From Mycobacteriales bacterium (lineage in GTDB: Bacteria > Actinomycetota > Actinomycetes > JADGOV01): a stretch of 55,965 nt of DNA. Within the stretch, counting starts at the first letter, position 1. Every line of letters begins with the position of its first letter. The notes beneath the pieces are model-generated. The model searched no databases, was not told the DNA's origin, and saw nothing but the letters and a program-made list of their open reading frames with translations. The position numbers and the translations under genes are program-made. This document shows positions 1-55,965 of the stretch, one piece after another. The stretch is from NCBI GenBank assembly GCA_038232055.1, contig JBBSIN010000006.1, positions 1-55,965 of the forward strand. The letters run 5' to 3'.

Positions 1-5
1 CGCGG

Positions 6-966
6 TCAGGCCGGGCGCGGGAACAGCGCATCGCTGCCACCGGCGACGACCAGCACGGGCACCTTGATCCGGTGCAGGTTGGCGAGGTTGGTCTTGACGG
101 CCGCGGGCGCCGACAGAATGTCGCCGCAGGGATCGATGTTGAGGCGCAGCAGCGCCGCCTTCAACACTCTGCGGTCCACGTCGTGGAACAGGGCGCGCGG
201 CGCCACCCTCGGAGGTACGAAGGCGCGTACCCGCTGGGGCCGAAGCCGTCCACCCCGCTGTCCACCGGCAGCGCACCTGCGGGTCTGCTGCGCGAGCAGT
301 CGCTTCGACAGTCGCGAGACGACCTTGTCGGAGTAGGAGACGACGACGAGCCCGTTGATGTCACCGAAGGAGTAGGCCTCGATCTGGGAGATCAGGCCGC
401 CGAAGGAGTGACCGGCGAGTCACCTTGGCGAACCGCGGAACGGCCGGCCGACTGCCGATCGAGTAGTGCCCGGTGCGGAGATCGGTGATGATCTGGTGGG
501 CGATGTCGGCTCGCGCGCCCAGGCAGATCTTCTTCCCGTACGGCTTGCCGCTGAGGTCATAGCCCAGCCGGTCGATGACCACCGACGCATGACCGGCGCG
601 GGCCTGCGCTGCGGCGTGGTCATAGCCCGGGACGTTCCGGAAGCGCCAGAAGAACTGGCCGACGCCGAGCCCGTGCAGGTAGAGGGTGACCGCATCCATC
701 CGGACGCCATGGGAGAGGCTGCCTCGTGGCGCGACCAAGTGCCCGTTGACCGTGTAGGTCTTGCCGTCAGCGTGACATGGCAACTTGGACCGGTTGACGT
801 TGCGGACCTGGAAGGACACCGCGATGTCGGTGGCGCCGCGGTGACCGCTAGTGGCGGTCGTCGTACGGTCGAGGGCAGGCGATGCGGAGGCGGCGCCCGA
901 GGCGCCGGGCAGGACGAGCCCGCCGACCGCCAGAGCGGTCGCGAGCAGCGGAAGACGACGGCTCAT
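6..966 (-). pseudogene. Secreted alpha/beta-fold hydrolase, frameshifted (pseudogene or sequencing errors); may run off the window edge
   Basis: Signal peptide MSRRLPLLATALAVGGLVLPGASGA from ATG 966; motifs LYLHGLG and IDRLGYD. The nucleophile elbow LAGHSFGG lies in a different frame after ~420. C-terminal IKVPVLVVAGGSDALFP is in ORF 6..206. Confidence 0.7.
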
Positions 967-1085
967 GGTCGTTGATCCCTTTGGCCGGGGAGGCGAGCAA
1001 TGTCCTACTTGCCCGGAATGGCAGGTGCCTTCCGCGCTGCTTCCCCGTTCTCGACCGGTCAACCGCGCACGCGCGCTGCCCGGGA

Positions 1086-1745
1086 TCAGCGGCGCCCGGC
1101 GAGCGGCATCACTGGCGCGACCGTGCGGCCGAATGTCGAGTTGGTCACGCCGGCGAACGAGGCGTACCAGGCCGCGACAGCCGTCAGCAAGCCGAGCCAT
1201 CCGCCTAGCTTGGTGATGCCGGTCTGCTCGCCCAACTCGCCCCAGGCCAACACCCAGAACGTTACGGCTAGCAGCACGAAGACCAAGGCCACCGCGCCCG
1301 TCGTACGCAGCGAGGCGATGAACATGTACGACGTGAAGATCGCCCACATGATGAGGTAGAGACCGACCGCCTTGTACGCGTTGGCGGCCGGCAGCTTCGG
1401 CGCAACGTTGTTGACGAGGTAGAAGAAGGAGAGCCAGAACGCGCCGAACGACGCGAACGCGGTCGCGCCGAACGTGTTCGCCTTCTTGAACTCCCACATC
1501 CCGGCGAGCAGCTGCGCGAGGCCGCCGTAGAAGAGGGCAAGTGGCAGGACGACGGCCTCGAGCCGCGCGTCCTTCACGATTCCGGCGTTGAAGCAGGACA
1601 GCACGAACGTCGTGCCGGCGAACGCGGCCAGGCCGAGCGGTCCTGGATCGGCGATCGTCGGATCCGCGACGCTCGGGGCGGCGGCGTTCGGTACTCGCTC
1701 GGTCGCGGTGCCGGTGTCGTCTGCGCGGGTCTCGCTCGTGGACAT
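1086..1745 (-). CDS. satP: Acetate/succinate uptake transporter, GPR1/FUN34/YaaH family
   Basis: Signature ADPGPLGLAAF, FYGGLAQLLAGMWEF..NTFGATAF..FGAFW; about six TM segments; AGGAGG RBS upstream. Confidence 0.9.
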   Translation of the reverse strand: MSTSETRADDTGTATERVPNAAAPSVADPTIADPGPLGLAAFAGTTFVLSCFNAGIVKDARLEAVVLPLALFYGGLAQLLAGMWEFKKANTFGATAFASFGAFWLSFFYLVNNVAPKLPAANAYKAVGLYLIMWAIFTSYMFIASLRTTGAVALVFVLLAVTFWVLAWGELGEQTGITKLGGWLGLLTAVAAWYASFAGVTNSTFGRTVAPVMPLAGRR

Positions 1746-1957
1746 GTCGGCCCTCCTGCTCGGTGACGGGGCGGCCGAGAAGTGGCCGCGGTACGGCGGC
1801 AGGCTGATACCCGCCTCACGGCGAAAGAATCAACGGACATCCTGGGGCCGGTCGCAGTGGCCTGACCATGTCGGAAACAGGACAGTCCTGGTTTGGCAAA
1901 AGTGGCCGCACTTGCGCCACCGCGGAGCTAGCGTGCCCCACGGCATGAGGGGACGGC

Positions 1958-3841
1958 ATGACTAGACCAGCCCGGGTAGCAGTGGCGGCAATCGTTGCCG
2001 TGAGTGGCTTCGTCGCGACTGCGGGTACGGCAACCGCGGTCGGTCGTTCGGCCGGCTCACCAGTGGCCACCACGCCGACCACGGCGTACACCTACACGGT
2101 CAACTCGGCAACCGCTGACAGCAAGGACGCCGACCTGCTCGACCACGCCTGTGCCGGCGTCTGCGGGCTGAGGGGTGCGATCGAGCAGGCGAACTTCAAC
2201 TGCACGGAAGGTCCCAACCCGGACCCGAGCATCGGTACGACGATCCGGTTCGCGATTCCAGGTGCCGGCGTACACACCATCACGCCGACTCGCTCGACCG
2301 CGTCGGGCGACGCGCACCCTGCCCTGCTGCCGGGCATTGTCTGTCCGGTCGTTCTCGATGCGACCAGTCAGCCGGGTTACGCCGGACGTCCCCTGATCGA
2401 GCTCGACGGGTCGGCATCCGCGGCGGCTGGCGAGTTGGCTTACGGGCTGAAGTTCACCGCGAACACGCTCGGCAGCGTCGTGCAGGGGCTTACCGTCAAC
2501 CGCTGGCACGGACCCGGCATCGCGGTCAGCGGGCCTGGCGGCTCGCAGGCGTCCGGCTTCGTCCTCCGCGGCAACTTCATCGGCACCGACCCCACCGGCA
2601 CCGTTGCCCGACCCAACACCGGGCAGGGCATCAGCGTGGCCGGCAACGTGCGGATCACCATCGGCGGCACCGCCTCAGGCGAGGGCAACCTGCTCTCCGG
2701 CAACGGGTCGCCCGGCGCCTCCAACGGTCGCGGAATCGACTTCGGCCCTGGTGACGCCACCGGCAGCCTCGTGCAAGGCAACTTCATCGGCACCGATGTG
2801 AGCGGCACCAAGGCCATCCCGAACTCGGCCGAAGGGATCATGCTCAACAGCAACTTGGGCTCCCTGCTCGGGGGGACGGCGCCCGGCGCCCGGAACCTCG
2901 TCTCGGGCAACAACGGCAACGGCATCGCGGTCTTCGGGTCCGCGGTCGGCAGCCTCACCATGCAAGGCAACTTCATCGGTACGCAGGCGGACGGCGTACA
3001 CGCACTCGGCAACGTCGGCTTCGGTATCGCGCTGCAGAACTCCGGCGGCAAGGACACCATCGGCGGCACGTCGCCCGGCCAGGGCAACACGATCGCCTTC
3101 AACGGCAAGGCGGGCGTCCAGGTGGGCACCGGTGCCGCGCATCGCATCAGCGGCAACAGCTTCTTCGCCAACACCGGCCTGGGCATCGACCTCACGCCGT
3201 GCAGCAACGGCGCCTGTCCCGGTCCGACGCCCAACGACAGTGGCGACCTGGATTCGGGACCCAACCTGTTCCAGAACTTCCCGGTCGTCGGGTCCGTGAC
3301 GTCGACGACGACGTCTTCGACGGTCAAAGGCTCGCTGAGTAGCAAGGCAGGCACGACGTACCAGGTCGAGCTGTTCTCCGCAGCCGCATGTGACCCGTCG
3401 GGCTACGGCGAAGGGAAGAAGTTGCTCGGCGCCACGGCCGTCACGACGACGTCGAGCGGTACGGCGCCCTTCTCCGTCACCGTCCCGCGGGTAGCAGCCG
3501 GCAACGTCGTCACCGCCACGGCGACCGATCCGGCGGGTAACACCTCCGAGTTCTCGCCGTGCCGTGGGCCGCTGACCGTGACGCCGACAGCCGCTGCGCC
3601 TGGCGCGACCGTCAAGCTCGCGGGGAAGGGCTTCGGTGCCGGGCAGACGGTGACGCTGCTGTGGAACTGCCCGATCAGTTCCTGCAGCGGCTCCAGCGTT
3701 CTGGGGACGGTCGTCACCGGCAGCGCCGGGACGTTCAGCGGCAAGGCGGTCAAGGTGCCTGCCACGTCGGTTCCGGGGAAGTACTGGATCGGCGCCCGGG
3801 CGACAGCGGTGTTCGCCACCGTTCCCATCACCGTGAGCTGA
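1958..3841 (+). CDS. Secreted parallel beta-helix repeat protein with CSLREA-like N-terminus
   Basis: Signal peptide; YTVNS..D...CGLRGAIEQAN (CSLREA-like); three GNFIGT-x-x-x-G repeats with IGGT..G.GN.LSGN; TATATD..GNTSEFS motif; C-terminal Ig-like beta domain. Confidence 0.75.
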   Translation: MTRPARVAVAAIVAVSGFVATAGTATAVGRSAGSPVATTPTTAYTYTVNSATADSKDADLLDHACAGVCGLRGAIEQANFNCTEGPNPDPSIGTTIRFAIPGAGVHTITPTRSTASGDAHPALLPGIVCPVVLDATSQPGYAGRPLIELDGSASAAAGELAYGLKFTANTLGSVVQGLTVNRWHGPGIAVSGPGGSQASGFVLRGNFIGTDPTGTVARPNTGQGISVAGNVRITIGGTASGEGNLLSGNGSPGASNGRGIDFGPGDATGSLVQGNFIGTDVSGTKAIPNSAEGIMLNSNLGSLLGGTAPGARNLVSGNNGNGIAVFGSAVGSLTMQGNFIGTQADGVHALGNVGFGIALQNSGGKDTIGGTSPGQGNTIAFNGKAGVQVGTGAAHRISGNSFFANTGLGIDLTPCSNGACPGPTPNDSGDLDSGPNLFQNFPVVGSVTSTTTSSTVKGSLSSKAGTTYQVELFSAAACDPSGYGEGKKLLGATAVTTTSSGTAPFSVTVPRVAAGNVVTATATDPAGNTSEFSPCRGPLTVTPTAAAPGATVKLAGKGFGAGQTVTLLWNCPISSCSGSSVLGTVVTGSAGTFSGKAVKVPATSVPGKYWIGARATAVFATVPITVS

Positions 3842-3919
3842 TCGAAGGCGCGTCGGACCCTTCGGGCGAGCCTGGCGGAACCCTTGCGGGCGACGCTGAG
3901 CTGACCCCCATACTCGTCG

Positions 3920-5065
3920 TCAGCCGCCGAGCGACGGCGCGTCGAGGCGGCCGGGGCCGATCAGGTCCGGACGGACGCCGGCCTCGGCGACGTCGCCCGG
4001 AAGGCTCCTGCCGAGCAGCAGCGCGGCGCCGGCACGCGCGAGAGCCGGTGCCATCTGGATGCCGTAGCCACCCTGTCCGGCGTACCAGAAGAACCCTGGC
4101 TCGTCGTCCCGCGCGCCGACCACGGGTGATCGGTCGGCGACGAAGGAGCGCAGACCTGCCCACGACGTCCGTACCGTCCGCAGGTTGAGGGTCGTGACGG
4201 CGTTGACGTGCTCGAGCGCAAGGGCGATGTCGGTGTCCTCGGGGCGGGCGTCGCATGGTGGCATGGGGAACTCGTCGGCCGGTGAGACAAGCAGCTGGTC
4301 GCCCTCAGGCTTGAAGTAGAACCGCTCGAGCATGTCGATGACGAGCGGCCAGTCCGAGATGGGCGCGGGCCAGCTGACGGGCGTGGTGAACAGCGTGCGC
4401 CGCAGCGAAAGAAGCTTTACCGGCCGTACGCTCGCGCGTTCGGCCACGACGTCCGCCCAGGCGCCGGCCGCGTCCACCACCGTCCCGCACGTGTAGCTTC
4501 CGTTCGGGGTGTCAACCCGCCATCCCGCGCCGTCGGCATGCAGTGCGGTGAGCGGTGCACCCGGAAGGACGCGCGCCCCACGTCGTCGGAGGCCGCGGAC
4601 GTAGCCGGCGTGCAGCGCCATGACGTCGATGTCCATGGCGCTCTCGTCGAGGGCGGCGGCGGTGAGTACGTCGGGCCGCAGGGCGGGACACCGTCGGCAG
4701 GCGTCCGCCGGCGTCAACGGAACGACACCGCCGGAGCGGCCGGCAGCAGCCAGCAGCGCGGGCAGTGCATCGCCGCTCTCGCCGTCAGCCACCCACAGCA
4801 GGGGACGCGGCGAGAGCAGGGTCGGCGTACCCAGCTCGTTCACGAGGCGGTCGAAGTCGGAGCGGCTTGCAGCGGTAAGTGCACGGACCGTCGAGTTGCC
4901 GTAGCTGCGCAGGTACGCGGCCGCCGAGCGTCCGGTGGTGTGGCGGGCCAGTTGCGGCTCGGCCTCGAGAACGAGCACGCGGAGCTCGGCCGCCAGCTCG
5001 TATCCGATGGACACTCCGGCGATGCCGCCGCCGGTGACGACCACGTCGATGGGGGAGTCAGCCAC
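3920..5065 (-). CDS. FAD-dependent oxidoreductase, DAO family (D-arginine dehydrogenase-like)
   Basis: GGGIAG Rossmann motif, HTTGRSAA, AAGAWAD, WAGLRSFVADR.PVVG, AGQGGYGIQ. Confidence 0.85.
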   Translation of the reverse strand: MADSPIDVVVTGGGIAGVSIGYELAAELRVLVLEAEPQLARHTTGRSAAAYLRSYGNSTVRALTAASRSDFDRLVNELGTPTLLSPRPLLWVADGESGDALPALLAAAGRSGGVVPLTPADACRRCPALRPDVLTAAALDESAMDIDVMALHAGYVRGLRRRGARVLPGAPLTALHADGAGWRVDTPNGSYTCGTVVDAAGAWADVVAERASVRPVKLLSLRRTLFTTPVSWPAPISDWPLVIDMLERFYFKPEGDQLLVSPADEFPMPPCDARPEDTDIALALEHVNAVTTLNLRTVRTSWAGLRSFVADRSPVVGARDDEPGFFWYAGQGGYGIQMAPALARAGAALLLGRSLPGDVAEAGVRPDLIGPGRLDAPSLGG

Positions 5066-5083
5066 CTGTCGTCCTCTTCCCGC

Positions 5084-6274
5084 TCAGCGGTCGGCCGCTG
5101 GGGCACCTCGCCAGTCGAGCATGAGCATCGTGGCGTCGTCGCGCAGCTGACCACCGGCGTGCTCCATGAGCGCGGCGATAGTCGTGCGCACCGCCTCGTG
5201 AGGCGGCTCGTCGACGAGTGCGTCAAGGAGCCCGACCAGCCGGGTGTCACCGAATTCCGCACCGCTCTCGGGTGAAGCGGCTTCGAGCAGGCCGTCGCTG
5301 ACGGCGACGACTCGGGAACCTGGTGACAGAACGAGGTGCTCGACCGTGTATTGCTGGTCCTCGAACAGACCGAGCGGCAGCTGCGCCTCCAACGGAATAC
5401 TGCTCACGCCACCGGCGTCCGCCCGAAGCAGGCCCGGCTGTCCCGCGTTGATCACTGACACCTGCCCGGTAGCGAATTCGACCTCGAGCAGCAGCGCCAC
5501 CACGAACTGCTCTCCGCCGAACTGCTGAAAGAGCGCCCGGTGCGCCGCCATAGCGCGCTCGATGAGGGCGTCTCCACTGCGTCGGCCGTTGCGCAATGCG
5601 GTCACGGCCAGAGTGCCGAGCAGGCTCGCCCGTAGCCCATGACCCATGGCGTCGATCACCGACAGTTGCAGGCGAGTGTGGTCGACTGCGTAGTCGAAGT
5701 TGTCGCCGCCCACGTGATAAGCGGGGACGAGCTGGCCTGCGACGGCGAACTCGGCGCCGGCATAGCTACGAACGGGCAGCAGAGCCCACTGCATCTCCGC
5801 GGCGAGGCTGAAACGCTGCCGTCGGCGGGCCCGCTCGAACACGTCCGTGTAGCGGGCCGCGGCCAGCACCATGTGCGCGAGCGCGGCACCGAGTTGGCCG
5901 AGACCCGCCTGGAAAGCCTCGTCAGGCCATGCCGGCAGCCGCATCTGCACGACGCCCAGCCGCTCCGCCCGCAGCGTCACCGGTCCCCACACCCAGGCAC
6001 CGCCGTCGTCGGCACGTTGCATCACGGGCTGCTGCGTGATGAAGGCTTCTCCCGGCTCGCTGCCATCGACCGGCACCGCGGCGTACGGCCCGGCCTGCTC
6101 ACCCGGCTGGAGCCGCAGGAGAACCGCCATGTCGTAGTCCGCCAACAGCAGCGCAACGTCCTGCGCCGCCACGACGTCGGCGAGAAAGTTCGCCACCACG
6201 GCTACCGCGTCGCTCGGTGGCGCCCTATCCAGGGCCGCCAACAACCGCCCGATCGGCCCACTGAGCTCTTCCAT
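5084..6274 (-). CDS. PP2C/SpoIIE-family protein phosphatase with GAF-like N-terminus
   Basis: LAAEMQWALLP, VGGDNFDY, DAMGHG, NAGQP, SDGLLEA and DDATML motifs. Confidence 0.88.
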   Translation of the reverse strand: MEELSGPIGRLLAALDRAPPSDAVAVVANFLADVVAAQDVALLLADYDMAVLLRLQPGEQAGPYAAVPVDGSEPGEAFITQQPVMQRADDGGAWVWGPVTLRAERLGVVQMRLPAWPDEAFQAGLGQLGAALAHMVLAAARYTDVFERARRRQRFSLAAEMQWALLPVRSYAGAEFAVAGQLVPAYHVGGDNFDYAVDHTRLQLSVIDAMGHGLRASLLGTLAVTALRNGRRSGDALIERAMAAHRALFQQFGGEQFVVALLLEVEFATGQVSVINAGQPGLLRADAGGVSSIPLEAQLPLGLFEDQQYTVEHLVLSPGSRVVAVSDGLLEAASPESGAEFGDTRLVGLLDALVDEPPHEAVRTTIAALMEHAGGQLRDDATMLMLDWRGAPAADR

Positions 6275-6351
6275 GGTCGAGCATCCTCGCGCATGACGGT
6301 CGCGCGTCGGCCACCAGTGTCGTGGGGTAAGCCGCGAGATAGCGTCGAGCC

Positions 6352-7518
6352 GTGCCGCATCCCTACGATGCTCTCGACCTGGCCGCGCTGCGCCGGCGAC
6401 GCAGCGCGAAGTGGCGCAAGTACGCCGGCGACGTGCTGCCGGGGTGGGTCGCGGAGATGGACTACCCCCTCGCCGACCCGATCCGCGAGACGCTGGCGCA
6501 GATGGTCGCCGCGAGCGACGTCGGCTACGCCTGGTTCGGCGACCTGCCCGAGATATACGCCGCCTTCGCCAAGGAGCGGTACGGCGCCGAGGTCGACCCA
6601 GGACACGTCCTCGGAATCCAGGACGTCATGCGCGGCGTCCTTGTGGCACTCGACCTTTTCACCGAGCCGGGCGCGGCCGTCGTCGTCAACCCGCCAGTCT
6701 ATCCGCCGTTCTTCACGACGATTCCCTTGGCCGGCCGCCGCGTCGTCGAGGCGCCGATGGCTCGGAACCAGCAGACCGGCCGGTGGAGCCTCGACCTCGA
6801 CGCGCTGGAGCGGGCATTCGTGGACGGCGCGCGGTGCTGGCTGCTGTGCAGCCCGCACAACCCGACCGGTCGGCTGTTCTCCCGCGCGGAGCTGACGGCG
6901 GCGGCCACGCTTGCGGACCGCTACGGCGTGACGGTCCTCGCCGACGAGATCCACGCACCGTTGGCGCTGCGGGGTGCTGCCTTCGTTCCGTGGGCGACGC
7001 TCGACGCCGAGTCGGCGGCCCGCTCGGTGACCTTCGTCTCGGCGTCGAAGGGCTGGAACCTGCCGGGGCTCAAGTGCGCGCTCGCGATCGGCGGCTCGGC
7101 CGACGTCGCGACCCGGCTCCGCAGCGTGCCGGACGAGATCCCGTACGGCGCTGGCCTTCTCGGCATTGCCGCCACCACCGCCGCCTTCCGAGACGGTGTC
7201 GGCTGGCTCGACGACACCCTGGGCTATCTCGCCGAGGTCAGCGACCACCTCGGCGAGCTGCTCGTCGAGCGCCTGCCCGGCGCGCGCTGGGAGCCGCCGG
7301 AGGCGACGTACCTCGGCTGGCTCGACTGCCGGGCCCTCGGGCTCGGCGACGACCCGGCGGCCGCTTTCCTCGACGGTGGCAGGGTCGCCCTCGCCCACGG
7401 TCCGGACTTCGGCGGACCGGGAGTCGGCTACGCCAGACTGACCTTCGCCACGTCACGCGCGATCGTCGAAGAGGCGGTCGAGCGCATGACCGACGCCCTG
7501 GAGACCGCCAAGTTCTAG
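6352..7518 (+). CDS. MalY/PatB family PLP-dependent cystathionine beta-lyase
   Basis: SAKW...WVAEMD, PVYPPF, LCSPHNPTG, DEIH, SASKGWNLPGLK, ATYLGWLD. Confidence 0.9.
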   Translation: MPHPYDALDLAALRRRRSAKWRKYAGDVLPGWVAEMDYPLADPIRETLAQMVAASDVGYAWFGDLPEIYAAFAKERYGAEVDPGHVLGIQDVMRGVLVALDLFTEPGAAVVVNPPVYPPFFTTIPLAGRRVVEAPMARNQQTGRWSLDLDALERAFVDGARCWLLCSPHNPTGRLFSRAELTAAATLADRYGVTVLADEIHAPLALRGAAFVPWATLDAESAARSVTFVSASKGWNLPGLKCALAIGGSADVATRLRSVPDEIPYGAGLLGIAATTAAFRDGVGWLDDTLGYLAEVSDHLGELLVERLPGARWEPPEATYLGWLDCRALGLGDDPAAAFLDGGRVALAHGPDFGGPGVGYARLTFATSRAIVEEAVERMTDALETAKF

Positions 7519-7527
7519 GAGAGCGCC

Positions 7528-8190
7528 ATGTCAGCGAGGTCCCTCGGGCTTTCCGCCGAACTGCACGACTACCTGCTGCGGGTTGGGGTCCGGGAGCCCG
7601 ACGTCCTGCGCCGGCTGCGCGATGAGACGTCGGCGCTGCCGCAGGCGAACATGCAGATCGCGCCGGAGCAAGGCGCCTTCATGGCGCTGCTCGCGGAGCT
7701 GATCGGCGTACGGCGCTGCATCGAGCTCGGCACGTTCACCGGCTACAGCGCCCTCGCGGTTGCCCGCACCCTCCCGTCGGACGGCCGTATGGTCTGCTGC
7801 GACGTCAGCCCCGAGTGGACCGACGTGGCCCGGCGCTACTGGGCCGAGGCGGGCGTCGCCGACCGGATCGAGTTGCGGCTCGCACCCGCGCTCGACTCAC
7901 TCGACGCGTTGCTCGACGAGGGTGCCGCGGACAGCTTCGACTTCGGATTCGTCGACGCGGTCAAGACCGAGTACGCCGCGTACTACGACCGGCTGATCCA
8001 GCTCATCCGGCCGGGCGGCCTGATGCTCTTCGACAACGTCCTGCAGGACGGCGACGTGGCTCGCCCGGACGTGGACAACGACGCCGTCCGGGCCATCCGC
8101 GAGTTCAACGACCGCCTTGCGGATGACGACCGGGTCACCATCGCGATGGTCCCGATCGCCGACGGGCTCACCCTCGCTCGCCGGACCTGA
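7528..8190 (+). CDS. Class I SAM-dependent O-methyltransferase (caffeoyl-CoA OMT-like)
   Basis: MQIAPEQG, ELGTFTGYSAL, FDFGFVDAVK, DNVL, PIADGLTL. Confidence 0.9.
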   Translation: MSARSLGLSAELHDYLLRVGVREPDVLRRLRDETSALPQANMQIAPEQGAFMALLAELIGVRRCIELGTFTGYSALAVARTLPSDGRMVCCDVSPEWTDVARRYWAEAGVADRIELRLAPALDSLDALLDEGAADSFDFGFVDAVKTEYAAYYDRLIQLIRPGGLMLFDNVLQDGDVARPDVDNDAVRAIREFNDRLADDDRVTIAMVPIADGLTLARRT

Positions 8191-8193
8191 CGG

Positions 8194-9027
8194 TCAGGCC
8201 GCGTCGAACGTGTCCGGGTCCGGACCGAGCCGGCCCACCCCGTCGAGCGCGGTCAGGGCACCCAGGTCGGTCTGGGAGAGCTCGAAGTCGAAGACCGCGA
8301 GGTTCTCCCGGATGCGGTCAGGGGTGACCGACTTCGGGATGGCCACGACGCCCAGCTGGACGTGCCAGCGCAGCACGACCTGCGCCGGGGAGCGGCCGTA
8401 GCGCTCCGCCATCTCCCGGACCACCGGGGAGTCGAGCAGGCCGCGCCCCTGGCCGATCGGGCTCCACGCCTCGGTGACGATGTCGTGGGCCTCGTGGACG
8501 TCGCGCAGCTCGGACTGCGGGAAGCCGGGGTGCAGCTCGACCTGGTTGACGGCGGGCACGACGTTGCTCTGCGCCAGCAGAGCCGCAAGGTGCGTGGCCG
8601 TGAAGTTGGAGACGCCGATCGCGCGCGCCCGGCCCTCGGCATAGATGCGCTCGAGGGCGCCCCACGTCTCGACGTACTGACCATGCATGGGCAACGGCCA
8701 GTGGATGAGGTAGAGGTCCACGGTGTCGAGCCCGAGCCGCCGCAGACTCTCGTCGAACTCGCGCAGCGCATTGTCGTGGCCGTGGCCGCCGTTACGCAGC
8801 TTCGTCGTGACGAACAGCTCGTCGCGCGGTACGCCGCTGGCAGCGATCGCCTTGCCGACGCCGTCCTCGTTCTGGTACGCCGCCGCGGTGTCGATGAGGC
8901 GGTAGCCGGCCTCGAGCGCCGTACTCACCGGCTCGACGACCTCGTCGGGTGGGATCTGGAAGACGCCGAAGCCAAGCTGGGGCATCTCCGCGCCGGTGTT
9001 GAGTCGAACGGTGGGGATCGTTGTCAT
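8194..9027 (-). CDS. Aldo/keto reductase (2,5-diketo-D-gluconate reductase-like)
   Basis: PQLGFGVFQ, IDTAAAYQNE, VTTKL, DLYLIHWP, IGVSNF, NQVELHP, IPKS. Confidence 0.92.
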   Translation of the reverse strand: MTTIPTVRLNTGAEMPQLGFGVFQIPPDEVVEPVSTALEAGYRLIDTAAAYQNEDGVGKAIAASGVPRDELFVTTKLRNGGHGHDNALREFDESLRRLGLDTVDLYLIHWPLPMHGQYVETWGALERIYAEGRARAIGVSNFTATHLAALLAQSNVVPAVNQVELHPGFPQSELRDVHEAHDIVTEAWSPIGQGRGLLDSPVVREMAERYGRSPAQVVLRWHVQLGVVAIPKSVTPDRIRENLAVFDFELSQTDLGALTALDGVGRLGPDPDTFDAA

Positions 9028-9089
9028 GCCTTCGTCGTTCCGCGTTGCTCGGGCGGCAACCCTCTCTGCCGACCGGGAATGATGACTCT

Positions 9090-12000
9090 GTGACCGCCGT
9101 ACCCGAGATCCGCTACCCGGAGGGGCTGCCGGTCAGCGCGCGCCGCGAGGACATCGCTGCCGCGATCAGGGATCATCAGGTGGTGATCGTCGCCGGCGAG
9201 ACCGGCTCCGGGAAGACCACCCAGCTACCAAAAATCTGCCTCGAGCTCGGCCGCGGAGTGCGCGGCCTCATCGGGCACACCCAGCCGCGCCGGCTGGCCG
9301 CGCGTACGGTCGCGGACCGCATCGCCGAGGAGCTTGGTGTGCCGCTCGGCGGAGCCGTCGGCTACACGGTGCGCTTCACCGACCAGGTCGGTCCGGACAC
9401 GCTGGTCAAGCTCATGACCGACGGCATCCTGCTGGCAGAGATCCAGCGCGACCGCCGGCTGGAGCGGTACGACACGCTGATCATCGACGAGGCGCACGAG
9501 CGCAGCCTCAACATCGACTTCCTCCTCGGCTATGTGAAGCGGCTGCTGCCGCGCCGCCCGGACCTCAAGGTCGTCATCACGTCGGCGACGATCGACCCGG
9601 AACGCTTCTCGCGGCACTTCGACAACGCGCCGATCGTCTCGGTGTCGGGGCGCATGTATCCGGTCGAGGTTCGCTACCGCCCGCTGCTCGCCGACGGCGG
9701 CGACCCCGACCGCGACCAGACGCAGGCCGTGATTGACGCGATAGGTGAGCTGGCCGCCGAGGGACCGGGCGACATCCTGGTCTTCCTCAGCGGTGAGCGG
9801 GAGATCCGCGACACCGCCGAGGCGGTGCGCGCAGCCGAGCTGCCCGACACCGAGGTCGTGCCGCTCTACGCACGCCTGTCCACCGCCGAGCAGCACCGTG
9901 TCTTCGAGCCGCATCCCGGCCGCCGCGTCGTCCTCGCCACCAACGTCGCCGAGACGTCGCTCACCGTCCCCGGCATCCGGTACGTCGTCGACCCCGGCAC
10001 CGCGCGCATCTCCCGCTACAGCCTGCGGACGAAGGTGCAGCGGCTGCCGATCGAGCCGATCTCCCAGGCGTCGGCCCGGCAACGTGCCGGCCGGTGTGGC
10101 CGCGTCGCCGACGGCATCTGCATCAGGCTCTACGCGGAGGAGGACTTCCTCGGCCGGCCCGCGTACACCGACCCTGAGATCCTGCACACCAACCTGGCCT
10201 CGGTGCTGCTGCAGATGACTGCGCTCGGGCTCGGCGACATGGCGGCGTTCCCGTTCCTCGACCCACCGGATCGCCGCAACGTTCGTGACGGCGTCGCGCT
10301 GCTCGTGGAGCTCGGCGCCTTCGACCCGGTCGCCAGCGGCGCGAAGTCCGGCCGGCGGCTCACCCCGCTCGGTCGCCAACTCGCCCGGCTGCCGGTCGAC
10401 CCCCGGCTGGCCCGCATGGTGCTCGAGGCCGACCGCAACGGCTGCCTGGGTGAGGTGCTCGTCATTGTGTCCGCCCTGTCGATCCAGGACCCGCGGGAAC
10501 GCCCAGCGGATAGGCAGCAGGCCGCGGCGGAGTCGCACACCAGGTTCGCGGACGAGCGGTCGGACTTCCTCGGCTACCTCAACCTCTGGCAGTACCTTCG
10601 CGAGCAGCAGCGGCAGCTCTCGGGCAATCAGTTCCGCAAACTGTGCAAGGCGGAGTTCCTGCACTATCTCCGCGTGCGCGAGTGGCAGGACCTGCACGGA
10701 CAGCTGCGCCGGGTCGTCCAGGACCTCGGTCTCACCGTCGAACGGGCGCCGCTCGGTCGGGATCGAGAGCCGGATGAGCAGGACCGGATCGCGCAGTCGC
10801 TGCTGGCTGGTCTGCTTTCCCACATCGGGCTGCGCGAAGGCGAGAGGCGGGACTTCCTCGGCGCACGCGGCGCGCGGTTCGCCATCGCCCCCGGCTCGGT
10901 GCTGTTCCGAAAACCGCCGAGGTGGGTCATGGCGGCCGAGCTGGTGGAGACCTCGCGGCTGTGGGGACGGGTCGCGGCGCGGATCGAACCCGAGTGGGCC
11001 GAGCGTCTCGCCGGCCACCTCGTCACGCGTACCTACAGCGAGCCGCACTGGGAGAAGCGGCGCGGCGGGGTGGTGGCCGCCGAGAAGGTGACGCTGTACG
11101 GCGTACCGCTGGTCGTGGCTCGACGTGTCGACTACGCGGCGGTCGACCCCATCCTGTCGCGAGATCTCTTCATCCGGCACGCGCTGGTCGAGGGCGACTG
11201 GACCACGCGACACGCGTTCTTCGCGGAGAACCGTGCGCTGCTCGAGAAGGTCGAGAACCTCGAGCACCGGATCCGGCGGCGTGACGTCGTCGTCGACGAC
11301 GAGACGCTCTTCGACTTCTACGAGCGACGTGTCCCGGAGGACGTCGTGTCCGGCCGGCACTTCGACGCGTGGTGGAAAGAGACGCGTCGGGTGCAGCCCG
11401 ATCTTTTGACCTTCTCCCACGACATGCTCCTGCGCGACTCCACCGAGGGCGTCCGCGCGGAGAACTACCCCGACGTCTGGGTGCAGGGTGACCTCCGGTT
11501 GCCCCTGACGTACCAATTCGAGCCGGGGAGCGAGACGGACGGCGTCACGGTGCAGGTGCCGCTCGCGGTGCTCGACCGGGTCGACGCCCGCGACTTCGAG
11601 TGGCTGGTGCCCGGGCTACGGCACGAGCTCGTCACCGCGCTGATCCGGTCGCTACCGAAGCCTCTTCGGGTCAGGTTCGTTCCCGCGCCGGACCACGCCG
11701 GTGCCGTCCTGGCGCAGCTGCGACCGCGCGAAGGAAATCTGCTCGAGGCGCTGAGCTCGCAGCTGCCGCGGAGAACCGGCGTCGAGGTCCCGCTCGACGC
11801 GTGGCAGCTCGCGCGGGTCCCGAACCATCTGCGGGTCACGTTTCGCATCGTCGACGATCGACACCGCACGCTCGCCGAGGGCAAGGACCTCCGCGACATC
11901 AGGCGACGCCTGCAGGGCGAGGTCCGCTCACTCCTCGACGACGTAGCGGGTGAGATCGAGCGGCACGGGTTGCGGACCTGGACTCTCGGGACGCTTCCTC

Positions 12001-12824
12001 GGGAAATCGAGCGCAGGGTGGGCGGTTACGTCGTCACCGGATACCCGGCCCTCGTCGACGAAGGCCAGACCGTCGGCGTACAGGTCTTTCGCAGTGCGGC
12101 CGAGCAGCGCTCGTCGATGTGGCGCGGCTCCCGCCGCCTGCTCATGCTCAACGCACCCTCGCCGGTCAGGCCCGTCGTGGCGCGGCTCTCGAATGAGGTC
12201 AAGCTGGGCATCGCCCACAACCCACACGGCAGCGTTCCGGCGCTCCTCGACGACTGCGTGGCCTGTGCGGTCGACTCGCTGCTCGTGGAGTGCGGCGGGC
12301 CGGCGTACGACGAGGCCGGCTTCACCGCGTTGCTCGCACACGTGCGCGGCGAGTTGACCGACAGGGTGTTCGACGTCGTGAGCCTCGTGGCGCGCATCCT
12401 CTCCGCGGCGCATCGCGTCGAGGAGCAGCTGCGCTCGACCTCGTACCCCGCGTTGCAGCCCTCGGCCACCGACATGAGAACGCAGCTGTCGCGGCTGGTG
12501 TACCGCGGCTTCGTCACCGCGACCGGGCGGCAGCGCCTGCCCGACGTGTTCCGCTACCTACGCGGCGTCGAGGGGCGCGCGGAGAGACTGGCGGACGATC
12601 CGGCCCGCGACCAGCTGCGCATGGCGAGGATCGAGCGGATGCAGCACGCCTACGCGTCGCTTCTGCAGCGGCTCCCCGCGGATCCGGACAAGCGCCGGGC
12701 GGGGCACGAGATCCGGTGGCAGATCGAGGAGCTGCGCATCAGCGTCTTCGCGCAGGACCTCGGCACACCGCGGCCCGTGTCGGAGCAGCGGATCCTGCGA
12801 GCGATGGACGACCTACTGGCGTGA
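9090..12824 (+). CDS. hrpA: ATP-dependent RNA helicase HrpA
   Basis: GETGSGKTTQLPK, HTQPRRLAAR, DEAHERSLNID, SAT, TNVAETSLT, QRAGRCGR, C-terminal IEELRISVFAQ. Start set at GTG 9090. Confidence 0.96.
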   Translation: MTAVPEIRYPEGLPVSARREDIAAAIRDHQVVIVAGETGSGKTTQLPKICLELGRGVRGLIGHTQPRRLAARTVADRIAEELGVPLGGAVGYTVRFTDQVGPDTLVKLMTDGILLAEIQRDRRLERYDTLIIDEAHERSLNIDFLLGYVKRLLPRRPDLKVVITSATIDPERFSRHFDNAPIVSVSGRMYPVEVRYRPLLADGGDPDRDQTQAVIDAIGELAAEGPGDILVFLSGEREIRDTAEAVRAAELPDTEVVPLYARLSTAEQHRVFEPHPGRRVVLATNVAETSLTVPGIRYVVDPGTARISRYSLRTKVQRLPIEPISQASARQRAGRCGRVADGICIRLYAEEDFLGRPAYTDPEILHTNLASVLLQMTALGLGDMAAFPFLDPPDRRNVRDGVALLVELGAFDPVASGAKSGRRLTPLGRQLARLPVDPRLARMVLEADRNGCLGEVLVIVSALSIQDPRERPADRQQAAAESHTRFADERSDFLGYLNLWQYLREQQRQLSGNQFRKLCKAEFLHYLRVREWQDLHGQLRRVVQDLGLTVERAPLGRDREPDEQDRIAQSLLAGLLSHIGLREGERRDFLGARGARFAIAPGSVLFRKPPRWVMAAELVETSRLWGRVAARIEPEWAERLAGHLVTRTYSEPHWEKRRGGVVAAEKVTLYGVPLVVARRVDYAAVDPILSRDLFIRHALVEGDWTTRHAFFAENRALLEKVENLEHRIRRRDVVVDDETLFDFYERRVPEDVVSGRHFDAWWKETRRVQPDLLTFSHDMLLRDSTEGVRAENYPDVWVQGDLRLPLTYQFEPGSETDGVTVQVPLAVLDRVDARDFEWLVPGLRHELVTALIRSLPKPLRVRFVPAPDHAGAVLAQLRPREGNLLEALSSQLPRRTGVEVPLDAWQLARVPNHLRVTFRIVDDRHRTLAEGKDLRDIRRRLQGEVRSLLDDVAGEIERHGLRTWTLGTLPREIERRVGGYVVTGYPALVDEGQTVGVQVFRSAAEQRSSMWRGSRRLLMLNAPSPVRPVVARLSNEVKLGIAHNPHGSVPALLDDCVACAVDSLLVECGGPAYDEAGFTALLAHVRGELTDRVFDVVSLVARILSAAHRVEEQLRSTSYPALQPSATDMRTQLSRLVYRGFVTATGRQRLPDVFRYLRGVEGRAERLADDPARDQLRMARIERMQHAYASLLQRLPADPDKRRAGHEIRWQIEELRISVFAQDLGTPRPVSEQRILRAMDDLLA

Positions 12825-12864
12825 CCCGCGGCACCCACGCTGCCGCCACGAGGCGGGTACGCCG

Positions 12865-13242
12865 TCAGGCCGCCCGGGCGGGACGAGGGTCAGGAATCAG
12901 CCACGCCACGGCGATGCCGAGCACGCCCAGCGCCAGGTGGATCAGATTGTCGAAAACCGTGTGGTACTCGTGCGGCAGCAGCCCGAACAGGTCGGGCACG
13001 ATGAATCCGACGATCGCCACCACGAGGTACACCACGCCGAGGCCGCCGACCACGTTCCGGACCAGGTCGATGTCGCCTCGGAAGCCCACCGCTGCCATCA
13101 GCCCTCCGGTGACGAGGTGCACGATGTCTTCGGCGATGTCGATGTTGAGCACCCCGAACAGCGACCTTTCCCCCAGAATGAGGCCGAACACGCCGATGAG
13201 CACGATCACGACGCCGACGACCTTCGCGTAGTTCCTGACCAT
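12865..13242 (-). CDS. DUF4383-like small membrane protein
   Basis: Four TM segments with conserved IVHLVTG and DNLIHLALG; GGAGG RBS. Confidence 0.75.
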   Translation of the reverse strand: MVRNYAKVVGVVIVLIGVFGLILGERSLFGVLNIDIAEDIVHLVTGGLMAAVGFRGDIDLVRNVVGGLGVVYLVVAIVGFIVPDLFGLLPHEYHTVFDNLIHLALGVLGIAVAWLIPDPRPARAA

Positions 13243-13337
13243 TGGGCCCTCCAGCCAGCCGGTGACTATCAGTTACAGCATCTGCCCGTATCGTAAGCTT
13301 GTCCATCATCGTCCGCCCGAACGCGCGGCGTGTCGGA

Positions 13338-14126
13338 TTACTCGGCCGTGTCCCACCATAGAGTGACGATGTCGTCCACGCCGACCCCGACCAGATCGGT
13401 CGGGCCGATCTCCTGCCAACGATCCGTCGGCAGGCAGAGCCGGCGACGGGCGAACTCGACCAGCACCTCGGGTGGGATGTCGTCGCGCGGCGGCCGGTGG
13501 AATCTCTCCGCCCGCACCGGCAGCCCCGCGTCGGCGAGCACACGCGCCGCGAGGTCGGCGGTGGGTCCCGACGGTCGATCCTCGCCGTGCACCCGTCGCC
13601 ACAGCGGACCGAGCGGAACCCAGGGGTGTACCGCGGTCAGCTCCATGACGACCCGACACCGGGCATGCGCGTCCAGCGCGAGCGCGAACGACGCCAGGTC
13701 CGGAACGTTATAGGCCACGTGGGCGCACACCACGACGTCGGCGACCGGGCAGTCGGCAGCGACGTCGGGCCAGCTGCCACGGACGGTACCGACCCGGACG
13801 CCACGGGCGGCCGCCGCGTCCTCGAGCTCGGACAGCATCGCTGCTGACTCGTCGACACCCACCACCTCCGCCGCCGGTGGCGCGAGCGGCAGGCTCGCCG
13901 CGCCGCCGCCGCAGCCCACATCGAGGACTCGGCCACCGGTCAGGACCGCCTCTCGGGCGAGCCGAGTCGTCGGGATTTCCGGCGGGTTCCCGGGCCTGGC
14001 CCCGAAGAGCCCTACCGGGAAGCCGTACGGCGAGTCGGCAGCGGCGGCGAGGATCTCCGGCGAGATGCGCCATCCGGCCAGCTCGTCGCTCCAGCGCTGG
14101 GCCGCGGTCGCGGAATAGTTGAGCAT
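13338..14126 (-). CDS. Class I SAM-dependent methyltransferase
   Basis: VLDVGCGGG motif I, VVGVDES..ML, ADVVVCAHV.YNV. Start moved to ATG 14126 to avoid overlap with DoxX. Confidence 0.8.
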   Translation of the reverse strand: MLNYSATAAQRWSDELAGWRISPEILAAAADSPYGFPVGLFGARPGNPPEIPTTRLAREAVLTGGRVLDVGCGGGAASLPLAPPAAEVVGVDESAAMLSELEDAAAARGVRVGTVRGSWPDVAADCPVADVVVCAHVAYNVPDLASFALALDAHARCRVVMELTAVHPWVPLGPLWRRVHGEDRPSGPTADLAARVLADAGLPVRAERFHRPPRDDIPPEVLVEFARRRLCLPTDRWQEIGPTDLVGVGVDDIVTLWWDTAE

Positions 14127-14180
14127 GCAACTTGTTGTCCGATACGAAGACATTGACCCTCGTCTCACAGGGAGGTCCCG

Positions 14181-14723
14181 GTGGATACCGGACTGTTCAT
14201 TCTCCGTCTGGTTGTCGGGCTGCTGCTCGTCGGCCACGGCACCCAGAAGCTCTTCGGCTGGTTCGGCGGCCACGGCCTCGTCGGCGTCGGCGGCTGGTTC
14301 GAGTCGATCGGTCACCGTCCAGGCCGGCTCATGGCGTTCGTCGCCGGGTTGTCCGAGGCCGGCGGCGGGCTCCTGCTCGCGCTCGGCCTGCTCAACCCGC
14401 TCGCCGCGGCCGTGGCAATCGGCGTCATGCTCGTCGCGGGCTCGACACACTGGCCCAAGCTCTGGGCGACCGAGGGCGGGTTCGAGCTGCCCTTCGTCTA
14501 CGCAGTGAGCGCCGCCGCCCTCGCGTTCACCGGTCCAGGCGCGGTCTCCCTCGACCGGGCGCTCGGCTGGGACCTCGCCGGGACCGGCTGGGGTCTCGCG
14601 GCCGTCGTAGTCGGCGGGATCGGCGCCACCGTGGCGACCCTGCGCGCCGCCGCAGTACGCCGCAACACCATCGCCACGACGTCGTACGCCGACGAGCCGG
14701 CGACCGAGCGCGTCGCGGCCTGA
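14181..14723 (+). CDS. DoxX family membrane protein
   Basis: LRLVVGLLLVGHGTQKLFGWFGG, E.GGGLLLALG, GGFELP, GPGAVSLD; GGGAGG RBS. Confidence 0.9.
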   Translation: MDTGLFILRLVVGLLLVGHGTQKLFGWFGGHGLVGVGGWFESIGHRPGRLMAFVAGLSEAGGGLLLALGLLNPLAAAVAIGVMLVAGSTHWPKLWATEGGFELPFVYAVSAAALAFTGPGAVSLDRALGWDLAGTGWGLAAVVVGGIGATVATLRAAAVRRNTIATTSYADEPATERVAA

Positions 14724-14736
14724 CGTACCAGCACGA

Positions 14737-14775
14737 CTGAAGGGCCCGCGCGGGCGTCCTGCGCTGGCCCTTCAG
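14737..14775. terminator. GC-rich stem-loop between convergent doxX and rpf genes
   Basis: CTGAAGGGCC...GGCCCTTCAG 10-bp perfect arms with further inner pairing, 13 nt after the doxX stop. No long U-tail. Confidence 0.6.
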
Positions 14776-14880
14776 GCCAGCCGATCTCCTTCGCCTGCCG
14801 TGTGGTGGCTATGCGATCTCCAAGAGCCGCCGCGGGGAACAACGCACCGGGCGAAGGAGATCGTCGAGATGCGCGTGTAC

Positions 14881-14945
14881 GACGGCGCACCCGCGCTTGT
14901 TGGACGGCGCACCGCACTTGTTCGACGGCGCATCGCACCTGCTTC
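14881..14945. repeat. Three imperfect 21-22 bp tandem repeats (GACGGCGCA-c-CGCACTTGTTc)
   Basis: gacggcgcacccgcgcttgttg / gacggcgcaccgcacttgttc / gacggcgcatcgcacctgcttc, in intergenic DNA. Confidence 0.7.
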
Positions 14946-14968
14946 CCGCCTGAGCCGGCGGCGACCGA

Positions 14969-16187
<1,219 letters not shown>

Positions 16188-16299
16188 CCGCGGCCAGCCC
16201 GCGCTGATGCGCGGACCCGGGAATGCTACCCGACGCTCGGGAGCCGCCGCGCAGTCGCGACTTCAGGAGCCCTGAAGCTTCTCAAGAGCTCTGCAGTCG

Positions 16300-17325
16300 T
16301 CAGGAGCTCTGCAGTGACCCCAGCGCGGCGATGGCCGCTCCCCGCGCTCCGGCCATGTCCCGGTCGGGTACCAGCGCGAAGGTAGCGACCCGGGCCTGCT
16401 CCTCCCGCAGCGCCGTGTGCTTGCGCACCGTGGCGAGGAACCAGTCGCGGAAGTCTGGCGCGGCCTCGACCACGCCGCCACCGAGGAAGTAGGCGTGCGG
16501 GTCGGTGAAGTTCGCGGCGATGGTGAAGAGTCGTCCGAGGGCCATCGCCTGCTGCTCGAAGACGGCGAATGCGAGCGGGTCGCCCTGCTCGCCGTACCGA
16601 CGGACGAGCTTCGCGGCCTCGAGGGCAGGCAGCCGGCCGAGCTCGTGGTCGGGGAAGCGGGTCAGCCAGTAGGGCAGCAGGTTCTTGCCGATGCCGATCA
16701 GGGAGGCGACGCTCTCGGCGTCACCGACAAGCCCGCAGTTGCACTCGGGTAGCGGCTGCCCCTCCGCGAGCAGCCCCTGCATCGGAATGTGCACGTGACC
16801 GAGCTCGCCGGCCATTCCGGCGGCGCCCGCCACGATCCGGCCTGCCTCGACGAGCCCGCCGCCCAGGCCCGTACCCACGATCGCCGAGACCGACGAGCGC
16901 TGTGCGGCGGCATCGGCGAAGTGCAGGTGATGGGCGTACAGCGCCGCGGCGTTGCCGTCGTTGTTGTAGACGACCGGCAGCCCGAGCCGTGCCTCCAGCG
17001 CCCCGCGGACGTCGAACCCGCGCCATCCCGGCGCGGCGAAGTTGGTGGAGCCCTTCGAGGAGATGACGCCGTCCGCGCTGGCCGGCCCCGGCGTGTCCAG
17101 ACCGACTGCCCGCACCGACGTCAACGCAATGCCAGTGACGTCGAGCACGTGTGCCAACGCCTCGGCCATCGCCTCCACCGCCACGTCAGGGCCTTCGCGC
17201 ACCAGACTGGGGATCTCCACCAGCCGGTCCACCAGGAACTGCCCGGCAGCGTCGAGCACCGTGGCGTTGTTGGTCGTCCCGCCGTTGTCGAGCCCGACGA
17301 CTACCCACGGGCCTGAAGCTGGCAT
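16300..17325 (-). CDS. ROK family sugar kinase
   Basis: VGLDNGGT, NNDGNAAA, VGTGLGGG, AGELGH, Zn motif CNCG...DAESVAS. Start set at ATG 17325. Confidence 0.88.
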   Translation of the reverse strand: MPASGPWVVVGLDNGGTTNNATVLDAAGQFLVDRLVEIPSLVREGPDVAVEAMAEALAHVLDVTGIALTSVRAVGLDTPGPASADGVISSKGSTNFAAPGWRGFDVRGALEARLGLPVVYNNDGNAAALYAHHLHFADAAAQRSSVSAIVGTGLGGGLVEAGRIVAGAAGMAGELGHVHIPMQGLLAEGQPLPECNCGLVGDAESVASLIGIGKNLLPYWLTRFPDHELGRLPALEAAKLVRRYGEQGDPLAFAVFEQQAMALGRLFTIAANFTDPHAYFLGGGVVEAAPDFRDWFLATVRKHTALREEQARVATFALVPDRDMAGARGAAIAALGSLQSS

Positions 17326-17368
17326 CCGATATCCCTCCGCAGGTGTACCGCGACGATTATGGCGAGCT

Positions 17369-17566
17369 GTGACGAGGTGGGAGTTGGCGACGGTCGCCAA
17401 GGGACGATCGTGGCTGACGGACGGCGTCAACCGGCTGCGGGCCGGCGGCTCCCGGATCGCCGAGGCGACACTGGCGGCGATCGGGGTAACGCGAGGACAC
17501 GACCTCGCGGACGTGCTCCGCGAGACCGATCGGGCGCTGGGACTGCCCGACCACGAGGACGGCTGA
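17369..17566 (+). CDS. Possible small protein or C-terminal gene remnant
   Basis: 65 codons from GTG with GC-rich third positions (ELATVAKGRSWLTDGVNRLR...DRALGLPDHEDG*); no RBS or family recognised. Confidence 0.3.
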   Translation: MTRWELATVAKGRSWLTDGVNRLRAGGSRIAEATLAAIGVTRGHDLADVLRETDRALGLPDHEDG

Positions 17567-17626
17567 CACCGGACCGACGCGCTCCAAGTGCTAAGGTACT
17601 TGCACAGGCAATCATAGGAGGTTTCG

Positions 17627-18211
17627 ATGACCAGCGACGGCAGCGAGGGCGTCAGCAGCGCGATCGAGGACCTGACCGGCGACTACCAGCTCGACGTCGG
17701 GCACACCCGGCTCGGGTTCACCGCACGCCACGCGATGGTGACCAAGGTGCGTGGGTCGTTCCAGGAGTTCGAAGGCACCGTGCACCTCGACGCCGACGAC
17801 CCGGCGAAATCCACTGCCGAGCTGCACATCAAGACCGCGAGCATCACGACCGGCAACGAGCAGCGCGATGCCCACCTGCGCACCAACGACTTCTTGGACG
17901 CGGAGAACATCCCGGAGATGGTCTTCCGGAGCACCGCGGTCGAGCGGGTGGACGACACGACGTACCGGGTCACCGGAGATCTCACGGTCAAGGACACCAC
18001 CAAGCCGGTCACCGTCGACGTGGAGTTCACCGGGTCGGCGAAGGACCCGTACGGCAACCTGCGCGCCGGCTTCGACGGCAGGGCTTCGATCAACCGCAAG
18101 GACTGGGGCGTCAACTGGAACGCGGCCCTGGAGACCGGCGGGTTCCTGGTGAGCGACAAGATCGGGCTGGAGTTCGACATCTCCGCCATCAAGCTGAGCC
18201 CAGCGGCGTAA
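17627..18211 (+). CDS. YceI family lipid/polyisoprenoid-binding protein
   Basis: HTRLGFTARHAMVTKVRGSF, SITTGNEQRDAHLR..DF, DPYGN.RAGF, INRKDWGVNWNAALETGG; AGGAGG RBS. Confidence 0.93.
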   Translation: MTSDGSEGVSSAIEDLTGDYQLDVGHTRLGFTARHAMVTKVRGSFQEFEGTVHLDADDPAKSTAELHIKTASITTGNEQRDAHLRTNDFLDAENIPEMVFRSTAVERVDDTTYRVTGDLTVKDTTKPVTVDVEFTGSAKDPYGNLRAGFDGRASINRKDWGVNWNAALETGGFLVSDKIGLEFDISAIKLSPAA

Positions 18212-18224
18212 GGAGGCCCAGCGG

Positions 18225-20225
18225 TTAGAGCAGCGCCGGTTGGCGCCACGGTTCGCCGCGCAGGTAGGTGTCGAGCCAGGCGCGCACAGCGTCGTACCAG
18301 ACGACGACGTTGCCCGGTTTGAGCACCCAGTGGTTCTCGTCCGGGAAGTAGAGGAACTTCGACTCGACGCCGCGCCGCTGCAGTTCCCACCACAGTCGCA
18401 GCGCTTCGCCAAGCGGCACCCGGTAGTCCTTGTCGCCGTGCACGACGAGCATCGGCGTCCGGATCGATGCGGCGTGGTGGTGCGGCGACCAGGTCTGGTA
18501 CCGGTTGGGCTGCTCATCGGGGTTGCCGAACTCACGCGTCCAGTACCCGGGTTGGTCGGTTGTGCCCTGGAACTGATCCAGCGACCACAGGCTCGCGTGC
18601 GTGACGATGCAGCGGAAGCGGTCGGTGTGACCGGCGATCCAGTTCGCAAGGTAGCCGCCGTACGAACCGCCCATGACCGCGGTCAGCTCGGCGTCGATGT
18701 CCGGCCGCGCGACGGCGGTGTCGGTGATCTGCAGAAGGTCGGTGTACGGCGTACCGCCCCACTGACCCCAGCCGCGACGGACGAAGTCGAGCCCGTAGCC
18801 GGTGGACAGTGCGGGGTCCGGGAGCAGCACGGCGTAGCCGCGCGCAGCGAGCAGCCACGGGTTCCAGCGCCACGACCAGGCGTTCCACGAGTTCAGCGGT
18901 CCGCCGTGCACCCACAGCACCAGCGGCGCGGGGGTCTGCGCCGACGCCGCGTCCGGCAGCACGAGCCAGCCGCGTACGCGCGCGCCGTCGGCTGCAGTGA
19001 CGGCCACCTCCTCGACCCGACCCGGAATGTCGACGCGGCCGGGGGCTGGCAGCGGCGTACCGGTCTGGTCCGCCACCTTCGGCTCGAGCCGTACCGGCGT
19101 AGGGGGCTCATCGATCCGGGACCGCAGCGCGTAGAGGGCGGTGCCGTCCGCAGCCGGGCAGAGGGATTCGTAGTGCCCGTCGCCGGTGAGCCGGGTGACC
19201 TCGCCGCTGGCGACCTCGACGCGGTACGCCGGGGCGCGCCCGTTCTCGTCGGCCGTGAAGTACACCGCCGCGGAGTCGGCAGCCCATACTGCGCCGCCGG
19301 GCCACAGGTCCAGGTGCGGCGTGAGGTCACGGCCCTTCCCCGCGGCGAGATCGAAGAGCCACAGCGTCCGGTCCGGCGGTTGGTCGTAGCCGGCATCGCT
19401 GGCCCGGACAGCCACCACGGACCTGCCGTCCGGTGACGCGGCCGGATCGGCGAAGAAGTAGTCGGCGTCACCGGCGAGCACGCGCCGCTCCCCGCTGGCG
19501 ACATCGATCGCGACGAGCGTGCTGCGCGGATAGCCGGGCTCGTCGTCCACGCTCCATCCCGCGATCACCGTGCGCCCGTCCGGAGTGACGGTGAACGCCT
19601 GCTCGTCGAGCGCGCGCCCCGGCTCCGGCGTGAGGTCACGCAGCTCGCCGGAACCGTCGTCGCCGATGTCGGTTACCGCCAGCCGGAGCTGGCCCGGCCC
19701 CAGGTCGTGGTCCCAGAACCGGACGGGCGACTGCTCGAAGAGGATCGCGTCGACACCGGCGTCTTTGCGCGCCGTACGCCGCTCGTCGTCGGCGTCGTGG
19801 TCGGCCCCCGGCAGCATGCTGCCCGACACGACCACGACGCCGGTGTCGCGGGCGGTCGCCACCCCGGCGACCCCGCCCGGCGGCGACGCGACCTGCCGGG
19901 CCTCCCCGCCACCCGCCGGCAGCAGCCACAGCGCCGCCTGCTCGTCGTCGGCGGGCTCGGCGTCGGCATCCGGGCGCTTCGAGACGAAGAGCAGGCTGCC
20001 GTCCGGCAGAAACGCAGCCCCTTCCTCGCCGGCTGCCGACCTCGTGAGTCGGAACGGCGTTCGCTCGGCTAGGGGGTCGATCTCCCACAGCGCGGAGACG
20101 TATCGCTTGCGATCGCGCGAGAGCGTGGCAACCGATGCGATCAGGCGGTGACCATCCGGTGACAACACAAGGGAACCGACGCGGGGTATTGCGACGTATT
20201 CCGACAAAACCTCGAAAGCTGGCAC
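18225..20225 (-). CDS. S9 family peptidase (prolyl oligopeptidase/acylaminoacyl peptidase)
   Basis: Propeller repeats followed by WVHGGP, GGSYGG nucleophile, HGDKDYRVP, FPDENHW. Start set at GTG 20225. Confidence 0.92.
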   Translation of the reverse strand: MPAFEVLSEYVAIPRVGSLVLSPDGHRLIASVATLSRDRKRYVSALWEIDPLAERTPFRLTRSAAGEEGAAFLPDGSLLFVSKRPDADAEPADDEQAALWLLPAGGGEARQVASPPGGVAGVATARDTGVVVVSGSMLPGADHDADDERRTARKDAGVDAILFEQSPVRFWDHDLGPGQLRLAVTDIGDDGSGELRDLTPEPGRALDEQAFTVTPDGRTVIAGWSVDDEPGYPRSTLVAIDVASGERRVLAGDADYFFADPAASPDGRSVVAVRASDAGYDQPPDRTLWLFDLAAGKGRDLTPHLDLWPGGAVWAADSAAVYFTADENGRAPAYRVEVASGEVTRLTGDGHYESLCPAADGTALYALRSRIDEPPTPVRLEPKVADQTGTPLPAPGRVDIPGRVEEVAVTAADGARVRGWLVLPDAASAQTPAPLVLWVHGGPLNSWNAWSWRWNPWLLAARGYAVLLPDPALSTGYGLDFVRRGWGQWGGTPYTDLLQITDTAVARPDIDAELTAVMGGSYGGYLANWIAGHTDRFRCIVTHASLWSLDQFQGTTDQPGYWTREFGNPDEQPNRYQTWSPHHHAASIRTPMLVVHGDKDYRVPLGEALRLWWELQRRGVESKFLYFPDENHWVLKPGNVVVWYDAVRAWLDTYLRGEPWRQPALL

Positions 20226-20325
20226 ACGGGGACGATACGGCGTTGCCGCGAGTGGCCGCCGAGGGACACGGGAATTGGTCGCGCTTGTTCCGGGATGAAT
20301 CTGATCGGCAGCTCGCCCGCGACGT

Positions 20326-21375
20326 TTACAGCTGAGTGCTATAAGCCCGGTTGTGCTGCTGCAGGCTGGCATCCGAGCCGAGGAACGCATGCTTGGACAT
20401 GTCGGCCGAGTACCGGCTCGCCGGCGGCGTACGCCCGAGCGCTTCGGCCATGCTCCGAAGGTGATGCGGCCCCGCGCCGCAGCACAGCCCGAAGTACCGG
20501 ATGCCGATGTCGAGGGCCTGGTGGGTGAAGTCGGCGATCTCGTATCGGTTGCAGGTGAACGGGTCGAGCGCGGTCGGGAACGGCCTACCACCGGGAAGCG
20601 CGTCGTACGCCGGGTCGCGCAGCGACTGGAAGCTCGGTTCAGCCGGAGTCGTGCGGTACGGCACGGGCAGCGCGGCCACGGGGATGTCGACGGCCGGTAC
20701 GACCTCGGCGAGCAGTGGCAGCATCGTGCGGGGACCGCGGATACAGTTCAGCCCCACGACGTCCGCACCGGCGTCGGCTATCCGCCGGCAGGCGTCGGCG
20801 ATGCTCCAGCCCTCACGCGTCTCCGGTGACTGATGGACGGCGAGCGTGACGACCGCCGTCGCTCCTGCCTTCTTCACCGCATCCAGGGCGATGAGCGCCT
20901 CCTCGCCGTAGCTGAAGGTCTCGCCAATGACGAAGTCGACGCCCATCTCGACGGCCCAGTCGACTTGTTCTGAGAACATCGCGCGCGCCTGGTCGGCTGC
21001 CGTCGCGTTGCCGGGCTCGTAGACATTGGTGTTGCAGATGTTGCCCGCGACGAGCGAGCCGGTTTCCGCGCCGACCGCCTTGGCGATGTCCAGAGCGGAG
21101 CGGTTCAGCCGCTCGAGCAAGTGCTCCTTGCCGACGAGGCGCAGCTTCTCACGGTGACCGTAGTAGGTGAAGGCCTCGACCACGTCCGAGCCGGCGTGCA
21201 CGAACTCTCGGTGCAGTTGCGCGACCTCCTCCGGATGGTCGAGGACCACCTCCGGGACAAAGGCGCCGGCCTGCAGGTAGCCCCTTCGCTCGAGCTCGAA
21301 GAGGTAGCCCTCAGCGCAGAGGACCGGACCGGTGGCGAGCCGCTCGAGCAGACCGCCGGACGTTGTGCTGGTCAC
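20326..21375 (-). CDS. Betaine-homocysteine S-methyltransferase-like protein
   Basis: LERL..GPVLCAEGYLFELERRGY..AG.FVPE and LHREFVHAGSDV.EAFTYY (BHMT-like); Zn ligands GLNC and GLCCG; GGAGG RBS before GTG 21375. Confidence 0.88.
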   Translation of the reverse strand: MTSTTSGGLLERLATGPVLCAEGYLFELERRGYLQAGAFVPEVVLDHPEEVAQLHREFVHAGSDVVEAFTYYGHREKLRLVGKEHLLERLNRSALDIAKAVGAETGSLVAGNICNTNVYEPGNATAADQARAMFSEQVDWAVEMGVDFVIGETFSYGEEALIALDAVKKAGATAVVTLAVHQSPETREGWSIADACRRIADAGADVVGLNCIRGPRTMLPLLAEVVPAVDIPVAALPVPYRTTPAEPSFQSLRDPAYDALPGGRPFPTALDPFTCNRYEIADFTHQALDIGIRYFGLCCGAGPHHLRSMAEALGRTPPASRYSADMSKHAFLGSDASLQQHNRAYSTQL

Positions 21376-21428
21376 CAGATACCTCCTGACATGTTGACGA
21401 TAGGGGGTGGGCACTCCGGCGGGCCGGG

Positions 21429-22763
21429 TCAGCTCCAGGGGAACGGTGAGCTGCTCGTGGGATGCAGCCGACCCTGCTCGTACCGGGAGAAGCGGAACGG
21501 CTCGAGCAGCGCCTGGGTCTCGCCCAGCAACTCCCGCGCCACAAGGGCGCCGACGCCCAGCATCTTGTAACCATGGTTGGAGTCGGCGATGACGTAGGCG
21601 TTCTGCCGGAAGACGTCGAACACCGGGAAGCTGTCCGGTGTGAAGCAGCCGATGCCACCCGAGGGCTCCTTGGAGAAGAGGTGCGCCTTGCCCTCGAAGC
21701 GCTTGAGGCAATGGGCGAGGCCCGACGTCCACATCCTCGCGAACTCCTCGCCGACGATGAAGTCGGGGCTGGCCGGTCCGTACGGGTCGACCGCGACCTG
21801 GTCGGTGGGGCGATCGATGACGAAGGGCATCGCCCCGCCCTGCACGCCGCCGAAGTTGAAGTCCGGCTTGAAGTAGATGCCCCACAGCGACTCGGTGACG
21901 AGCGACCCGTCCCGGTCGTCAAAGAGGGGAGCGTCGGTGTCCACGTGCACGACGGGCGGCATGGCGCCTGAGTTGTCGGTGAGGAACGCGGGATCGACGC
22001 CGAGCGTCCCCTCCTGCAGTGACCAGTACGTCCACATGTCGCGGCCCGGATGCCGGCTGCCGTCGGTGCCCTGAACGGTGATCTGCTCCGGTAGCTCGAG
22101 CATCCGCCACACGTCGCGTACCCACGGCCCGACAGTGACGACCAGCGAGTCGAGCTGGACCGGCCCCGCATCGGTGTCGACAGCCGTGACCGCGCCGCCG
22201 TCGAGCGTCAGGCCGGTCACCCGCGTGCCGGGGTAGATCCGCACGCCTTCGCTGCGGGCCTTGTCGGCGAGCCCACGCATCGACGCCCGGTTGTTGGCGT
22301 AGCCGCCCCGCTTCTCGTGCAGGACGCTGGTGACTCCCTTTGCCTGCCAGTCGGAGAAGATGCCCTGCAGGTACGACCGGCTCTCGAGCTCGCCCTCGAT
22401 GAAGGTGGATGGGTAGCCGATCGCCTGCTGCTCCTGCGAGATCTGCGCGACGCCCGCGTGCATCACCTCGGGGGAGATCTGCAGGTAACCCACCGGATGA
22501 TAGGCGAACGCCGCTGGGTCGGACTCCCACACCGAAACCGAATGGGCCATCAGCTCACGCATGGCCGGCTGGAAGTAGTTGTTGCGGATCACCCCACAGG
22601 CGATGCCGGACGCACCCGCCGCGACGTCGCTCTTGTCCAGTACGACGACGTCGCGCCCGTCGCCTCGACCACTGGCCCGGAGCCCCTTGGCCAGGTGCCA
22701 TGCGGTCGAGAGGCCGTGGACGCCGGCACCGATGACCACGTAGCGAGCATCCGGAACAGGCAC
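21429..22763 (-). CDS. FAD-dependent oxidoreductase, DAO/sarcosine oxidase beta-like (putative N-methyl amino acid oxidase)
   Basis: IGAGVHGLSTAWHLA, GASGIACGVIRNNY, FTPDSFPV, SNHGYK; no C-terminal GcvT domain; GAGGA RBS before GTG 22763. Confidence 0.82.
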   Translation of the reverse strand: MPVPDARYVVIGAGVHGLSTAWHLAKGLRASGRGDGRDVVVLDKSDVAAGASGIACGVIRNNYFQPAMRELMAHSVSVWESDPAAFAYHPVGYLQISPEVMHAGVAQISQEQQAIGYPSTFIEGELESRSYLQGIFSDWQAKGVTSVLHEKRGGYANNRASMRGLADKARSEGVRIYPGTRVTGLTLDGGAVTAVDTDAGPVQLDSLVVTVGPWVRDVWRMLELPEQITVQGTDGSRHPGRDMWTYWSLQEGTLGVDPAFLTDNSGAMPPVVHVDTDAPLFDDRDGSLVTESLWGIYFKPDFNFGGVQGGAMPFVIDRPTDQVAVDPYGPASPDFIVGEEFARMWTSGLAHCLKRFEGKAHLFSKEPSGGIGCFTPDSFPVFDVFRQNAYVIADSNHGYKMLGVGALVARELLGETQALLEPFRFSRYEQGRLHPTSSSPFPWS

Positions 22764-22795
22764 GGCGCTTCCTCGGACTCCTGCCCAGTGGACTT

Positions 22796-22812
22796 GTTGC
22801 CCAGGGGGCAAT
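22796..22812. promoter_or_regulatory. Putative IclR operator, GTTGC-N7-GCAAT
   Basis: GTTGCCCAGGGGGCAAT palindrome in the divergent intergenic region; related motifs at 30914 and 37615. Confidence 0.5.
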
Positions 22813-22843
22813 ACTGTTTCAATATCGGCGAGGGGAGGCTAGC

Positions 22844-23602
22844 ATTCCCACGACCGGGGAGCCAGCCAGTCGGCACGTCGCCGCCGTCCAACGGGCGATG
22901 ACTGTGCTGGAGGTGCTCGCCGACTCAGCCGCCGACCTGGGGACCAACGAGATTGCCCGCCGTACCGGCATCAACCCGAGCAGCGCCTCGCGCCTGCTCG
23001 CGACGCTGGCGGCCGGCAACCTCGTGCAGCACATTCCCGAGAGCGGCCGCTACCGGCTGGGCCTGCGGCTGTTCCAGCTCGGCAACGAGGCGGTCGCCCG
23101 CGTCGACCTGCAGGGCCTGGCCCGACCGCACCTCACCGCACTGGCCGACGCAACCGGCGAGACGGCGACCCTCTCGGTGCCGGGTGAGCGGGAGGCGATG
23201 ACTGTGGACTTCGTCCAAGGTGCCTCGTCGGTGCAGAGCGTCGCGCGGGTCGGCCGCCCCAGCGTGGCGCACGCGACGGCGGTGGGCAAGGTCTTCCTGG
23301 GCTACGGCGGCGAGCTGCCTCCCGGGCCGATCCCCGCCTTCACCCCCCGGACGATCACCGACCCGCGCCGGCTCGCCGATGAGATTGCCCGCGCGGTCAA
23401 GCGGGGATGGGCGGAGGCGTTCGGTGAGCGCGAGGCGGACCTGAATGCGATCGCCGCCCCGGTCCACGCCACGCGGGGTGAGCTCATCGCGATTGTCGGT
23501 CTGCAGGGACCGGCCGGGCGCTTCGACCGCAAAGCCATGCGCAGCGCGACCCCCCTGCTGCTCGAGCGGGCGGCTGCGATCTCGCGGAGGACGGCGGCAT
23601 GA
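22844..23602 (+). CDS. IclR family transcriptional regulator
   Basis: VAAVQRAMTVLE, HTH GTNEIARRTGINPSSASRLLATL, TGETATL, HATAVGKVFL, AIAAPV. The first ATG is at 22898, but the conserved helix extends upstream to an ATT at 22844 behind GGGGAGG. Confidence 0.9.
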   Translation: MPTTGEPASRHVAAVQRAMTVLEVLADSAADLGTNEIARRTGINPSSASRLLATLAAGNLVQHIPESGRYRLGLRLFQLGNEAVARVDLQGLARPHLTALADATGETATLSVPGEREAMTVDFVQGASSVQSVARVGRPSVAHATAVGKVFLGYGGELPPGPIPAFTPRTITDPRRLADEIARAVKRGWAEAFGEREADLNAIAAPVHATRGELIAIVGLQGPAGRFDRKAMRSATPLLLERAAAISRRTAA

Positions 23603-24861
23603 CCGCACGGAAGCCGGCTCGCTACTCGGCCTTCGACCTCGTCCGCCGCGGACTGACCCGCCGCGACTGGCCGCGGAGCTGGCGGGAGCACGACCTGAAC
23701 AGCAGCTACGACGTGGTCGTCATCGGCGCCGGGGTGCACGGCCTCGCCTGTGCCTACTACCTCGCCGCCAACCACGGCATCACGAATGTCGCAGTCCTGG
23801 ACAAGGGTTATCTCGGCGGCGGCGGCTCCGGGCGCAACACTGCCATCATCCGCTCCAACTACCTGACGCCAGAAGGCGTCGCCTTTTACGACCGCTCCGT
23901 CAAGCTCTACGAAAACCTCGCCGCGGAGCTCAACTTCAACGTCATGTTCGAGCAGCGCGGCCACCTCACCCTGGCGCACAACGACAGCTCGCTACGCACG
24001 ATGCGGTGGCGTGCGGAGGTCAACAAGCTGCAGGGAGTGAACTCCGAGGTCATCGGGCCGGCGGACATCAAACGGCTGGTCCCCTATATGGACGTCTCGC
24101 CCGAGTCGCGTTATCCGATCCTCGGCGCGCTCTACCACCCACCCGGCGGCACCATCCGCCACGACGCCGTCAACTGGGGCTACGCCAGGGCCGCCGACGT
24201 GCTCGGAGTCCAGATCCACCAGAACACCGAGGTGCTGGGGATCGACGTCGTGGGCGACCGGGTCACCGGCGTGCGCACCAATCGAGGGGCCGTCGCGGCG
24301 CCGATCGTGGTGAACTGCACCGCCGGTTGGGCCTCGCTGGTCAGCGCACTGGCCGGCGTGACCCTGCCGATCACCACGTATCCGCTGCAGGCCGCCGTCA
24401 CCGAGCCGGTCAAGACGTTTCTGCGTACGGTGGTGGTTTCGGGCACCCTGCACGTCTACGTCAGCCAAACCGATCGGGGCGAGCTCGTCTTCGGCGCGAG
24501 CGTGGACCCCTACCCGTCGTACTCGATGCGCGGGTCGCTCGAGTTCACCGAGGAGCTGGCCGGGCACGTCCTTGAGTTGATGCCGGGCATCGCCAGCCTG
24601 CGTGTGCTACGGCAGTGGGCCGGGCTGTGCGACATGACCCCCGACTACTCCCCGATCATGGGGGTGACCCCCGTCGACGGGTTCCTTCTCGATGTCGGAT
24701 GGGGCACCTACGGGTTCAAGGCCGGACCGGTCTCCGGCGAAACCATGGCCGAGCTGGTGGCGACCGGCAAGACTCCCGAGCTCATCGCCTCGTTCGACCT
24801 CGCCCGCTTCGCCGACGGACGCCTCGTCGGCGAAAAGGGCGCGGCGGCCGTCGGGCATTGA
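23599..24861 (+). CDS. soxB: Sarcosine oxidase subunit beta
   Basis: GAGVHGLA.AYYLA..HGITNVAVLDKG.LGGG.SGRNT.IIRSNY, RHDAV.WGYARAA, PLQA.VTEP, GWGTYGFKA, GAAAVGH end. Confidence 0.93.
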   Translation: MTARKPARYSAFDLVRRGLTRRDWPRSWREHDLNSSYDVVVIGAGVHGLACAYYLAANHGITNVAVLDKGYLGGGGSGRNTAIIRSNYLTPEGVAFYDRSVKLYENLAAELNFNVMFEQRGHLTLAHNDSSLRTMRWRAEVNKLQGVNSEVIGPADIKRLVPYMDVSPESRYPILGALYHPPGGTIRHDAVNWGYARAADVLGVQIHQNTEVLGIDVVGDRVTGVRTNRGAVAAPIVVNCTAGWASLVSALAGVTLPITTYPLQAAVTEPVKTFLRTVVVSGTLHVYVSQTDRGELVFGASVDPYPSYSMRGSLEFTEELAGHVLELMPGIASLRVLRQWAGLCDMTPDYSPIMGVTPVDGFLLDVGWGTYGFKAGPVSGETMAELVATGKTPELIASFDLARFADGRLVGEKGAAAVGH

Positions 24862-24889
24862 TGCGGCACTTTCAGGCACCGGAGCAACC

Positions 24890-25138
24890 ATGCTGCTGAT
24901 CCCCTGTCCACACTGCGGACCGCGCAACTCCAGCGAGTTCCGCTACGCCGGTGAGGGTCGCCGCCGGCCGGACGTCACGGCCGTCATGCCGCCGGAGTGG
25001 CGGAGTTACCTCTACGAGCGGCGCAACGCGGCCGGCTGGGTACGCGAGAGCTGGTACCACACGTTCGGCTGCCGACGGTTCTTCGCCGTCGAACGCGACA
25101 CGGTGACCAACGCCGTCCGCCCGGGCAGCCCGGCATGA
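24890..25138 (+). CDS. soxD: Sarcosine oxidase subunit delta
   Basis: MLLIPCPHCGPR...EF.YAGE, E.WYH..GCRRFF..ERDTVTN; GGAG RBS. Confidence 0.93.
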   Translation: MLLIPCPHCGPRNSSEFRYAGEGRRRPDVTAVMPPEWRSYLYERRNAAGWVRESWYHTFGCRRFFAVERDTVTNAVRPGSPA

Positions 25139-27930
25139 GTGCGCCGTACCGGCTGGAGCCGCAGCCGGGTGAGGTGCTCGACCGGAGCCAGCCGGTCCGC
25201 TTCCGGTGGGACGGGCGAGAGTACGACGGTCTCGCCGGTGACACGATCGTCTCGGCGCTGCTCGCCTCGGGAGTCGACTGCTTCTCCCGCAGCTTCAAGT
25301 ACTCCCGTCCGCGTGGTGTCCTCACCGCCAGCTTCGTCGATCCCAACTGCACGGTGCAGGTCGGCGACGAGCCCAACGTGCGGGCGGCACACCGCCGGCT
25401 CGCGGCCGGCATGGACGTCCGGCCGCAGAACGCCTGGCCGTCGCTGCGGTACGACGCACGGGTGGTCAACTCCGCGTTGGCCCGCTTTCTCACGGCCGGC
25501 TTCTACTACAAGACGTTCATGAAGCCACAGCGGCTGTGGCCGGTCTACGCCTCCGTGCTCTCGCGCTTCGCCTCCGGTGGGTGCACCCGCCCGGACGCGG
25601 CGCATGCCTACTACGACAAGCGCTACGCGCACGCCGACGTGGTCGTGGCCGGAGCCGGCCCGGCCGGCCTCGCCGCGGCAGTGGCGGCGGCACGCGCCGG
25701 TGCGCGGGTGATGCTGGTGGAAGAGGAGTACGACGTGGGCGGCCACCTTCGGTGGGGCGATCCGGCCGACCTCGCGCGGCTCGCCGAGCTGCGTGCGGTA
25801 CTCGTCGCCGAGCCGGGCATCGAGGTGCTGACCGACTCCGTGGTCACCGGTCGCTACGACGACAACTGGCTCGCGATCCTGCAGCGCGGCCGGCCGGGCG
25901 GCGGTGAGCGGTTGGTCAAGACCCGAGCGGCGACGCTCGTCGTCGCAGCCGGTCTCGTCGAGCGGCCCTACGTCTTCGCCGGCAACGACCTGCCGGGCGT
26001 CGTGCTGGGGACGGCGGTGCGCCGGCTGGTCAACCTGCACGCCGTACGACCAGGTTCGCGGGCCGTGGTGTTCACCGCCAACGAGGAGGGCGAGGCGGCA
26101 GCGGCGGACCTGCAGCGGGTCGGTGTCGAGGTGGTCCGCACCGTCGACGCGCGCCGGGGCGAGGGCATCGCGCGGGCGCTCGGCCGACGCCACGTCCAGG
26201 GCGTCGAGCTGACCGACGGCTGGCGGCACGCCGTCGACCTGCTCGTCACGTCGACCGGCTGGACGGCGCCGACCTCGCTGTTGAACATGGCCGGCAACCG
26301 CCCGGTGTGGGACCCGACGGCGGCCCGCTTCCGACCCGGACCGGAGCTGCCGGACACCGTCTTCGCCACGGGCGGCATCGTCGGCGACGGCACGACCGAC
26401 GAACTCGTGGCGCACGGCCAGGCGGTGGGCGAGGCGGCAGCCGCTCGAGCCCGCGGGGAGCGGCCCGCGCCGGTGCCCCCGCTGGGCGTGCGACCGCACC
26501 CGGCGATGTTCCGGGGGCCGACCCACGGCTTCGTGGACATGTCCGAGGACGTCACGTCGAAGGACATCGTCGCGGCCGCCGCCGAGGGCTACGACTCGAG
26601 CGAGCTCGTCAAGCGCTTCACCACCGCAACGATGGGCCCGTCACAGGGCAAGCTCGAGGTGGTCAACACCGTGGCGGTGCTCGGGGAAGCCGTGGGCCGG
26701 AACATGGAGCAGCTGGGTACGACGGTGTGGCGGCCGCCGTACGCCCCGATCAGTCTCGGTGCACTGGCCGGACGGATCTTCGAGCCGGTACGACGTTCGC
26801 CGATGCACGCGTGGCACGAGGCCCACGGCGCGACGCCATTGGTTGCCGGGCAGTGGATCCGGCCGGACTCCTACGGCGATCCCATGGCGGAGGCGAGCGC
26901 CGTACGGCGCGCCGTCGGGATCATCGACGTCACGCCGCTCGGCAAGCTGGAGTTGCAGGGGCCCGACGTGCCGAAGCTGCTCAACCTCGTCTACGTCAAC
27001 AAGTGGTCCAAGCTCGACGTCGGCTCGGTGCGCTACGGAGTCATGTGCGCCGAGGACGGGGTCGTCTTCGACGACGGTGTCACCGGGCGGCTCGCCGACG
27101 AGCACTACCTCATGTCGACCACGTCGTCCGGCGCGGCCGCCGTTTGGGAGTGGCTCGAGAACTGGCTGCAGACGGAGCACGCCGACTGGCAGGTGCACGT
27201 CACGCCACTGACCACGGCGTACGCGAGCATCAACGTCGCGGGCCCTCGGAGCCGGGAGTTGCTGGCCCGACTCGTCGAGGGGATCGACCTGTCGCCGGAG
27301 GCGTTCCCCTACATGCGCGTCCGGACCGGCCGCATTGCCGGAGTCGAGAACTGCCTGGCGTGGCGCATCGGCTTCACCGGCGAGCTCTCCTACGAGATCC
27401 ATGTGCCGGCGTCGTACGGGCTGCACGTCTGGGAGACGCTGCTTCGCACCGGCGACGACCTGGGTGTCGTCGCATTCGGTGTCGAGGCGCAGCGCATCCT
27501 GCGGCTCGAGAAGGGGCATCTCATCGTCGGTCAGGACACGGACGGCCTGACGAAGGCGTTCTCCGCCGGACTCGAGGGCCTGGTGAAGCTCGACAAGGAC
27601 GACTTCGCCGGCCGGCCGGAGCTGGTGTGGGGAAGCGAACGACTAAGCGACGCACCGCGCCTGGTCGCGCTGCAACCGCTCGACCCCCACCTCGTACCGG
27701 CCGAGGGCAGCCAGATCGTGCACGACCACAGCCGCATCGCCGGCCGGGTGACCTCGAGCCGACGCTCGCCAGAGCTCGGTCGGTCGATCTGCCTGGCGCA
27801 GGTCGAGCCCGACCTCGCCGCACCTGGCAGCGTCGTGACGATCGTCCTTCCCGACGGCAGCCGCGCGGAGGCGACGGTGCAACCACAGCTGGCCCACGTC
27901 GACCCCGAGGGGAGCCGGCTCCGTGGCTGA
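25135..27930 (+). CDS. soxA: Sarcosine oxidase subunit alpha
   Basis: GDTIVSALLA, SRSFKY.RPRG, AGFYYKTF, GAGPAGL, KRFTT..MG..QGK, GcvT-like DDG and FTGELSYEI, LRLEKG. ATGA overlap with soxD. Confidence 0.93.
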   Translation: MSAPYRLEPQPGEVLDRSQPVRFRWDGREYDGLAGDTIVSALLASGVDCFSRSFKYSRPRGVLTASFVDPNCTVQVGDEPNVRAAHRRLAAGMDVRPQNAWPSLRYDARVVNSALARFLTAGFYYKTFMKPQRLWPVYASVLSRFASGGCTRPDAAHAYYDKRYAHADVVVAGAGPAGLAAAVAAARAGARVMLVEEEYDVGGHLRWGDPADLARLAELRAVLVAEPGIEVLTDSVVTGRYDDNWLAILQRGRPGGGERLVKTRAATLVVAAGLVERPYVFAGNDLPGVVLGTAVRRLVNLHAVRPGSRAVVFTANEEGEAAAADLQRVGVEVVRTVDARRGEGIARALGRRHVQGVELTDGWRHAVDLLVTSTGWTAPTSLLNMAGNRPVWDPTAARFRPGPELPDTVFATGGIVGDGTTDELVAHGQAVGEAAAARARGERPAPVPPLGVRPHPAMFRGPTHGFVDMSEDVTSKDIVAAAAEGYDSSELVKRFTTATMGPSQGKLEVVNTVAVLGEAVGRNMEQLGTTVWRPPYAPISLGALAGRIFEPVRRSPMHAWHEAHGATPLVAGQWIRPDSYGDPMAEASAVRRAVGIIDVTPLGKLELQGPDVPKLLNLVYVNKWSKLDVGSVRYGVMCAEDGVVFDDGVTGRLADEHYLMSTTSSGAAAVWEWLENWLQTEHADWQVHVTPLTTAYASINVAGPRSRELLARLVEGIDLSPEAFPYMRVRTGRIAGVENCLAWRIGFTGELSYEIHVPASYGLHVWETLLRTGDDLGVVAFGVEAQRILRLEKGHLIVGQDTDGLTKAFSAGLEGLVKLDKDDFAGRPELVWGSERLSDAPRLVALQPLDPHLVPAEGSQIVHDHSRIAGRVTSSRRSPELGRSICLAQVEPDLAAPGSVVTIVLPDGSRAEATVQPQLAHVDPEGSRLRG

Positions 27931-28570
27931 GTCCAGAGCGGCTGCAGCCCAGCCGTCTCCGGTGGCCCGCTGCCCGGTCCGTCCCGCCGAGCCGGTCGAG
28001 GTACGCGACGGCTGGGAGGTGTCGCAGCGCCGCTCGGCCGCGCCGCTGCGGCTGATGGACTGCTCCCCGCTGGGCAAGGTCCTCGTCCACGCCGAGCCCG
28101 ACGGCCGGGCCGCCGCGGCGCTCGCCGTCCCCTTCGGCCGCTCGAGACGCGACGAAGGCGGCACGTTCGTCGTCGGGTCAGGTCCGGGGGAGTGGATGCT
28201 GCTCGGTGCGGTCGGCACCGGCGGTGCGCTGGCGGCCCAGGCAGGGGCACTGCCCGACGACCGGCTCGTGACGGCGGTCGACGTCACGCACGGACGCGCG
28301 CTGCTGCGCCTGACCGGCCCCGACGCCCCGGCCCTGCTCGCCAAGGTGTGTGCCGTCGACCTCCGCGACCGGGTCACACCGGATGGCGCCGCATTCCGCA
28401 GCTCGGTCGCCAAGCTGGCAACCGACGTGGTCCGCGACGATCGGGATGCGACGAGCTCCTACCTCCTGCACTGCGAACGCTCGTCCGGCCAGTACCTCTT
28501 CGACGCCCTGCTCGACGCGGGCGCCGAGTTCGGCGTGGACGTCGACGGTTTCTCCGAAGGGACGGCATGA
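27923..28570 (+). CDS. soxG: Sarcosine oxidase subunit gamma
   Basis: GPGEWML, VDVTHGR..LRLTGP.A..LLAK.C..DL, RS...YLFDALLDAG.EF; follows soxA directly. Confidence 0.85.
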   Translation: MAESRAAAAQPSPVARCPVRPAEPVEVRDGWEVSQRRSAAPLRLMDCSPLGKVLVHAEPDGRAAAALAVPFGRSRRDEGGTFVVGSGPGEWMLLGAVGTGGALAAQAGALPDDRLVTAVDVTHGRALLRLTGPDAPALLAKVCAVDLRDRVTPDGAAFRSSVAKLATDVVRDDRDATSSYLLHCERSSGQYLFDALLDAGAEFGVDVDGFSEGTA

Positions 28571-28571
28571 C

Positions 28572-30269
28572 ATGGGCTTCCCCACCGACCTCGACATCGC
28601 GCGGTCCGCGGCGCTGAAGCCGTTGGACGACGTGGCCGGCGAGATGGGCATCGGTTCACACCTGCTCGAGCAGTACGGCGAAGGCGTCGCCAAGGTGCGG
28701 CTCCAGGCGATCGCCGAGCTGGCCGACGCCCCACGGGCGAAGTACGTCGTCGTCTCCGCGATCACTCCGACGCCGCTGGGCGAGGGAAAGACGACGACGA
28801 CGGTCGGTCTCGGGCAGGCCTTCAAGCACATCGGCAAGCGGGCGACGGTCGCCATCCGCCAGCCGTCGATGGGCCCTACCTTCGGTATCAAGGGTGGCGC
28901 GGCCGGCGGCGGCTACTCCCAGGTCGTCCCGATGGAGCTGCTCAACCTGCACCTCACCGGCGATATGCACGCGGTGACCGCGGCGCACAACCTGCTCTCC
29001 GCGATGATGGACAACTCGCTCTACCAGGGCAACCCGTTCGGTCTCGACGTGCACAACATCACGTGGCGTCGGGTCATGGACGTCAACGACCGGTCACTGC
29101 GAAACGTCGTCGTCGGGCTGGGCTCCTCGCTCGACGGCGTACCGCGGCAGACCGGGTTCGACATCACCGCGGCCTCCGAGGTCATGGCGATCCTGGCCCT
29201 CTCGACGTCGCTGCAGGACCTGCGCAACCGGCTCGGACGCGTCGTCGTCGGCTATACGAGCGACGGCGAACCGGTCACCGCCGAGCAGCTGCGCGGCGCC
29301 GGTGCGATGACGGTGATGCTGCGGGAGGCGATCAAACCCAACCTGCTGCAGACACTGGAGAACACGCCGGTGCTCGTCCACGCCGGCCCGTTCGGCAACA
29401 TCGCGCACGGCAACTCGAGCGTCGTCGCCGACCTCGTCGGCATCCGCGCCGGCGACTACCTCGTCACCGAGGCGGGCTTCGGCGCCGACATGGGGGCCGA
29501 ACGCTTCTTTAACATCAAGTGCCGGACGTCTGGACTCCGGCCCGATGCGGCCGTGGTCGTCGCCACCGTGCGAGCCCTCAAGGCACATTCCGGACGCCAC
29601 CGCATCTTGGCCGGAAGGGCGCTGCCGACCGCGCTGCTCCAGGAGAACCCCGACGAGGTCTTTCTCGGCGGCGAGAACTTGCGGAAGCAGATCGAGAACA
29701 TCCGACTGCACGGCGTCTCCCCGGTCGTCGCGATCAACGCTTTTCCCGACGACTTCCGCAGCGAGCACGACGCGATTCGGCGTATCGCCGAGGAGGCGGG
29801 CGTCCGCGCGGCGGTCGCGACCCACTTCAGCGCCGGCGGCAGGGGCGCCGTCGAGCTGGCGGAGGCGGTCGCCGAGGCGGCCGACGAGCGCACCGACTTC
29901 CGCTTCCTCTATCGCGACGACGCCTCGTTGCGGCAGAAGATCGAGGCGATCGCGACCAAGGTGTACGGCGCCGACGGAGTCGACTACCTCCCCGCCGCCG
30001 CCAAGCAACTTGACGGCTACGAGCGCAACGGCTACGGCCGGTTCCCGGTCTGCATCGCAAAAACGCACCTCTCGATATCGAGCGACCCGACGCTCAGCGG
30101 CGCCCCGACCGGCTGGCGCCTGCCCGTGCGCGAGGCCCGCGCGAACGTGGGAGCCGGGTTCATCTATCTCATCTGCGGCGAGATGCGCACGATGCCGGGC
30201 CTCGGCACGAGCGCCGCCGCGACCCGCATCGACATCGACGCAAACGGCGACATCGTCGGCCTCTCGTGA
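28572..30269 (+). CDS. fhs: Formate--tetrahydrofolate ligase
   Basis: TPTPLGEGKTTT, IKGGAAGGGYSQV.PM, NLHLTGD, HAGPFGNIAHG.SS, TEAGFGADMG.E.F, CIAKT, TMPGL. Confidence 0.96.
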   Translation: MGFPTDLDIARSAALKPLDDVAGEMGIGSHLLEQYGEGVAKVRLQAIAELADAPRAKYVVVSAITPTPLGEGKTTTTVGLGQAFKHIGKRATVAIRQPSMGPTFGIKGGAAGGGYSQVVPMELLNLHLTGDMHAVTAAHNLLSAMMDNSLYQGNPFGLDVHNITWRRVMDVNDRSLRNVVVGLGSSLDGVPRQTGFDITAASEVMAILALSTSLQDLRNRLGRVVVGYTSDGEPVTAEQLRGAGAMTVMLREAIKPNLLQTLENTPVLVHAGPFGNIAHGNSSVVADLVGIRAGDYLVTEAGFGADMGAERFFNIKCRTSGLRPDAAVVVATVRALKAHSGRHRILAGRALPTALLQENPDEVFLGGENLRKQIENIRLHGVSPVVAINAFPDDFRSEHDAIRRIAEEAGVRAAVATHFSAGGRGAVELAEAVAEAADERTDFRFLYRDDASLRQKIEAIATKVYGADGVDYLPAAAKQLDGYERNGYGRFPVCIAKTHLSISSDPTLSGAPTGWRLPVREARANVGAGFIYLICGEMRTMPGLGTSAAATRIDIDANGDIVGLS

Positions 30270-30883
30270 CGACGGCCGATCCCGCCGACGACTACCTCGC
30301 GACCACGCTCGGCGACTTCCTGGACGCGGTAGCTGCCGCTGCGCCGGCCCCGGGCGGTGGCGCGGTGGCCGCCGTGACGGTCGGCCTCGCCGCCGGTCTC
30401 GCCGCGATGGCAGCCAGCCTCTCCACCAGGCTTTCCGACGCCGGCCGGCTCCTCGCAGAGGCGCAGGAGCTGCGCGCTCGGGTGGCACCGCTGGCGCAAG
30501 CCGACGCAGCGGCCTATGCGGACGTTCTCGCCGCCCTAGCGATCCGCAAAGAGGGCCGCGACCGGTCGGCCGCCGTACGCCAAGCCCTCTCGCGTGCCTC
30601 CGACGTACCGCTCCGGGTTGCCGAGGCGGGTGCTGCCACGGCGCGGCTCGCCGAACGGCTCGAGCGGGACGGCAACCCGAACCTGCGCGGGGACGCCGCT
30701 ACTGCACGTCTGCTCGCCACCGCGGCGGTGCGCTCGGCGGCCACGCTCGTCGATCTCAACCTTGCCGCCGCCGGCGACAATTCCGCTGCCGCCGACACCC
30801 CGGACCCGCGGGTGGCGCGGGCGCGGGCGCTGGCCGACGAAGCGCACACGGCGTGGCTGAGGCTCCCGTACGGCAAATCGTGA
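30266..30883 (+). CDS. Cyclodeaminase/cyclohydrolase family protein (FTCD C-terminal / FchA-like)
   Basis: FLDAVAA..PAPGGGAVAA, D..AY, ASDVPL, GNPNL.GD; GTGA overlap with fhs. Confidence 0.85.
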   Translation: MTTADPADDYLATTLGDFLDAVAAAAPAPGGGAVAAVTVGLAAGLAAMAASLSTRLSDAGRLLAEAQELRARVAPLAQADAAAYADVLAALAIRKEGRDRSAAVRQALSRASDVPLRVAEAGAATARLAERLERDGNPNLRGDAATARLLATAAVRSAATLVDLNLAAAGDNSAAADTPDPRVARARALADEAHTAWLRLPYGKS

Positions 30884-30894
30884 CAGTGTCGTGC

Positions 30895-30930
30895 TTGTCA
30901 ATTCCTTGATCATGGTGCTATAGCAACAAC
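30895..30930 (+). promoter_or_regulatory. Probable leaderless promoter (TTGTCA-N18-TATAGC) overlapped by an operator-like GGTGC-N7-ACAAC
   Basis: AT-rich patch; the -10-like hexamer ends 7 nt before GTG 30932; no RBS. Confidence 0.45.
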
Positions 30931-30931
30931 T

Positions 30932-31741
30932 GTGGTTGATGTTCGGGCAAGCGGTGTGCACCGCGCGATGGCGACGTTGATCGCGTTGGGCTCGGAGGAG
31001 ACAGTCGAACGAGGCGGGCTGGGCGTGGTTCGGCTAGCGGAACTCATCGGTGAGGACAAGAGCCAGGCGTCCCGGATGCTGCGGGTCCTCGGCGAGAGCG
31101 GCCTCGTCGAGCGCGACCCGGACACCCGTGGCTATCGCCTCGGTTGGCAGTTCTTCGCGCTGGCGGCCCGGGCGGGCGATCGCCGTCTGCTGGAGGCCGC
31201 GACCCCGGTGTTGCTTCGCCTGGTGCAGCAGCTCGGCGAGCGCGTCAACCTCTCGGTACGCCGAGGCACCGACGTGCTGACCGTGCTCTCCGAGTCGCCG
31301 CCGCACGCCGTCCAGACGGCGGGCTGGGTGGGCCGCACCGTTCCCGCCTACTGCACGTCCTCCGGCCGGGCGCTGCTTTTCGACTGCGGGCTCTCGGACC
31401 TCAGCGCGCTCTTCGCGACCACGCCGTTGCGTCAGCTCGGCCCGAATACCCCCCGTGACGTCGACGAGCTGGCCCGCCGCATTGCCGCCGACCGGACCCG
31501 CGGATATGCCATTGTTGACGAGGAGTTCGAGCCGGGGTTGGTGGGTGCGGCGGCCCCGGTACGGGACTTCCGAGATCGGATCGTCGCTGCGGTGAACGTC
31601 TCGGCGCCACGGTTCCGCCTCGGCCGCCAGGTCGAGGCTGCCGGCCGGGTCATCGCCGAAGCCACCGACGAGCTGTCCCGGCTCCTCGGCAAGGCCACCG
31701 TGGCCCCGCGGGCACGACGACGGGAGGCGACCACGCGGTGA
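30932..31741 (+). CDS. IclR family transcriptional regulator
   Basis: GVHRAMATL, HTH GVVRLAELIGEDKSQASRMLRVL, GERVNL, YCTSSGRALL, GAAAPVRD. Confidence 0.9.
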   Translation: MVDVRASGVHRAMATLIALGSEETVERGGLGVVRLAELIGEDKSQASRMLRVLGESGLVERDPDTRGYRLGWQFFALAARAGDRRLLEAATPVLLRLVQQLGERVNLSVRRGTDVLTVLSESPPHAVQTAGWVGRTVPAYCTSSGRALLFDCGLSDLSALFATTPLRQLGPNTPRDVDELARRIAADRTRGYAIVDEEFEPGLVGAAAPVRDFRDRIVAAVNVSAPRFRLGRQVEAAGRVIAEATDELSRLLGKATVAPRARRREATTR

Positions 31742-32385
31742 GCTTCTTCGACTACGTCTCCCGGCAACGGCCTCGGATCACCGAACTGCTGATACAGCAC
31801 GCGCAAGTCGTGCTGGTCGCCATGCTCATCGCCACGGTGGTGGGGGTGGCCATCGGTTTGCTCGTGCACCGAAGCCGGCGCGCCACCGACCTGGCCCTCG
31901 CCGTCACCGGGACGTTTCTGACGATCCCCTCCTTCGCGTTGTTCGTGCTACTGATCCCGTTGGTGGGCCTTGGCTATCTGCCCACCGTGGTCGCCCTCGT
32001 GCTCTACGCTCTGCTGCCGATCGTCCGCAACACGGTGGCCGGACTTGGTTCCGTCGACCCGGCGATCATGGAATCGGCGAAGGGCATGGGGCTCAACACT
32101 CGTCAGCGCCTGTGGCGAATCCAGCTGCCCCTGGCCTGGCCGGTCATCCTGACCGGAATTCGGGTTTCCACCATCGTGATCGTCGGCATCGCGGCGATTG
32201 CCGCGGTGGTCAACGGACCGGGCCTGGGCGTGCTGATCTTCGGGGGGCTGTCGGCCATCGGCAGTCCGTTCGCGCTCAACCAGGCGCTTGCCGGCGTGGT
32301 CGGCGTCGCCATCGTCGCTCTCGGCTACGACGCTGTCTTCGTGCTGATTTCCCGCTTCACGACCTCGCGAGGTATCCGTGGCTAA
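31738..32385 (+). CDS. Osmoprotectant (betaine/choline/proline) ABC transporter permease
   Basis: TIPSFALF, LYALLPIVRNT, EAA loop ESAKGMG....LWRIQLPLA.PVIL.GIR. Confidence 0.9.
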   Translation: MSFFDYVSRQRPRITELLIQHAQVVLVAMLIATVVGVAIGLLVHRSRRATDLALAVTGTFLTIPSFALFVLLIPLVGLGYLPTVVALVLYALLPIVRNTVAGLGSVDPAIMESAKGMGLNTRQRLWRIQLPLAWPVILTGIRVSTIVIVGIAAIAAVVNGPGLGVLIFGGLSAIGSPFALNQALAGVVGVAIVALGYDAVFVLISRFTTSRGIRG

Positions 32386-33613
32386 GCACACCGCACACTC
32401 CTCCGGCGGCGAGGTCATTCGCCTCGACAAGCTGACCAAGCGGTTTCCCGGACAGTCCACACCGGCGGTCGAGGAGCTGACGCTCGAGATCCCGGCCGGG
32501 GAGATCGTCGTGTTCGTCGGCCCGTCCGGATGTGGCAAGACCACCACGATGCGGATGATCAACCGCTTGATCGAGCCGTCGTCCGGTCGAATCTTCCTCG
32601 GCGACGACGACGTCACGAAGATCAACCCCGACCAGCTGCGGCGCCGGATCGGTTACGTGATCCAGCAGGTCGGCCTGTTCCCGCACATGACGATCACCGA
32701 GAACATCGGGCTGGTTCCCCAGCTGCTCGGCTGGGGCAAGTCGCGGATCCGCGAGCGTGCCGACGAGCTGCTGGAGCTGGTCGGCCTCGAGCCGGCGACC
32801 TACCGCCAGCGCTATCCCAAGGAGCTCTCCGGCGGCCAGCAGCAGCGGGTTGGAGTGGCCCGCGCCCTGGCCGCCGACCCGCCGGTCATGCTGATGGACG
32901 AGCCGTTCGGTGCGATCGACCCGATCACCCGCGAGCGGCTGCAGAACGAGTTCCTGCGGCTGCAGCAGTTGATTCGCAAGACGATCGTCTTCGTGACCCA
33001 CGACATTCACGAGGCCATCAAACTCGGCCACCGGATTGCCATCCTGGACAAGGGCTCACGGGTGGCCCAGTACGACACTCCCGAGCGCATCCTGTCGCAC
33101 CCGGCGGACGACTTCGTGGCCGAGTTCATCGGCCCAGGGGCGTCGGTGCGCAGCCTGGGGTTGACCAACTTGGTCGATGTCGAGCTCGACACCTGCTGCG
33201 TCGTCGAGCTCGATGCCAGCGTCGACAAGGCGCGCGCCGTCCTCGCTCGAACCCGACAGGACCGCGCGCTGCTGCTCGACGAACAACGCCGACCGCGCGG
33301 CTGGCGGCGGGCCGCCGACTTCGAGCAGGGACTGCTGAGTGGTGGTGGGCCGCTGGCCGTCCTCCGGCGTACGCAGACCGTGCACGACGTGCTCAACGAG
33401 CTGCTGAGGACAGGCGATACCGTCGCCGTGATCGTCGACTCCGACGGCGCGTACGACGGAGTGCTGCGGCTCGAGACCATCATGGCGATGAGCGGGCACG
33501 TCTCCCCGACGGAGCCGGCCGTCCGGACGCAGGAGCCGCGGGGTGAGGAGCCGCGCACCGGGGAGATCCTGGCCAACGACACCGTTGGCGTCCGACGCGG
33601 CGAGCCGTCGTGA
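32378..33613 (+). CDS. Osmoprotectant ABC transporter ATP-binding protein (OpuA/ProV-like, CBS-like tail)
   Basis: GPSGCGKTT, LRRRIGYVIQQVGLFPH, LSGGQQQR, LMDEPFGAIDP, VTHD. Confidence 0.93.
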   Translation: MAKHTAHSSGGEVIRLDKLTKRFPGQSTPAVEELTLEIPAGEIVVFVGPSGCGKTTTMRMINRLIEPSSGRIFLGDDDVTKINPDQLRRRIGYVIQQVGLFPHMTITENIGLVPQLLGWGKSRIRERADELLELVGLEPATYRQRYPKELSGGQQQRVGVARALAADPPVMLMDEPFGAIDPITRERLQNEFLRLQQLIRKTIVFVTHDIHEAIKLGHRIAILDKGSRVAQYDTPERILSHPADDFVAEFIGPGASVRSLGLTNLVDVELDTCCVVELDASVDKARAVLARTRQDRALLLDEQRRPRGWRRAADFEQGLLSGGGPLAVLRRTQTVHDVLNELLRTGDTVAVIVDSDGAYDGVLRLETIMAMSGHVSPTEPAVRTQEPRGEEPRTGEILANDTVGVRRGEPS

Positions 33614-34413
33614 CGATCGCCCCCGAACATCTGGTCGAGCCGCTGTCGACACCTCCCTCCGCCGCACCCGCCCGGGGGGGCGTCGTCCGGGCTCGCGGCG
33701 CGATCGGGTTGTTCTTCACCCCCGTCCTGCTCGGGTTGATCTGCCTTGCCCTGTATCTCTACGTGCACGCGCGGCCTCTCGACAGCATCGAGCAGCGGTC
33801 ACTCAACCGGGCGTTCATCGGCGAACGCCTGCTTCAGCACATCCAACTCACCGCGGTGTCGACCGCGCTGGTCATCCTCATCGCCGTCCCGCTGGGCATC
33901 GCGCTGACCCGTCCGGCGCTACGACGTGCCACGCCGTTCGTCCTCGGCATCGTCAACATTGGTCAGGCCGTCCCGTCTATCGGTGTCATCGTCCTGCTCG
34001 CAATCACCGTCGGCATCGGGTTCGGCAAGGCGGTGATAGCGCTGGTCATCTACTCCGTGCTGCCCGTCCTTCGGAACACGATGGTCGGCCTGCAGCAGGT
34101 CGACCGATCACTCGTCGACGCCGGCCGTGGCATGGGCATGACGAAGTCGTCCGTGCTGCTCCGCGTCGAGCTGCCGCTCGCGGTGCCGGTCATGCTGGCC
34201 GGCATCCGTACGGCGCTGATCATCAACGTCGGTACCGCCACGCTGGCCACCTTCACCAACGCCGGCGGCCTCGGCGACATCATCGATGCCGGGTTGGTGC
34301 TGGACCGGCGACCGGTCCTGATCACGGGCGCCGTGCTGGTCGCGGTGCTCGCGCTCACCATCGACTGGCTGGCCGGGCTGGCCGAGCGCGTGCTGCGCCC
34401 GCGGGGCCTATAG
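33610..34413 (+). CDS. Osmoprotectant ABC transporter permease
   Basis: GQAVPSIG, LPVLRNT, DAGRGMGM....LLRVELPLA.PV..AGIR, GGLG. Confidence 0.9.
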   Translation: MTIAPEHLVEPLSTPPSAAPARGGVVRARGAIGLFFTPVLLGLICLALYLYVHARPLDSIEQRSLNRAFIGERLLQHIQLTAVSTALVILIAVPLGIALTRPALRRATPFVLGIVNIGQAVPSIGVIVLLAITVGIGFGKAVIALVIYSVLPVLRNTMVGLQQVDRSLVDAGRGMGMTKSSVLLRVELPLAVPVMLAGIRTALIINVGTATLATFTNAGGLGDIIDAGLVLDRRPVLITGAVLVAVLALTIDWLAGLAERVLRPRGL

Positions 34414-34470
34414 GAAACGTCAACCACCGATCCGTCAACGGGGGGGACCCCACCACAGGAGGAGCTCGCA

Positions 34471-35448
34471 ATGCGACTCGGTACCAGCACCTTCGGGCGA
34501 GGCCTCGCCTGCCTTGTGGTCGTCGCCACCGCGGCCACCGCCTGCGGCAGCTCGAGCAGCGACAACACGCCCAGTTCCCAGGGATCCGGCTTGGGCTCGG
34601 GGCAAGCAGCGGCGCTGCAGGGCGCGAAGTTCACGGTGGGCGGCAAAGAGTTCACCGAACAGAAGATCCTCTGTGAGATGACCGCTCAGGCACTCGAAGC
34701 TGCGGGCGCGACGGTCAAGCGGCAGTGCGGGCTTTCCGGCAGCTCCACTGTGCGTACGGCGCTCACGTCCGGTCGCATCGACATGTACTGGGAATACACC
34801 GGGACGGGGTGGATCACCTACCTCAAGCACACCATGCCGATTCCGGACTCGGCCAAGCAGTACAACGCCGTCGCCGCGGAGGACCTGAGCAAGAACAAGA
34901 TCAAGTGGCTTCCCCCGGCGCCGTTCTCCAACACCTATGCGCTGGGCGTCAAGGCGGACACGCTGCCGAACGTCAAGACGCTCTCCGACTACGGCCAGCT
35001 CGCCCAGAGCACTCCCAAGGACGCTTCACTCTGTGTCGCCACGGAGTTCGTCAACCGCGACGACGGCTTGCCGGGACTGGAGAAGGCGTACGGGTTCAAC
35101 ATCTCCGGGGGCGACCTCGCCACCCTCGACGCGGGCGCCATCTACAACTCGATCAAGAAGGGCAACCCCTGCAACTTCGGCGAAGTCTTCACGACCGACG
35201 GCCGCATCGAGGGGCTGGGCCTACGCGTGCTCGATGACGACAAGAACTTCTTCCCGATCTACAACCCGTCGCTGACGGTCCGTAGCTCGGTTCTGCAGGC
35301 CAACCCGAACCTCGCCAAGATCATCGACCCGATCGCCAAGGCGCTGGACACCGCGACGATGCAGAAGCTGAACGCCGACGCCGACGTCAACGGCGACCAG
35401 CCGGCGGACGTGGCCAAGAAGTTCCTGCAGGACAAGGGCCTTCTCTAG
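34471..35448 (+). CDS. Glycine betaine ABC transporter substrate-binding lipoprotein (OsmF/OpuAC-like)
   Basis: Lipobox ATAC; VGGKEFTEQ.IL, YWEYTGT, NTYAL, EF..R.DGL.GL...YG, FTTDGRI, LDDDKNFFP.Y. Confidence 0.92.
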   Translation: MRLGTSTFGRGLACLVVVATAATACGSSSSDNTPSSQGSGLGSGQAAALQGAKFTVGGKEFTEQKILCEMTAQALEAAGATVKRQCGLSGSSTVRTALTSGRIDMYWEYTGTGWITYLKHTMPIPDSAKQYNAVAAEDLSKNKIKWLPPAPFSNTYALGVKADTLPNVKTLSDYGQLAQSTPKDASLCVATEFVNRDDGLPGLEKAYGFNISGGDLATLDAGAIYNSIKKGNPCNFGEVFTTDGRIEGLGLRVLDDDKNFFPIYNPSLTVRSSVLQANPNLAKIIDPIAKALDTATMQKLNADADVNGDQPADVAKKFLQDKGLL

Positions 35449-35468
35449 CGGCGCGCTGTAGGTCGACG

Positions 35469-36305
35469 TCAGGCGTCGCCGCCCTCGGCGATGAGGCGCT
35501 CCAACTCCCTGACGAGGAGGCCCAGCCGGGCGTTCTTGAGCAGCGGAAGCTGGCGCCGGCGGCGGCGCGCCGCGGCGACGTCGACGTCGACGACGAGCAG
35601 AGCCTCCTGCTTGACCGGAGCGGTCGAGACGATCTGACCGGCCGGATCGACGACGCAGGAACCGCCCCAGAACTCCAGCTCGCCGATCGTGCCCACGCGG
35701 TTGACGAAGACCACCCACAGTTCGTTCATGCGGGCTACGGCTCGAAGGACGTCGCGCCAGTAGTCCTGGGTGTCGAGCAGCTCGGGCGCTCGGGTGTCGA
35801 CGCTGTTCGTCGGGATGAACAGCACCTCGGCCCCGTCCTGCGCGAGCAGGAACGGCGGGCAGGCCTGCCAGGCGTCGTTGCAGCCGAGGATGCCCATGCG
35901 CCCATGGGGAGTGGAAAAGGCCCGAAGGGACGTGCCGGGGCTGAAGTGCTTGTGCTCCTCCCAGATGGCGTACGTCGGCAGGTACAGCTTGCGGTGCACG
36001 TGGACGAGCCGACCGTCCGCCAGATAGGCCGTGCTGTTGTACGTGTGCGGACCGGCGTCCTCGTGGAACCCGATGACCACGGCGGGGCCACCGGGAGCGG
36101 CGAGGTCGCGCAGTCGCTCGTCGCCGGCCGCCAGCGCGAGGCTGGCGTCGTACCGGCCGAGGGGATAGCCGTGCAGGATCAGCTCGGGAAAGACCACGAG
36201 GTCGGCGCCCTCGTCGGCGGCCCGATCGATGGCCTTCGCCGCCGTCTCGAGGTTTGCGTCCACGTCTCCGAGCGTGCAGTCCACCTGAGCGAGCGCGACA
36301 CGCAT
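35469..36305 (-). CDS. Nitrilase/carbon-nitrogen hydrolase family amidase
   Basis: Catalytic E-K-C in VVFPEL, HRKLYLPTY and GCNDAW; VNRVG, FWGGS. Start set at ATG 36305. Confidence 0.88.
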   Translation of the reverse strand: MRVALAQVDCTLGDVDANLETAAKAIDRAADEGADLVVFPELILHGYPLGRYDASLALAAGDERLRDLAAPGGPAVVIGFHEDAGPHTYNSTAYLADGRLVHVHRKLYLPTYAIWEEHKHFSPGTSLRAFSTPHGRMGILGCNDAWQACPPFLLAQDGAEVLFIPTNSVDTRAPELLDTQDYWRDVLRAVARMNELWVVFVNRVGTIGELEFWGGSCVVDPAGQIVSTAPVKQEALLVVDVDVAAARRRRRQLPLLKNARLGLLVRELERLIAEGGDA

Positions 36306-36382
36306 GGGATGGCCCCGACCCGTCTGTATCGATGATCCACCAGCTGCCGGCCAGCCTGGCGCGATCGTACCGGCGCACCTGC

Positions 36383-37612
36383 CTACGGCGTCTCCGCCTG
36401 GCTTCGAAGCGCGCGCAGGTACCACTCGTGAAAGGTCACCACCGATCCTTCGGTCACCGGCGACAAGGGGCCCGGCAGGTAGCCGCGGGACCGTACCCCG
36501 GCGAAGTTCTGCTCGCAGAGCGCCCAGTCCTGCTCCGACGTGGCGATGCCCACCGCGGTCAGCTCCGTGACGTCGTAGTCGCGGCCCTCGACGGCATCGG
36601 AACGGACGAGGAACGTGATGTCGATCTCCGTTCTGTCGGCGTTTCCTGGCGTCAGCCGCGTCGTCATCGCGTAGTCCGCGTTGACGTGGATCCACGAGTT
36701 CGGCAGCGTGATGAAGCGCAGGCTGCCGACGTTTCCAGCCGGCAGCCTCCCGAGGGGCGGTGCCAGGAGGCGCCCGCTGAGACTCTCGGTCGCGTAGCCC
36801 TCGCGCAGCGGTAGGCGGGCGACCCGGAACCAGCCGTCGTTCGCGAAGCTGACCTCGCGAGGCGAGAGCCCGAGCTCGACCCACCGCCGGTGCTGTTCGG
36901 CCAGCGCCGCTTCGTACGCGCGGCTGGTCCGAGAGTCACCGGCGATGCCGAGGTCGTAGTTGGACTGGCAGAACTCCGGGTGGTTGACCCGGCAGTGGTA
37001 GCACTCCCGGTTGTTCTCGACGAGCGTCTTCCAGTTCGCCCCAACCGAGTAATGCGCCCGAGCCGCGACTCGGGTGTTCTCGAGCTCATGCGGCGCCAGT
37101 TGCGGCTCGACGACGGCGGTCACGTCGTCGAAGGACGGGGGGGTGTCGGCGAAGGACACGAACAGCAGGCCGCCGAGGTTTCGCAGATGGACCGGTCGCA
37201 GCGCCAGTTCCTCGCGGGACAGGGCCCCCATGTGCGGCGCGCCGCGCAACGAGCCGTCCAGGCCGTAGGTCCACTGGTGGTAGGGACAGACCACGACACG
37301 GGTGGACTCGTTGCCGTCGGGTAGCAGCCGGCAGCCGCGGTGCCGGCACACGTTGTGGCTCGCGGTGATGCTGCCGTCGTCGGCTCGCATGAGCAGGACG
37401 GAGTCTCGCCCCACGCTCCATGCCGCCACGTCGCCCGGTGTCGCGATCTCGCTGGCGGCGCCGAAGAAAAGCCAGTTCGGCGCGAAGACCTGCTCGAGGT
37501 CGGCCTCGAACATGTCGTCGGCGACGTAGTAGTGCTGCGGCAGCGTGAGTCCAGCGGCGTACGCCGGGACCCGTTCCGCTGTGGCGCTCAGAACCATGCG
37601 GGTGCCCGTCAT
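36383..37612 (-). CDS. Rieske non-heme iron oxygenase alpha subunit (GbcA/stachydrine N-demethylase-like)
   Basis: NVCRHRG and CPYHQWTY Rieske ligands; NWK..VENNRECYHC..NHPE; DAVEG.DYD; QD..LCE; Y.PGPLS. Confidence 0.9.
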   Translation of the reverse strand: MTGTRMVLSATAERVPAYAAGLTLPQHYYVADDMFEADLEQVFAPNWLFFGAASEIATPGDVAAWSVGRDSVLLMRADDGSITASHNVCRHRGCRLLPDGNESTRVVVCPYHQWTYGLDGSLRGAPHMGALSREELALRPVHLRNLGGLLFVSFADTPPSFDDVTAVVEPQLAPHELENTRVAARAHYSVGANWKTLVENNRECYHCRVNHPEFCQSNYDLGIAGDSRTSRAYEAALAEQHRRWVELGLSPREVSFANDGWFRVARLPLREGYATESLSGRLLAPPLGRLPAGNVGSLRFITLPNSWIHVNADYAMTTRLTPGNADRTEIDITFLVRSDAVEGRDYDVTELTAVGIATSEQDWALCEQNFAGVRSRGYLPGPLSPVTEGSVVTFHEWYLRALRSQAETP

Positions 37613-37614
37613 CT

Positions 37615-37631
37615 GTTGCACATACGGTAAC
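37615..37631. promoter_or_regulatory. Putative operator GTTGC-N7-GTAAC at the Rieske gene start
   Basis: GTTGCACATACGGTAAC has the same geometry as the motifs at 22796 and 30914. Confidence 0.45.
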
Positions 37632-37714
37632 TGCAGTTGCTAATGCTACCAGAGGGCTGCGGCACGGCAGACTGCAGTCGCAACGGAGCCGGGTGGAGAC
37701 GACTTGGAGGCCAC

Positions 37715-38377
37715 GTGTCCTGCAATCCCCGCCACGTCACCGTGCCGGCCCCGACGCTCGGCATTGCCGAGGACGAGGCCGTGCGGCTCAGCGAGGAGTT
37801 CTACCGGCTCATGGCGAAGCGGCGTACGGTGCGGGACTTCGCCGCCGATCCGGTGCCGATCGAGGTCATCCGCAACGCCGTACGTACGGCGGCCAGTGCG
37901 CCGAGCGGTGCGCACATCCAGCCGTGGCGTTTCGTGGTCGTCGCGGACCCACGGCTCAAGCGGTTGCTCCGCGAAGGGGCGGAGCAGGAAGAACGGAGCT
38001 TCTACGCCAGCCCGGGAGCGCGGGAGTGGCTCGCGGCGCTCGAACCGCTCGGCACCGACTGGCGCAAACCCTTCCTCGAGGTGGCGCCGTACGTCATCGT
38101 CGTCTTCGAGGTCCACGCGGGTCGCCACTCGCCACGGCCCTATTACGCCAAGGAGTCGGTCGGCATCGCCGTGGGCTTCCTGCTGGCGGCGCTGCATCAG
38201 GCGGGACTCGCCACGCTGACTCACACACCGAGCCCGATGCGCTGGATCAACGAGGTGCTCGACCGCCCGCGCGAGGAGCGGCCGTTCGTCATGGTGCCGG
38301 TCGGGTATCCCGCGCCGGACGCCGAGGTGCCGGATCTGCAACGCAAGCGGCTCGACGAGGTGCTCGTGGAGCAGTGA
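37715..38377 (+). CDS. Iodotyrosine deiodinase-like nitroreductase
   Basis: RRTVRDF, APSGAH.QPW, AE.EE..FY, L.PLGTDW.KPFLE.AP, YY..ESVGIA.G, THTPSPM, PVGYPA; GGAGG RBS before GTG 37715. Confidence 0.85.
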   Translation: MSCNPRHVTVPAPTLGIAEDEAVRLSEEFYRLMAKRRTVRDFAADPVPIEVIRNAVRTAASAPSGAHIQPWRFVVVADPRLKRLLREGAEQEERSFYASPGAREWLAALEPLGTDWRKPFLEVAPYVIVVFEVHAGRHSPRPYYAKESVGIAVGFLLAALHQAGLATLTHTPSPMRWINEVLDRPREERPFVMVPVGYPAPDAEVPDLQRKRLDEVLVEQ

Positions 38378-38422
38378 CGGCCGACCTCCGTATCGTGACG
38401 CGGACGGCCGATGGAGGTGCTC

Positions 38423-40066
38423 ATGCCCAACGACCCACGAGCGGGGCAGCAGGCATCCCCCGCCGACCTCGTCGACGTCCCACACCTCGTCACTGCCTAC
38501 TACACCGAGCATCCGGACCCGTCCGCGGCCGAGCAGCGGGTCGCCTTCGGCACGTCCGGCCACCGCGGTTCGAGCCTGCGCACGGCGTTCAACGAAGATC
38601 ACATCGCCGCCACCAGCCAGGCGATCTGCGAGTATCGCGCCGCCCAGGGGATCGACGGCCCGCTGTTCCTGGCCCGGGACACACATGCCCTCTCCGAGCC
38701 GGCGTGGGTTACGGCGCTCGAAGTGTTTGCCGGCAACGACGTCACCGTGCTCGTCGATGCGCGCGGGCGCTACACACCGACGCCGGCGTTGTCTCACGCC
38801 GTTCTCGCGCACAACCGCGACCGGTCCACCGGTCGCGCGGACGGCGTCGTCGTCACCCCCTCGCACAACCCGCCGGAGGACGGCGGCTTCAAGTACAACC
38901 CGCCGAACGGCGGCCCGGCCGATGCCGACGCGACTCGGTGGATCGAGAACCGCGCCAACGAGATGCTCGCCGACCGGCTCGGTGACGTCGCCCGGGTGCC
39001 GATCGACCGGGCGCGCTCCGCCGACACGACCGGCACGTACGACTTCCTCAACGCGTACGTCGACGACCTGCCGAGCGTGGTCGACGTGCAGGCGATCGCG
39101 TCGGCCGGCGTACGCATCGGCGCCGACCCGCTCGGTGGCGCCAGTGTCGACTATTGGGGCGCGATCGGCGAGCGCCACGGGCTCGACCTGACCGTCGTCA
39201 ACCCACTGGTAGACCCGACATGGCGGTTCATGACCCTCGACTGGGACGGGCGGATCCGGATGGATTGCTCGTCGCCGTACGCGATGGAATCCCTGATCGA
39301 GCGGCGCCGGGAGTTCCGGATCGCCACCGGCAACGACGCCGACGCTGACCGCCACGGGATCGTCACCCCCGACGCCGGGCTGATGAACCCCAACTCCTAC
39401 CTCGCCGTGGCGATCTCATACCTCTACCGGCACCGGGACAACTGGCCGCCGGATGCGGCGGTGGGGAAGACGCTGGTGTCCTCGTCGCTCATCGACCGGG
39501 TGACGGCGGACCTAGACCGGGCGCTCCTCGAGGTGCCGGTCGGGTTCAAGTGGTTCGTACCTGGGCTGCTCGAGGGGTCGATCGGCTTCGGCGGCGAGGA
39601 GAGCGCCGGGGCCTCGTTCCTGCGTCGCGACGGCAGCGTGTGGACCACTGACAAGGACGGCATCCTGCTCTGCCTGCTCGCCGCCGAGATCACCGCCGTC
39701 ACGGGCCGGACGCCCAGCGAGCACTACGTCGATCTCACCCGACGGTTCGGGGATCCGGCGTACGCCCGCGTCGACGCGCCGGCCACCCGCGAGCAGAAGA
39801 AGGTGCTCGGCACGCTGTCGGCCGAGCAGGTCGAGGCGACGGAGCTTGCCGGCGAGCCGATCGTCGCGAAGCTCACGACGGCACCCGGCAACGGGGCGCC
39901 GATCGGTGGGCTCAAGGTCGTCACCGAGTCGGGCTGGTTCGCCGCCCGCCCGTCCGGCACCGAGGACGTCTACAAGATTTACGCGGAGTCGTTCCGCGGC
40001 GACGGGCACCTTGAGCAGATCCAGCGCGAGGCGCGGCAGGTCGTCTCCGCCGCGCTGGGCGCGTAG
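38423..40066 (+). CDS. pgm: Phosphoglucomutase (alpha-D-glucose-1,6-bisphosphate dependent)
   Basis: FGTSGHRGSS, TPSHNPP, NDADADRHG, VPVGFKWF, GEESAG, RPSGTE..YKIYAESF. Confidence 0.96.
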   Translation: MPNDPRAGQQASPADLVDVPHLVTAYYTEHPDPSAAEQRVAFGTSGHRGSSLRTAFNEDHIAATSQAICEYRAAQGIDGPLFLARDTHALSEPAWVTALEVFAGNDVTVLVDARGRYTPTPALSHAVLAHNRDRSTGRADGVVVTPSHNPPEDGGFKYNPPNGGPADADATRWIENRANEMLADRLGDVARVPIDRARSADTTGTYDFLNAYVDDLPSVVDVQAIASAGVRIGADPLGGASVDYWGAIGERHGLDLTVVNPLVDPTWRFMTLDWDGRIRMDCSSPYAMESLIERRREFRIATGNDADADRHGIVTPDAGLMNPNSYLAVAISYLYRHRDNWPPDAAVGKTLVSSSLIDRVTADLDRALLEVPVGFKWFVPGLLEGSIGFGGEESAGASFLRRDGSVWTTDKDGILLCLLAAEITAVTGRTPSEHYVDLTRRFGDPAYARVDAPATREQKKVLGTLSAEQVEATELAGEPIVAKLTTAPGNGAPIGGLKVVTESGWFAARPSGTEDVYKIYAESFRGDGHLEQIQREARQVVSAALGA

Positions 40067-40121
40067 TAGGCCGAGTAGTAGGCCGAGTAGTAGGCCCGAG
40101 TAGTAGGCCCGAGTAGTAGGC
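40063..40121. repeat. Five tandem copies of GTAGTAGGCC(C)GA starting at the pgm stop codon
   Basis: Units of 12, 12, 13 and 13 nt plus a 9-nt partial copy, read directly. Confidence 0.92.
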
Positions 40122-40144
40122 AAGGCATGCCGCATCATGGGGGC

Positions 40145-40450
40145 ATGGCACGTGGCGGCCCGGACGACATCGAGAACCTCCTGCGGGAGGTCGAGAACAC
40201 CGTGGGCGACCGCGGTCATCGTCCGGCGAAGAGAGGCGGCTTCCCTCCGGGGACGGCCGGCCGCGACCGGAGGCGCGGTCGCGGAGTCGTTGATATCGCC
40301 GTAGTTTCCGGAGCGGTGGCCGCGGCGGTGGTGTTCGTACTGTTCGCCCTGGTGCCGTTCCTCGGTGCATTCTCCGGCGCTGCCGGCGCCTTTCTCGGCG
40401 TCTTCGTCACCGTGTTGATCGGCCGCTTCCGCAGGCGTCCGCGCACATAG
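40145..40450 (+). CDS. Small membrane protein (two TM helices)
   Basis: MARGGPDDIENLLREVE then two hydrophobic segments and a basic tail; good codon bias. Confidence 0.65.
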   Translation: MARGGPDDIENLLREVENTVGDRGHRPAKRGGFPPGTAGRDRRRGRGVVDIAVVSGAVAAAVVFVLFALVPFLGAFSGAAGAFLGVFVTVLIGRFRRRPRT

Positions 40451-40500
40451 TCGACGACTCAAGTCTGGTCGAGGGTGACGGAAACGTGGACGTGGTCACG

Positions 40501-41781
40501 TCAGGCGGCTTCGTCGTCGGCGGGGTAGATGATGTGGGTGTGCCCGGTGGGGGCGGTCCATTCGACTCGTCGGTCGGGGTGCAGCGTCACCTGCCAGCGG
40601 GTGTGGGTCTTGAGCCGATGGTGAAAGCGGCATTGCGGGATGATGTTGCACGCGCAGGTCGGCCCGTCGGGCCAGGGGGTGACGTGGTCCCAGTCGCAGA
40701 GGTTGGCCGGTATCCGGCAGCCGGGGAAGGTGCAGTAGCGGTGCACGCCAGCGAGGTGGCGGGCCAGCTTGTCGCTGATCCGGTAGCCGCCGGTGTGCTC
40801 GCACGTCCAGCGGGCGGTGGGGTCGGCCGGGATCACGGTGGTGTGTGGTGCGGCGAGCAGCTGCCGGGCGAGGCCGTCGAGGATTGCGCCGTCGCCGAGT
40901 AGCTCCGCGAGCGGGCCGGCGGCCACAGCGTCGGCCGTCGCCTCGGACTCGACCTCCGGCTCGGTGTGCTGCGCGTCCCGGAGCCGGGCGAGCGCGGCGA
41001 CGTCGGCGAGCAAGACCAGCCCGGGTGCGCCGAAGCGGGTCTTCGGCAGGTTGGGGTCGTCGAGGATGGTGTCGGCCAGCTGGTTCAGGGCGTCGAAGCG
41101 GCGCTGCTCGACCTGCCCGCTACCGGGGTCGAGGGTGCGGGCCACGGAGTGGACCGCGGTTGCTATTCGTAGCACGTCGTGCGTCGGTCCCTCTGCGATG
41201 AACCGGCTGCACCCGTCGCCCCGGTGCTCGGTCCAGACCGCGCGCTCGTCGTGGATCGTCGCCTGCCGCTCGGCAACGGTGCTGCGTGCGTACCGCAGCG
41301 CCGCGCGGCGCACCGCGGCAGCCAGCTGCGGCACCGTCTGAGCGGCGGCGTCAGGCAGCACATGCGCCTCGACGGCGTGGCGGGCCTGCTCGGGCAAGTC
41401 ATAGATGCCGTCGATGAGCACCTGGACCCGGCGCAGGTCGACCTCGCCGCGACCGAGCGCGACCGCTGTGCGAGGAAGTTGCTCGAGCGCGTACGCCGTG
41501 CTGAGCAGTCGGTCCCCGCCGCGGCGGGTCAATCCCAGCGCCACCGCGATCTCGGCGGCGGCGAACTCCGAGATGTCCCCGTACCGGGCGGTCTCCCCAC
41601 CCGGCACCGAGGGCTCCGCCGGCGCGCTGCGGTCTTGGGCGAATTCCATGACGCACCGCAGCTGCAACCCGTGTAGCTGGTTCACCGTGCGCTGCACCGC
41701 GACTATCGCCTCGAGTAGCTCCTCGTCGGACAGGCTCCCCACGGGCATCCCATTGATGGCCGCCGATACTGCTTCGAACAT
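40501..41781 (-). CDS. DUF222 (13E12 repeat family) HNH endonuclease domain protein
   Basis: AAEIAVALGLT, LP.TA.AL..G, QRRFDAL; C-terminal CTFPGC......CDWDHV.PW..GPT...N....C..HHRLKT...W. Confidence 0.9.
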   Translation of the reverse strand: MFEAVSAAINGMPVGSLSDEELLEAIVAVQRTVNQLHGLQLRCVMEFAQDRSAPAEPSVPGGETARYGDISEFAAAEIAVALGLTRRGGDRLLSTAYALEQLPRTAVALGRGEVDLRRVQVLIDGIYDLPEQARHAVEAHVLPDAAAQTVPQLAAAVRRAALRYARSTVAERQATIHDERAVWTEHRGDGCSRFIAEGPTHDVLRIATAVHSVARTLDPGSGQVEQRRFDALNQLADTILDDPNLPKTRFGAPGLVLLADVAALARLRDAQHTEPEVESEATADAVAAGPLAELLGDGAILDGLARQLLAAPHTTVIPADPTARWTCEHTGGYRISDKLARHLAGVHRYCTFPGCRIPANLCDWDHVTPWPDGPTCACNIIPQCRFHHRLKTHTRWQVTLHPDRRVEWTAPTGHTHIIYPADDEAA

Positions 41782-41789
41782 GTGTTCGA
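41774..41789. promoter_or_regulatory. LexA (SOS) box overlapping the HNH gene start codon
   Basis: TCGAACATGTGTTCGA is a perfect match to the actinobacterial consensus TCGAAC-N4-GTTCGA. Confidence 0.9.
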
Positions 41790-41810
41790 TAGTAGCAGGC
41801 AACGGGGACA
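41789..41810 (-). promoter_or_regulatory. RecA-NDp/PafBC-like leaderless promoter
   Basis: Minus strand reads TGTCCC-N10-TACTAT versus consensus TGTCGG-N10-TAnnnT, ending 7 nt before ATG 41781. Confidence 0.55.
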
Positions 41811-41874
41811 CTTTCGCGTGTCGACGGGGCCGGTTCTCCCGGGACGAGAGGTGGGTGAGCGGCGCGTCCGGCTA

Positions 41875-42978
41875 TCAGACGTACTGGGCCGCGAGCCGCA
41901 GCACCAGCTCGACGTACCAGCCGGCGTGGTTGTAGTGCCAGATGGCCCTGGCCAGTCCGGAGTGGCCGGCACCGGCGCCGTTGGCGCAGAGATAGTGGGC
42001 GGCGGTGAAGATGGCGTCGGCCGGGCTCGAGATGTCGAGCTGTCCGTCGGAGTCGCCGTCGACGGCGTACGCTGCGAAGGTCGCCGGCAGGAACTGCATG
42101 GGGCCCATCGCGCCCGCCGCGGACGTCGAGGTGTTGGCGCCGTGCCCGCTCTCGACTTGCCCGACCGCGGCGAGCACCGACCACGACAATCCCGGGCAGG
42201 TCGAAGCTGCCGCGTGGTAGAGGGCGCGGTAGACGGCCGGGGGCCCCGACGCCTGCGCCCTCGATATGCGCAGACGGGTGACCGCAGCCGCCGCGCCTCG
42301 CTCGGCGGCGAGCTCCTGGGCCAGCCGGGCCTGCTCCCGGGCCAGCCCGTTGAGCCGTCGTACCTGACGTCGCGCCGAGTTGAGCAGGGTCTGCTGTTCG
42401 GCGAGGAGCGCGGTGAGCCGCGCGGCCGCGTCGGCCACCGTACGTTCGGTGCCGGTGTGCCGCCGTACGGCGCCCGTCAGCGCGGATACCTGTCTCTGCG
42501 CCGACGCGGCCGTCGTGGTCAAGGTCTCGGCAGCCGCGCGGTCGGTGGCCAGCACCCGGCTCACCATCTGCGACCGCACGGCGAGGTCGGGGCTGCCGGT
42601 GGTCAGCAGCTCGGCGTAGAGGACCGCCGGCCCACCACTCATGTAGAGGGCTCGGGCCCGGTCGTCGACCAGCCGGCCGGCGTCCGCGACCGCCCGCCGC
42701 CGGCCGTCGAGGTCGGCTTCGGCCAGGATCTGAACGCCGACCGCCTCGGCGACCGACGACAGCGCGGCGTCGTACCGTGCGGTGGCCTCGCCTACCTGCT
42801 GCTGCAGCTCTCGCACCCTGGCCAGGCTCTGTTCGGCCCGCACCCGCGCCTGTGTCTGTGGCTGCGCCTGCTCGGGCGTCTCGGCGAGCGACGGGCCGCC
42901 GGTGGGCAGGGAACAGACCAGCGCGGTCAGCAGGCAGCCGACGCGCAGGAACGGGCGTCGTACGACGCCTCGCGGCAT
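41875..42978 (-). CDS. Secreted coiled-coil lytic transglycosylase
   Basis: Signal peptide, coiled coil with RARALYM.G, then WSVLAAVGQVES.HG, GAMGPMQF.P.TF, DAIFTAAHYLC, YNHA.WYV. Confidence 0.88.
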   Translation of the reverse strand: MPRGVVRRPFLRVGCLLTALVCSLPTGGPSLAETPEQAQPQTQARVRAEQSLARVRELQQQVGEATARYDAALSSVAEAVGVQILAEADLDGRRRAVADAGRLVDDRARALYMSGGPAVLYAELLTTGSPDLAVRSQMVSRVLATDRAAAETLTTTAASAQRQVSALTGAVRRHTGTERTVADAAARLTALLAEQQTLLNSARRQVRRLNGLAREQARLAQELAAERGAAAAVTRLRISRAQASGPPAVYRALYHAAASTCPGLSWSVLAAVGQVESGHGANTSTSAAGAMGPMQFLPATFAAYAVDGDSDGQLDISSPADAIFTAAHYLCANGAGAGHSGLARAIWHYNHAGWYVELVLRLAAQYV

Positions 42979-43044
42979 TTCCCGCACACCTTTTCGTCGG
43001 TCGCCCAGCCGCTGCACTGAAGCCGGCCGGGCGCGACGGTCCGC

Positions 43045-44298
43045 TCAGAGGAGCAGGCGAGTAACGGTGTGGATCGCCAGACCGGCCAGCGCACCGACGA
43101 CGGTGCCGTTGATCCGGATGAACTGCAGGTCGCGACCGACCTGCAGCTCGATCTTCCGGGACGTCTCGTCGCCGTCCCATCGCTCGACGGTGTCGGTGAT
43201 CGTTCTGGTCAGCTCGTCGCGGTAGTTCGTGACAACGTACGCGACGGCGTCCCCGATCCAGGCGTTGACCTTCGCGCTGATGGCCGGATCGTCGTCGAGG
43301 CGCCGGCCCAGGTCGACGAGCGCGTCGGTCGCTCGTACCCGCAGGTCGCTCGACGGGTCCTCGAGTAGGTCGAGAAGCAGCGCTCGCGCGGCGGCGACCA
43401 GGTCGCCGAAGGCGCGGCGGAGGTCCGGCCGGGCGAGCAGCTGTGCCTTGATCCGCTCCACCCGGGCGATCGTGCCCGGGTCGTGTCGAAGGTCATCGGC
43501 GAGCTGTGCGAGGAACCGGTCCACGGCCCTCCGCAGCGGATGCTGCGGGTCGGTGGCGACCTCCCCGGAGATCCGCAGCAACTCGCTGTGCACCCGCGCG
43601 GCCACCCGTCGGTCGAGAACCCGGGGAGACCAAACCGGTGCCTGCGCGGCGACGACGTCGAGCACCGCCTCGCGGTGAACTCGCAGCCACTTGTGCAGGG
43701 CGTCGACCGCGAGGTCGACCAGCCGGGAGTGCGCCCGCTCGGCCACCACCTGGCCCAGCAGTCGACCGAGCGGTGGCCCGGCCGAGACGTCGGCGAGCCG
43801 TTTCACGACGGCATCCTCGACCATCGCCCGTACGTCGTCGTCACGCAGCACGCCGATGGCGCTTCGCATCGCGACGGCCATCTCGGCCACGACGCGCTCG
43901 GCGTTGGGCCGTTGCAAGAGCCAACTCCCGATTCGGGCGGCGGCGTTCGCCCGCCCCAGCCGGCCTCTGACGACTTCTTCGGACAGAAAGTTGGTGCCGA
44001 CGAAGTCGCTGAGGTTGTGGGCCAGCGCATCCTTACGGGTGGGGATGAGGGCCGTATGCGGGATCGGCAGCCCGAGCGGGTGCCGAAAGAGCGCGGTGAC
44101 GGCGAACCAGTCCGCCAGACCGCCCACCACGCCCGCCTCCGCCGCGGCGCGCAGGTAGCCGACCCACCCCGCCCCGCCGGCAGTCTCGGCTCGCCATGCG
44201 AGGACGTACGTCGCCGCCGCGACGAGCAGCAGGCCGGTCGCGGAAACCTTCATCCGAACAAGGTTGCGGCGGCGCAGCTGGTCGGCGGCGGTTGGCAT
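43045..44298 (-). CDS. DUF445 family membrane protein
   Basis: AAEAGVVGGLADWFAVTALFRHPLGLPIPHTA, IELQVGRDLQFIRINGTVVG. Confidence 0.92.
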   Translation of the reverse strand: MPTAADQLRRRNLVRMKVSATGLLLVAAATYVLAWRAETAGGAGWVGYLRAAAEAGVVGGLADWFAVTALFRHPLGLPIPHTALIPTRKDALAHNLSDFVGTNFLSEEVVRGRLGRANAAARIGSWLLQRPNAERVVAEMAVAMRSAIGVLRDDDVRAMVEDAVVKRLADVSAGPPLGRLLGQVVAERAHSRLVDLAVDALHKWLRVHREAVLDVVAAQAPVWSPRVLDRRVAARVHSELLRISGEVATDPQHPLRRAVDRFLAQLADDLRHDPGTIARVERIKAQLLARPDLRRAFGDLVAAARALLLDLLEDPSSDLRVRATDALVDLGRRLDDDPAISAKVNAWIGDAVAYVVTNYRDELTRTITDTVERWDGDETSRKIELQVGRDLQFIRINGTVVGALAGLAIHTVTRLLL

Positions 44299-44395
44299 CA
44301 ACAAGGGCACCTTCTGATTCTCGCCGGGCGCTATACCTTCGTGGCAGCGGCGCGCGAGCCGGCGGCCGCGCGGTGCCGGCGCGGAGGGATTGGCG

Positions 44396-45874
44396 ATGGC
44401 GGTTGAGGTCAAGGGCGAGACCGGAAGTGCTGCGACGTACGGGAACGCGCTGCAAGTGGAGCGCAACGGCATCAACGTCATCGCGGAGGACCAGCGCAAG
44501 GGTTCGGCGCGAGACTTGTTCTGGCCGTGGTGCGCGGCGAACATCTCGGTGCTCGGCATCAGCTACGGGTCGTTCCTGCTGGGGTTCGGCGTCAGCTTTT
44601 GGCAGGCGACGATCGCCGGCGCCGTCGGATCGGTGCTCTCGTTCCTGTTGGTCGGCTTCGTCTCGCTGGCGGGCAAACGCGGCTCCGCCCCCACAATGGT
44701 GCTCTCGCGCGCGGCGTTCGGCGTACGCGGCAATGTGCTGCCGGCCGCCGTGTCCTACGTGCTGCTCGTCGGCTGGGAAACCGTGCTCGTGTCCCTGTCG
44801 ACGCTCGCCACGGCCACCGTCTTCCGGACGCTCGGCTGGTCGAGCGGCAACGCCACGAAGATCCTCGCGTTCCTCGTGGTCGCAGCGGTCATCATCGCCG
44901 CCGGCATGCTGGGCTTCGACACGATCATGCGGCTGCAGACGGTGCTGACGATCGCGCTCGCCGTACTGACCATCGGATACCTACTGCTGACTTTTCACCA
45001 TGTGAGTTGGGGAGTGGTGTCGTCGCTGCCGAGCGGCGGCGGCACCGCGGTGCTCGGCGCGTTCGTCTTCGCCGCGACCGCGTTCGGGCTGGGCTGGGTG
45101 AACAGCGGCGCCGACTACTCCCGCTATCTGCCACGTCGTACGTCCAGCGCCGGCGTCGTCGGCTGGACGACGCTGGGCGGGAGCATCGCGCCGGTTCTGC
45201 TGGTTCTCTACGGGCTGCTGCTCGTCGGCTCCGACAAGAACCTCGGCGAAGCGGTCGGCGCCGATCCCGTCGGCGCGCTCACCACGCTGCTACCAACCTG
45301 GTACCTGGTTCCGTTCGCCCTCGTCGCGGTCTTCGGCCTGGTGGCCGGTGCGGTCCTCGACATCTACTCCTCCGGGCTGGCCTTGCTGACCCTCGGGCTG
45401 CGCGCGCCGCGCTGGGCGGCTGCCGGGCTCGACGGCGTACTCATGGTGCTCGGCACTATCTACGTCGTGTGGTTCGCCACCGACTTCATCGGCCCCTTCC
45501 AAGGGTTTCTCATCACTCTCGGCGTCCCGATCGCCGCTTGGTGCGGCGTTTTTCTCGGCGATCTGTTGCTGCGTCGCCGTCTGTACGACGAGGCAGCCCT
45601 GCACGACGCACGCGGCCGCTACGGAAGCGTCAACGCGGTCGCCGTAGGCAGCATGCTGCTCGGAACGTTTCTCGGTTGGGGCCTGGTCGTGAACACGCTG
45701 TCCGGAGCCTTCGCCTGGGAGGGTTACCTGCTCGAACCCTTGGGGTTGGGGCCAAAGCTCAACGGCACGTGGACGTACGCCAATCTCGGCATCCTGGTGG
45801 CACTCGCCGTCGGCTTCCTCGGGCAGATCCTGTTCGCCCGCGCGCGCGTGCGCAGCCAGGAGTCGACCGCGTAG
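44396..45874 (+). CDS. Purine-cytosine permease (NCS1 family)
   Basis: VERNGIN.I....RKG...LFWPW..AN, TMVLSRAAFG..GN, ADYSRYLP, DIYSSGL; about 12 TM segments. Confidence 0.9.
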   Translation: MAVEVKGETGSAATYGNALQVERNGINVIAEDQRKGSARDLFWPWCAANISVLGISYGSFLLGFGVSFWQATIAGAVGSVLSFLLVGFVSLAGKRGSAPTMVLSRAAFGVRGNVLPAAVSYVLLVGWETVLVSLSTLATATVFRTLGWSSGNATKILAFLVVAAVIIAAGMLGFDTIMRLQTVLTIALAVLTIGYLLLTFHHVSWGVVSSLPSGGGTAVLGAFVFAATAFGLGWVNSGADYSRYLPRRTSSAGVVGWTTLGGSIAPVLLVLYGLLLVGSDKNLGEAVGADPVGALTTLLPTWYLVPFALVAVFGLVAGAVLDIYSSGLALLTLGLRAPRWAAAGLDGVLMVLGTIYVVWFATDFIGPFQGFLITLGVPIAAWCGVFLGDLLLRRRLYDEAALHDARGRYGSVNAVAVGSMLLGTFLGWGLVVNTLSGAFAWEGYLLEPLGLGPKLNGTWTYANLGILVALAVGFLGQILFARARVRSQESTA

Positions 45875-45924
45875 CACGGGAGTCCCCGCGCGTACGCGAC
45901 GACCGCCAGAGCGCGGTTGGCCAG

Positions 45925-46677
45925 TCAGCCGCGTACCAGGAGGAGAATCGCGACCGCGACGCCGCCGACCACGACGACGTAGCGGAGTACTCGAGAAGGG
46001 ATGCGGCGGCCCAGTGCCGCACCCGCGAAAGCGCCGGCGATGGCACCGAGTGCGATCAGCACCGCGGCAAGCCAGTCGACGTGGGTGACTGTGATGAAGA
46101 TAACGGCCGCAACACCGTTGACGATGGCCGCTAAGACGTTCTTGGTCGCGTTGAGTCGCTGCAGCTGGTCGTTGACCCCCAGGCTGAGGAACGCCAGCAG
46201 CAGCACTCCCTGCGCCGCGCCGAAGTAGCCGCCGTAGATGCCGGTGAGGTAGACGAGCAGGGGAAGCAACCCCCACCGGGCCAGGACCGGTCGACCGGTA
46301 TCGTCTCCGTGCCGGGCCAGCCTGGGCTGGACCGCCATGAGCCCGCAGGCCAGCAGGATGAGGAAGGGCACCGTGGCCCGAAACGTGCCGGGTGCGGCGA
46401 GCAGCAGCACGGCGCCGGTGATGCCGCCGAGCACCGACATCGCGCCTAGCCTGAGCAGCCGTCGGCCTTGGCCGCGCAGCTCGCGGCGATAGCCGATCGC
46501 ACCACTGACCGAGCCGGGCACCAGCCCCACGGTGTTGGAGACGTTGGCCACGACCGGCGGGTAGCCCAGCGCAAGCAGCGTCGGGAACGTGATGAGCGAC
46601 CCGGAGCCGACGATCGTGTTGACGGCGCCGGCCGCAGCGCCGGCAGCGACGATTGCCAGGGCTGCGATGGGCGTCAC
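45925..46677 (-). CDS. Sulfite exporter TauE/SafE family protein
   Basis: AGAVNTIVGSGSLITFPTL, AN.SN, GIYGGYFGAAQG, NATKN. Confidence 0.9.
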   Translation of the reverse strand: MTPIAALAIVAAGAAAGAVNTIVGSGSLITFPTLLALGYPPVVANVSNTVGLVPGSVSGAIGYRRELRGQGRRLLRLGAMSVLGGITGAVLLLAAPGTFRATVPFLILLACGLMAVQPRLARHGDDTGRPVLARWGLLPLLVYLTGIYGGYFGAAQGVLLLAFLSLGVNDQLQRLNATKNVLAAIVNGVAAVIFITVTHVDWLAAVLIALGAIAGAFAGAALGRRIPSRVLRYVVVVGGVAVAILLLVRG

Positions 46678-46790
46678 TCTGCCTCCTTGTGCCGGGTCGG
46701 CAACTTTCGCATGCCGGCGCCCAGGTCGCCTGCCGCAACACCGCCCGTCGGCCGGGCCGATCGCGGCAGCTCCGGTTACAGTCCGGACCC

Positions 46791-47260
46791 GTGCCCGCGC
46801 TCGTCGGCCTGTACCTCGCGGCTGCGCTGCTGCTGATCGTGGCCGGCGCGCTCAAGGTTCGGCATCCCGACCCGCTGGTCCGCGCGCTCCGCTCCGTGCG
46901 GCTACCCGGTGGAGCCATGCTGGTTCGGGTCTTCGGCGCCGCTGAGGTCGTGCTCGGACTCGCCGCCCTGCTTCCCGGTGGCCGGCCGGCCGCGGCCCTG
47001 ATGGCCGTGAGCTACGCGGTGTTCACCGGATTCGTCGTCCTTGCGCTGGCCCGCGATGGGGTGCTGTCGTCCTGCGGATGCTTCGGCAAGGTCGACTGCC
47101 CGCCGACACGCACCCACGTGGCCATCACGGCCCGCTGCGCCGTCGTCGTGGCAACCGTCGCCGTACAGGCTACCTCGCGCTCGCCGTCCTTCCCGGTGTC
47201 AACGGATTCGCCCCGGTCCGGGGCATCGGCGTACGCCGGACCTGGCCGACAGCAGGGAGA
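46791..47260 (+). pseudogene. MauE/DoxX-like membrane protein with degenerate C-terminus (stop lost)
   Basis: LLLIVAGALK, AEVVLG, SYAVFTGFV, SCGCFG....PT.TH; the frame then degrades and reads through into the next remnant. Confidence 0.7.
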
Positions 47261-47264
47261 CGAC

Positions 47265-47392
47265 GTGCCTGCCTTGGTCGTGGTGGAGGGTGTCGCCGTC
47301 GTGCTGCTCGGCGTGCTCGTTGCCGGTCCGCTCCGCAGCCACGCCGAAATTCTGCGCGCGCTGCACGAGCTCGGCGCGAGCATCGACCCTGA
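47265..47392 (+). pseudogene. N-terminal fragment of a membrane-anchored protein (probably the thioredoxin-like partner of MauE)
   Basis: GGGAG RBS then GTG-PALVVVEGVAVVLLGVLVAG.LRSHAEILRALHELG, truncated after about 43 codons. The partner identity is inferred from context only. Confidence 0.5.
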
Positions 47393-47770
47393 CGCGGCCC
47401 GACTCTGGAGCGGTATCGCGAGCTGCACGGGTCGGCGAGCTTCCTGGGGTTTCCGACAACCGACGAGCTGCCTGCAGCCGGCGGCGGGGTGTTCAACTAC
47501 TTCGAGGGCGGCATGGTGGTGTGGTCGCCGGCAACCGGCGCGCGATTCGTCCGGGGCCCCATCCTGGAGAAGTACCGTGCGCTGCACGGGTCGGCGAGCG
47601 TTCTAGGGTTCCCCACCGACGACGAGCTGCCGGCGAGCGGCGGCGCAGCGCAGAGCCCGCTCGAAGGCGGTGCGATCTACGAGTCGCCGGCAACCGGCGC
47701 GCACTGGCTGCGCCGACGCGATCCTGCGGGAGTACCGCCGGTTGGACGGACCCGCCGGCCTTGGCCAGCG
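47393..47770 (+). pseudogene. LGFP-repeat protein fragment
   Basis: RGPTLERYRELHGSASFLGFPTTDE..FEGG.VVWSPATGA..VRGPILEKY....GSASVLGFPTDDE; no start codon; frameshift near 47712. Confidence 0.75.
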
Positions 47771-47791
47771 GGGCGGGTCACCGCACGCGGT

Positions 47792-47907
47792 GAGTGATCG
47801 TCCGAGTGATTGCCCGAGTGATCGTCCGAGTGATCGTCCGAGGAGATCATGGTGCCGCGACGAGGGCACACCCCGAGATCATCCCTCGGACGATCCCTCG
47901 GACGATC
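47792..47907. repeat. 12-bp tandem repeats (GAGTGATCGTCC x4) followed by inverted copies (CCTCGGACGATC x2)
   Basis: Read directly; the right arm 47877-47907 is the near reverse complement of ~47820-47848. Confidence 0.85.
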
Positions 47908-47961
47908 TTGATCGGCGCTGGGTCCGTCTACGAGGGCTTGCCGAGGCTTGGGGTAGATCCT

Positions 47962-49056
47962 CTAGCGGCGTCCGGTGAGTCGCGCCACGCGTCCCTTGTC
48001 GCCGGAGGCCCAGCAGGCGTTGCCTGCGGCACAGTCGACGCCGTCGAACTGGCCGCTGCCGAAATGCTGCCAGTGGAAGCCGCCGTCCCTGGTGATGTCA
48101 CTGCCGCTGAGGCCGACGGCGAGAGCCGTACCTCGGGTGCCGGGCACGAACGTCAAGCCCGACCGGTAGCCGTTCGGCGCGGCCGCCTTGCCGACCAGCG
48201 TCCAGGTCCTACCGCCGTCGGCGGTGAGCGCGACCGCCTGTCGGGCGGCGTTCGGAGCCGCGAAGTCGCCGCCGATAGCGATGCCCTGCAGCCGGTCGCG
48301 GAAGGCCACCGCGAAGATGCCGGCGCTGTCCCCGGCGGCGATGGGGGTGGCAGACACCGTCCACGTACGACCGCGGTTCGTCGAGTGGAAGACCCGCGCC
48401 GCGGCGCCCCCGGTGCCGAACCAGGCGTCGTGTGCACCCCGTGTCGTGAGGCAGCCGCCGCCCGCCGCGAAGCCGAACTCGCCCGCTCGGGCGGCGGGCA
48501 TCCCGGCCGGCGACTGGATGCGCCAGTGCCGGCCGCCGTCGCGCGTCGCGAGGATCCGGAACTTGCCGTTGACCGGATCGCTCATCGTCAGGCCATACCG
48601 GGAGTCGAAGAACGCCATGCAGTCGTAGAAGGCGGCCGGGTGGCGGTTGGTGTAGGCGAGCCTCCAGTGCCGGCCGCCGCTGAACGTCACGTAGAGCCGC
48701 GAGTCGCGGCCCTCGCCGGCCGCCATGGCGACCGCATGGCTGGCGCTGAACGCCTCGATGTCGCGGAACTGGAGGGCTCCGGCACCGGTCGGGCTCACGT
48801 CGCGCCAGGTGCGGCCGCCGTTCGTCGTACGCAGGATCGTCCCGTCGTACCCGCCGAGCCAGGCGACTCGCTCGTTGACCGCGGACAGCCCACGGAAGTG
48901 CGACGGGTGTCCCGTATGCAGCAGGCGCCACGACGGCGACGACGACGAGGTCGCCGCGGCCGCTGACGCCGGCGCCAGGAGGAGTGGAAGCAGCGCCGCG
49001 AGAGCACCCGCAATACGGGCGCGGCGGAGCAGAACAGGGGGCATCGACCACGTCAT
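47962..49056 (-). CDS. Secreted YCF48/BNR-repeat beta-propeller protein
   Basis: Signal peptide; FRGLSAV; repeated T.[N/D]GG..W Asp-box motifs; FRDIEAF, FYDCMAFFD, EFGFAA.G.C, GIAIGGDF. Confidence 0.85.
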   Translation of the reverse strand: MTWSMPPVLLRRARIAGALAALLPLLLAPASAAAATSSSSPSWRLLHTGHPSHFRGLSAVNERVAWLGGYDGTILRTTNGGRTWRDVSPTGAGALQFRDIEAFSASHAVAMAAGEGRDSRLYVTFSGGRHWRLAYTNRHPAAFYDCMAFFDSRYGLTMSDPVNGKFRILATRDGGRHWRIQSPAGMPAARAGEFGFAAGGGCLTTRGAHDAWFGTGGAAARVFHSTNRGRTWTVSATPIAAGDSAGIFAVAFRDRLQGIAIGGDFAAPNAARQAVALTADGGRTWTLVGKAAAPNGYRSGLTFVPGTRGTALAVGLSGSDITRDGGFHWQHFGSGQFDGVDCAAGNACWASGDKGRVARLTGRR

Positions 49057-49116
49057 ATCGCGCACCGTACCGCGCCAACCGGGACAGCGGAATCGTCCCG
49101 CGGCTACCGTCGAGGG

Positions 49117-49473
49117 GTGGTCACTCCTGACGCCCTCGACGCCGCATCGGCCAGCGTGCGGCGCGACCTCGAACGGACCGGACACTGGCGTCTTCCCGCC
49201 ATGCGGTCGCTCGCCGACGCCGTGGAGCATCGACGGTGCTGGGTCAGCGCCTGGCCGGAGGGGGGAGAGCACTTGCTCGGGCTGCTGGCCCAAGACGTCC
49301 AGGAGGCCTTGCATGCCGGCACCGACCCGGACTGGCCGTGCTGCCCGGAGCACCTGGATCACCCCCTGTTCGTGGAGCCGGACCTCGGCCCCGACCCGTT
49401 CTGGGTCTGCCACCGCACGGGGTTCCCGATCGCCGGCGTCGGCCGCCTCGAGGGCGCTGGCAGCGGCCGCTGA
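49117..49473 (+). CDS. Hypothetical protein with C-terminal Cys/His cluster
   Basis: GAGGG upstream, good codon bias, WPCCPEHLDHPL...FWVC. Confidence 0.6.
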   Translation: MVTPDALDAASASVRRDLERTGHWRLPAMRSLADAVEHRRCWVSAWPEGGEHLLGLLAQDVQEALHAGTDPDWPCCPEHLDHPLFVEPDLGPDPFWVCHRTGFPIAGVGRLEGAGSGR

Positions 49474-49539
49474 AGCACGGGCGCCGGTTCGAGTGATCCG
49501 CGGACACCCTCTCTCACAGCAGCCGGAGATGATGCCGGT

Positions 49540-50001
49540 ATGAACTTCCAGCGACCGTCGCCCCGGCTCTGGACCGCGCGGCGCGTGCAGTGGGCGGTCG
49601 TCAGCGTGGCGCTCCTGCTCGCGGGCGGATCGTTCACCTGGGCGGCAGCCGGGCGTACGGCGGCTGGGATCACCCTCGGCGTCCTTGCTCTGCTCGCCGT
49701 CTGGTGGTGGTTCCTGCTCCGCGGCCGTTACCGCTCGTGGGGCTACCTCGAGCGCGAGGACGACCTGCTCGTCCGACGGGGCCTGCTGGTGCGCCGGCTG
49801 TCGGTCGTGCCGTACGGCCGCATGCAGTTCATCGACGTGACGGCGGGGCCGGTCGAGCGCTGGTTCGGCCTCGCGACCGTACAGCTGCACACCGCTGCGG
49901 CCGGAACCGACGCCAAGATTCCCGGCCTGGCAACGGCGGAGGCGGGTCGGCTGCGCGACCGGCTCGCGACGCTCGGCGAGGCGCGGGCCGCCGGGCTGTG
50001 A
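49540..50001 (+). CDS. bPH_2 domain membrane protein (YdbS-like)
   Basis: Two TM segments, then Y.EREDDLLVRRGLL.RR..VVPYGRMQF.DVT.GP.ER.FGLA.VQLHTAA. Confidence 0.9.
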   Translation: MNFQRPSPRLWTARRVQWAVVSVALLLAGGSFTWAAAGRTAAGITLGVLALLAVWWWFLLRGRYRSWGYLEREDDLLVRRGLLVRRLSVVPYGRMQFIDVTAGPVERWFGLATVQLHTAAAGTDAKIPGLATAEAGRLRDRLATLGEARAAGL

Positions 50002-51317
50002 CGACGACGAACGGGCCGGCGAACACCTCCTGGACCCGCCTGCACCCGCTGTCGCCGCTGCTGCGCTTTGGCCGGGCCGCCGCCGCCCTGGCCGTCGTGG
50101 TCGGGCCGCGTGCCGTCGCCGGAGCCGGCGACTCGCACCTGACCGGACTGGTCCCCGAGGTCCTGCTCATCGCCGCGGCGGCCGTGGCCGGGGCCGTCTA
50201 CTGGCTGGTGACCCGCTGGCGGATCTCCGGAGCGGAGCTGCAGATCGAGACCGGGCTGATCCGCCGCCAGTCGATCCGGGTACCCCTCGCGCGAATCCAG
50301 GCGGTCGACATCGTCCGCCCGTTGCTGGGCCGTTTCCTCGGCCTCGCCGAGCTCCAGGTCGTCGTCGCCGGCAGCGGTCGCAGTCAGAGCCGGTTGGCCT
50401 ACCTGCAGGAGGACGAGGCGCAGCGGGTACGCGCGGAGCTGCTCGCCTTGGCGCACGGCCTCCAAGGCGACACTCCGGAGCCACCAGAGCGACGCCTCTT
50501 CGAGGTCGGCCTCGGCGAACTCGTCGCCTCGGTGGCGCTCGGGGCGCCGGTCGTCGTCGCCGTCCTGTTGGCGATCGGAAGCGCTGCCGCTGTTGTGCTG
50601 ACGCCCATCGGGTTCGTCGTCGTCCTGACGACGTGGCCGGTGCTCTTCGCTATCGGGTCGGTGGGCGTCCGCCGGATTCTCGTCGAGTACGGCTTCACCG
50701 TCGCCGAGGCCCCCGACGGACTTCGGATCCGCAGCGGGCTGCTGCAGACCAGAGCGGAGACGATTCCGATCGGTCGGGTGCAGGCGGTGCGCTGGGTCGA
50801 GCCGCTCCTGTGGCGGCCATTCGGGTGGTGCCGGCTGGAGGTCGACGTGGCGCGGCAGCACGGCGGCCGCGGGTCGGAGCCCGAGACGGCCGAGATGACC
50901 CGCGCCCTGCTGCCGGTGGGCACCCGCGACACGGCGTCCGGTTTGCTGCACCGCGTCCTACCGGAGGCTGCGGTCCGGCCGCCGCACGGTGCCGGACCAC
51001 CGCGTCGGGCGATCTGGCGGGCCCCGCTGTCCTACCGGATGCTCGCCGCATGGCACGACGACCGCTACGTCTGCGCACGCACCGGCCGGGTCCGGCCCAG
51101 CCTTGTCATCGTGCCGCTGGAGAAGGTGCAGAGCCTGCGATGGGTGCAGGGACCGCTGCAGCGTGCGCTACGCCTGGCCAGCGTGCACGTCGACACCGCC
51201 GGTCGACGATGGCAGGCGGTGGCCCGCGCCCGGGACGCCGGCGAGGCCGACGCCATGCTGGTGCGGCTCACCGACCTCTCGGGTCGTGCGCGGCGTTCCG
51301 TGCGGCGGGTCAGCTGA
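49998..51317 (+). CDS. Multi-bPH_2 domain membrane protein (YdbT-like)
   Basis: W.RLHPLSP; three PH repeats (RIQAVDI.RP, RVQAV...EP, KVQS....QGP); GTGA overlap with the upstream gene. Confidence 0.88.
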   Translation: MTTTNGPANTSWTRLHPLSPLLRFGRAAAALAVVVGPRAVAGAGDSHLTGLVPEVLLIAAAAVAGAVYWLVTRWRISGAELQIETGLIRRQSIRVPLARIQAVDIVRPLLGRFLGLAELQVVVAGSGRSQSRLAYLQEDEAQRVRAELLALAHGLQGDTPEPPERRLFEVGLGELVASVALGAPVVVAVLLAIGSAAAVVLTPIGFVVVLTTWPVLFAIGSVGVRRILVEYGFTVAEAPDGLRIRSGLLQTRAETIPIGRVQAVRWVEPLLWRPFGWCRLEVDVARQHGGRGSEPETAEMTRALLPVGTRDTASGLLHRVLPEAAVRPPHGAGPPRRAIWRAPLSYRMLAAWHDDRYVCARTGRVRPSLVIVPLEKVQSLRWVQGPLQRALRLASVHVDTAGRRWQAVARARDAGEADAMLVRLTDLSGRARRSVRRVS

Positions 51318-52506
51318 CGACGCCAGCAGCACTGCGGGCGGCGTACGCCGAGAGCCGGGACACCGCTTCGTCCAGCACTTCTTCGCGCTTGCAGAACGCG
51401 AACCGTACGTACGGCCGGCCGGCCTCGACGTCGTCGTAGAACACGGCAGTGGGGATCGCCGCGACGCCGGCTGCCTCGGGCAGCGCGCGGGCGAAGGCCA
51501 CCCCGTCCTCGACCCCGAGGGAACGTACGTCGGCCTGCACGAAGTAGGTGCCCGCCGGCCGGTGCACGGTGAGCCCGAGCGTCTCCAGGCCCTTGCTCAG
51601 CACGTCGCGGCGAGCCTGCAGCGATGCTCGGGACTGCGCCACCCAGCCGAGCTCGTCGGCGAGCGCGTAGGCGACGGCTGCCTGGAAAGGTCCACCGGCG
51701 GTAAACGTCAGGAACTGCTTGACCGTCGTCACGGCACGGACGAGCTCGGCTGGTGCGCAGATCCAGCCGACCTTCCAGCCGGTCACCGAGAAGGTCTTGC
51801 CGGCCGATGACACCGAGACCGTCCGCTCCCGCATGCCGGGCAGCGTGGCGAGCGGGACGTGCTCGGCTTCGTCGTACGTCAGATGCTCGTAGACCTCGTC
51901 CGTCACGGCCACCAGGTCGTGCTCCCGACAGATCTCCGCGACGACGTCGAGCTCGACCCGGGTCAGCACGGTGCCGGTCGGGTTGTGCGGACTGTTGACC
52001 AGCAGGACCCGGCTGCGCGGCGTGACGGCAGCCCGCAACTCGGTCGGGTCGAAGGTGAACCGCCCGGCCGGACCGTCGGGGCGAAGGGTCACTGGTCTAC
52101 GGATGGCGCCGGCCAAGGCGATGCCGGCGGCATAGGAGTCATAGTAGGGCTCGAAGACCACGACCTCGTCGCCGACCTCGCATAGGGCAAGGAGCGTTGC
52201 GGTGATCGCCTCGGTCGCGCCGACGGTGACCAGCACTTCGCTGTCGGGATCGTACGACACCCCGTAACGCCCGGCGCGATCCGCGGCAATCGCCTGTCGC
52301 AGCACAGGCAGTCCCGGGCCCGGCGGATACTGGTTGAGACCGTCGCGGATGCCCAGGACCGCGCGTTCCAGCATCGCGGTCGGGCCGTCGGTGTCCGGGA
52401 AGCCCTGCCCGAGGTTCACCGCCCCGGTTGCGTTGGCCAGGGCGGTGATCTCGGCGAAGATCGTTGTACCAAAGCCGCGCATGCGGGACACCAGCTGCGC
52501 CGTCAC
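51310..52506 (-). CDS. PLP-dependent aminotransferase class I/II (YbdL / glutamine transaminase / actinobacterial DapC-like)
   Basis: TIFAEI..LA....AVNLGQGFPD, NQY, GATEA, EPYYDSY, NSPHNPTG, DEVYEHL, SAGKTFSVTGWKVGW, RFAFCK. Confidence 0.9.
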   Translation of the reverse strand: MTAQLVSRMRGFGTTIFAEITALANATGAVNLGQGFPDTDGPTAMLERAVLGIRDGLNQYPPGPGLPVLRQAIAADRAGRYGVSYDPDSEVLVTVGATEAITATLLALCEVGDEVVVFEPYYDSYAAGIALAGAIRRPVTLRPDGPAGRFTFDPTELRAAVTPRSRVLLVNSPHNPTGTVLTRVELDVVAEICREHDLVAVTDEVYEHLTYDEAEHVPLATLPGMRERTVSVSSAGKTFSVTGWKVGWICAPAELVRAVTTVKQFLTFTAGGPFQAAVAYALADELGWVAQSRASLQARRDVLSKGLETLGLTVHRPAGTYFVQADVRSLGVEDGVAFARALPEAAGVAAIPTAVFYDDVEAGRPYVRFAFCKREEVLDEAVSRLSAYAARSAAGVVS

Positions 52507-52547
52507 CCGTCCGAGAATAGAGCCAAGCGTCGGGCAGGATGTTCGAC

Positions 52548-53354
52548 ATGAAGGTGGCCATCACGCAGTTCGCGGCGGGTTACGACAAGCCGGCCAACAT
52601 CGCTCGGCTCCGGGACCTGATCGGCCGGGCCGCCGAGACCGGCGCGGAGCTCGTCGTGTGCCCCGAGGCCTCGATGCACCCGTTCGGGCGGGCCGACGAG
52701 TCGCTCGCGGCGGTGGCCGAGCCGATCGACGGCGCGTTCGGGTCGGGCATCGCGGCGGCGTCGGCGGCGTACGGCGTCACAGTGGTGGCCGGCATGTTCG
52801 AGTCGGTCGAAGGCGACGCCGCCCGCGCGTACAACACGGTGGTGGCGGTGAGCGGCGGTGAGCTTCTCGGCCGCTACCGCAAGCTGCACCTCTTCGACGC
52901 GCTCGGGTGGGTCGAGTCCAAGCGACTCGTCCCGGGCGAACTCGACGGGTCGGGGCTACTCACCTTTTTCTGTGGTGACGTGACGGTCGGCGTACTCACC
53001 TGCTACGACGTCCGCTTCCCGGAGCTGAGTCGCGCCCTCGTCGACGCCGGCGCGACGCTGCTCGCGCTCCCGTCGGCCTGGGTCGCCGGTCCGCTCAAGG
53101 AGGACCAGTGGCTGACCCTGGTGCGGGCGCGGGCGATCGAGAACACCTGTTACGTCGCGGCGGCCGACCAGGCAGCTCCGGATTATGCCGGCCGTAGCGT
53201 CGTCGTCGATCCGACCGGCATCCCGCTCGTACAGCTGGGCGACGGAGAGGGGAGTGCCGTCGCCGACGTCTGCGCCGACCGGGTCCGGCAGGTGCGGGAC
53301 AGGATGCCGTCGCTGGAGCATCGCCGCTTCCGGGTCGTCGCGGTGGGCGGTTGA
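52548..53354 (+). CDS. Carbon-nitrogen hydrolase (Nit1/omega-amidase-like)
   Basis: VVCPEA, YRKLHLFDA, TCYDVRFPE, RARAIEN, R..MPSL.HRR. Confidence 0.9.
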   Translation: MKVAITQFAAGYDKPANIARLRDLIGRAAETGAELVVCPEASMHPFGRADESLAAVAEPIDGAFGSGIAAASAAYGVTVVAGMFESVEGDAARAYNTVVAVSGGELLGRYRKLHLFDALGWVESKRLVPGELDGSGLLTFFCGDVTVGVLTCYDVRFPELSRALVDAGATLLALPSAWVAGPLKEDQWLTLVRARAIENTCYVAAADQAAPDYAGRSVVVDPTGIPLVQLGDGEGSAVADVCADRVRQVRDRMPSLEHRRFRVVAVGG

Positions 53355-53424
53355 CATGTCGGGAACGCGGGCCTGCTCCAATAGGCCGACGTAGCCAGAC
53401 AGGCTCGACGATGGGGAGGTTCGG

Positions 53425-53688
53425 ATGGCGCTCGACGACGACGACATGGTGACCACGCCGGGTGGCGGCGGGGCCGAGGGTCCGGCCGACGGAGGCGCGA
53501 GTGGCGTGCCCGGCGGCCAGGACGGCGGCGCGGACGGCGGTGCCGCCACCGATGCGGACGGTGGCGCAGACGGCGGCGCCGACAGCGGTGCCGAGGGCCC
53601 GGCCGACGGGGGCGCGGGCGGCGTGTCCGGCGCGCAGGACGGCGGCGCAGACGGTGGTGCCGACAGCGGCGCGGGTGGCGGCGCCTGA
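53425..53688 (+). CDS. Asp/Gly-rich repetitive small protein; candidate precursor peptide/substrate
   Basis: GGGGAGG RBS 5 nt before ATG; 87 aa: acidic head MALDDDDM then 8 DGGA and 2 DSGA motifs; strong codon bias with synonymous variation between repeats. Confidence 0.85.
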   Translation: MALDDDDMVTTPGGGGAEGPADGGASGVPGGQDGGADGGAATDADGGADGGADSGAEGPADGGAGGVSGAQDGGADGGADSGAGGGA

Positions 53689-53708
53689 GTAGCACCCGCA
53701 CCCGCCTC

Positions 53709-53741
53709 GGCCGGGCGGTCAGCCCCGTCGACCGCCCGGCC
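53709..53741 (+). terminator. 12-bp perfect stem-loop after the peptide gene (attenuator or mRNA stabiliser)
   Basis: GGCCGGGCGGTC-agccccgtc-GACCGCCCGGCC, followed only by TT. Confidence 0.65.
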
Positions 53742-54980
53742 TTGCGGCGTTGCGTGACGCTCGACACTGACCGGTTCGCTGCGCAGTACTGGGGATCGGC
53801 GCCGTACCTCTCGAAAGCAGCGGACGCCAGCCGGTACGACGACCTGCTCACCGTCGCTGCGGTCGACGAGCTGTTGTCCACCCGCGGCCTGCGCACGCCG
53901 TTCCTGCGGATGGCGAAGGACGGACAGGTCCTCGAGGCGCACCGCTACACCGCGAGTGGCGGGGCCGGGGCCGAGATCGGCGACCAGGTTGCTGACGACC
54001 GGGTGCTCGCGCTCTTCGCCGACGGCGCGACCGTTGTGCTGCAGGGGCTGCACCGGTTGTGGCCGCCGCTCGTGGACTTCGGCACCCGACTGACCGCCGA
54101 TCTCGGGCATCCGGTGCAGGTCAACGCCTACGTGACGCCACCATCGTCCCGCGGTTTCTCGGCGCACTACGACGTGCACGACGTCTTCGTGCTCCAGGTG
54201 GCCGGCCGCAAGCGCTGGGTCATCCATCCGCCGGTGCACGCGGCACCGCTGCGCAGCCAGCCATGGACCGACCACAGGGCGGCGGTTGCCGAGGCTGCGA
54301 CGAGGGAGCCGCTGATCGACACGGTTCTCGAGCCGGGCGACGCCCTCTACCTGCCCCGTGGCTACCTGCACTCCGCAGAGGCTCTCGGTGACGTCTGCGT
54401 GCATCTCACGGTGGGCGTGCACGTGCACACGCGGTACGAGATTGCGGAGGCGCTGTGTCAGCTGGCACTGAGCCGGTTGGCGCTGGGCGCTGGGCAACAG
54501 AGCGAACCGGCTGCCGACGGCGATTCCCCCCGGGCGGCGCTGCCGCTCGGCGTCGACGTGGCGGACCCGGACGCCATCTCCGCCGACCTGGCGGTCGTGG
54601 TCGACGCCCTTGCGGACCGGCTGCGGCAGCTGACACCGGCCGACATCGCGGCCGTGCTGGCCGATCATGCCGGCCGAGCCACTAGGCCGGCGCCTCTCAC
54701 GCCGCTCGCGCAGGCGGCCGCGGCCGCTGAGGTGACTTCTACCACCCTGGTCCGCCGGCGTCCGGCGCTGCGTGCCGCACTGCGCGACCGCGGAGACCGC
54801 GTCGCCCTGCGCCTTGCCGATCGCGAGATCTCGCTACCCGGCGCTATCAGACCGGCGCTGACCGCTCTGCTCACCGGCCGGGACGCCACCCCCAGCGACC
54901 TGCCCGGCCTGGAGGCGGACGACGGCATCGTGCTCGTACGACGACTGCTCCGCGAGGGCGTCGTCGTACCCGTCCATTGA
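53742..54980 (+). CDS. JmjC/cupin_4 Fe(II)/2-oxoglutarate hydroxylase (NO66/MINA/ROXA-like)
   Basis: GATVVLQGL, VQVNAYVTP, GFSAHYDVHDVFVLQVAGRKRW (HxD and the 2OG Lys), LEPGDALYLPRGYLHSA (distal His), HLTVG, winged-helix-like C-terminus. Start uncertain; the frame is open back to CTG 53685. Confidence 0.9.
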   Translation: MRRCVTLDTDRFAAQYWGSAPYLSKAADASRYDDLLTVAAVDELLSTRGLRTPFLRMAKDGQVLEAHRYTASGGAGAEIGDQVADDRVLALFADGATVVLQGLHRLWPPLVDFGTRLTADLGHPVQVNAYVTPPSSRGFSAHYDVHDVFVLQVAGRKRWVIHPPVHAAPLRSQPWTDHRAAVAEAATREPLIDTVLEPGDALYLPRGYLHSAEALGDVCVHLTVGVHVHTRYEIAEALCQLALSRLALGAGQQSEPAADGDSPRAALPLGVDVADPDAISADLAVVVDALADRLRQLTPADIAAVLADHAGRATRPAPLTPLAQAAAAAEVTSTTLVRRRPALRAALRDRGDRVALRLADREISLPGAIRPALTALLTGRDATPSDLPGLEADDGIVLVRRLLREGVVVPVH

Positions 54981-55864
54981 CCACCGGCGCCCGCGCGTGG
55001 TGCTCGGTGAACGCGGAGCTTCGCGGCGACCCACCCTGGGCGACGGCTGCCCCGGTCGGTCACTGGCTACTGGTCGAGCAACCGGGACCTTGGGGCCGTG
55101 ATGCAGTCCGGCAGTCGCGGCTTGACCGCGAGGTGGCGGAAGGCGTTCTCGAGCGCAGCCGCGACGCTGGCACGAGGCTGGTGCTTATTCGCCGACCGGC
55201 GAGGGCGGGCTCCGCCACCCGTCGGCGCTGGGCGGTGGTGGACTCTCGGCCGGCGCACGAGCGCATCTCCTGGGGCTGGTTCCAGAGTGACGACGAGCTG
55301 CTTCGCCTGCCGCTCGACGGGTCGGCCGGCGACATCTCGACGGACCCGCTCTATCTGGTTTGCACGCATGGGCGTCACGATGCCTGCTGCGCGCTCCGAG
55401 GCCGGCCGGTGGCTGCCGCGTTCGCCGCCCTCCGCCCGAAGGCGACATGGGAGTGCTCGCACGTCGGTGGCGACCGCTTCGCGGCGAACGTCGTCGCGCT
55501 TCCGCACGGCCTGTACTACGGGCGCGTGACCACAACCCAGGTCGGCGACCTCGTCTCGGCGTACGAGCGGGGCCGGCTGCTGCCCGCCCTGTTGCGCGGC
55601 CGGTCGTCCTACTCCCCTCCGGTCCAGGCGGCCCAGCAGCACGCCTACGCCATCCACGGCGAAGACCGCATCGACGCGCTTCCGCCGGTCACCGTGGAGC
55701 GACTCGGGGATGCGGCGTGGCGGGTGCGCCTCCGGTACGGCGACCAGCTGCACGACGTCGTCGTGCGTGCAGAGCGTGCGGCGCCAGCTCGGCTCACCTG
55801 CTCCGCCATGCGCGACGCGACGACGCTGGTTTACCGGGTCGTCGAGGACGGCTCAACGACCTGA
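54977..55864 (+). CDS. Sucrase/ferredoxin-like (thioredoxin-like ferredoxin) Fe-S protein
   Basis: WLLVEQPGPWG, LVCTHGRHDACCA..GR, WECSHVGGDRFAAN...LPHG.YYGR, RGRS; TTGA overlap with the JmjC stop. Confidence 0.9.
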   Translation: MTTGARAWCSVNAELRGDPPWATAAPVGHWLLVEQPGPWGRDAVRQSRLDREVAEGVLERSRDAGTRLVLIRRPARAGSATRRRWAVVDSRPAHERISWGWFQSDDELLRLPLDGSAGDISTDPLYLVCTHGRHDACCALRGRPVAAAFAALRPKATWECSHVGGDRFAANVVALPHGLYYGRVTTTQVGDLVSAYERGRLLPALLRGRSSYSPPVQAAQQHAYAIHGEDRIDALPPVTVERLGDAAWRVRLRYGDQLHDVVVRAERAAPARLTCSAMRDATTLVYRVVEDGSTT

Positions 55865-55919
55865 CACTTCACCGGCGAGGGTCGTTCGGCTCGTGGCCGA
55901 CCCAGGTGACCATGGCGCC

Positions 55920-55965
55920 TCAGTCGGCGATGTCGGCGAGCACGGCGTCGGTGAACACCGGCCAC
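55920..55965 (-). CDS. 3' end of a gene continuing beyond the window
   Basis: Minus-strand frame reads ...WPVFTDAVLADIAD* with GC-rich third positions. Confidence 0.5.
   Translation of the reverse strand, partial: WPVFTDAVLADIAD

What the first reader, a model, noticed from the sequence alone, without database searches (positions are those of the whole stretch)
53413..55864. Candidate RiPP-like system: (DGGA)n repeat peptide + JmjC hydroxylase + sucrase/ferredoxin Fe-S protein
Seen: three co-oriented, tightly packed genes. The first is an 87-aa peptide with a strong RBS, an acidic head (MALDDDDM) and ten D-[G/S]-G-A units, with no Lys, Arg, Cys, aromatic residue or signal peptide. It is followed by a 12-bp hairpin, a JmjC enzyme with intact H-x-D...H iron ligands, and a Suc_Fer-like protein coupled by a TTGA overlap. 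Known: NO66/MINA53/YcfD-type JmjC enzymes beta-hydroxylate residues in protein substrates; beta-hydroxy-Asp is a Fe(III) ligand in siderophores and is installed by a 2OG oxygenase (CinX) in the RiPP cinnamycin. Inference: the peptide is the dedicated substrate, with repeated Asp hydroxylation giving a metal-binding polypeptide or a multi-core RiPP, and the Fe-S protein acts as redox partner or second modifying enzyme. No protease or exporter is adjacent, so the product may stay intracellular and uncleaved. I know of no characterised pathway with this gene trio.
Basis: partly seen in the sequence, partly recalled or inferred. Interest (0 to 1): 0.9.

Follow-up and report, generated by a model that had tools for sequence, protein, structure and literature searches.

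The report
Acidic repeat protein with dedicated JmjC oxygenase
Many actinobacteria carry an unannotated small Asp/Gly-repeat protein gene locked to a NO66-like iron/2-oxoglutarate oxygenase gene, usually followed by an iron-sulfur protein gene, which looks like an undescribed enzyme-substrate module whose chemistry is still untested.

Summary
The 87-aa (DGGA)n ORF is a real gene. It has a Shine-Dalgarno site, its substitutions fall mostly at third codon positions, and it is the only such ORF in its genome. A relative lies directly upstream of the JmjC gene in 78 of 80 named actinobacterial loci and in 22 of 22 relatives' loci. It was not found in genomes without the JmjC match.

The enzyme is a full-length NO66/MINA53/YcfD-type (ROX) oxygenase with an invariant H-x-D...H triad. 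A cassette-type Suc_Fer (thioredoxin-like Fe-S) gene follows in 70 of 80 loci, so it is a frequent accessory and not part of the core. No protease, exporter or other neighbour is conserved.

New here:
- The JmjC frame usually starts at the peptide's stop codon (NTGA; CTGA in the window).
- A strong GC hairpin sits at this junction.

Best reading (about 0.45): a translationally coupled enzyme-substrate pair in which the oxygenase hydroxylates the repeat protein, most plausibly on Asp, and the product stays in the cell. No chemistry was tested, and the co-fold gave only weak support. My literature searches found no description of it. It is a new variant of a known kind and of high interest.

The parts
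53413..53419 (+). Shine-Dalgarno-like GGGGAGG, 5 nt before the peptide ATG
   Evidence: Read from the sequence. Comparable GGAGG/AGGAG motifs precede the assigned starts in most related loci (listing).
53425..53688 (+). Gene for an 87-aa acidic repeat protein (net charge -17, pI about 4.05). It has no Pfam or NCBIfam family.
   Evidence: 0 of 40 family members hit Pfam. Purifying selection: differences by codon position are 48/53/218, and changed codons are 178 synonymous versus 81 nonsynonymous, in 8 close equal-length pairs. Charge.
53425..53457 (+). N-terminal acidic head MALDDDDMVTT, the best conserved part across divergent branches and a candidate docking (leader-like) element
   Evidence: Alignment A2: M1 invariant, D5 and D6 at least 90%. 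A strict head motif occurs in 53 of 78 upstream ORFs, with looser acidic versions in most of the rest. The head is kept in the distant (DADxTD)n branch.
53476..53544 (+). Repeat module 1, EGPADGGASGVPGGQDGGADGGA
   Evidence: Module pattern [EH]G[PT]ADGG..x..[HQTSAR]DGGADG: 205 modules in 71 of 72 peptides. DGGAD columns are invariant in A2.
53593..53661 (+). Repeat module 2, EGPADGGAGGVSGAQDGGADGGA
53685..53688 (+). CTGA: the peptide stop TGA overlapped by a CTG in the JmjC frame. Relatives have GTGA, ATGA or TTGA start/stop overlaps at this position.
   Evidence: In 46 of 79 loci the JmjC frame is -1 to the peptide frame, and in 46 of 46 of these it is open from this codon onward. The codon is GTG in 17, ATG in 4, TTG in 1, CTG in 20, and 4 loci have TAG/TAA stops.
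53709..53741 (+). Perfect 12-bp GC-rich hairpin with a 9-nt loop. Its 3' arm ends at the TTG of the listed JmjC ORF. The extended structure spans 53692-53760.
   Evidence: dG -43.4, z -3.61. The junction hairpin is conserved: dG at or below -25 in 64 of 70 loci. A perfect stem of 9 bp or more occurs in 32 of 68 loci versus 1 of 68 same-length controls 3 kb away.
53742..54980 (+). NO66/MINA53/YcfD-type (ROX) JmjC Fe(II)/2OG oxygenase, 412 aa from the TTG. It may start earlier, at CTG 53685.
   Evidence: PF08007 at 4.4e-28. A profile search against PDB gives NO66 at 1.4e-35. The AF2 model has pLDDT 88.4. The top Foldseek hit is NO66 4y33_A at E 3.5e-26, aligned over the full length.
54165..54173 (+). 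H142-Y-D144 of the iron-binding triad
   Evidence: Invariant in 12 of 12 sequences. Codons read.
54369..54371 (+). H210, the distal iron ligand
   Evidence: Invariant in 12 of 12 sequences.
54977..55864 (+). Suc_Fer-like protein (295 aa) with a thioredoxin-like [2Fe-2S] ferredoxin domain. Its start TTG overlaps the JmjC stop (TTGA).
   Evidence: PF06999 at 2.2e-21. The AF2 model has pLDDT 90.9. Foldseek matches the Aquifex thioredoxin-like [2Fe-2S] ferredoxin 1m2d_A at E 6.7e-3, TMt 0.70, over about 105 columns.
55361..55390 (+). C129-x-H131-x2-H134-D135-x-C137-C138, candidate cluster ligands
   Evidence: All invariant in 29 of 29 sequences.
55460..55474 (+). H162-x-G-G-D166, the second candidate ligand motif
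   Evidence: H162, G164 and G165 are invariant. Position 166 is D in 24, E in 3 and C in 2 of 29 sequences.

Best explanation
This is a self-contained module that is widespread in actinobacteria. Its core is two translationally coupled genes. The first encodes a small, intrinsically disordered, very acidic protein with an acidic head followed by Asp/Gly/Ala repeat modules. The second encodes a NO66-like JmjC Fe(II)/2-oxoglutarate oxygenase. I read the small protein as the oxygenase's dedicated, co-encoded substrate.

Proposed mechanism:
1. The head, and possibly the modules, dock on the enzyme.
2. The enzyme hydroxylates side chains in the repeats. Asp C-beta is the most plausible site, because Asp is the only functional side chain conserved in every family member.
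3. The product stays in the cytoplasm as a poly-hydroxylated acidic polypeptide, perhaps a metal-binding or buffering species.
4. The stop/start overlap and the strong hairpin at the junction tie enzyme synthesis to translation of the substrate gene and keep the enzyme level below the substrate level.
5. The cassette-type thioredoxin-like Fe-S protein is a frequent accessory, probably a redox helper (for example re-reducing the iron centre) or a binding partner.

Shown: gene reality, conservation, linkage, coupling geometry, the hairpin, intact catalytic residues, and the folds. Inferred: substrate relationship, target residue, fate and role of the product, and the role of the Fe-S protein.
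For: Trio and domains.

The peptide gene is translated and selected:
- A Shine-Dalgarno site is present.
- Differences by codon position are 48/53/218, and changed codons are 178 synonymous versus 81 nonsynonymous, in 8 close pairs.
- Only 1 of 38,085 ORFs in the genome has 5 or more repeat units.

Linkage:
- A repeat ORF lies upstream of the JmjC gene in 78 of 80 named loci. One of the 2 misses has only 31 nt of upstream sequence.
- An Asp-rich ORF ends 10-173 nt upstream of JmjC in 22 of 22 relatives' loci, L002-L023.
- The peptide HMM hit 15 of 61 related genomes, with each genome's best hit beside its JmjC gene. It hit 0 of the 34 genomes without a JmjC match.
- No other neighbour gene cluster occurs in more than 10 of 80 loci.

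Coupling and hairpin:
- The JmjC frame is -1 to the peptide frame in 46 of 79 loci, and it is open from the stop-overlapping codon in 46 of 46 of these.
- The junction hairpin has dG at or below -25 in 64 of 70 loci. Perfect stems of 9 bp or more occur in 32 of 68 loci versus 1 of 68 controls.

Enzyme competence:
- H142, D144, H210 and K157 are invariant in 12 of 12 sequences.
- NO66 is the best solved relative by sequence (1.4e-35) and by fold (3.5e-26).

Binding: the co-fold verdict was weak support.
- Score 0.49; the best of 3 controls was 0.02.
- The pass mark was reached by 58 of 80 solved complexes and 2 of 110 mismatched pairs. At 0.60 or under it was reached by only 7 of those 80, and by both mismatches that passed.
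- The runs agree in at least 23% of contacts, and the partner pLDDT is at least 36.

Target residue:
- The DGGAD columns are invariant.
- His precedes DGGAD in only 97 of 205 modules, and 17 of 72 peptides, including the window's, have no His at all.

Precedent: JmjC hydroxylases act on co-encoded peptides in RiPP clusters (PMC12257519, passages read; PMC12710340, passage read).
Against: - No chemistry was tested, so no mass shift, product or activity is known.
- Every characterised ROX enzyme named in the PDB hits (NO66, MINA53, YcfD) hydroxylates His or Arg of a ribosomal protein. None acts on Asp of an acidic peptide.
- The JmjC protein is itself acidic (pI 5.95; median 5.7 over 12 relatives), so there is no global charge complementarity with a substrate of net charge -17.
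- The co-fold pass is in the weak band, and no interface was reported.
- The strict head motif is present in only 53 of 78 ORFs.
- The Suc_Fer gene was not found in the 8-kb downstream flank in 10 of 80 loci. Its family is found in 40 of 61 related genomes, including genomes without this JmjC, so its role in the module is uncertain.
- No expression data could be obtained.
Confidence: 0.45

Rival explanations
1. The JmjC enzyme is an ordinary ribosomal oxygenase that hydroxylates a ribosomal protein, as YcfD, NO66 and MINA53 do. On this reading the acidic repeat protein is not its substrate but a co-made regulator, inhibitor, chaperone or decoy, for example an acidic mimic that holds or times the enzyme.
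For: All closest solved relatives are ribosomal-protein hydroxylases. Automatic database names for the relatives say the same. The own genome has only this one JmjC match, so no second ROX copy was found to take the ribosomal role. About half of the modules (97 of 205) carry a Gly-flanked His, as NO66 and MINA53 substrates do by my recollection (for the count; the substrate context is recalled).
Against: The enzyme was matched in only 27 of 61 related genomes, and wherever it is a close relative it is tied to the peptide gene. That pattern is unexpected for a housekeeping ribosome modifier. The stop/start overlap plus hairpin predict more peptide than enzyme, which suits a substrate better than a 1:1 inhibitor. 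The co-fold places the peptide on the enzyme with weak support, which does not distinguish a substrate from an inhibitor.
Confidence: 0.2
2. This is a classical multi-core RiPP. The modules would be cut out and exported by a protease and a transporter encoded elsewhere, yielding small hydroxy-Asp peptides such as metallophores.
For: The layout is leader-like: a conserved head before variable repeated modules. A modifying enzyme lies adjacent. JmjC (PF08007) homologues in RiPP-like contexts are reported (PMC12710340, passage read), and JmjC hydroxylases occur in the biphenomycin cluster (PMC12257519, passages read).
Against: No protease, exporter or any other gene is conserved within 8 kb; the next most frequent neighbour cluster occurs in 10 of 80 loci. 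The peptide has no signal peptide or recognisable cleavage motif (read from the sequence). The cassette is broadly and apparently vertically distributed rather than sporadic.
Confidence: 0.1
3. The repeat protein is an unmodified metal-binding or buffering protein, or an iron donor, that serves the two iron proteins encoded downstream. The linkage would then reflect cofactor supply, not modification.
For: The composition is extremely Asp-rich (G 35%, A 17%, D 16% over the family). Both partners are iron proteins. One database protein, P0166, carries three such modules at the C-terminus of a cation-efflux (PF01545) transporter ORF.
Against: The P0166 fusion may be a read-through ORF. A cation-efflux gene is near the cassette in only 1 of the 110 loci held, and none was found in the own genome. 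This reading does not explain why the pairing is specific to one ROX clade, or why the head is conserved.
Confidence: 0.1
4. A programmed -1 ribosomal frameshift at the end of the peptide ORF, stimulated by the hairpin, makes a peptide-JmjC fusion protein.
For: The JmjC frame is -1 and open through the peptide stop in 46 of 46 loci of that class. In 13 of the 20 CTGA loci there is no ATG, GTG or TTG between the overlap codon and JmjC residue +5. In 9 of them there is none up to +50 codons. A strong hairpin starts a median of 12.5 nt after the overlap or start codon.
Against: No X-XXY-YYZ slippery heptamer precedes the stop; the sequences there are of the type GGC-TCG-GCC-TGA. 22 loci have canonical GTGA, ATGA or TTGA overlaps, which explain expression by ordinary coupling. 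33 of 79 loci use other frames with their own start codons. The apparent long 'fusion' proteins in databases (P0260, P0232, P0272, P0222, P0254) read as frameshifted assemblies.
Confidence: 0.03

Closest known systems
Ribosomal oxygenases (ROX): human NO66 and MINA53, E. coli YcfD/RoxA, Rhodothermus YcfD-like
   Same: Same Pfam family (PF08007), the same H-x-D...H triad, and the same three-part architecture of JmjC barrel, helical domain and C-terminal winged-helix-like domain. NO66 is the best hit by sequence profile (1.4e-35) and by fold (E 3.5e-26, full-length alignment). The H-x-T motif (H221, T223 invariant) is the one that Iyer et al. 2010 list for the bacterial versions closest to the eukaryotic enzymes (PMC2938197, passage read).
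   Different: The known members act on ribosomal proteins encoded elsewhere. This clade is always encoded just behind, and is often translationally coupled to, a small acidic repeat protein gene. A His or Arg target is excluded for the 17 of 72 peptides without His, and the window's peptide has neither His nor Arg.
JmjC/cupin hydroxylases in RiPP clusters (BpmG and PbsQ of the biphenomycin-type pathways; the curacozole Phe hydroxylase)
   Same: A JmjC-type oxygenase hydroxylates a side chain of a co-encoded ribosomal peptide (PMC12257519, passages read; PMC11575548 and PMC12707348, search listing only).
   Different: Those clusters carry several other tailoring enzymes, RRE proteins and proteases. 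Their cores are short and hydrophobic or aromatic, and their products are exported antibiotics. Here the module is two or three genes with no conserved protease or exporter, and the 'core' is a long Asp/Gly repeat.
FIH (factor inhibiting HIF), AspH and CinX, the Asp/Asn beta-hydroxylases
   Same: They are a chemical precedent for beta-hydroxylation of Asp/Asn in proteins and peptides by Fe(II)/2OG oxygenases (recalled, not tested here). FIH is a distant structural relative of the model (Foldseek E 3.5e-9).
   Different: They belong to different families (no AspH-type Pfam match), have different substrates (ankyrin repeats, EGF domains, cinnamycin), and have no co-encoded repeat substrate.
Thioredoxin-like [2Fe-2S] ferredoxins (Aquifex Fd4, Azotobacter FeSI) and the Suc_Fer-like proteins Apd1 and Aim32 of yeast
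   Same: A PF06999 match. The central domain superposes on Aquifex Fd4 (TMt 0.70). The paired Cys motif and the H-x-G-G-x motif are conserved. The Cys2His2-type ligation of Apd1 and Aim32 is recalled; those papers were seen only in the search listing.
   Different: The second His of the H-x-G-G-H motif (recalled) is Asp, Glu or Cys here. The protein has extra N- and C-terminal domains with no solved match. No partnership with a JmjC enzyme turned up in my searches.

Membership tests
ROX / JmjC_2 (PF08007) Fe(II)/2OG oxygenases | Pfam JmjC_2 match above the gathering score | tested here: met
   97.8 bits against a cut-off of 22, E 4.4e-28.
ROX / JmjC_2 (PF08007) Fe(II)/2OG oxygenases | H-x-D...H iron triad and a basic 2OG-binding residue | tested here: met
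   H142, D144, H210 and K157 are invariant in 12 of 12 sequences. That K157 is the 2OG binder is inferred from its position, not shown.
ROX / JmjC_2 (PF08007) Fe(II)/2OG oxygenases | Three-domain architecture: JmjC barrel, helical dimerisation domain, C-terminal winged helix | tested here: met
   The AF2 model has pLDDT 88.4, with helices at 231-329 and a beta-beta-beta-alpha-alpha-beta unit at 337-410. Foldseek aligns about 458 columns to NO66 with TMq 0.58.
ROX / JmjC_2 (PF08007) Fe(II)/2OG oxygenases | Hydroxylates a ribosomal protein (uL16 Arg, uL2 His or uL15 His) | not testable with these tools
   This needs ribosome mass spectrometry. The gene context points instead to the co-encoded peptide.
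RiPP biosynthetic gene cluster | Short precursor gene next to the modifying enzyme, with a conserved leader-like part and a variable core | tested here: met
   78 of 80 loci. A conserved head and variable repeats.
RiPP biosynthetic gene cluster | Leader-binding element (RRE or equivalent) in the enzyme | tested here: inconclusive
   The C-terminal winged-helix-like domain is present, and RRE-like folds fused to PF08007 are reported (PMC12710340, passage read). However, the co-fold reported no interface.
RiPP biosynthetic gene cluster | Leader protease and/or exporter in the cluster; a released mature peptide | tested here: not met
   No neighbour gene cluster other than JmjC and Suc_Fer occurs in more than 10 of 80 loci within 8 kb. 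Release of a mature product is not testable here.
Suc_Fer-like / thioredoxin-like [2Fe-2S] ferredoxin | PF06999 match and a thioredoxin-like ferredoxin fold | tested here: met
   77.2 bits against a cut-off of 34.9. Foldseek gives 1m2d_A at E 6.7e-3, probability 1.00, TMt 0.70. The fold match is modest and covers only about 105 of 295 residues.
Suc_Fer-like / thioredoxin-like [2Fe-2S] ferredoxin | Four cluster ligands | tested here: inconclusive
   C129, C137, C138 and H162 are invariant, and position 166 is D, E or C. Which four residues bind the cluster, and whether a cluster is bound at all, needs spectroscopy.
Programmed -1 frameshift cassette | Slippery heptamer 5-9 nt before a stimulatory structure | tested here: not met
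   No X-XXY-YYZ motif is seen before the stop in the 46 loci of the -1 class (listing). The hairpin is present.

The most novel reading that the evidence does not exclude
Actinobacteria make a genetically encoded 'poly-(beta-hydroxy-Asp)' polypeptide. On this reading a NO66-like ribosomal-oxygenase homologue has been re-targeted to a dedicated, co-translated, intrinsically disordered Asp/Gly repeat protein and hydroxylates it many times over. The result would be an intracellular metal-binding or oxygen/iron/2OG-reporting polymer. It would be the first non-ribosomal, co-encoded substrate of a bacterial ROX enzyme. In part of the family, enzyme synthesis would depend on re-initiation at a CUG that overlaps the substrate's stop codon.
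Probability: 0.25. Interest if true: 0.88.

Novelty: new variant of a known kind. Interest (0 to 1): 0.8.

Why it matters
ROX-type JmjC oxygenases are conserved from bacteria to humans, yet the substrates named for their solved structures are all ribosomal proteins. Here a large actinobacterial clade is genetically locked to a small protein that no family database describes.

If the small protein is the substrate, three things follow:
- The substrate range of the ROX family widens.
- An abundant new post-translationally modified acidic polypeptide, with possible metal or oxygen biology, is defined in soil and desert actinobacteria.
- There is a simple two-gene system in which substrate recognition by a NO66-like enzyme can be studied.

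The peptide gene is badly under-called. Only 119 representatives in 1.84 billion proteins match its profile, so current annotation misses it. The CTGA junctions also offer a natural test case for non-AUG re-initiation in high-GC bacteria.

Tried and rejected
Lines of work that led nowhere or were rejected:

- GC-by-codon-position frame analysis of the peptide ORF was uninformative, because the GAC-GGC-GGC-GCN repeat makes all positions GC-rich. I replaced it with comparative codon-position counts.
- Expression: no RNA holder was listed for window 53300-55900.
- Rfam gave no match in 53200-53900. No T-tract terminator was found in 53000-55965.
- Global charge complementarity between the JmjC protein and the peptide was not found. 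The crude genome background in that script is unreliable and I do not use it.
- Natural peptide-JmjC fusions: the 'longer' search gave 5 proteins. The profile search gave several long hits, and those I read (P0260, P0232, P0272, P0222, P0254) look like frameshifted assemblies. P0166, a cation-efflux ORF with three modules, may be a read-through ORF. A cation-efflux gene is near the cassette in only 1 locus.
- Programmed frameshifting was considered and rejected for lack of a slippery site.
- The wider window context (CN-hydrolase, aminotransferase) is not conserved with the cassette; the CN-hydrolase was found only in the own locus.
- Sequence search of Suc_Fer against PDB gave nothing significant.
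- Literature searches found no description of this cassette. The supplements of PMC2938197 (bacterial MINA/NO66 neighbourhoods) and PMC12710340 (JmjC-RRE contexts) could bear on the claim that it is not in print.

Full report
**1.
- The window is a whole 55,965-bp contig of a 2.2-Mb, 86%-complete, 70%-GC genome. It ends about 100 bp after the Suc_Fer gene.
- Peptide gene: the ORF at 53425-53688 encodes 87 aa, starting MALDDDDMVTT, with ten D-[G/S]-G-A units. It contains only M, A, L, D, V, T, P, G, E, S and Q. GGGGAGG lies 5 nt before the ATG.
- Hairpin: a perfect 12-bp hairpin spans 53709-53741, and the fold of the region has dG -43.4 and z -3.61.
- JmjC gene: 53742-54980 matches PF08007 and Cupin_8.
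- Suc_Fer gene: 54977-55864 matches PF06999 and starts in a TTGA overlap.
- NCBIfam names none of the three genes, and Pfam has nothing for the peptide.

**2. The small ORF is a real gene.**
- Composition by codon position is uninformative for such a repeat, so I used comparison.
- In 8 close, equal-length pairs of homologous peptide genes, differences fall 48/53/218 on codon positions 1/2/3. Changed codons are 178 synonymous against 81 nonsynonymous. The pairs are not independent.
- In the own genome only 1 of 38,085 six-frame ORFs has 5 or more repeat units.
- Assigned starts in related loci are preceded by GGAGG-like motifs.

**3. The pairing is conserved across the phylum.**
The 80 best are from Actinokineospora, Kribbella, Amycolatopsis, Pseudonocardia, Geodermatophilus, Blastococcus, Modestobacter, Micromonospora, Actinoplanes, Agromyces, Curtobacterium, Cellulomonas, Gordonia, Mycolicibacterium, Rhodococcoides and Thermoleophilia MAGs, among others.
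- In 78 of these 80 loci a same-strand upstream ORF carries at least 3 repeat units. One of the two misses (L092) has only 31 nt of upstream sequence. The other (L098) is a MAG contig labelled Pyrinomonadaceae.
- Unnamed relatives: JmjC was matched in 27 of 61 genomes. All 22 loci with a close JmjC (L002-L023) have an Asp-rich ORF ending 10-173 nt upstream.
- A profile of the peptide hit 15 of 61 genomes, and each genome's best hit lies beside its JmjC gene (one extra, unlinked hit was in the unpublished genome G044). It hit none of the 34 genomes without a JmjC match.
- Beyond JmjC and Suc_Fer, no neighbour gene cluster occurs in more than 10 of 80 loci. No protease or exporter is part of the unit.

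**4. Anatomy of the peptide family.**
- Most members begin M-[AS]-[LI]-[DN]-D-D-D-[IM]-T-T. The strict motif is present in 53 of 78 ORFs, and most of the rest have looser acidic heads.
- Modules of the type [EH]G[PT]ADGG-x(3-10)-[H/Q/T/S/A/R]-DGGADG[GST]A follow: 205 modules in 71 of 72 peptides.
- Most members end in ...G[ST]A.
- In branches where the JmjC protein is only 35-47% identical, the head is kept but the repeats change to the (DADxTD)n or GDADQGDSD types.
- Family composition is G 35%, A 17% and D 16%.
- His precedes DGGAD in 97 of 205 modules, but 17 of 72 peptides, including this one, have no His. Asp is therefore the only functional side chain common to all members.
- The gene is badly under-called: only 119 of 1.84 billion protein representatives match the profile at E of 1e-3 or better.
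- Database names are 'hypothetical protein', with an occasional automatic 'BatC protein'.

**5. The enzyme.**
- H142, D144, H210, K157, N128, Y130 and T132 are invariant in 12 of 12 sequences.
- The best solved relatives are NO66 (profile E 1.4e-35), MINA53, the Rhodothermus YcfD-like enzyme, YxbC and YcfD.
- The AF2 model (pLDDT 88.4, pTM 0.83) aligns over its full length to NO66 (E 3.5e-26), then to MINA53 and YcfD. FIH and JMJD5 follow far behind.
- It is therefore a complete ROX-type oxygenase, including the C-terminal winged-helix-like domain.
- Mitchell and co-workers note RRE-like folds fused to PF08007 and bacterial homologues in RiPP-like contexts (PMC12710340, passage read).

**6. 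The Fe-S protein.**
- The model (pLDDT 90.9) has a central domain like the Aquifex thioredoxin-like [2Fe-2S] ferredoxin (E 6.7e-3, TMt 0.70).
- C129, H131, H134, D135, C137, C138 and H162 are invariant, and position 166 is D, E or C.
- The gene follows JmjC directly in 67 of 80 loci and within about 1 kb in 3 more. No copy was found in the 8-kb downstream flank of the other 10, which are mainly Micromonosporaceae.
- The family is found in 40 of 61 related genomes, including some without this JmjC. The copies next to JmjC score highest.
- It is therefore a frequent, probably specialised, accessory and not part of the core.

**7. The junction (new here).**
- In 46 of 79 loci the JmjC frame is -1 relative to the peptide frame. 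In all 46 it is open from the codon that overlaps the peptide stop. That codon is GTG in 17, ATG in 4, TTG in 1 and CTG in 20; the other 4 loci have TAG or TAA stops.
- The window has CTGA at 53685-53688.
- In 13 of the CTGA loci there is no ATG, GTG or TTG between that codon and JmjC residue +5. In 9 of them, including isolates of Geodermatophilus and Blastococcus, there is none up to 50 codons into the conserved body.
- Database N-termini for these proteins are inconsistent.
- A strong hairpin (dG at or below -25 in 64 of 70 loci) starts a median of 12.5 nt after the most upstream possible start, and within 0-45 nt in 55 of 70 loci.
- Perfect stems of 9 bp or more occur in 32 of 68 junctions against 1 of 68 control stretches. 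The stem sequences differ between lineages.
- Inference: JmjC is made mainly by ribosomes that have just finished the peptide ORF, and at a lower level than the peptide. In the CTGA lineages this probably happens by re-initiation at CUG. A -1 frameshift fusion is unlikely because there is no slippery heptamer.

**8. Binding prediction.**
- A co-fold of JmjC (alignment A1) with the peptide (alignment A2) gave a verdict of weak support: score 0.49, with the best of 3 controls at 0.02.
- The pass mark was reached by 58 of 80 solved complexes and 2 of 110 mismatched pairs. At 0.60 or under it was reached by only 7 of the 80, and by both mismatches that passed.
- The runs agree in at least 23% of contacts, the partner pLDDT is at least 36, and no interface was given.

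**9. Interpretation.**
- The tight, phylum-wide, translationally coupled pairing of a catalytically intact protein hydroxylase with a conserved-head, variable-repeat small protein is best explained as an enzyme with its dedicated substrate. No other conserved genes belong to the unit.
- Asp C-beta is the most plausible site. This rests on elimination and on recalled precedent (FIH, AspH, CinX).
- The fate of the product is inferred to be intracellular, and a metal-related role is only a guess.
- The main rival is that the enzyme still modifies a ribosomal protein and the peptide regulates it.
- Evidence against the main reading: all solved relatives are ribosomal hydroxylases, the enzyme is acidic overall, the co-fold support is weak, and there are no expression or chemical data.

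**10. Novelty.**
- Searches for JmjC with Actinobacteria and RiPP, for Suc_Fer-like, sucrase ferredoxin/Apd1/Aim32, ribosomal oxygenase with precursor peptide, hydroxyaspartate, and cupin 4 with small protein found no description of this cassette.
- The 2010 survey of bacterial JmjC gene neighbourhoods mentions ATP-grasp, cyanophage and tRNA-modification contexts for the MINA/NO66 clade, but not this one, in the passages I read (PMC2938197). Its supplement could not be seen.
- The enzyme families and the idea of a JmjC enzyme acting on a co-encoded peptide are known. The substrate family, the three-gene unit and the junction design appear to be undescribed.

Noticed in passing
window 53685-53760; L038, L043, L045, L047, L052, L088, L091, L095, L108 at the peptide/JmjC junction: In 9 loci, including Geodermatophilus and Blastococcus isolates, the JmjC gene has no in-frame ATG, GTG or TTG from the peptide stop to 50 codons into its conserved body. 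The only candidate start is a CTG that overlaps the peptide stop (CTGA). Database N-termini for such proteins disagree, for example MRRCT... versus MTADPTTQ....
   Followed up: partly
protein P0166: A 477-aa cation-efflux (PF01545) ORF ends in three EGPADGG...HDGGADGG modules, after about 60 residues that look like translated spacer. It is either a real fusion, which would hint at metal binding, or a read-through ORF. A cation-efflux gene is near the cassette in only 1 locus, L064.
   Followed up: partly
L025:1122-1268 (+) and the homologous small ORF upstream of JmjC in L029: Two distant JmjC paralogues (about 27% identity) in one related genome each have a different small acidic ORF of 40-48 aa just upstream (..D[DE]L[IV][IV]A[IV]E.L..V.DR[FY]D.E.SDS..). 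Pairing of ROX-like enzymes with upstream acidic peptides may therefore be wider than the (DGGA)n family.
   Followed up: no
L045 and L088: Two separate copies of the whole cassette (peptide, JmjC, Suc_Fer) lie on two contigs of the same Thermoleophilia MAG. Their peptides are near-identical, with the head MTDETRDEHGPADGG.
   Followed up: no
L053, L063, L066, L072, L077, L100 (Kribbella): Kribbella versions of the peptide are much longer (157-225 aa). They have extra Gly/Ser/Tyr-rich stretches between the modules, and most end in ...NSGSW.
   Followed up: no
window 51310-53354: A divergent pair of genes lies just upstream: a class I/II aminotransferase (51310-52506, minus strand) and a CN-hydrolase most like deaminated-glutathione amidase but below the family cut-off (52539-53354, plus strand). 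This neighbourhood is not conserved with the cassette; the hydrolase was found only in the own locus.
   Followed up: partly
window 49540-51317: Two adjacent bacterial PH-domain (bPH_2, PF03703) genes: one of 153 aa with one domain and one of about 438 aa with three.
   Followed up: no
window 52956-54668 (-) and 53462-53692 (+): Long open frames on the opposite strand (570 aa) and in another forward frame (76 aa) cross the peptide and JmjC genes. They are Arg/Pro/Ala-rich by-products of the GC-rich repeat and show no sign of being genes.
   Followed up: partly
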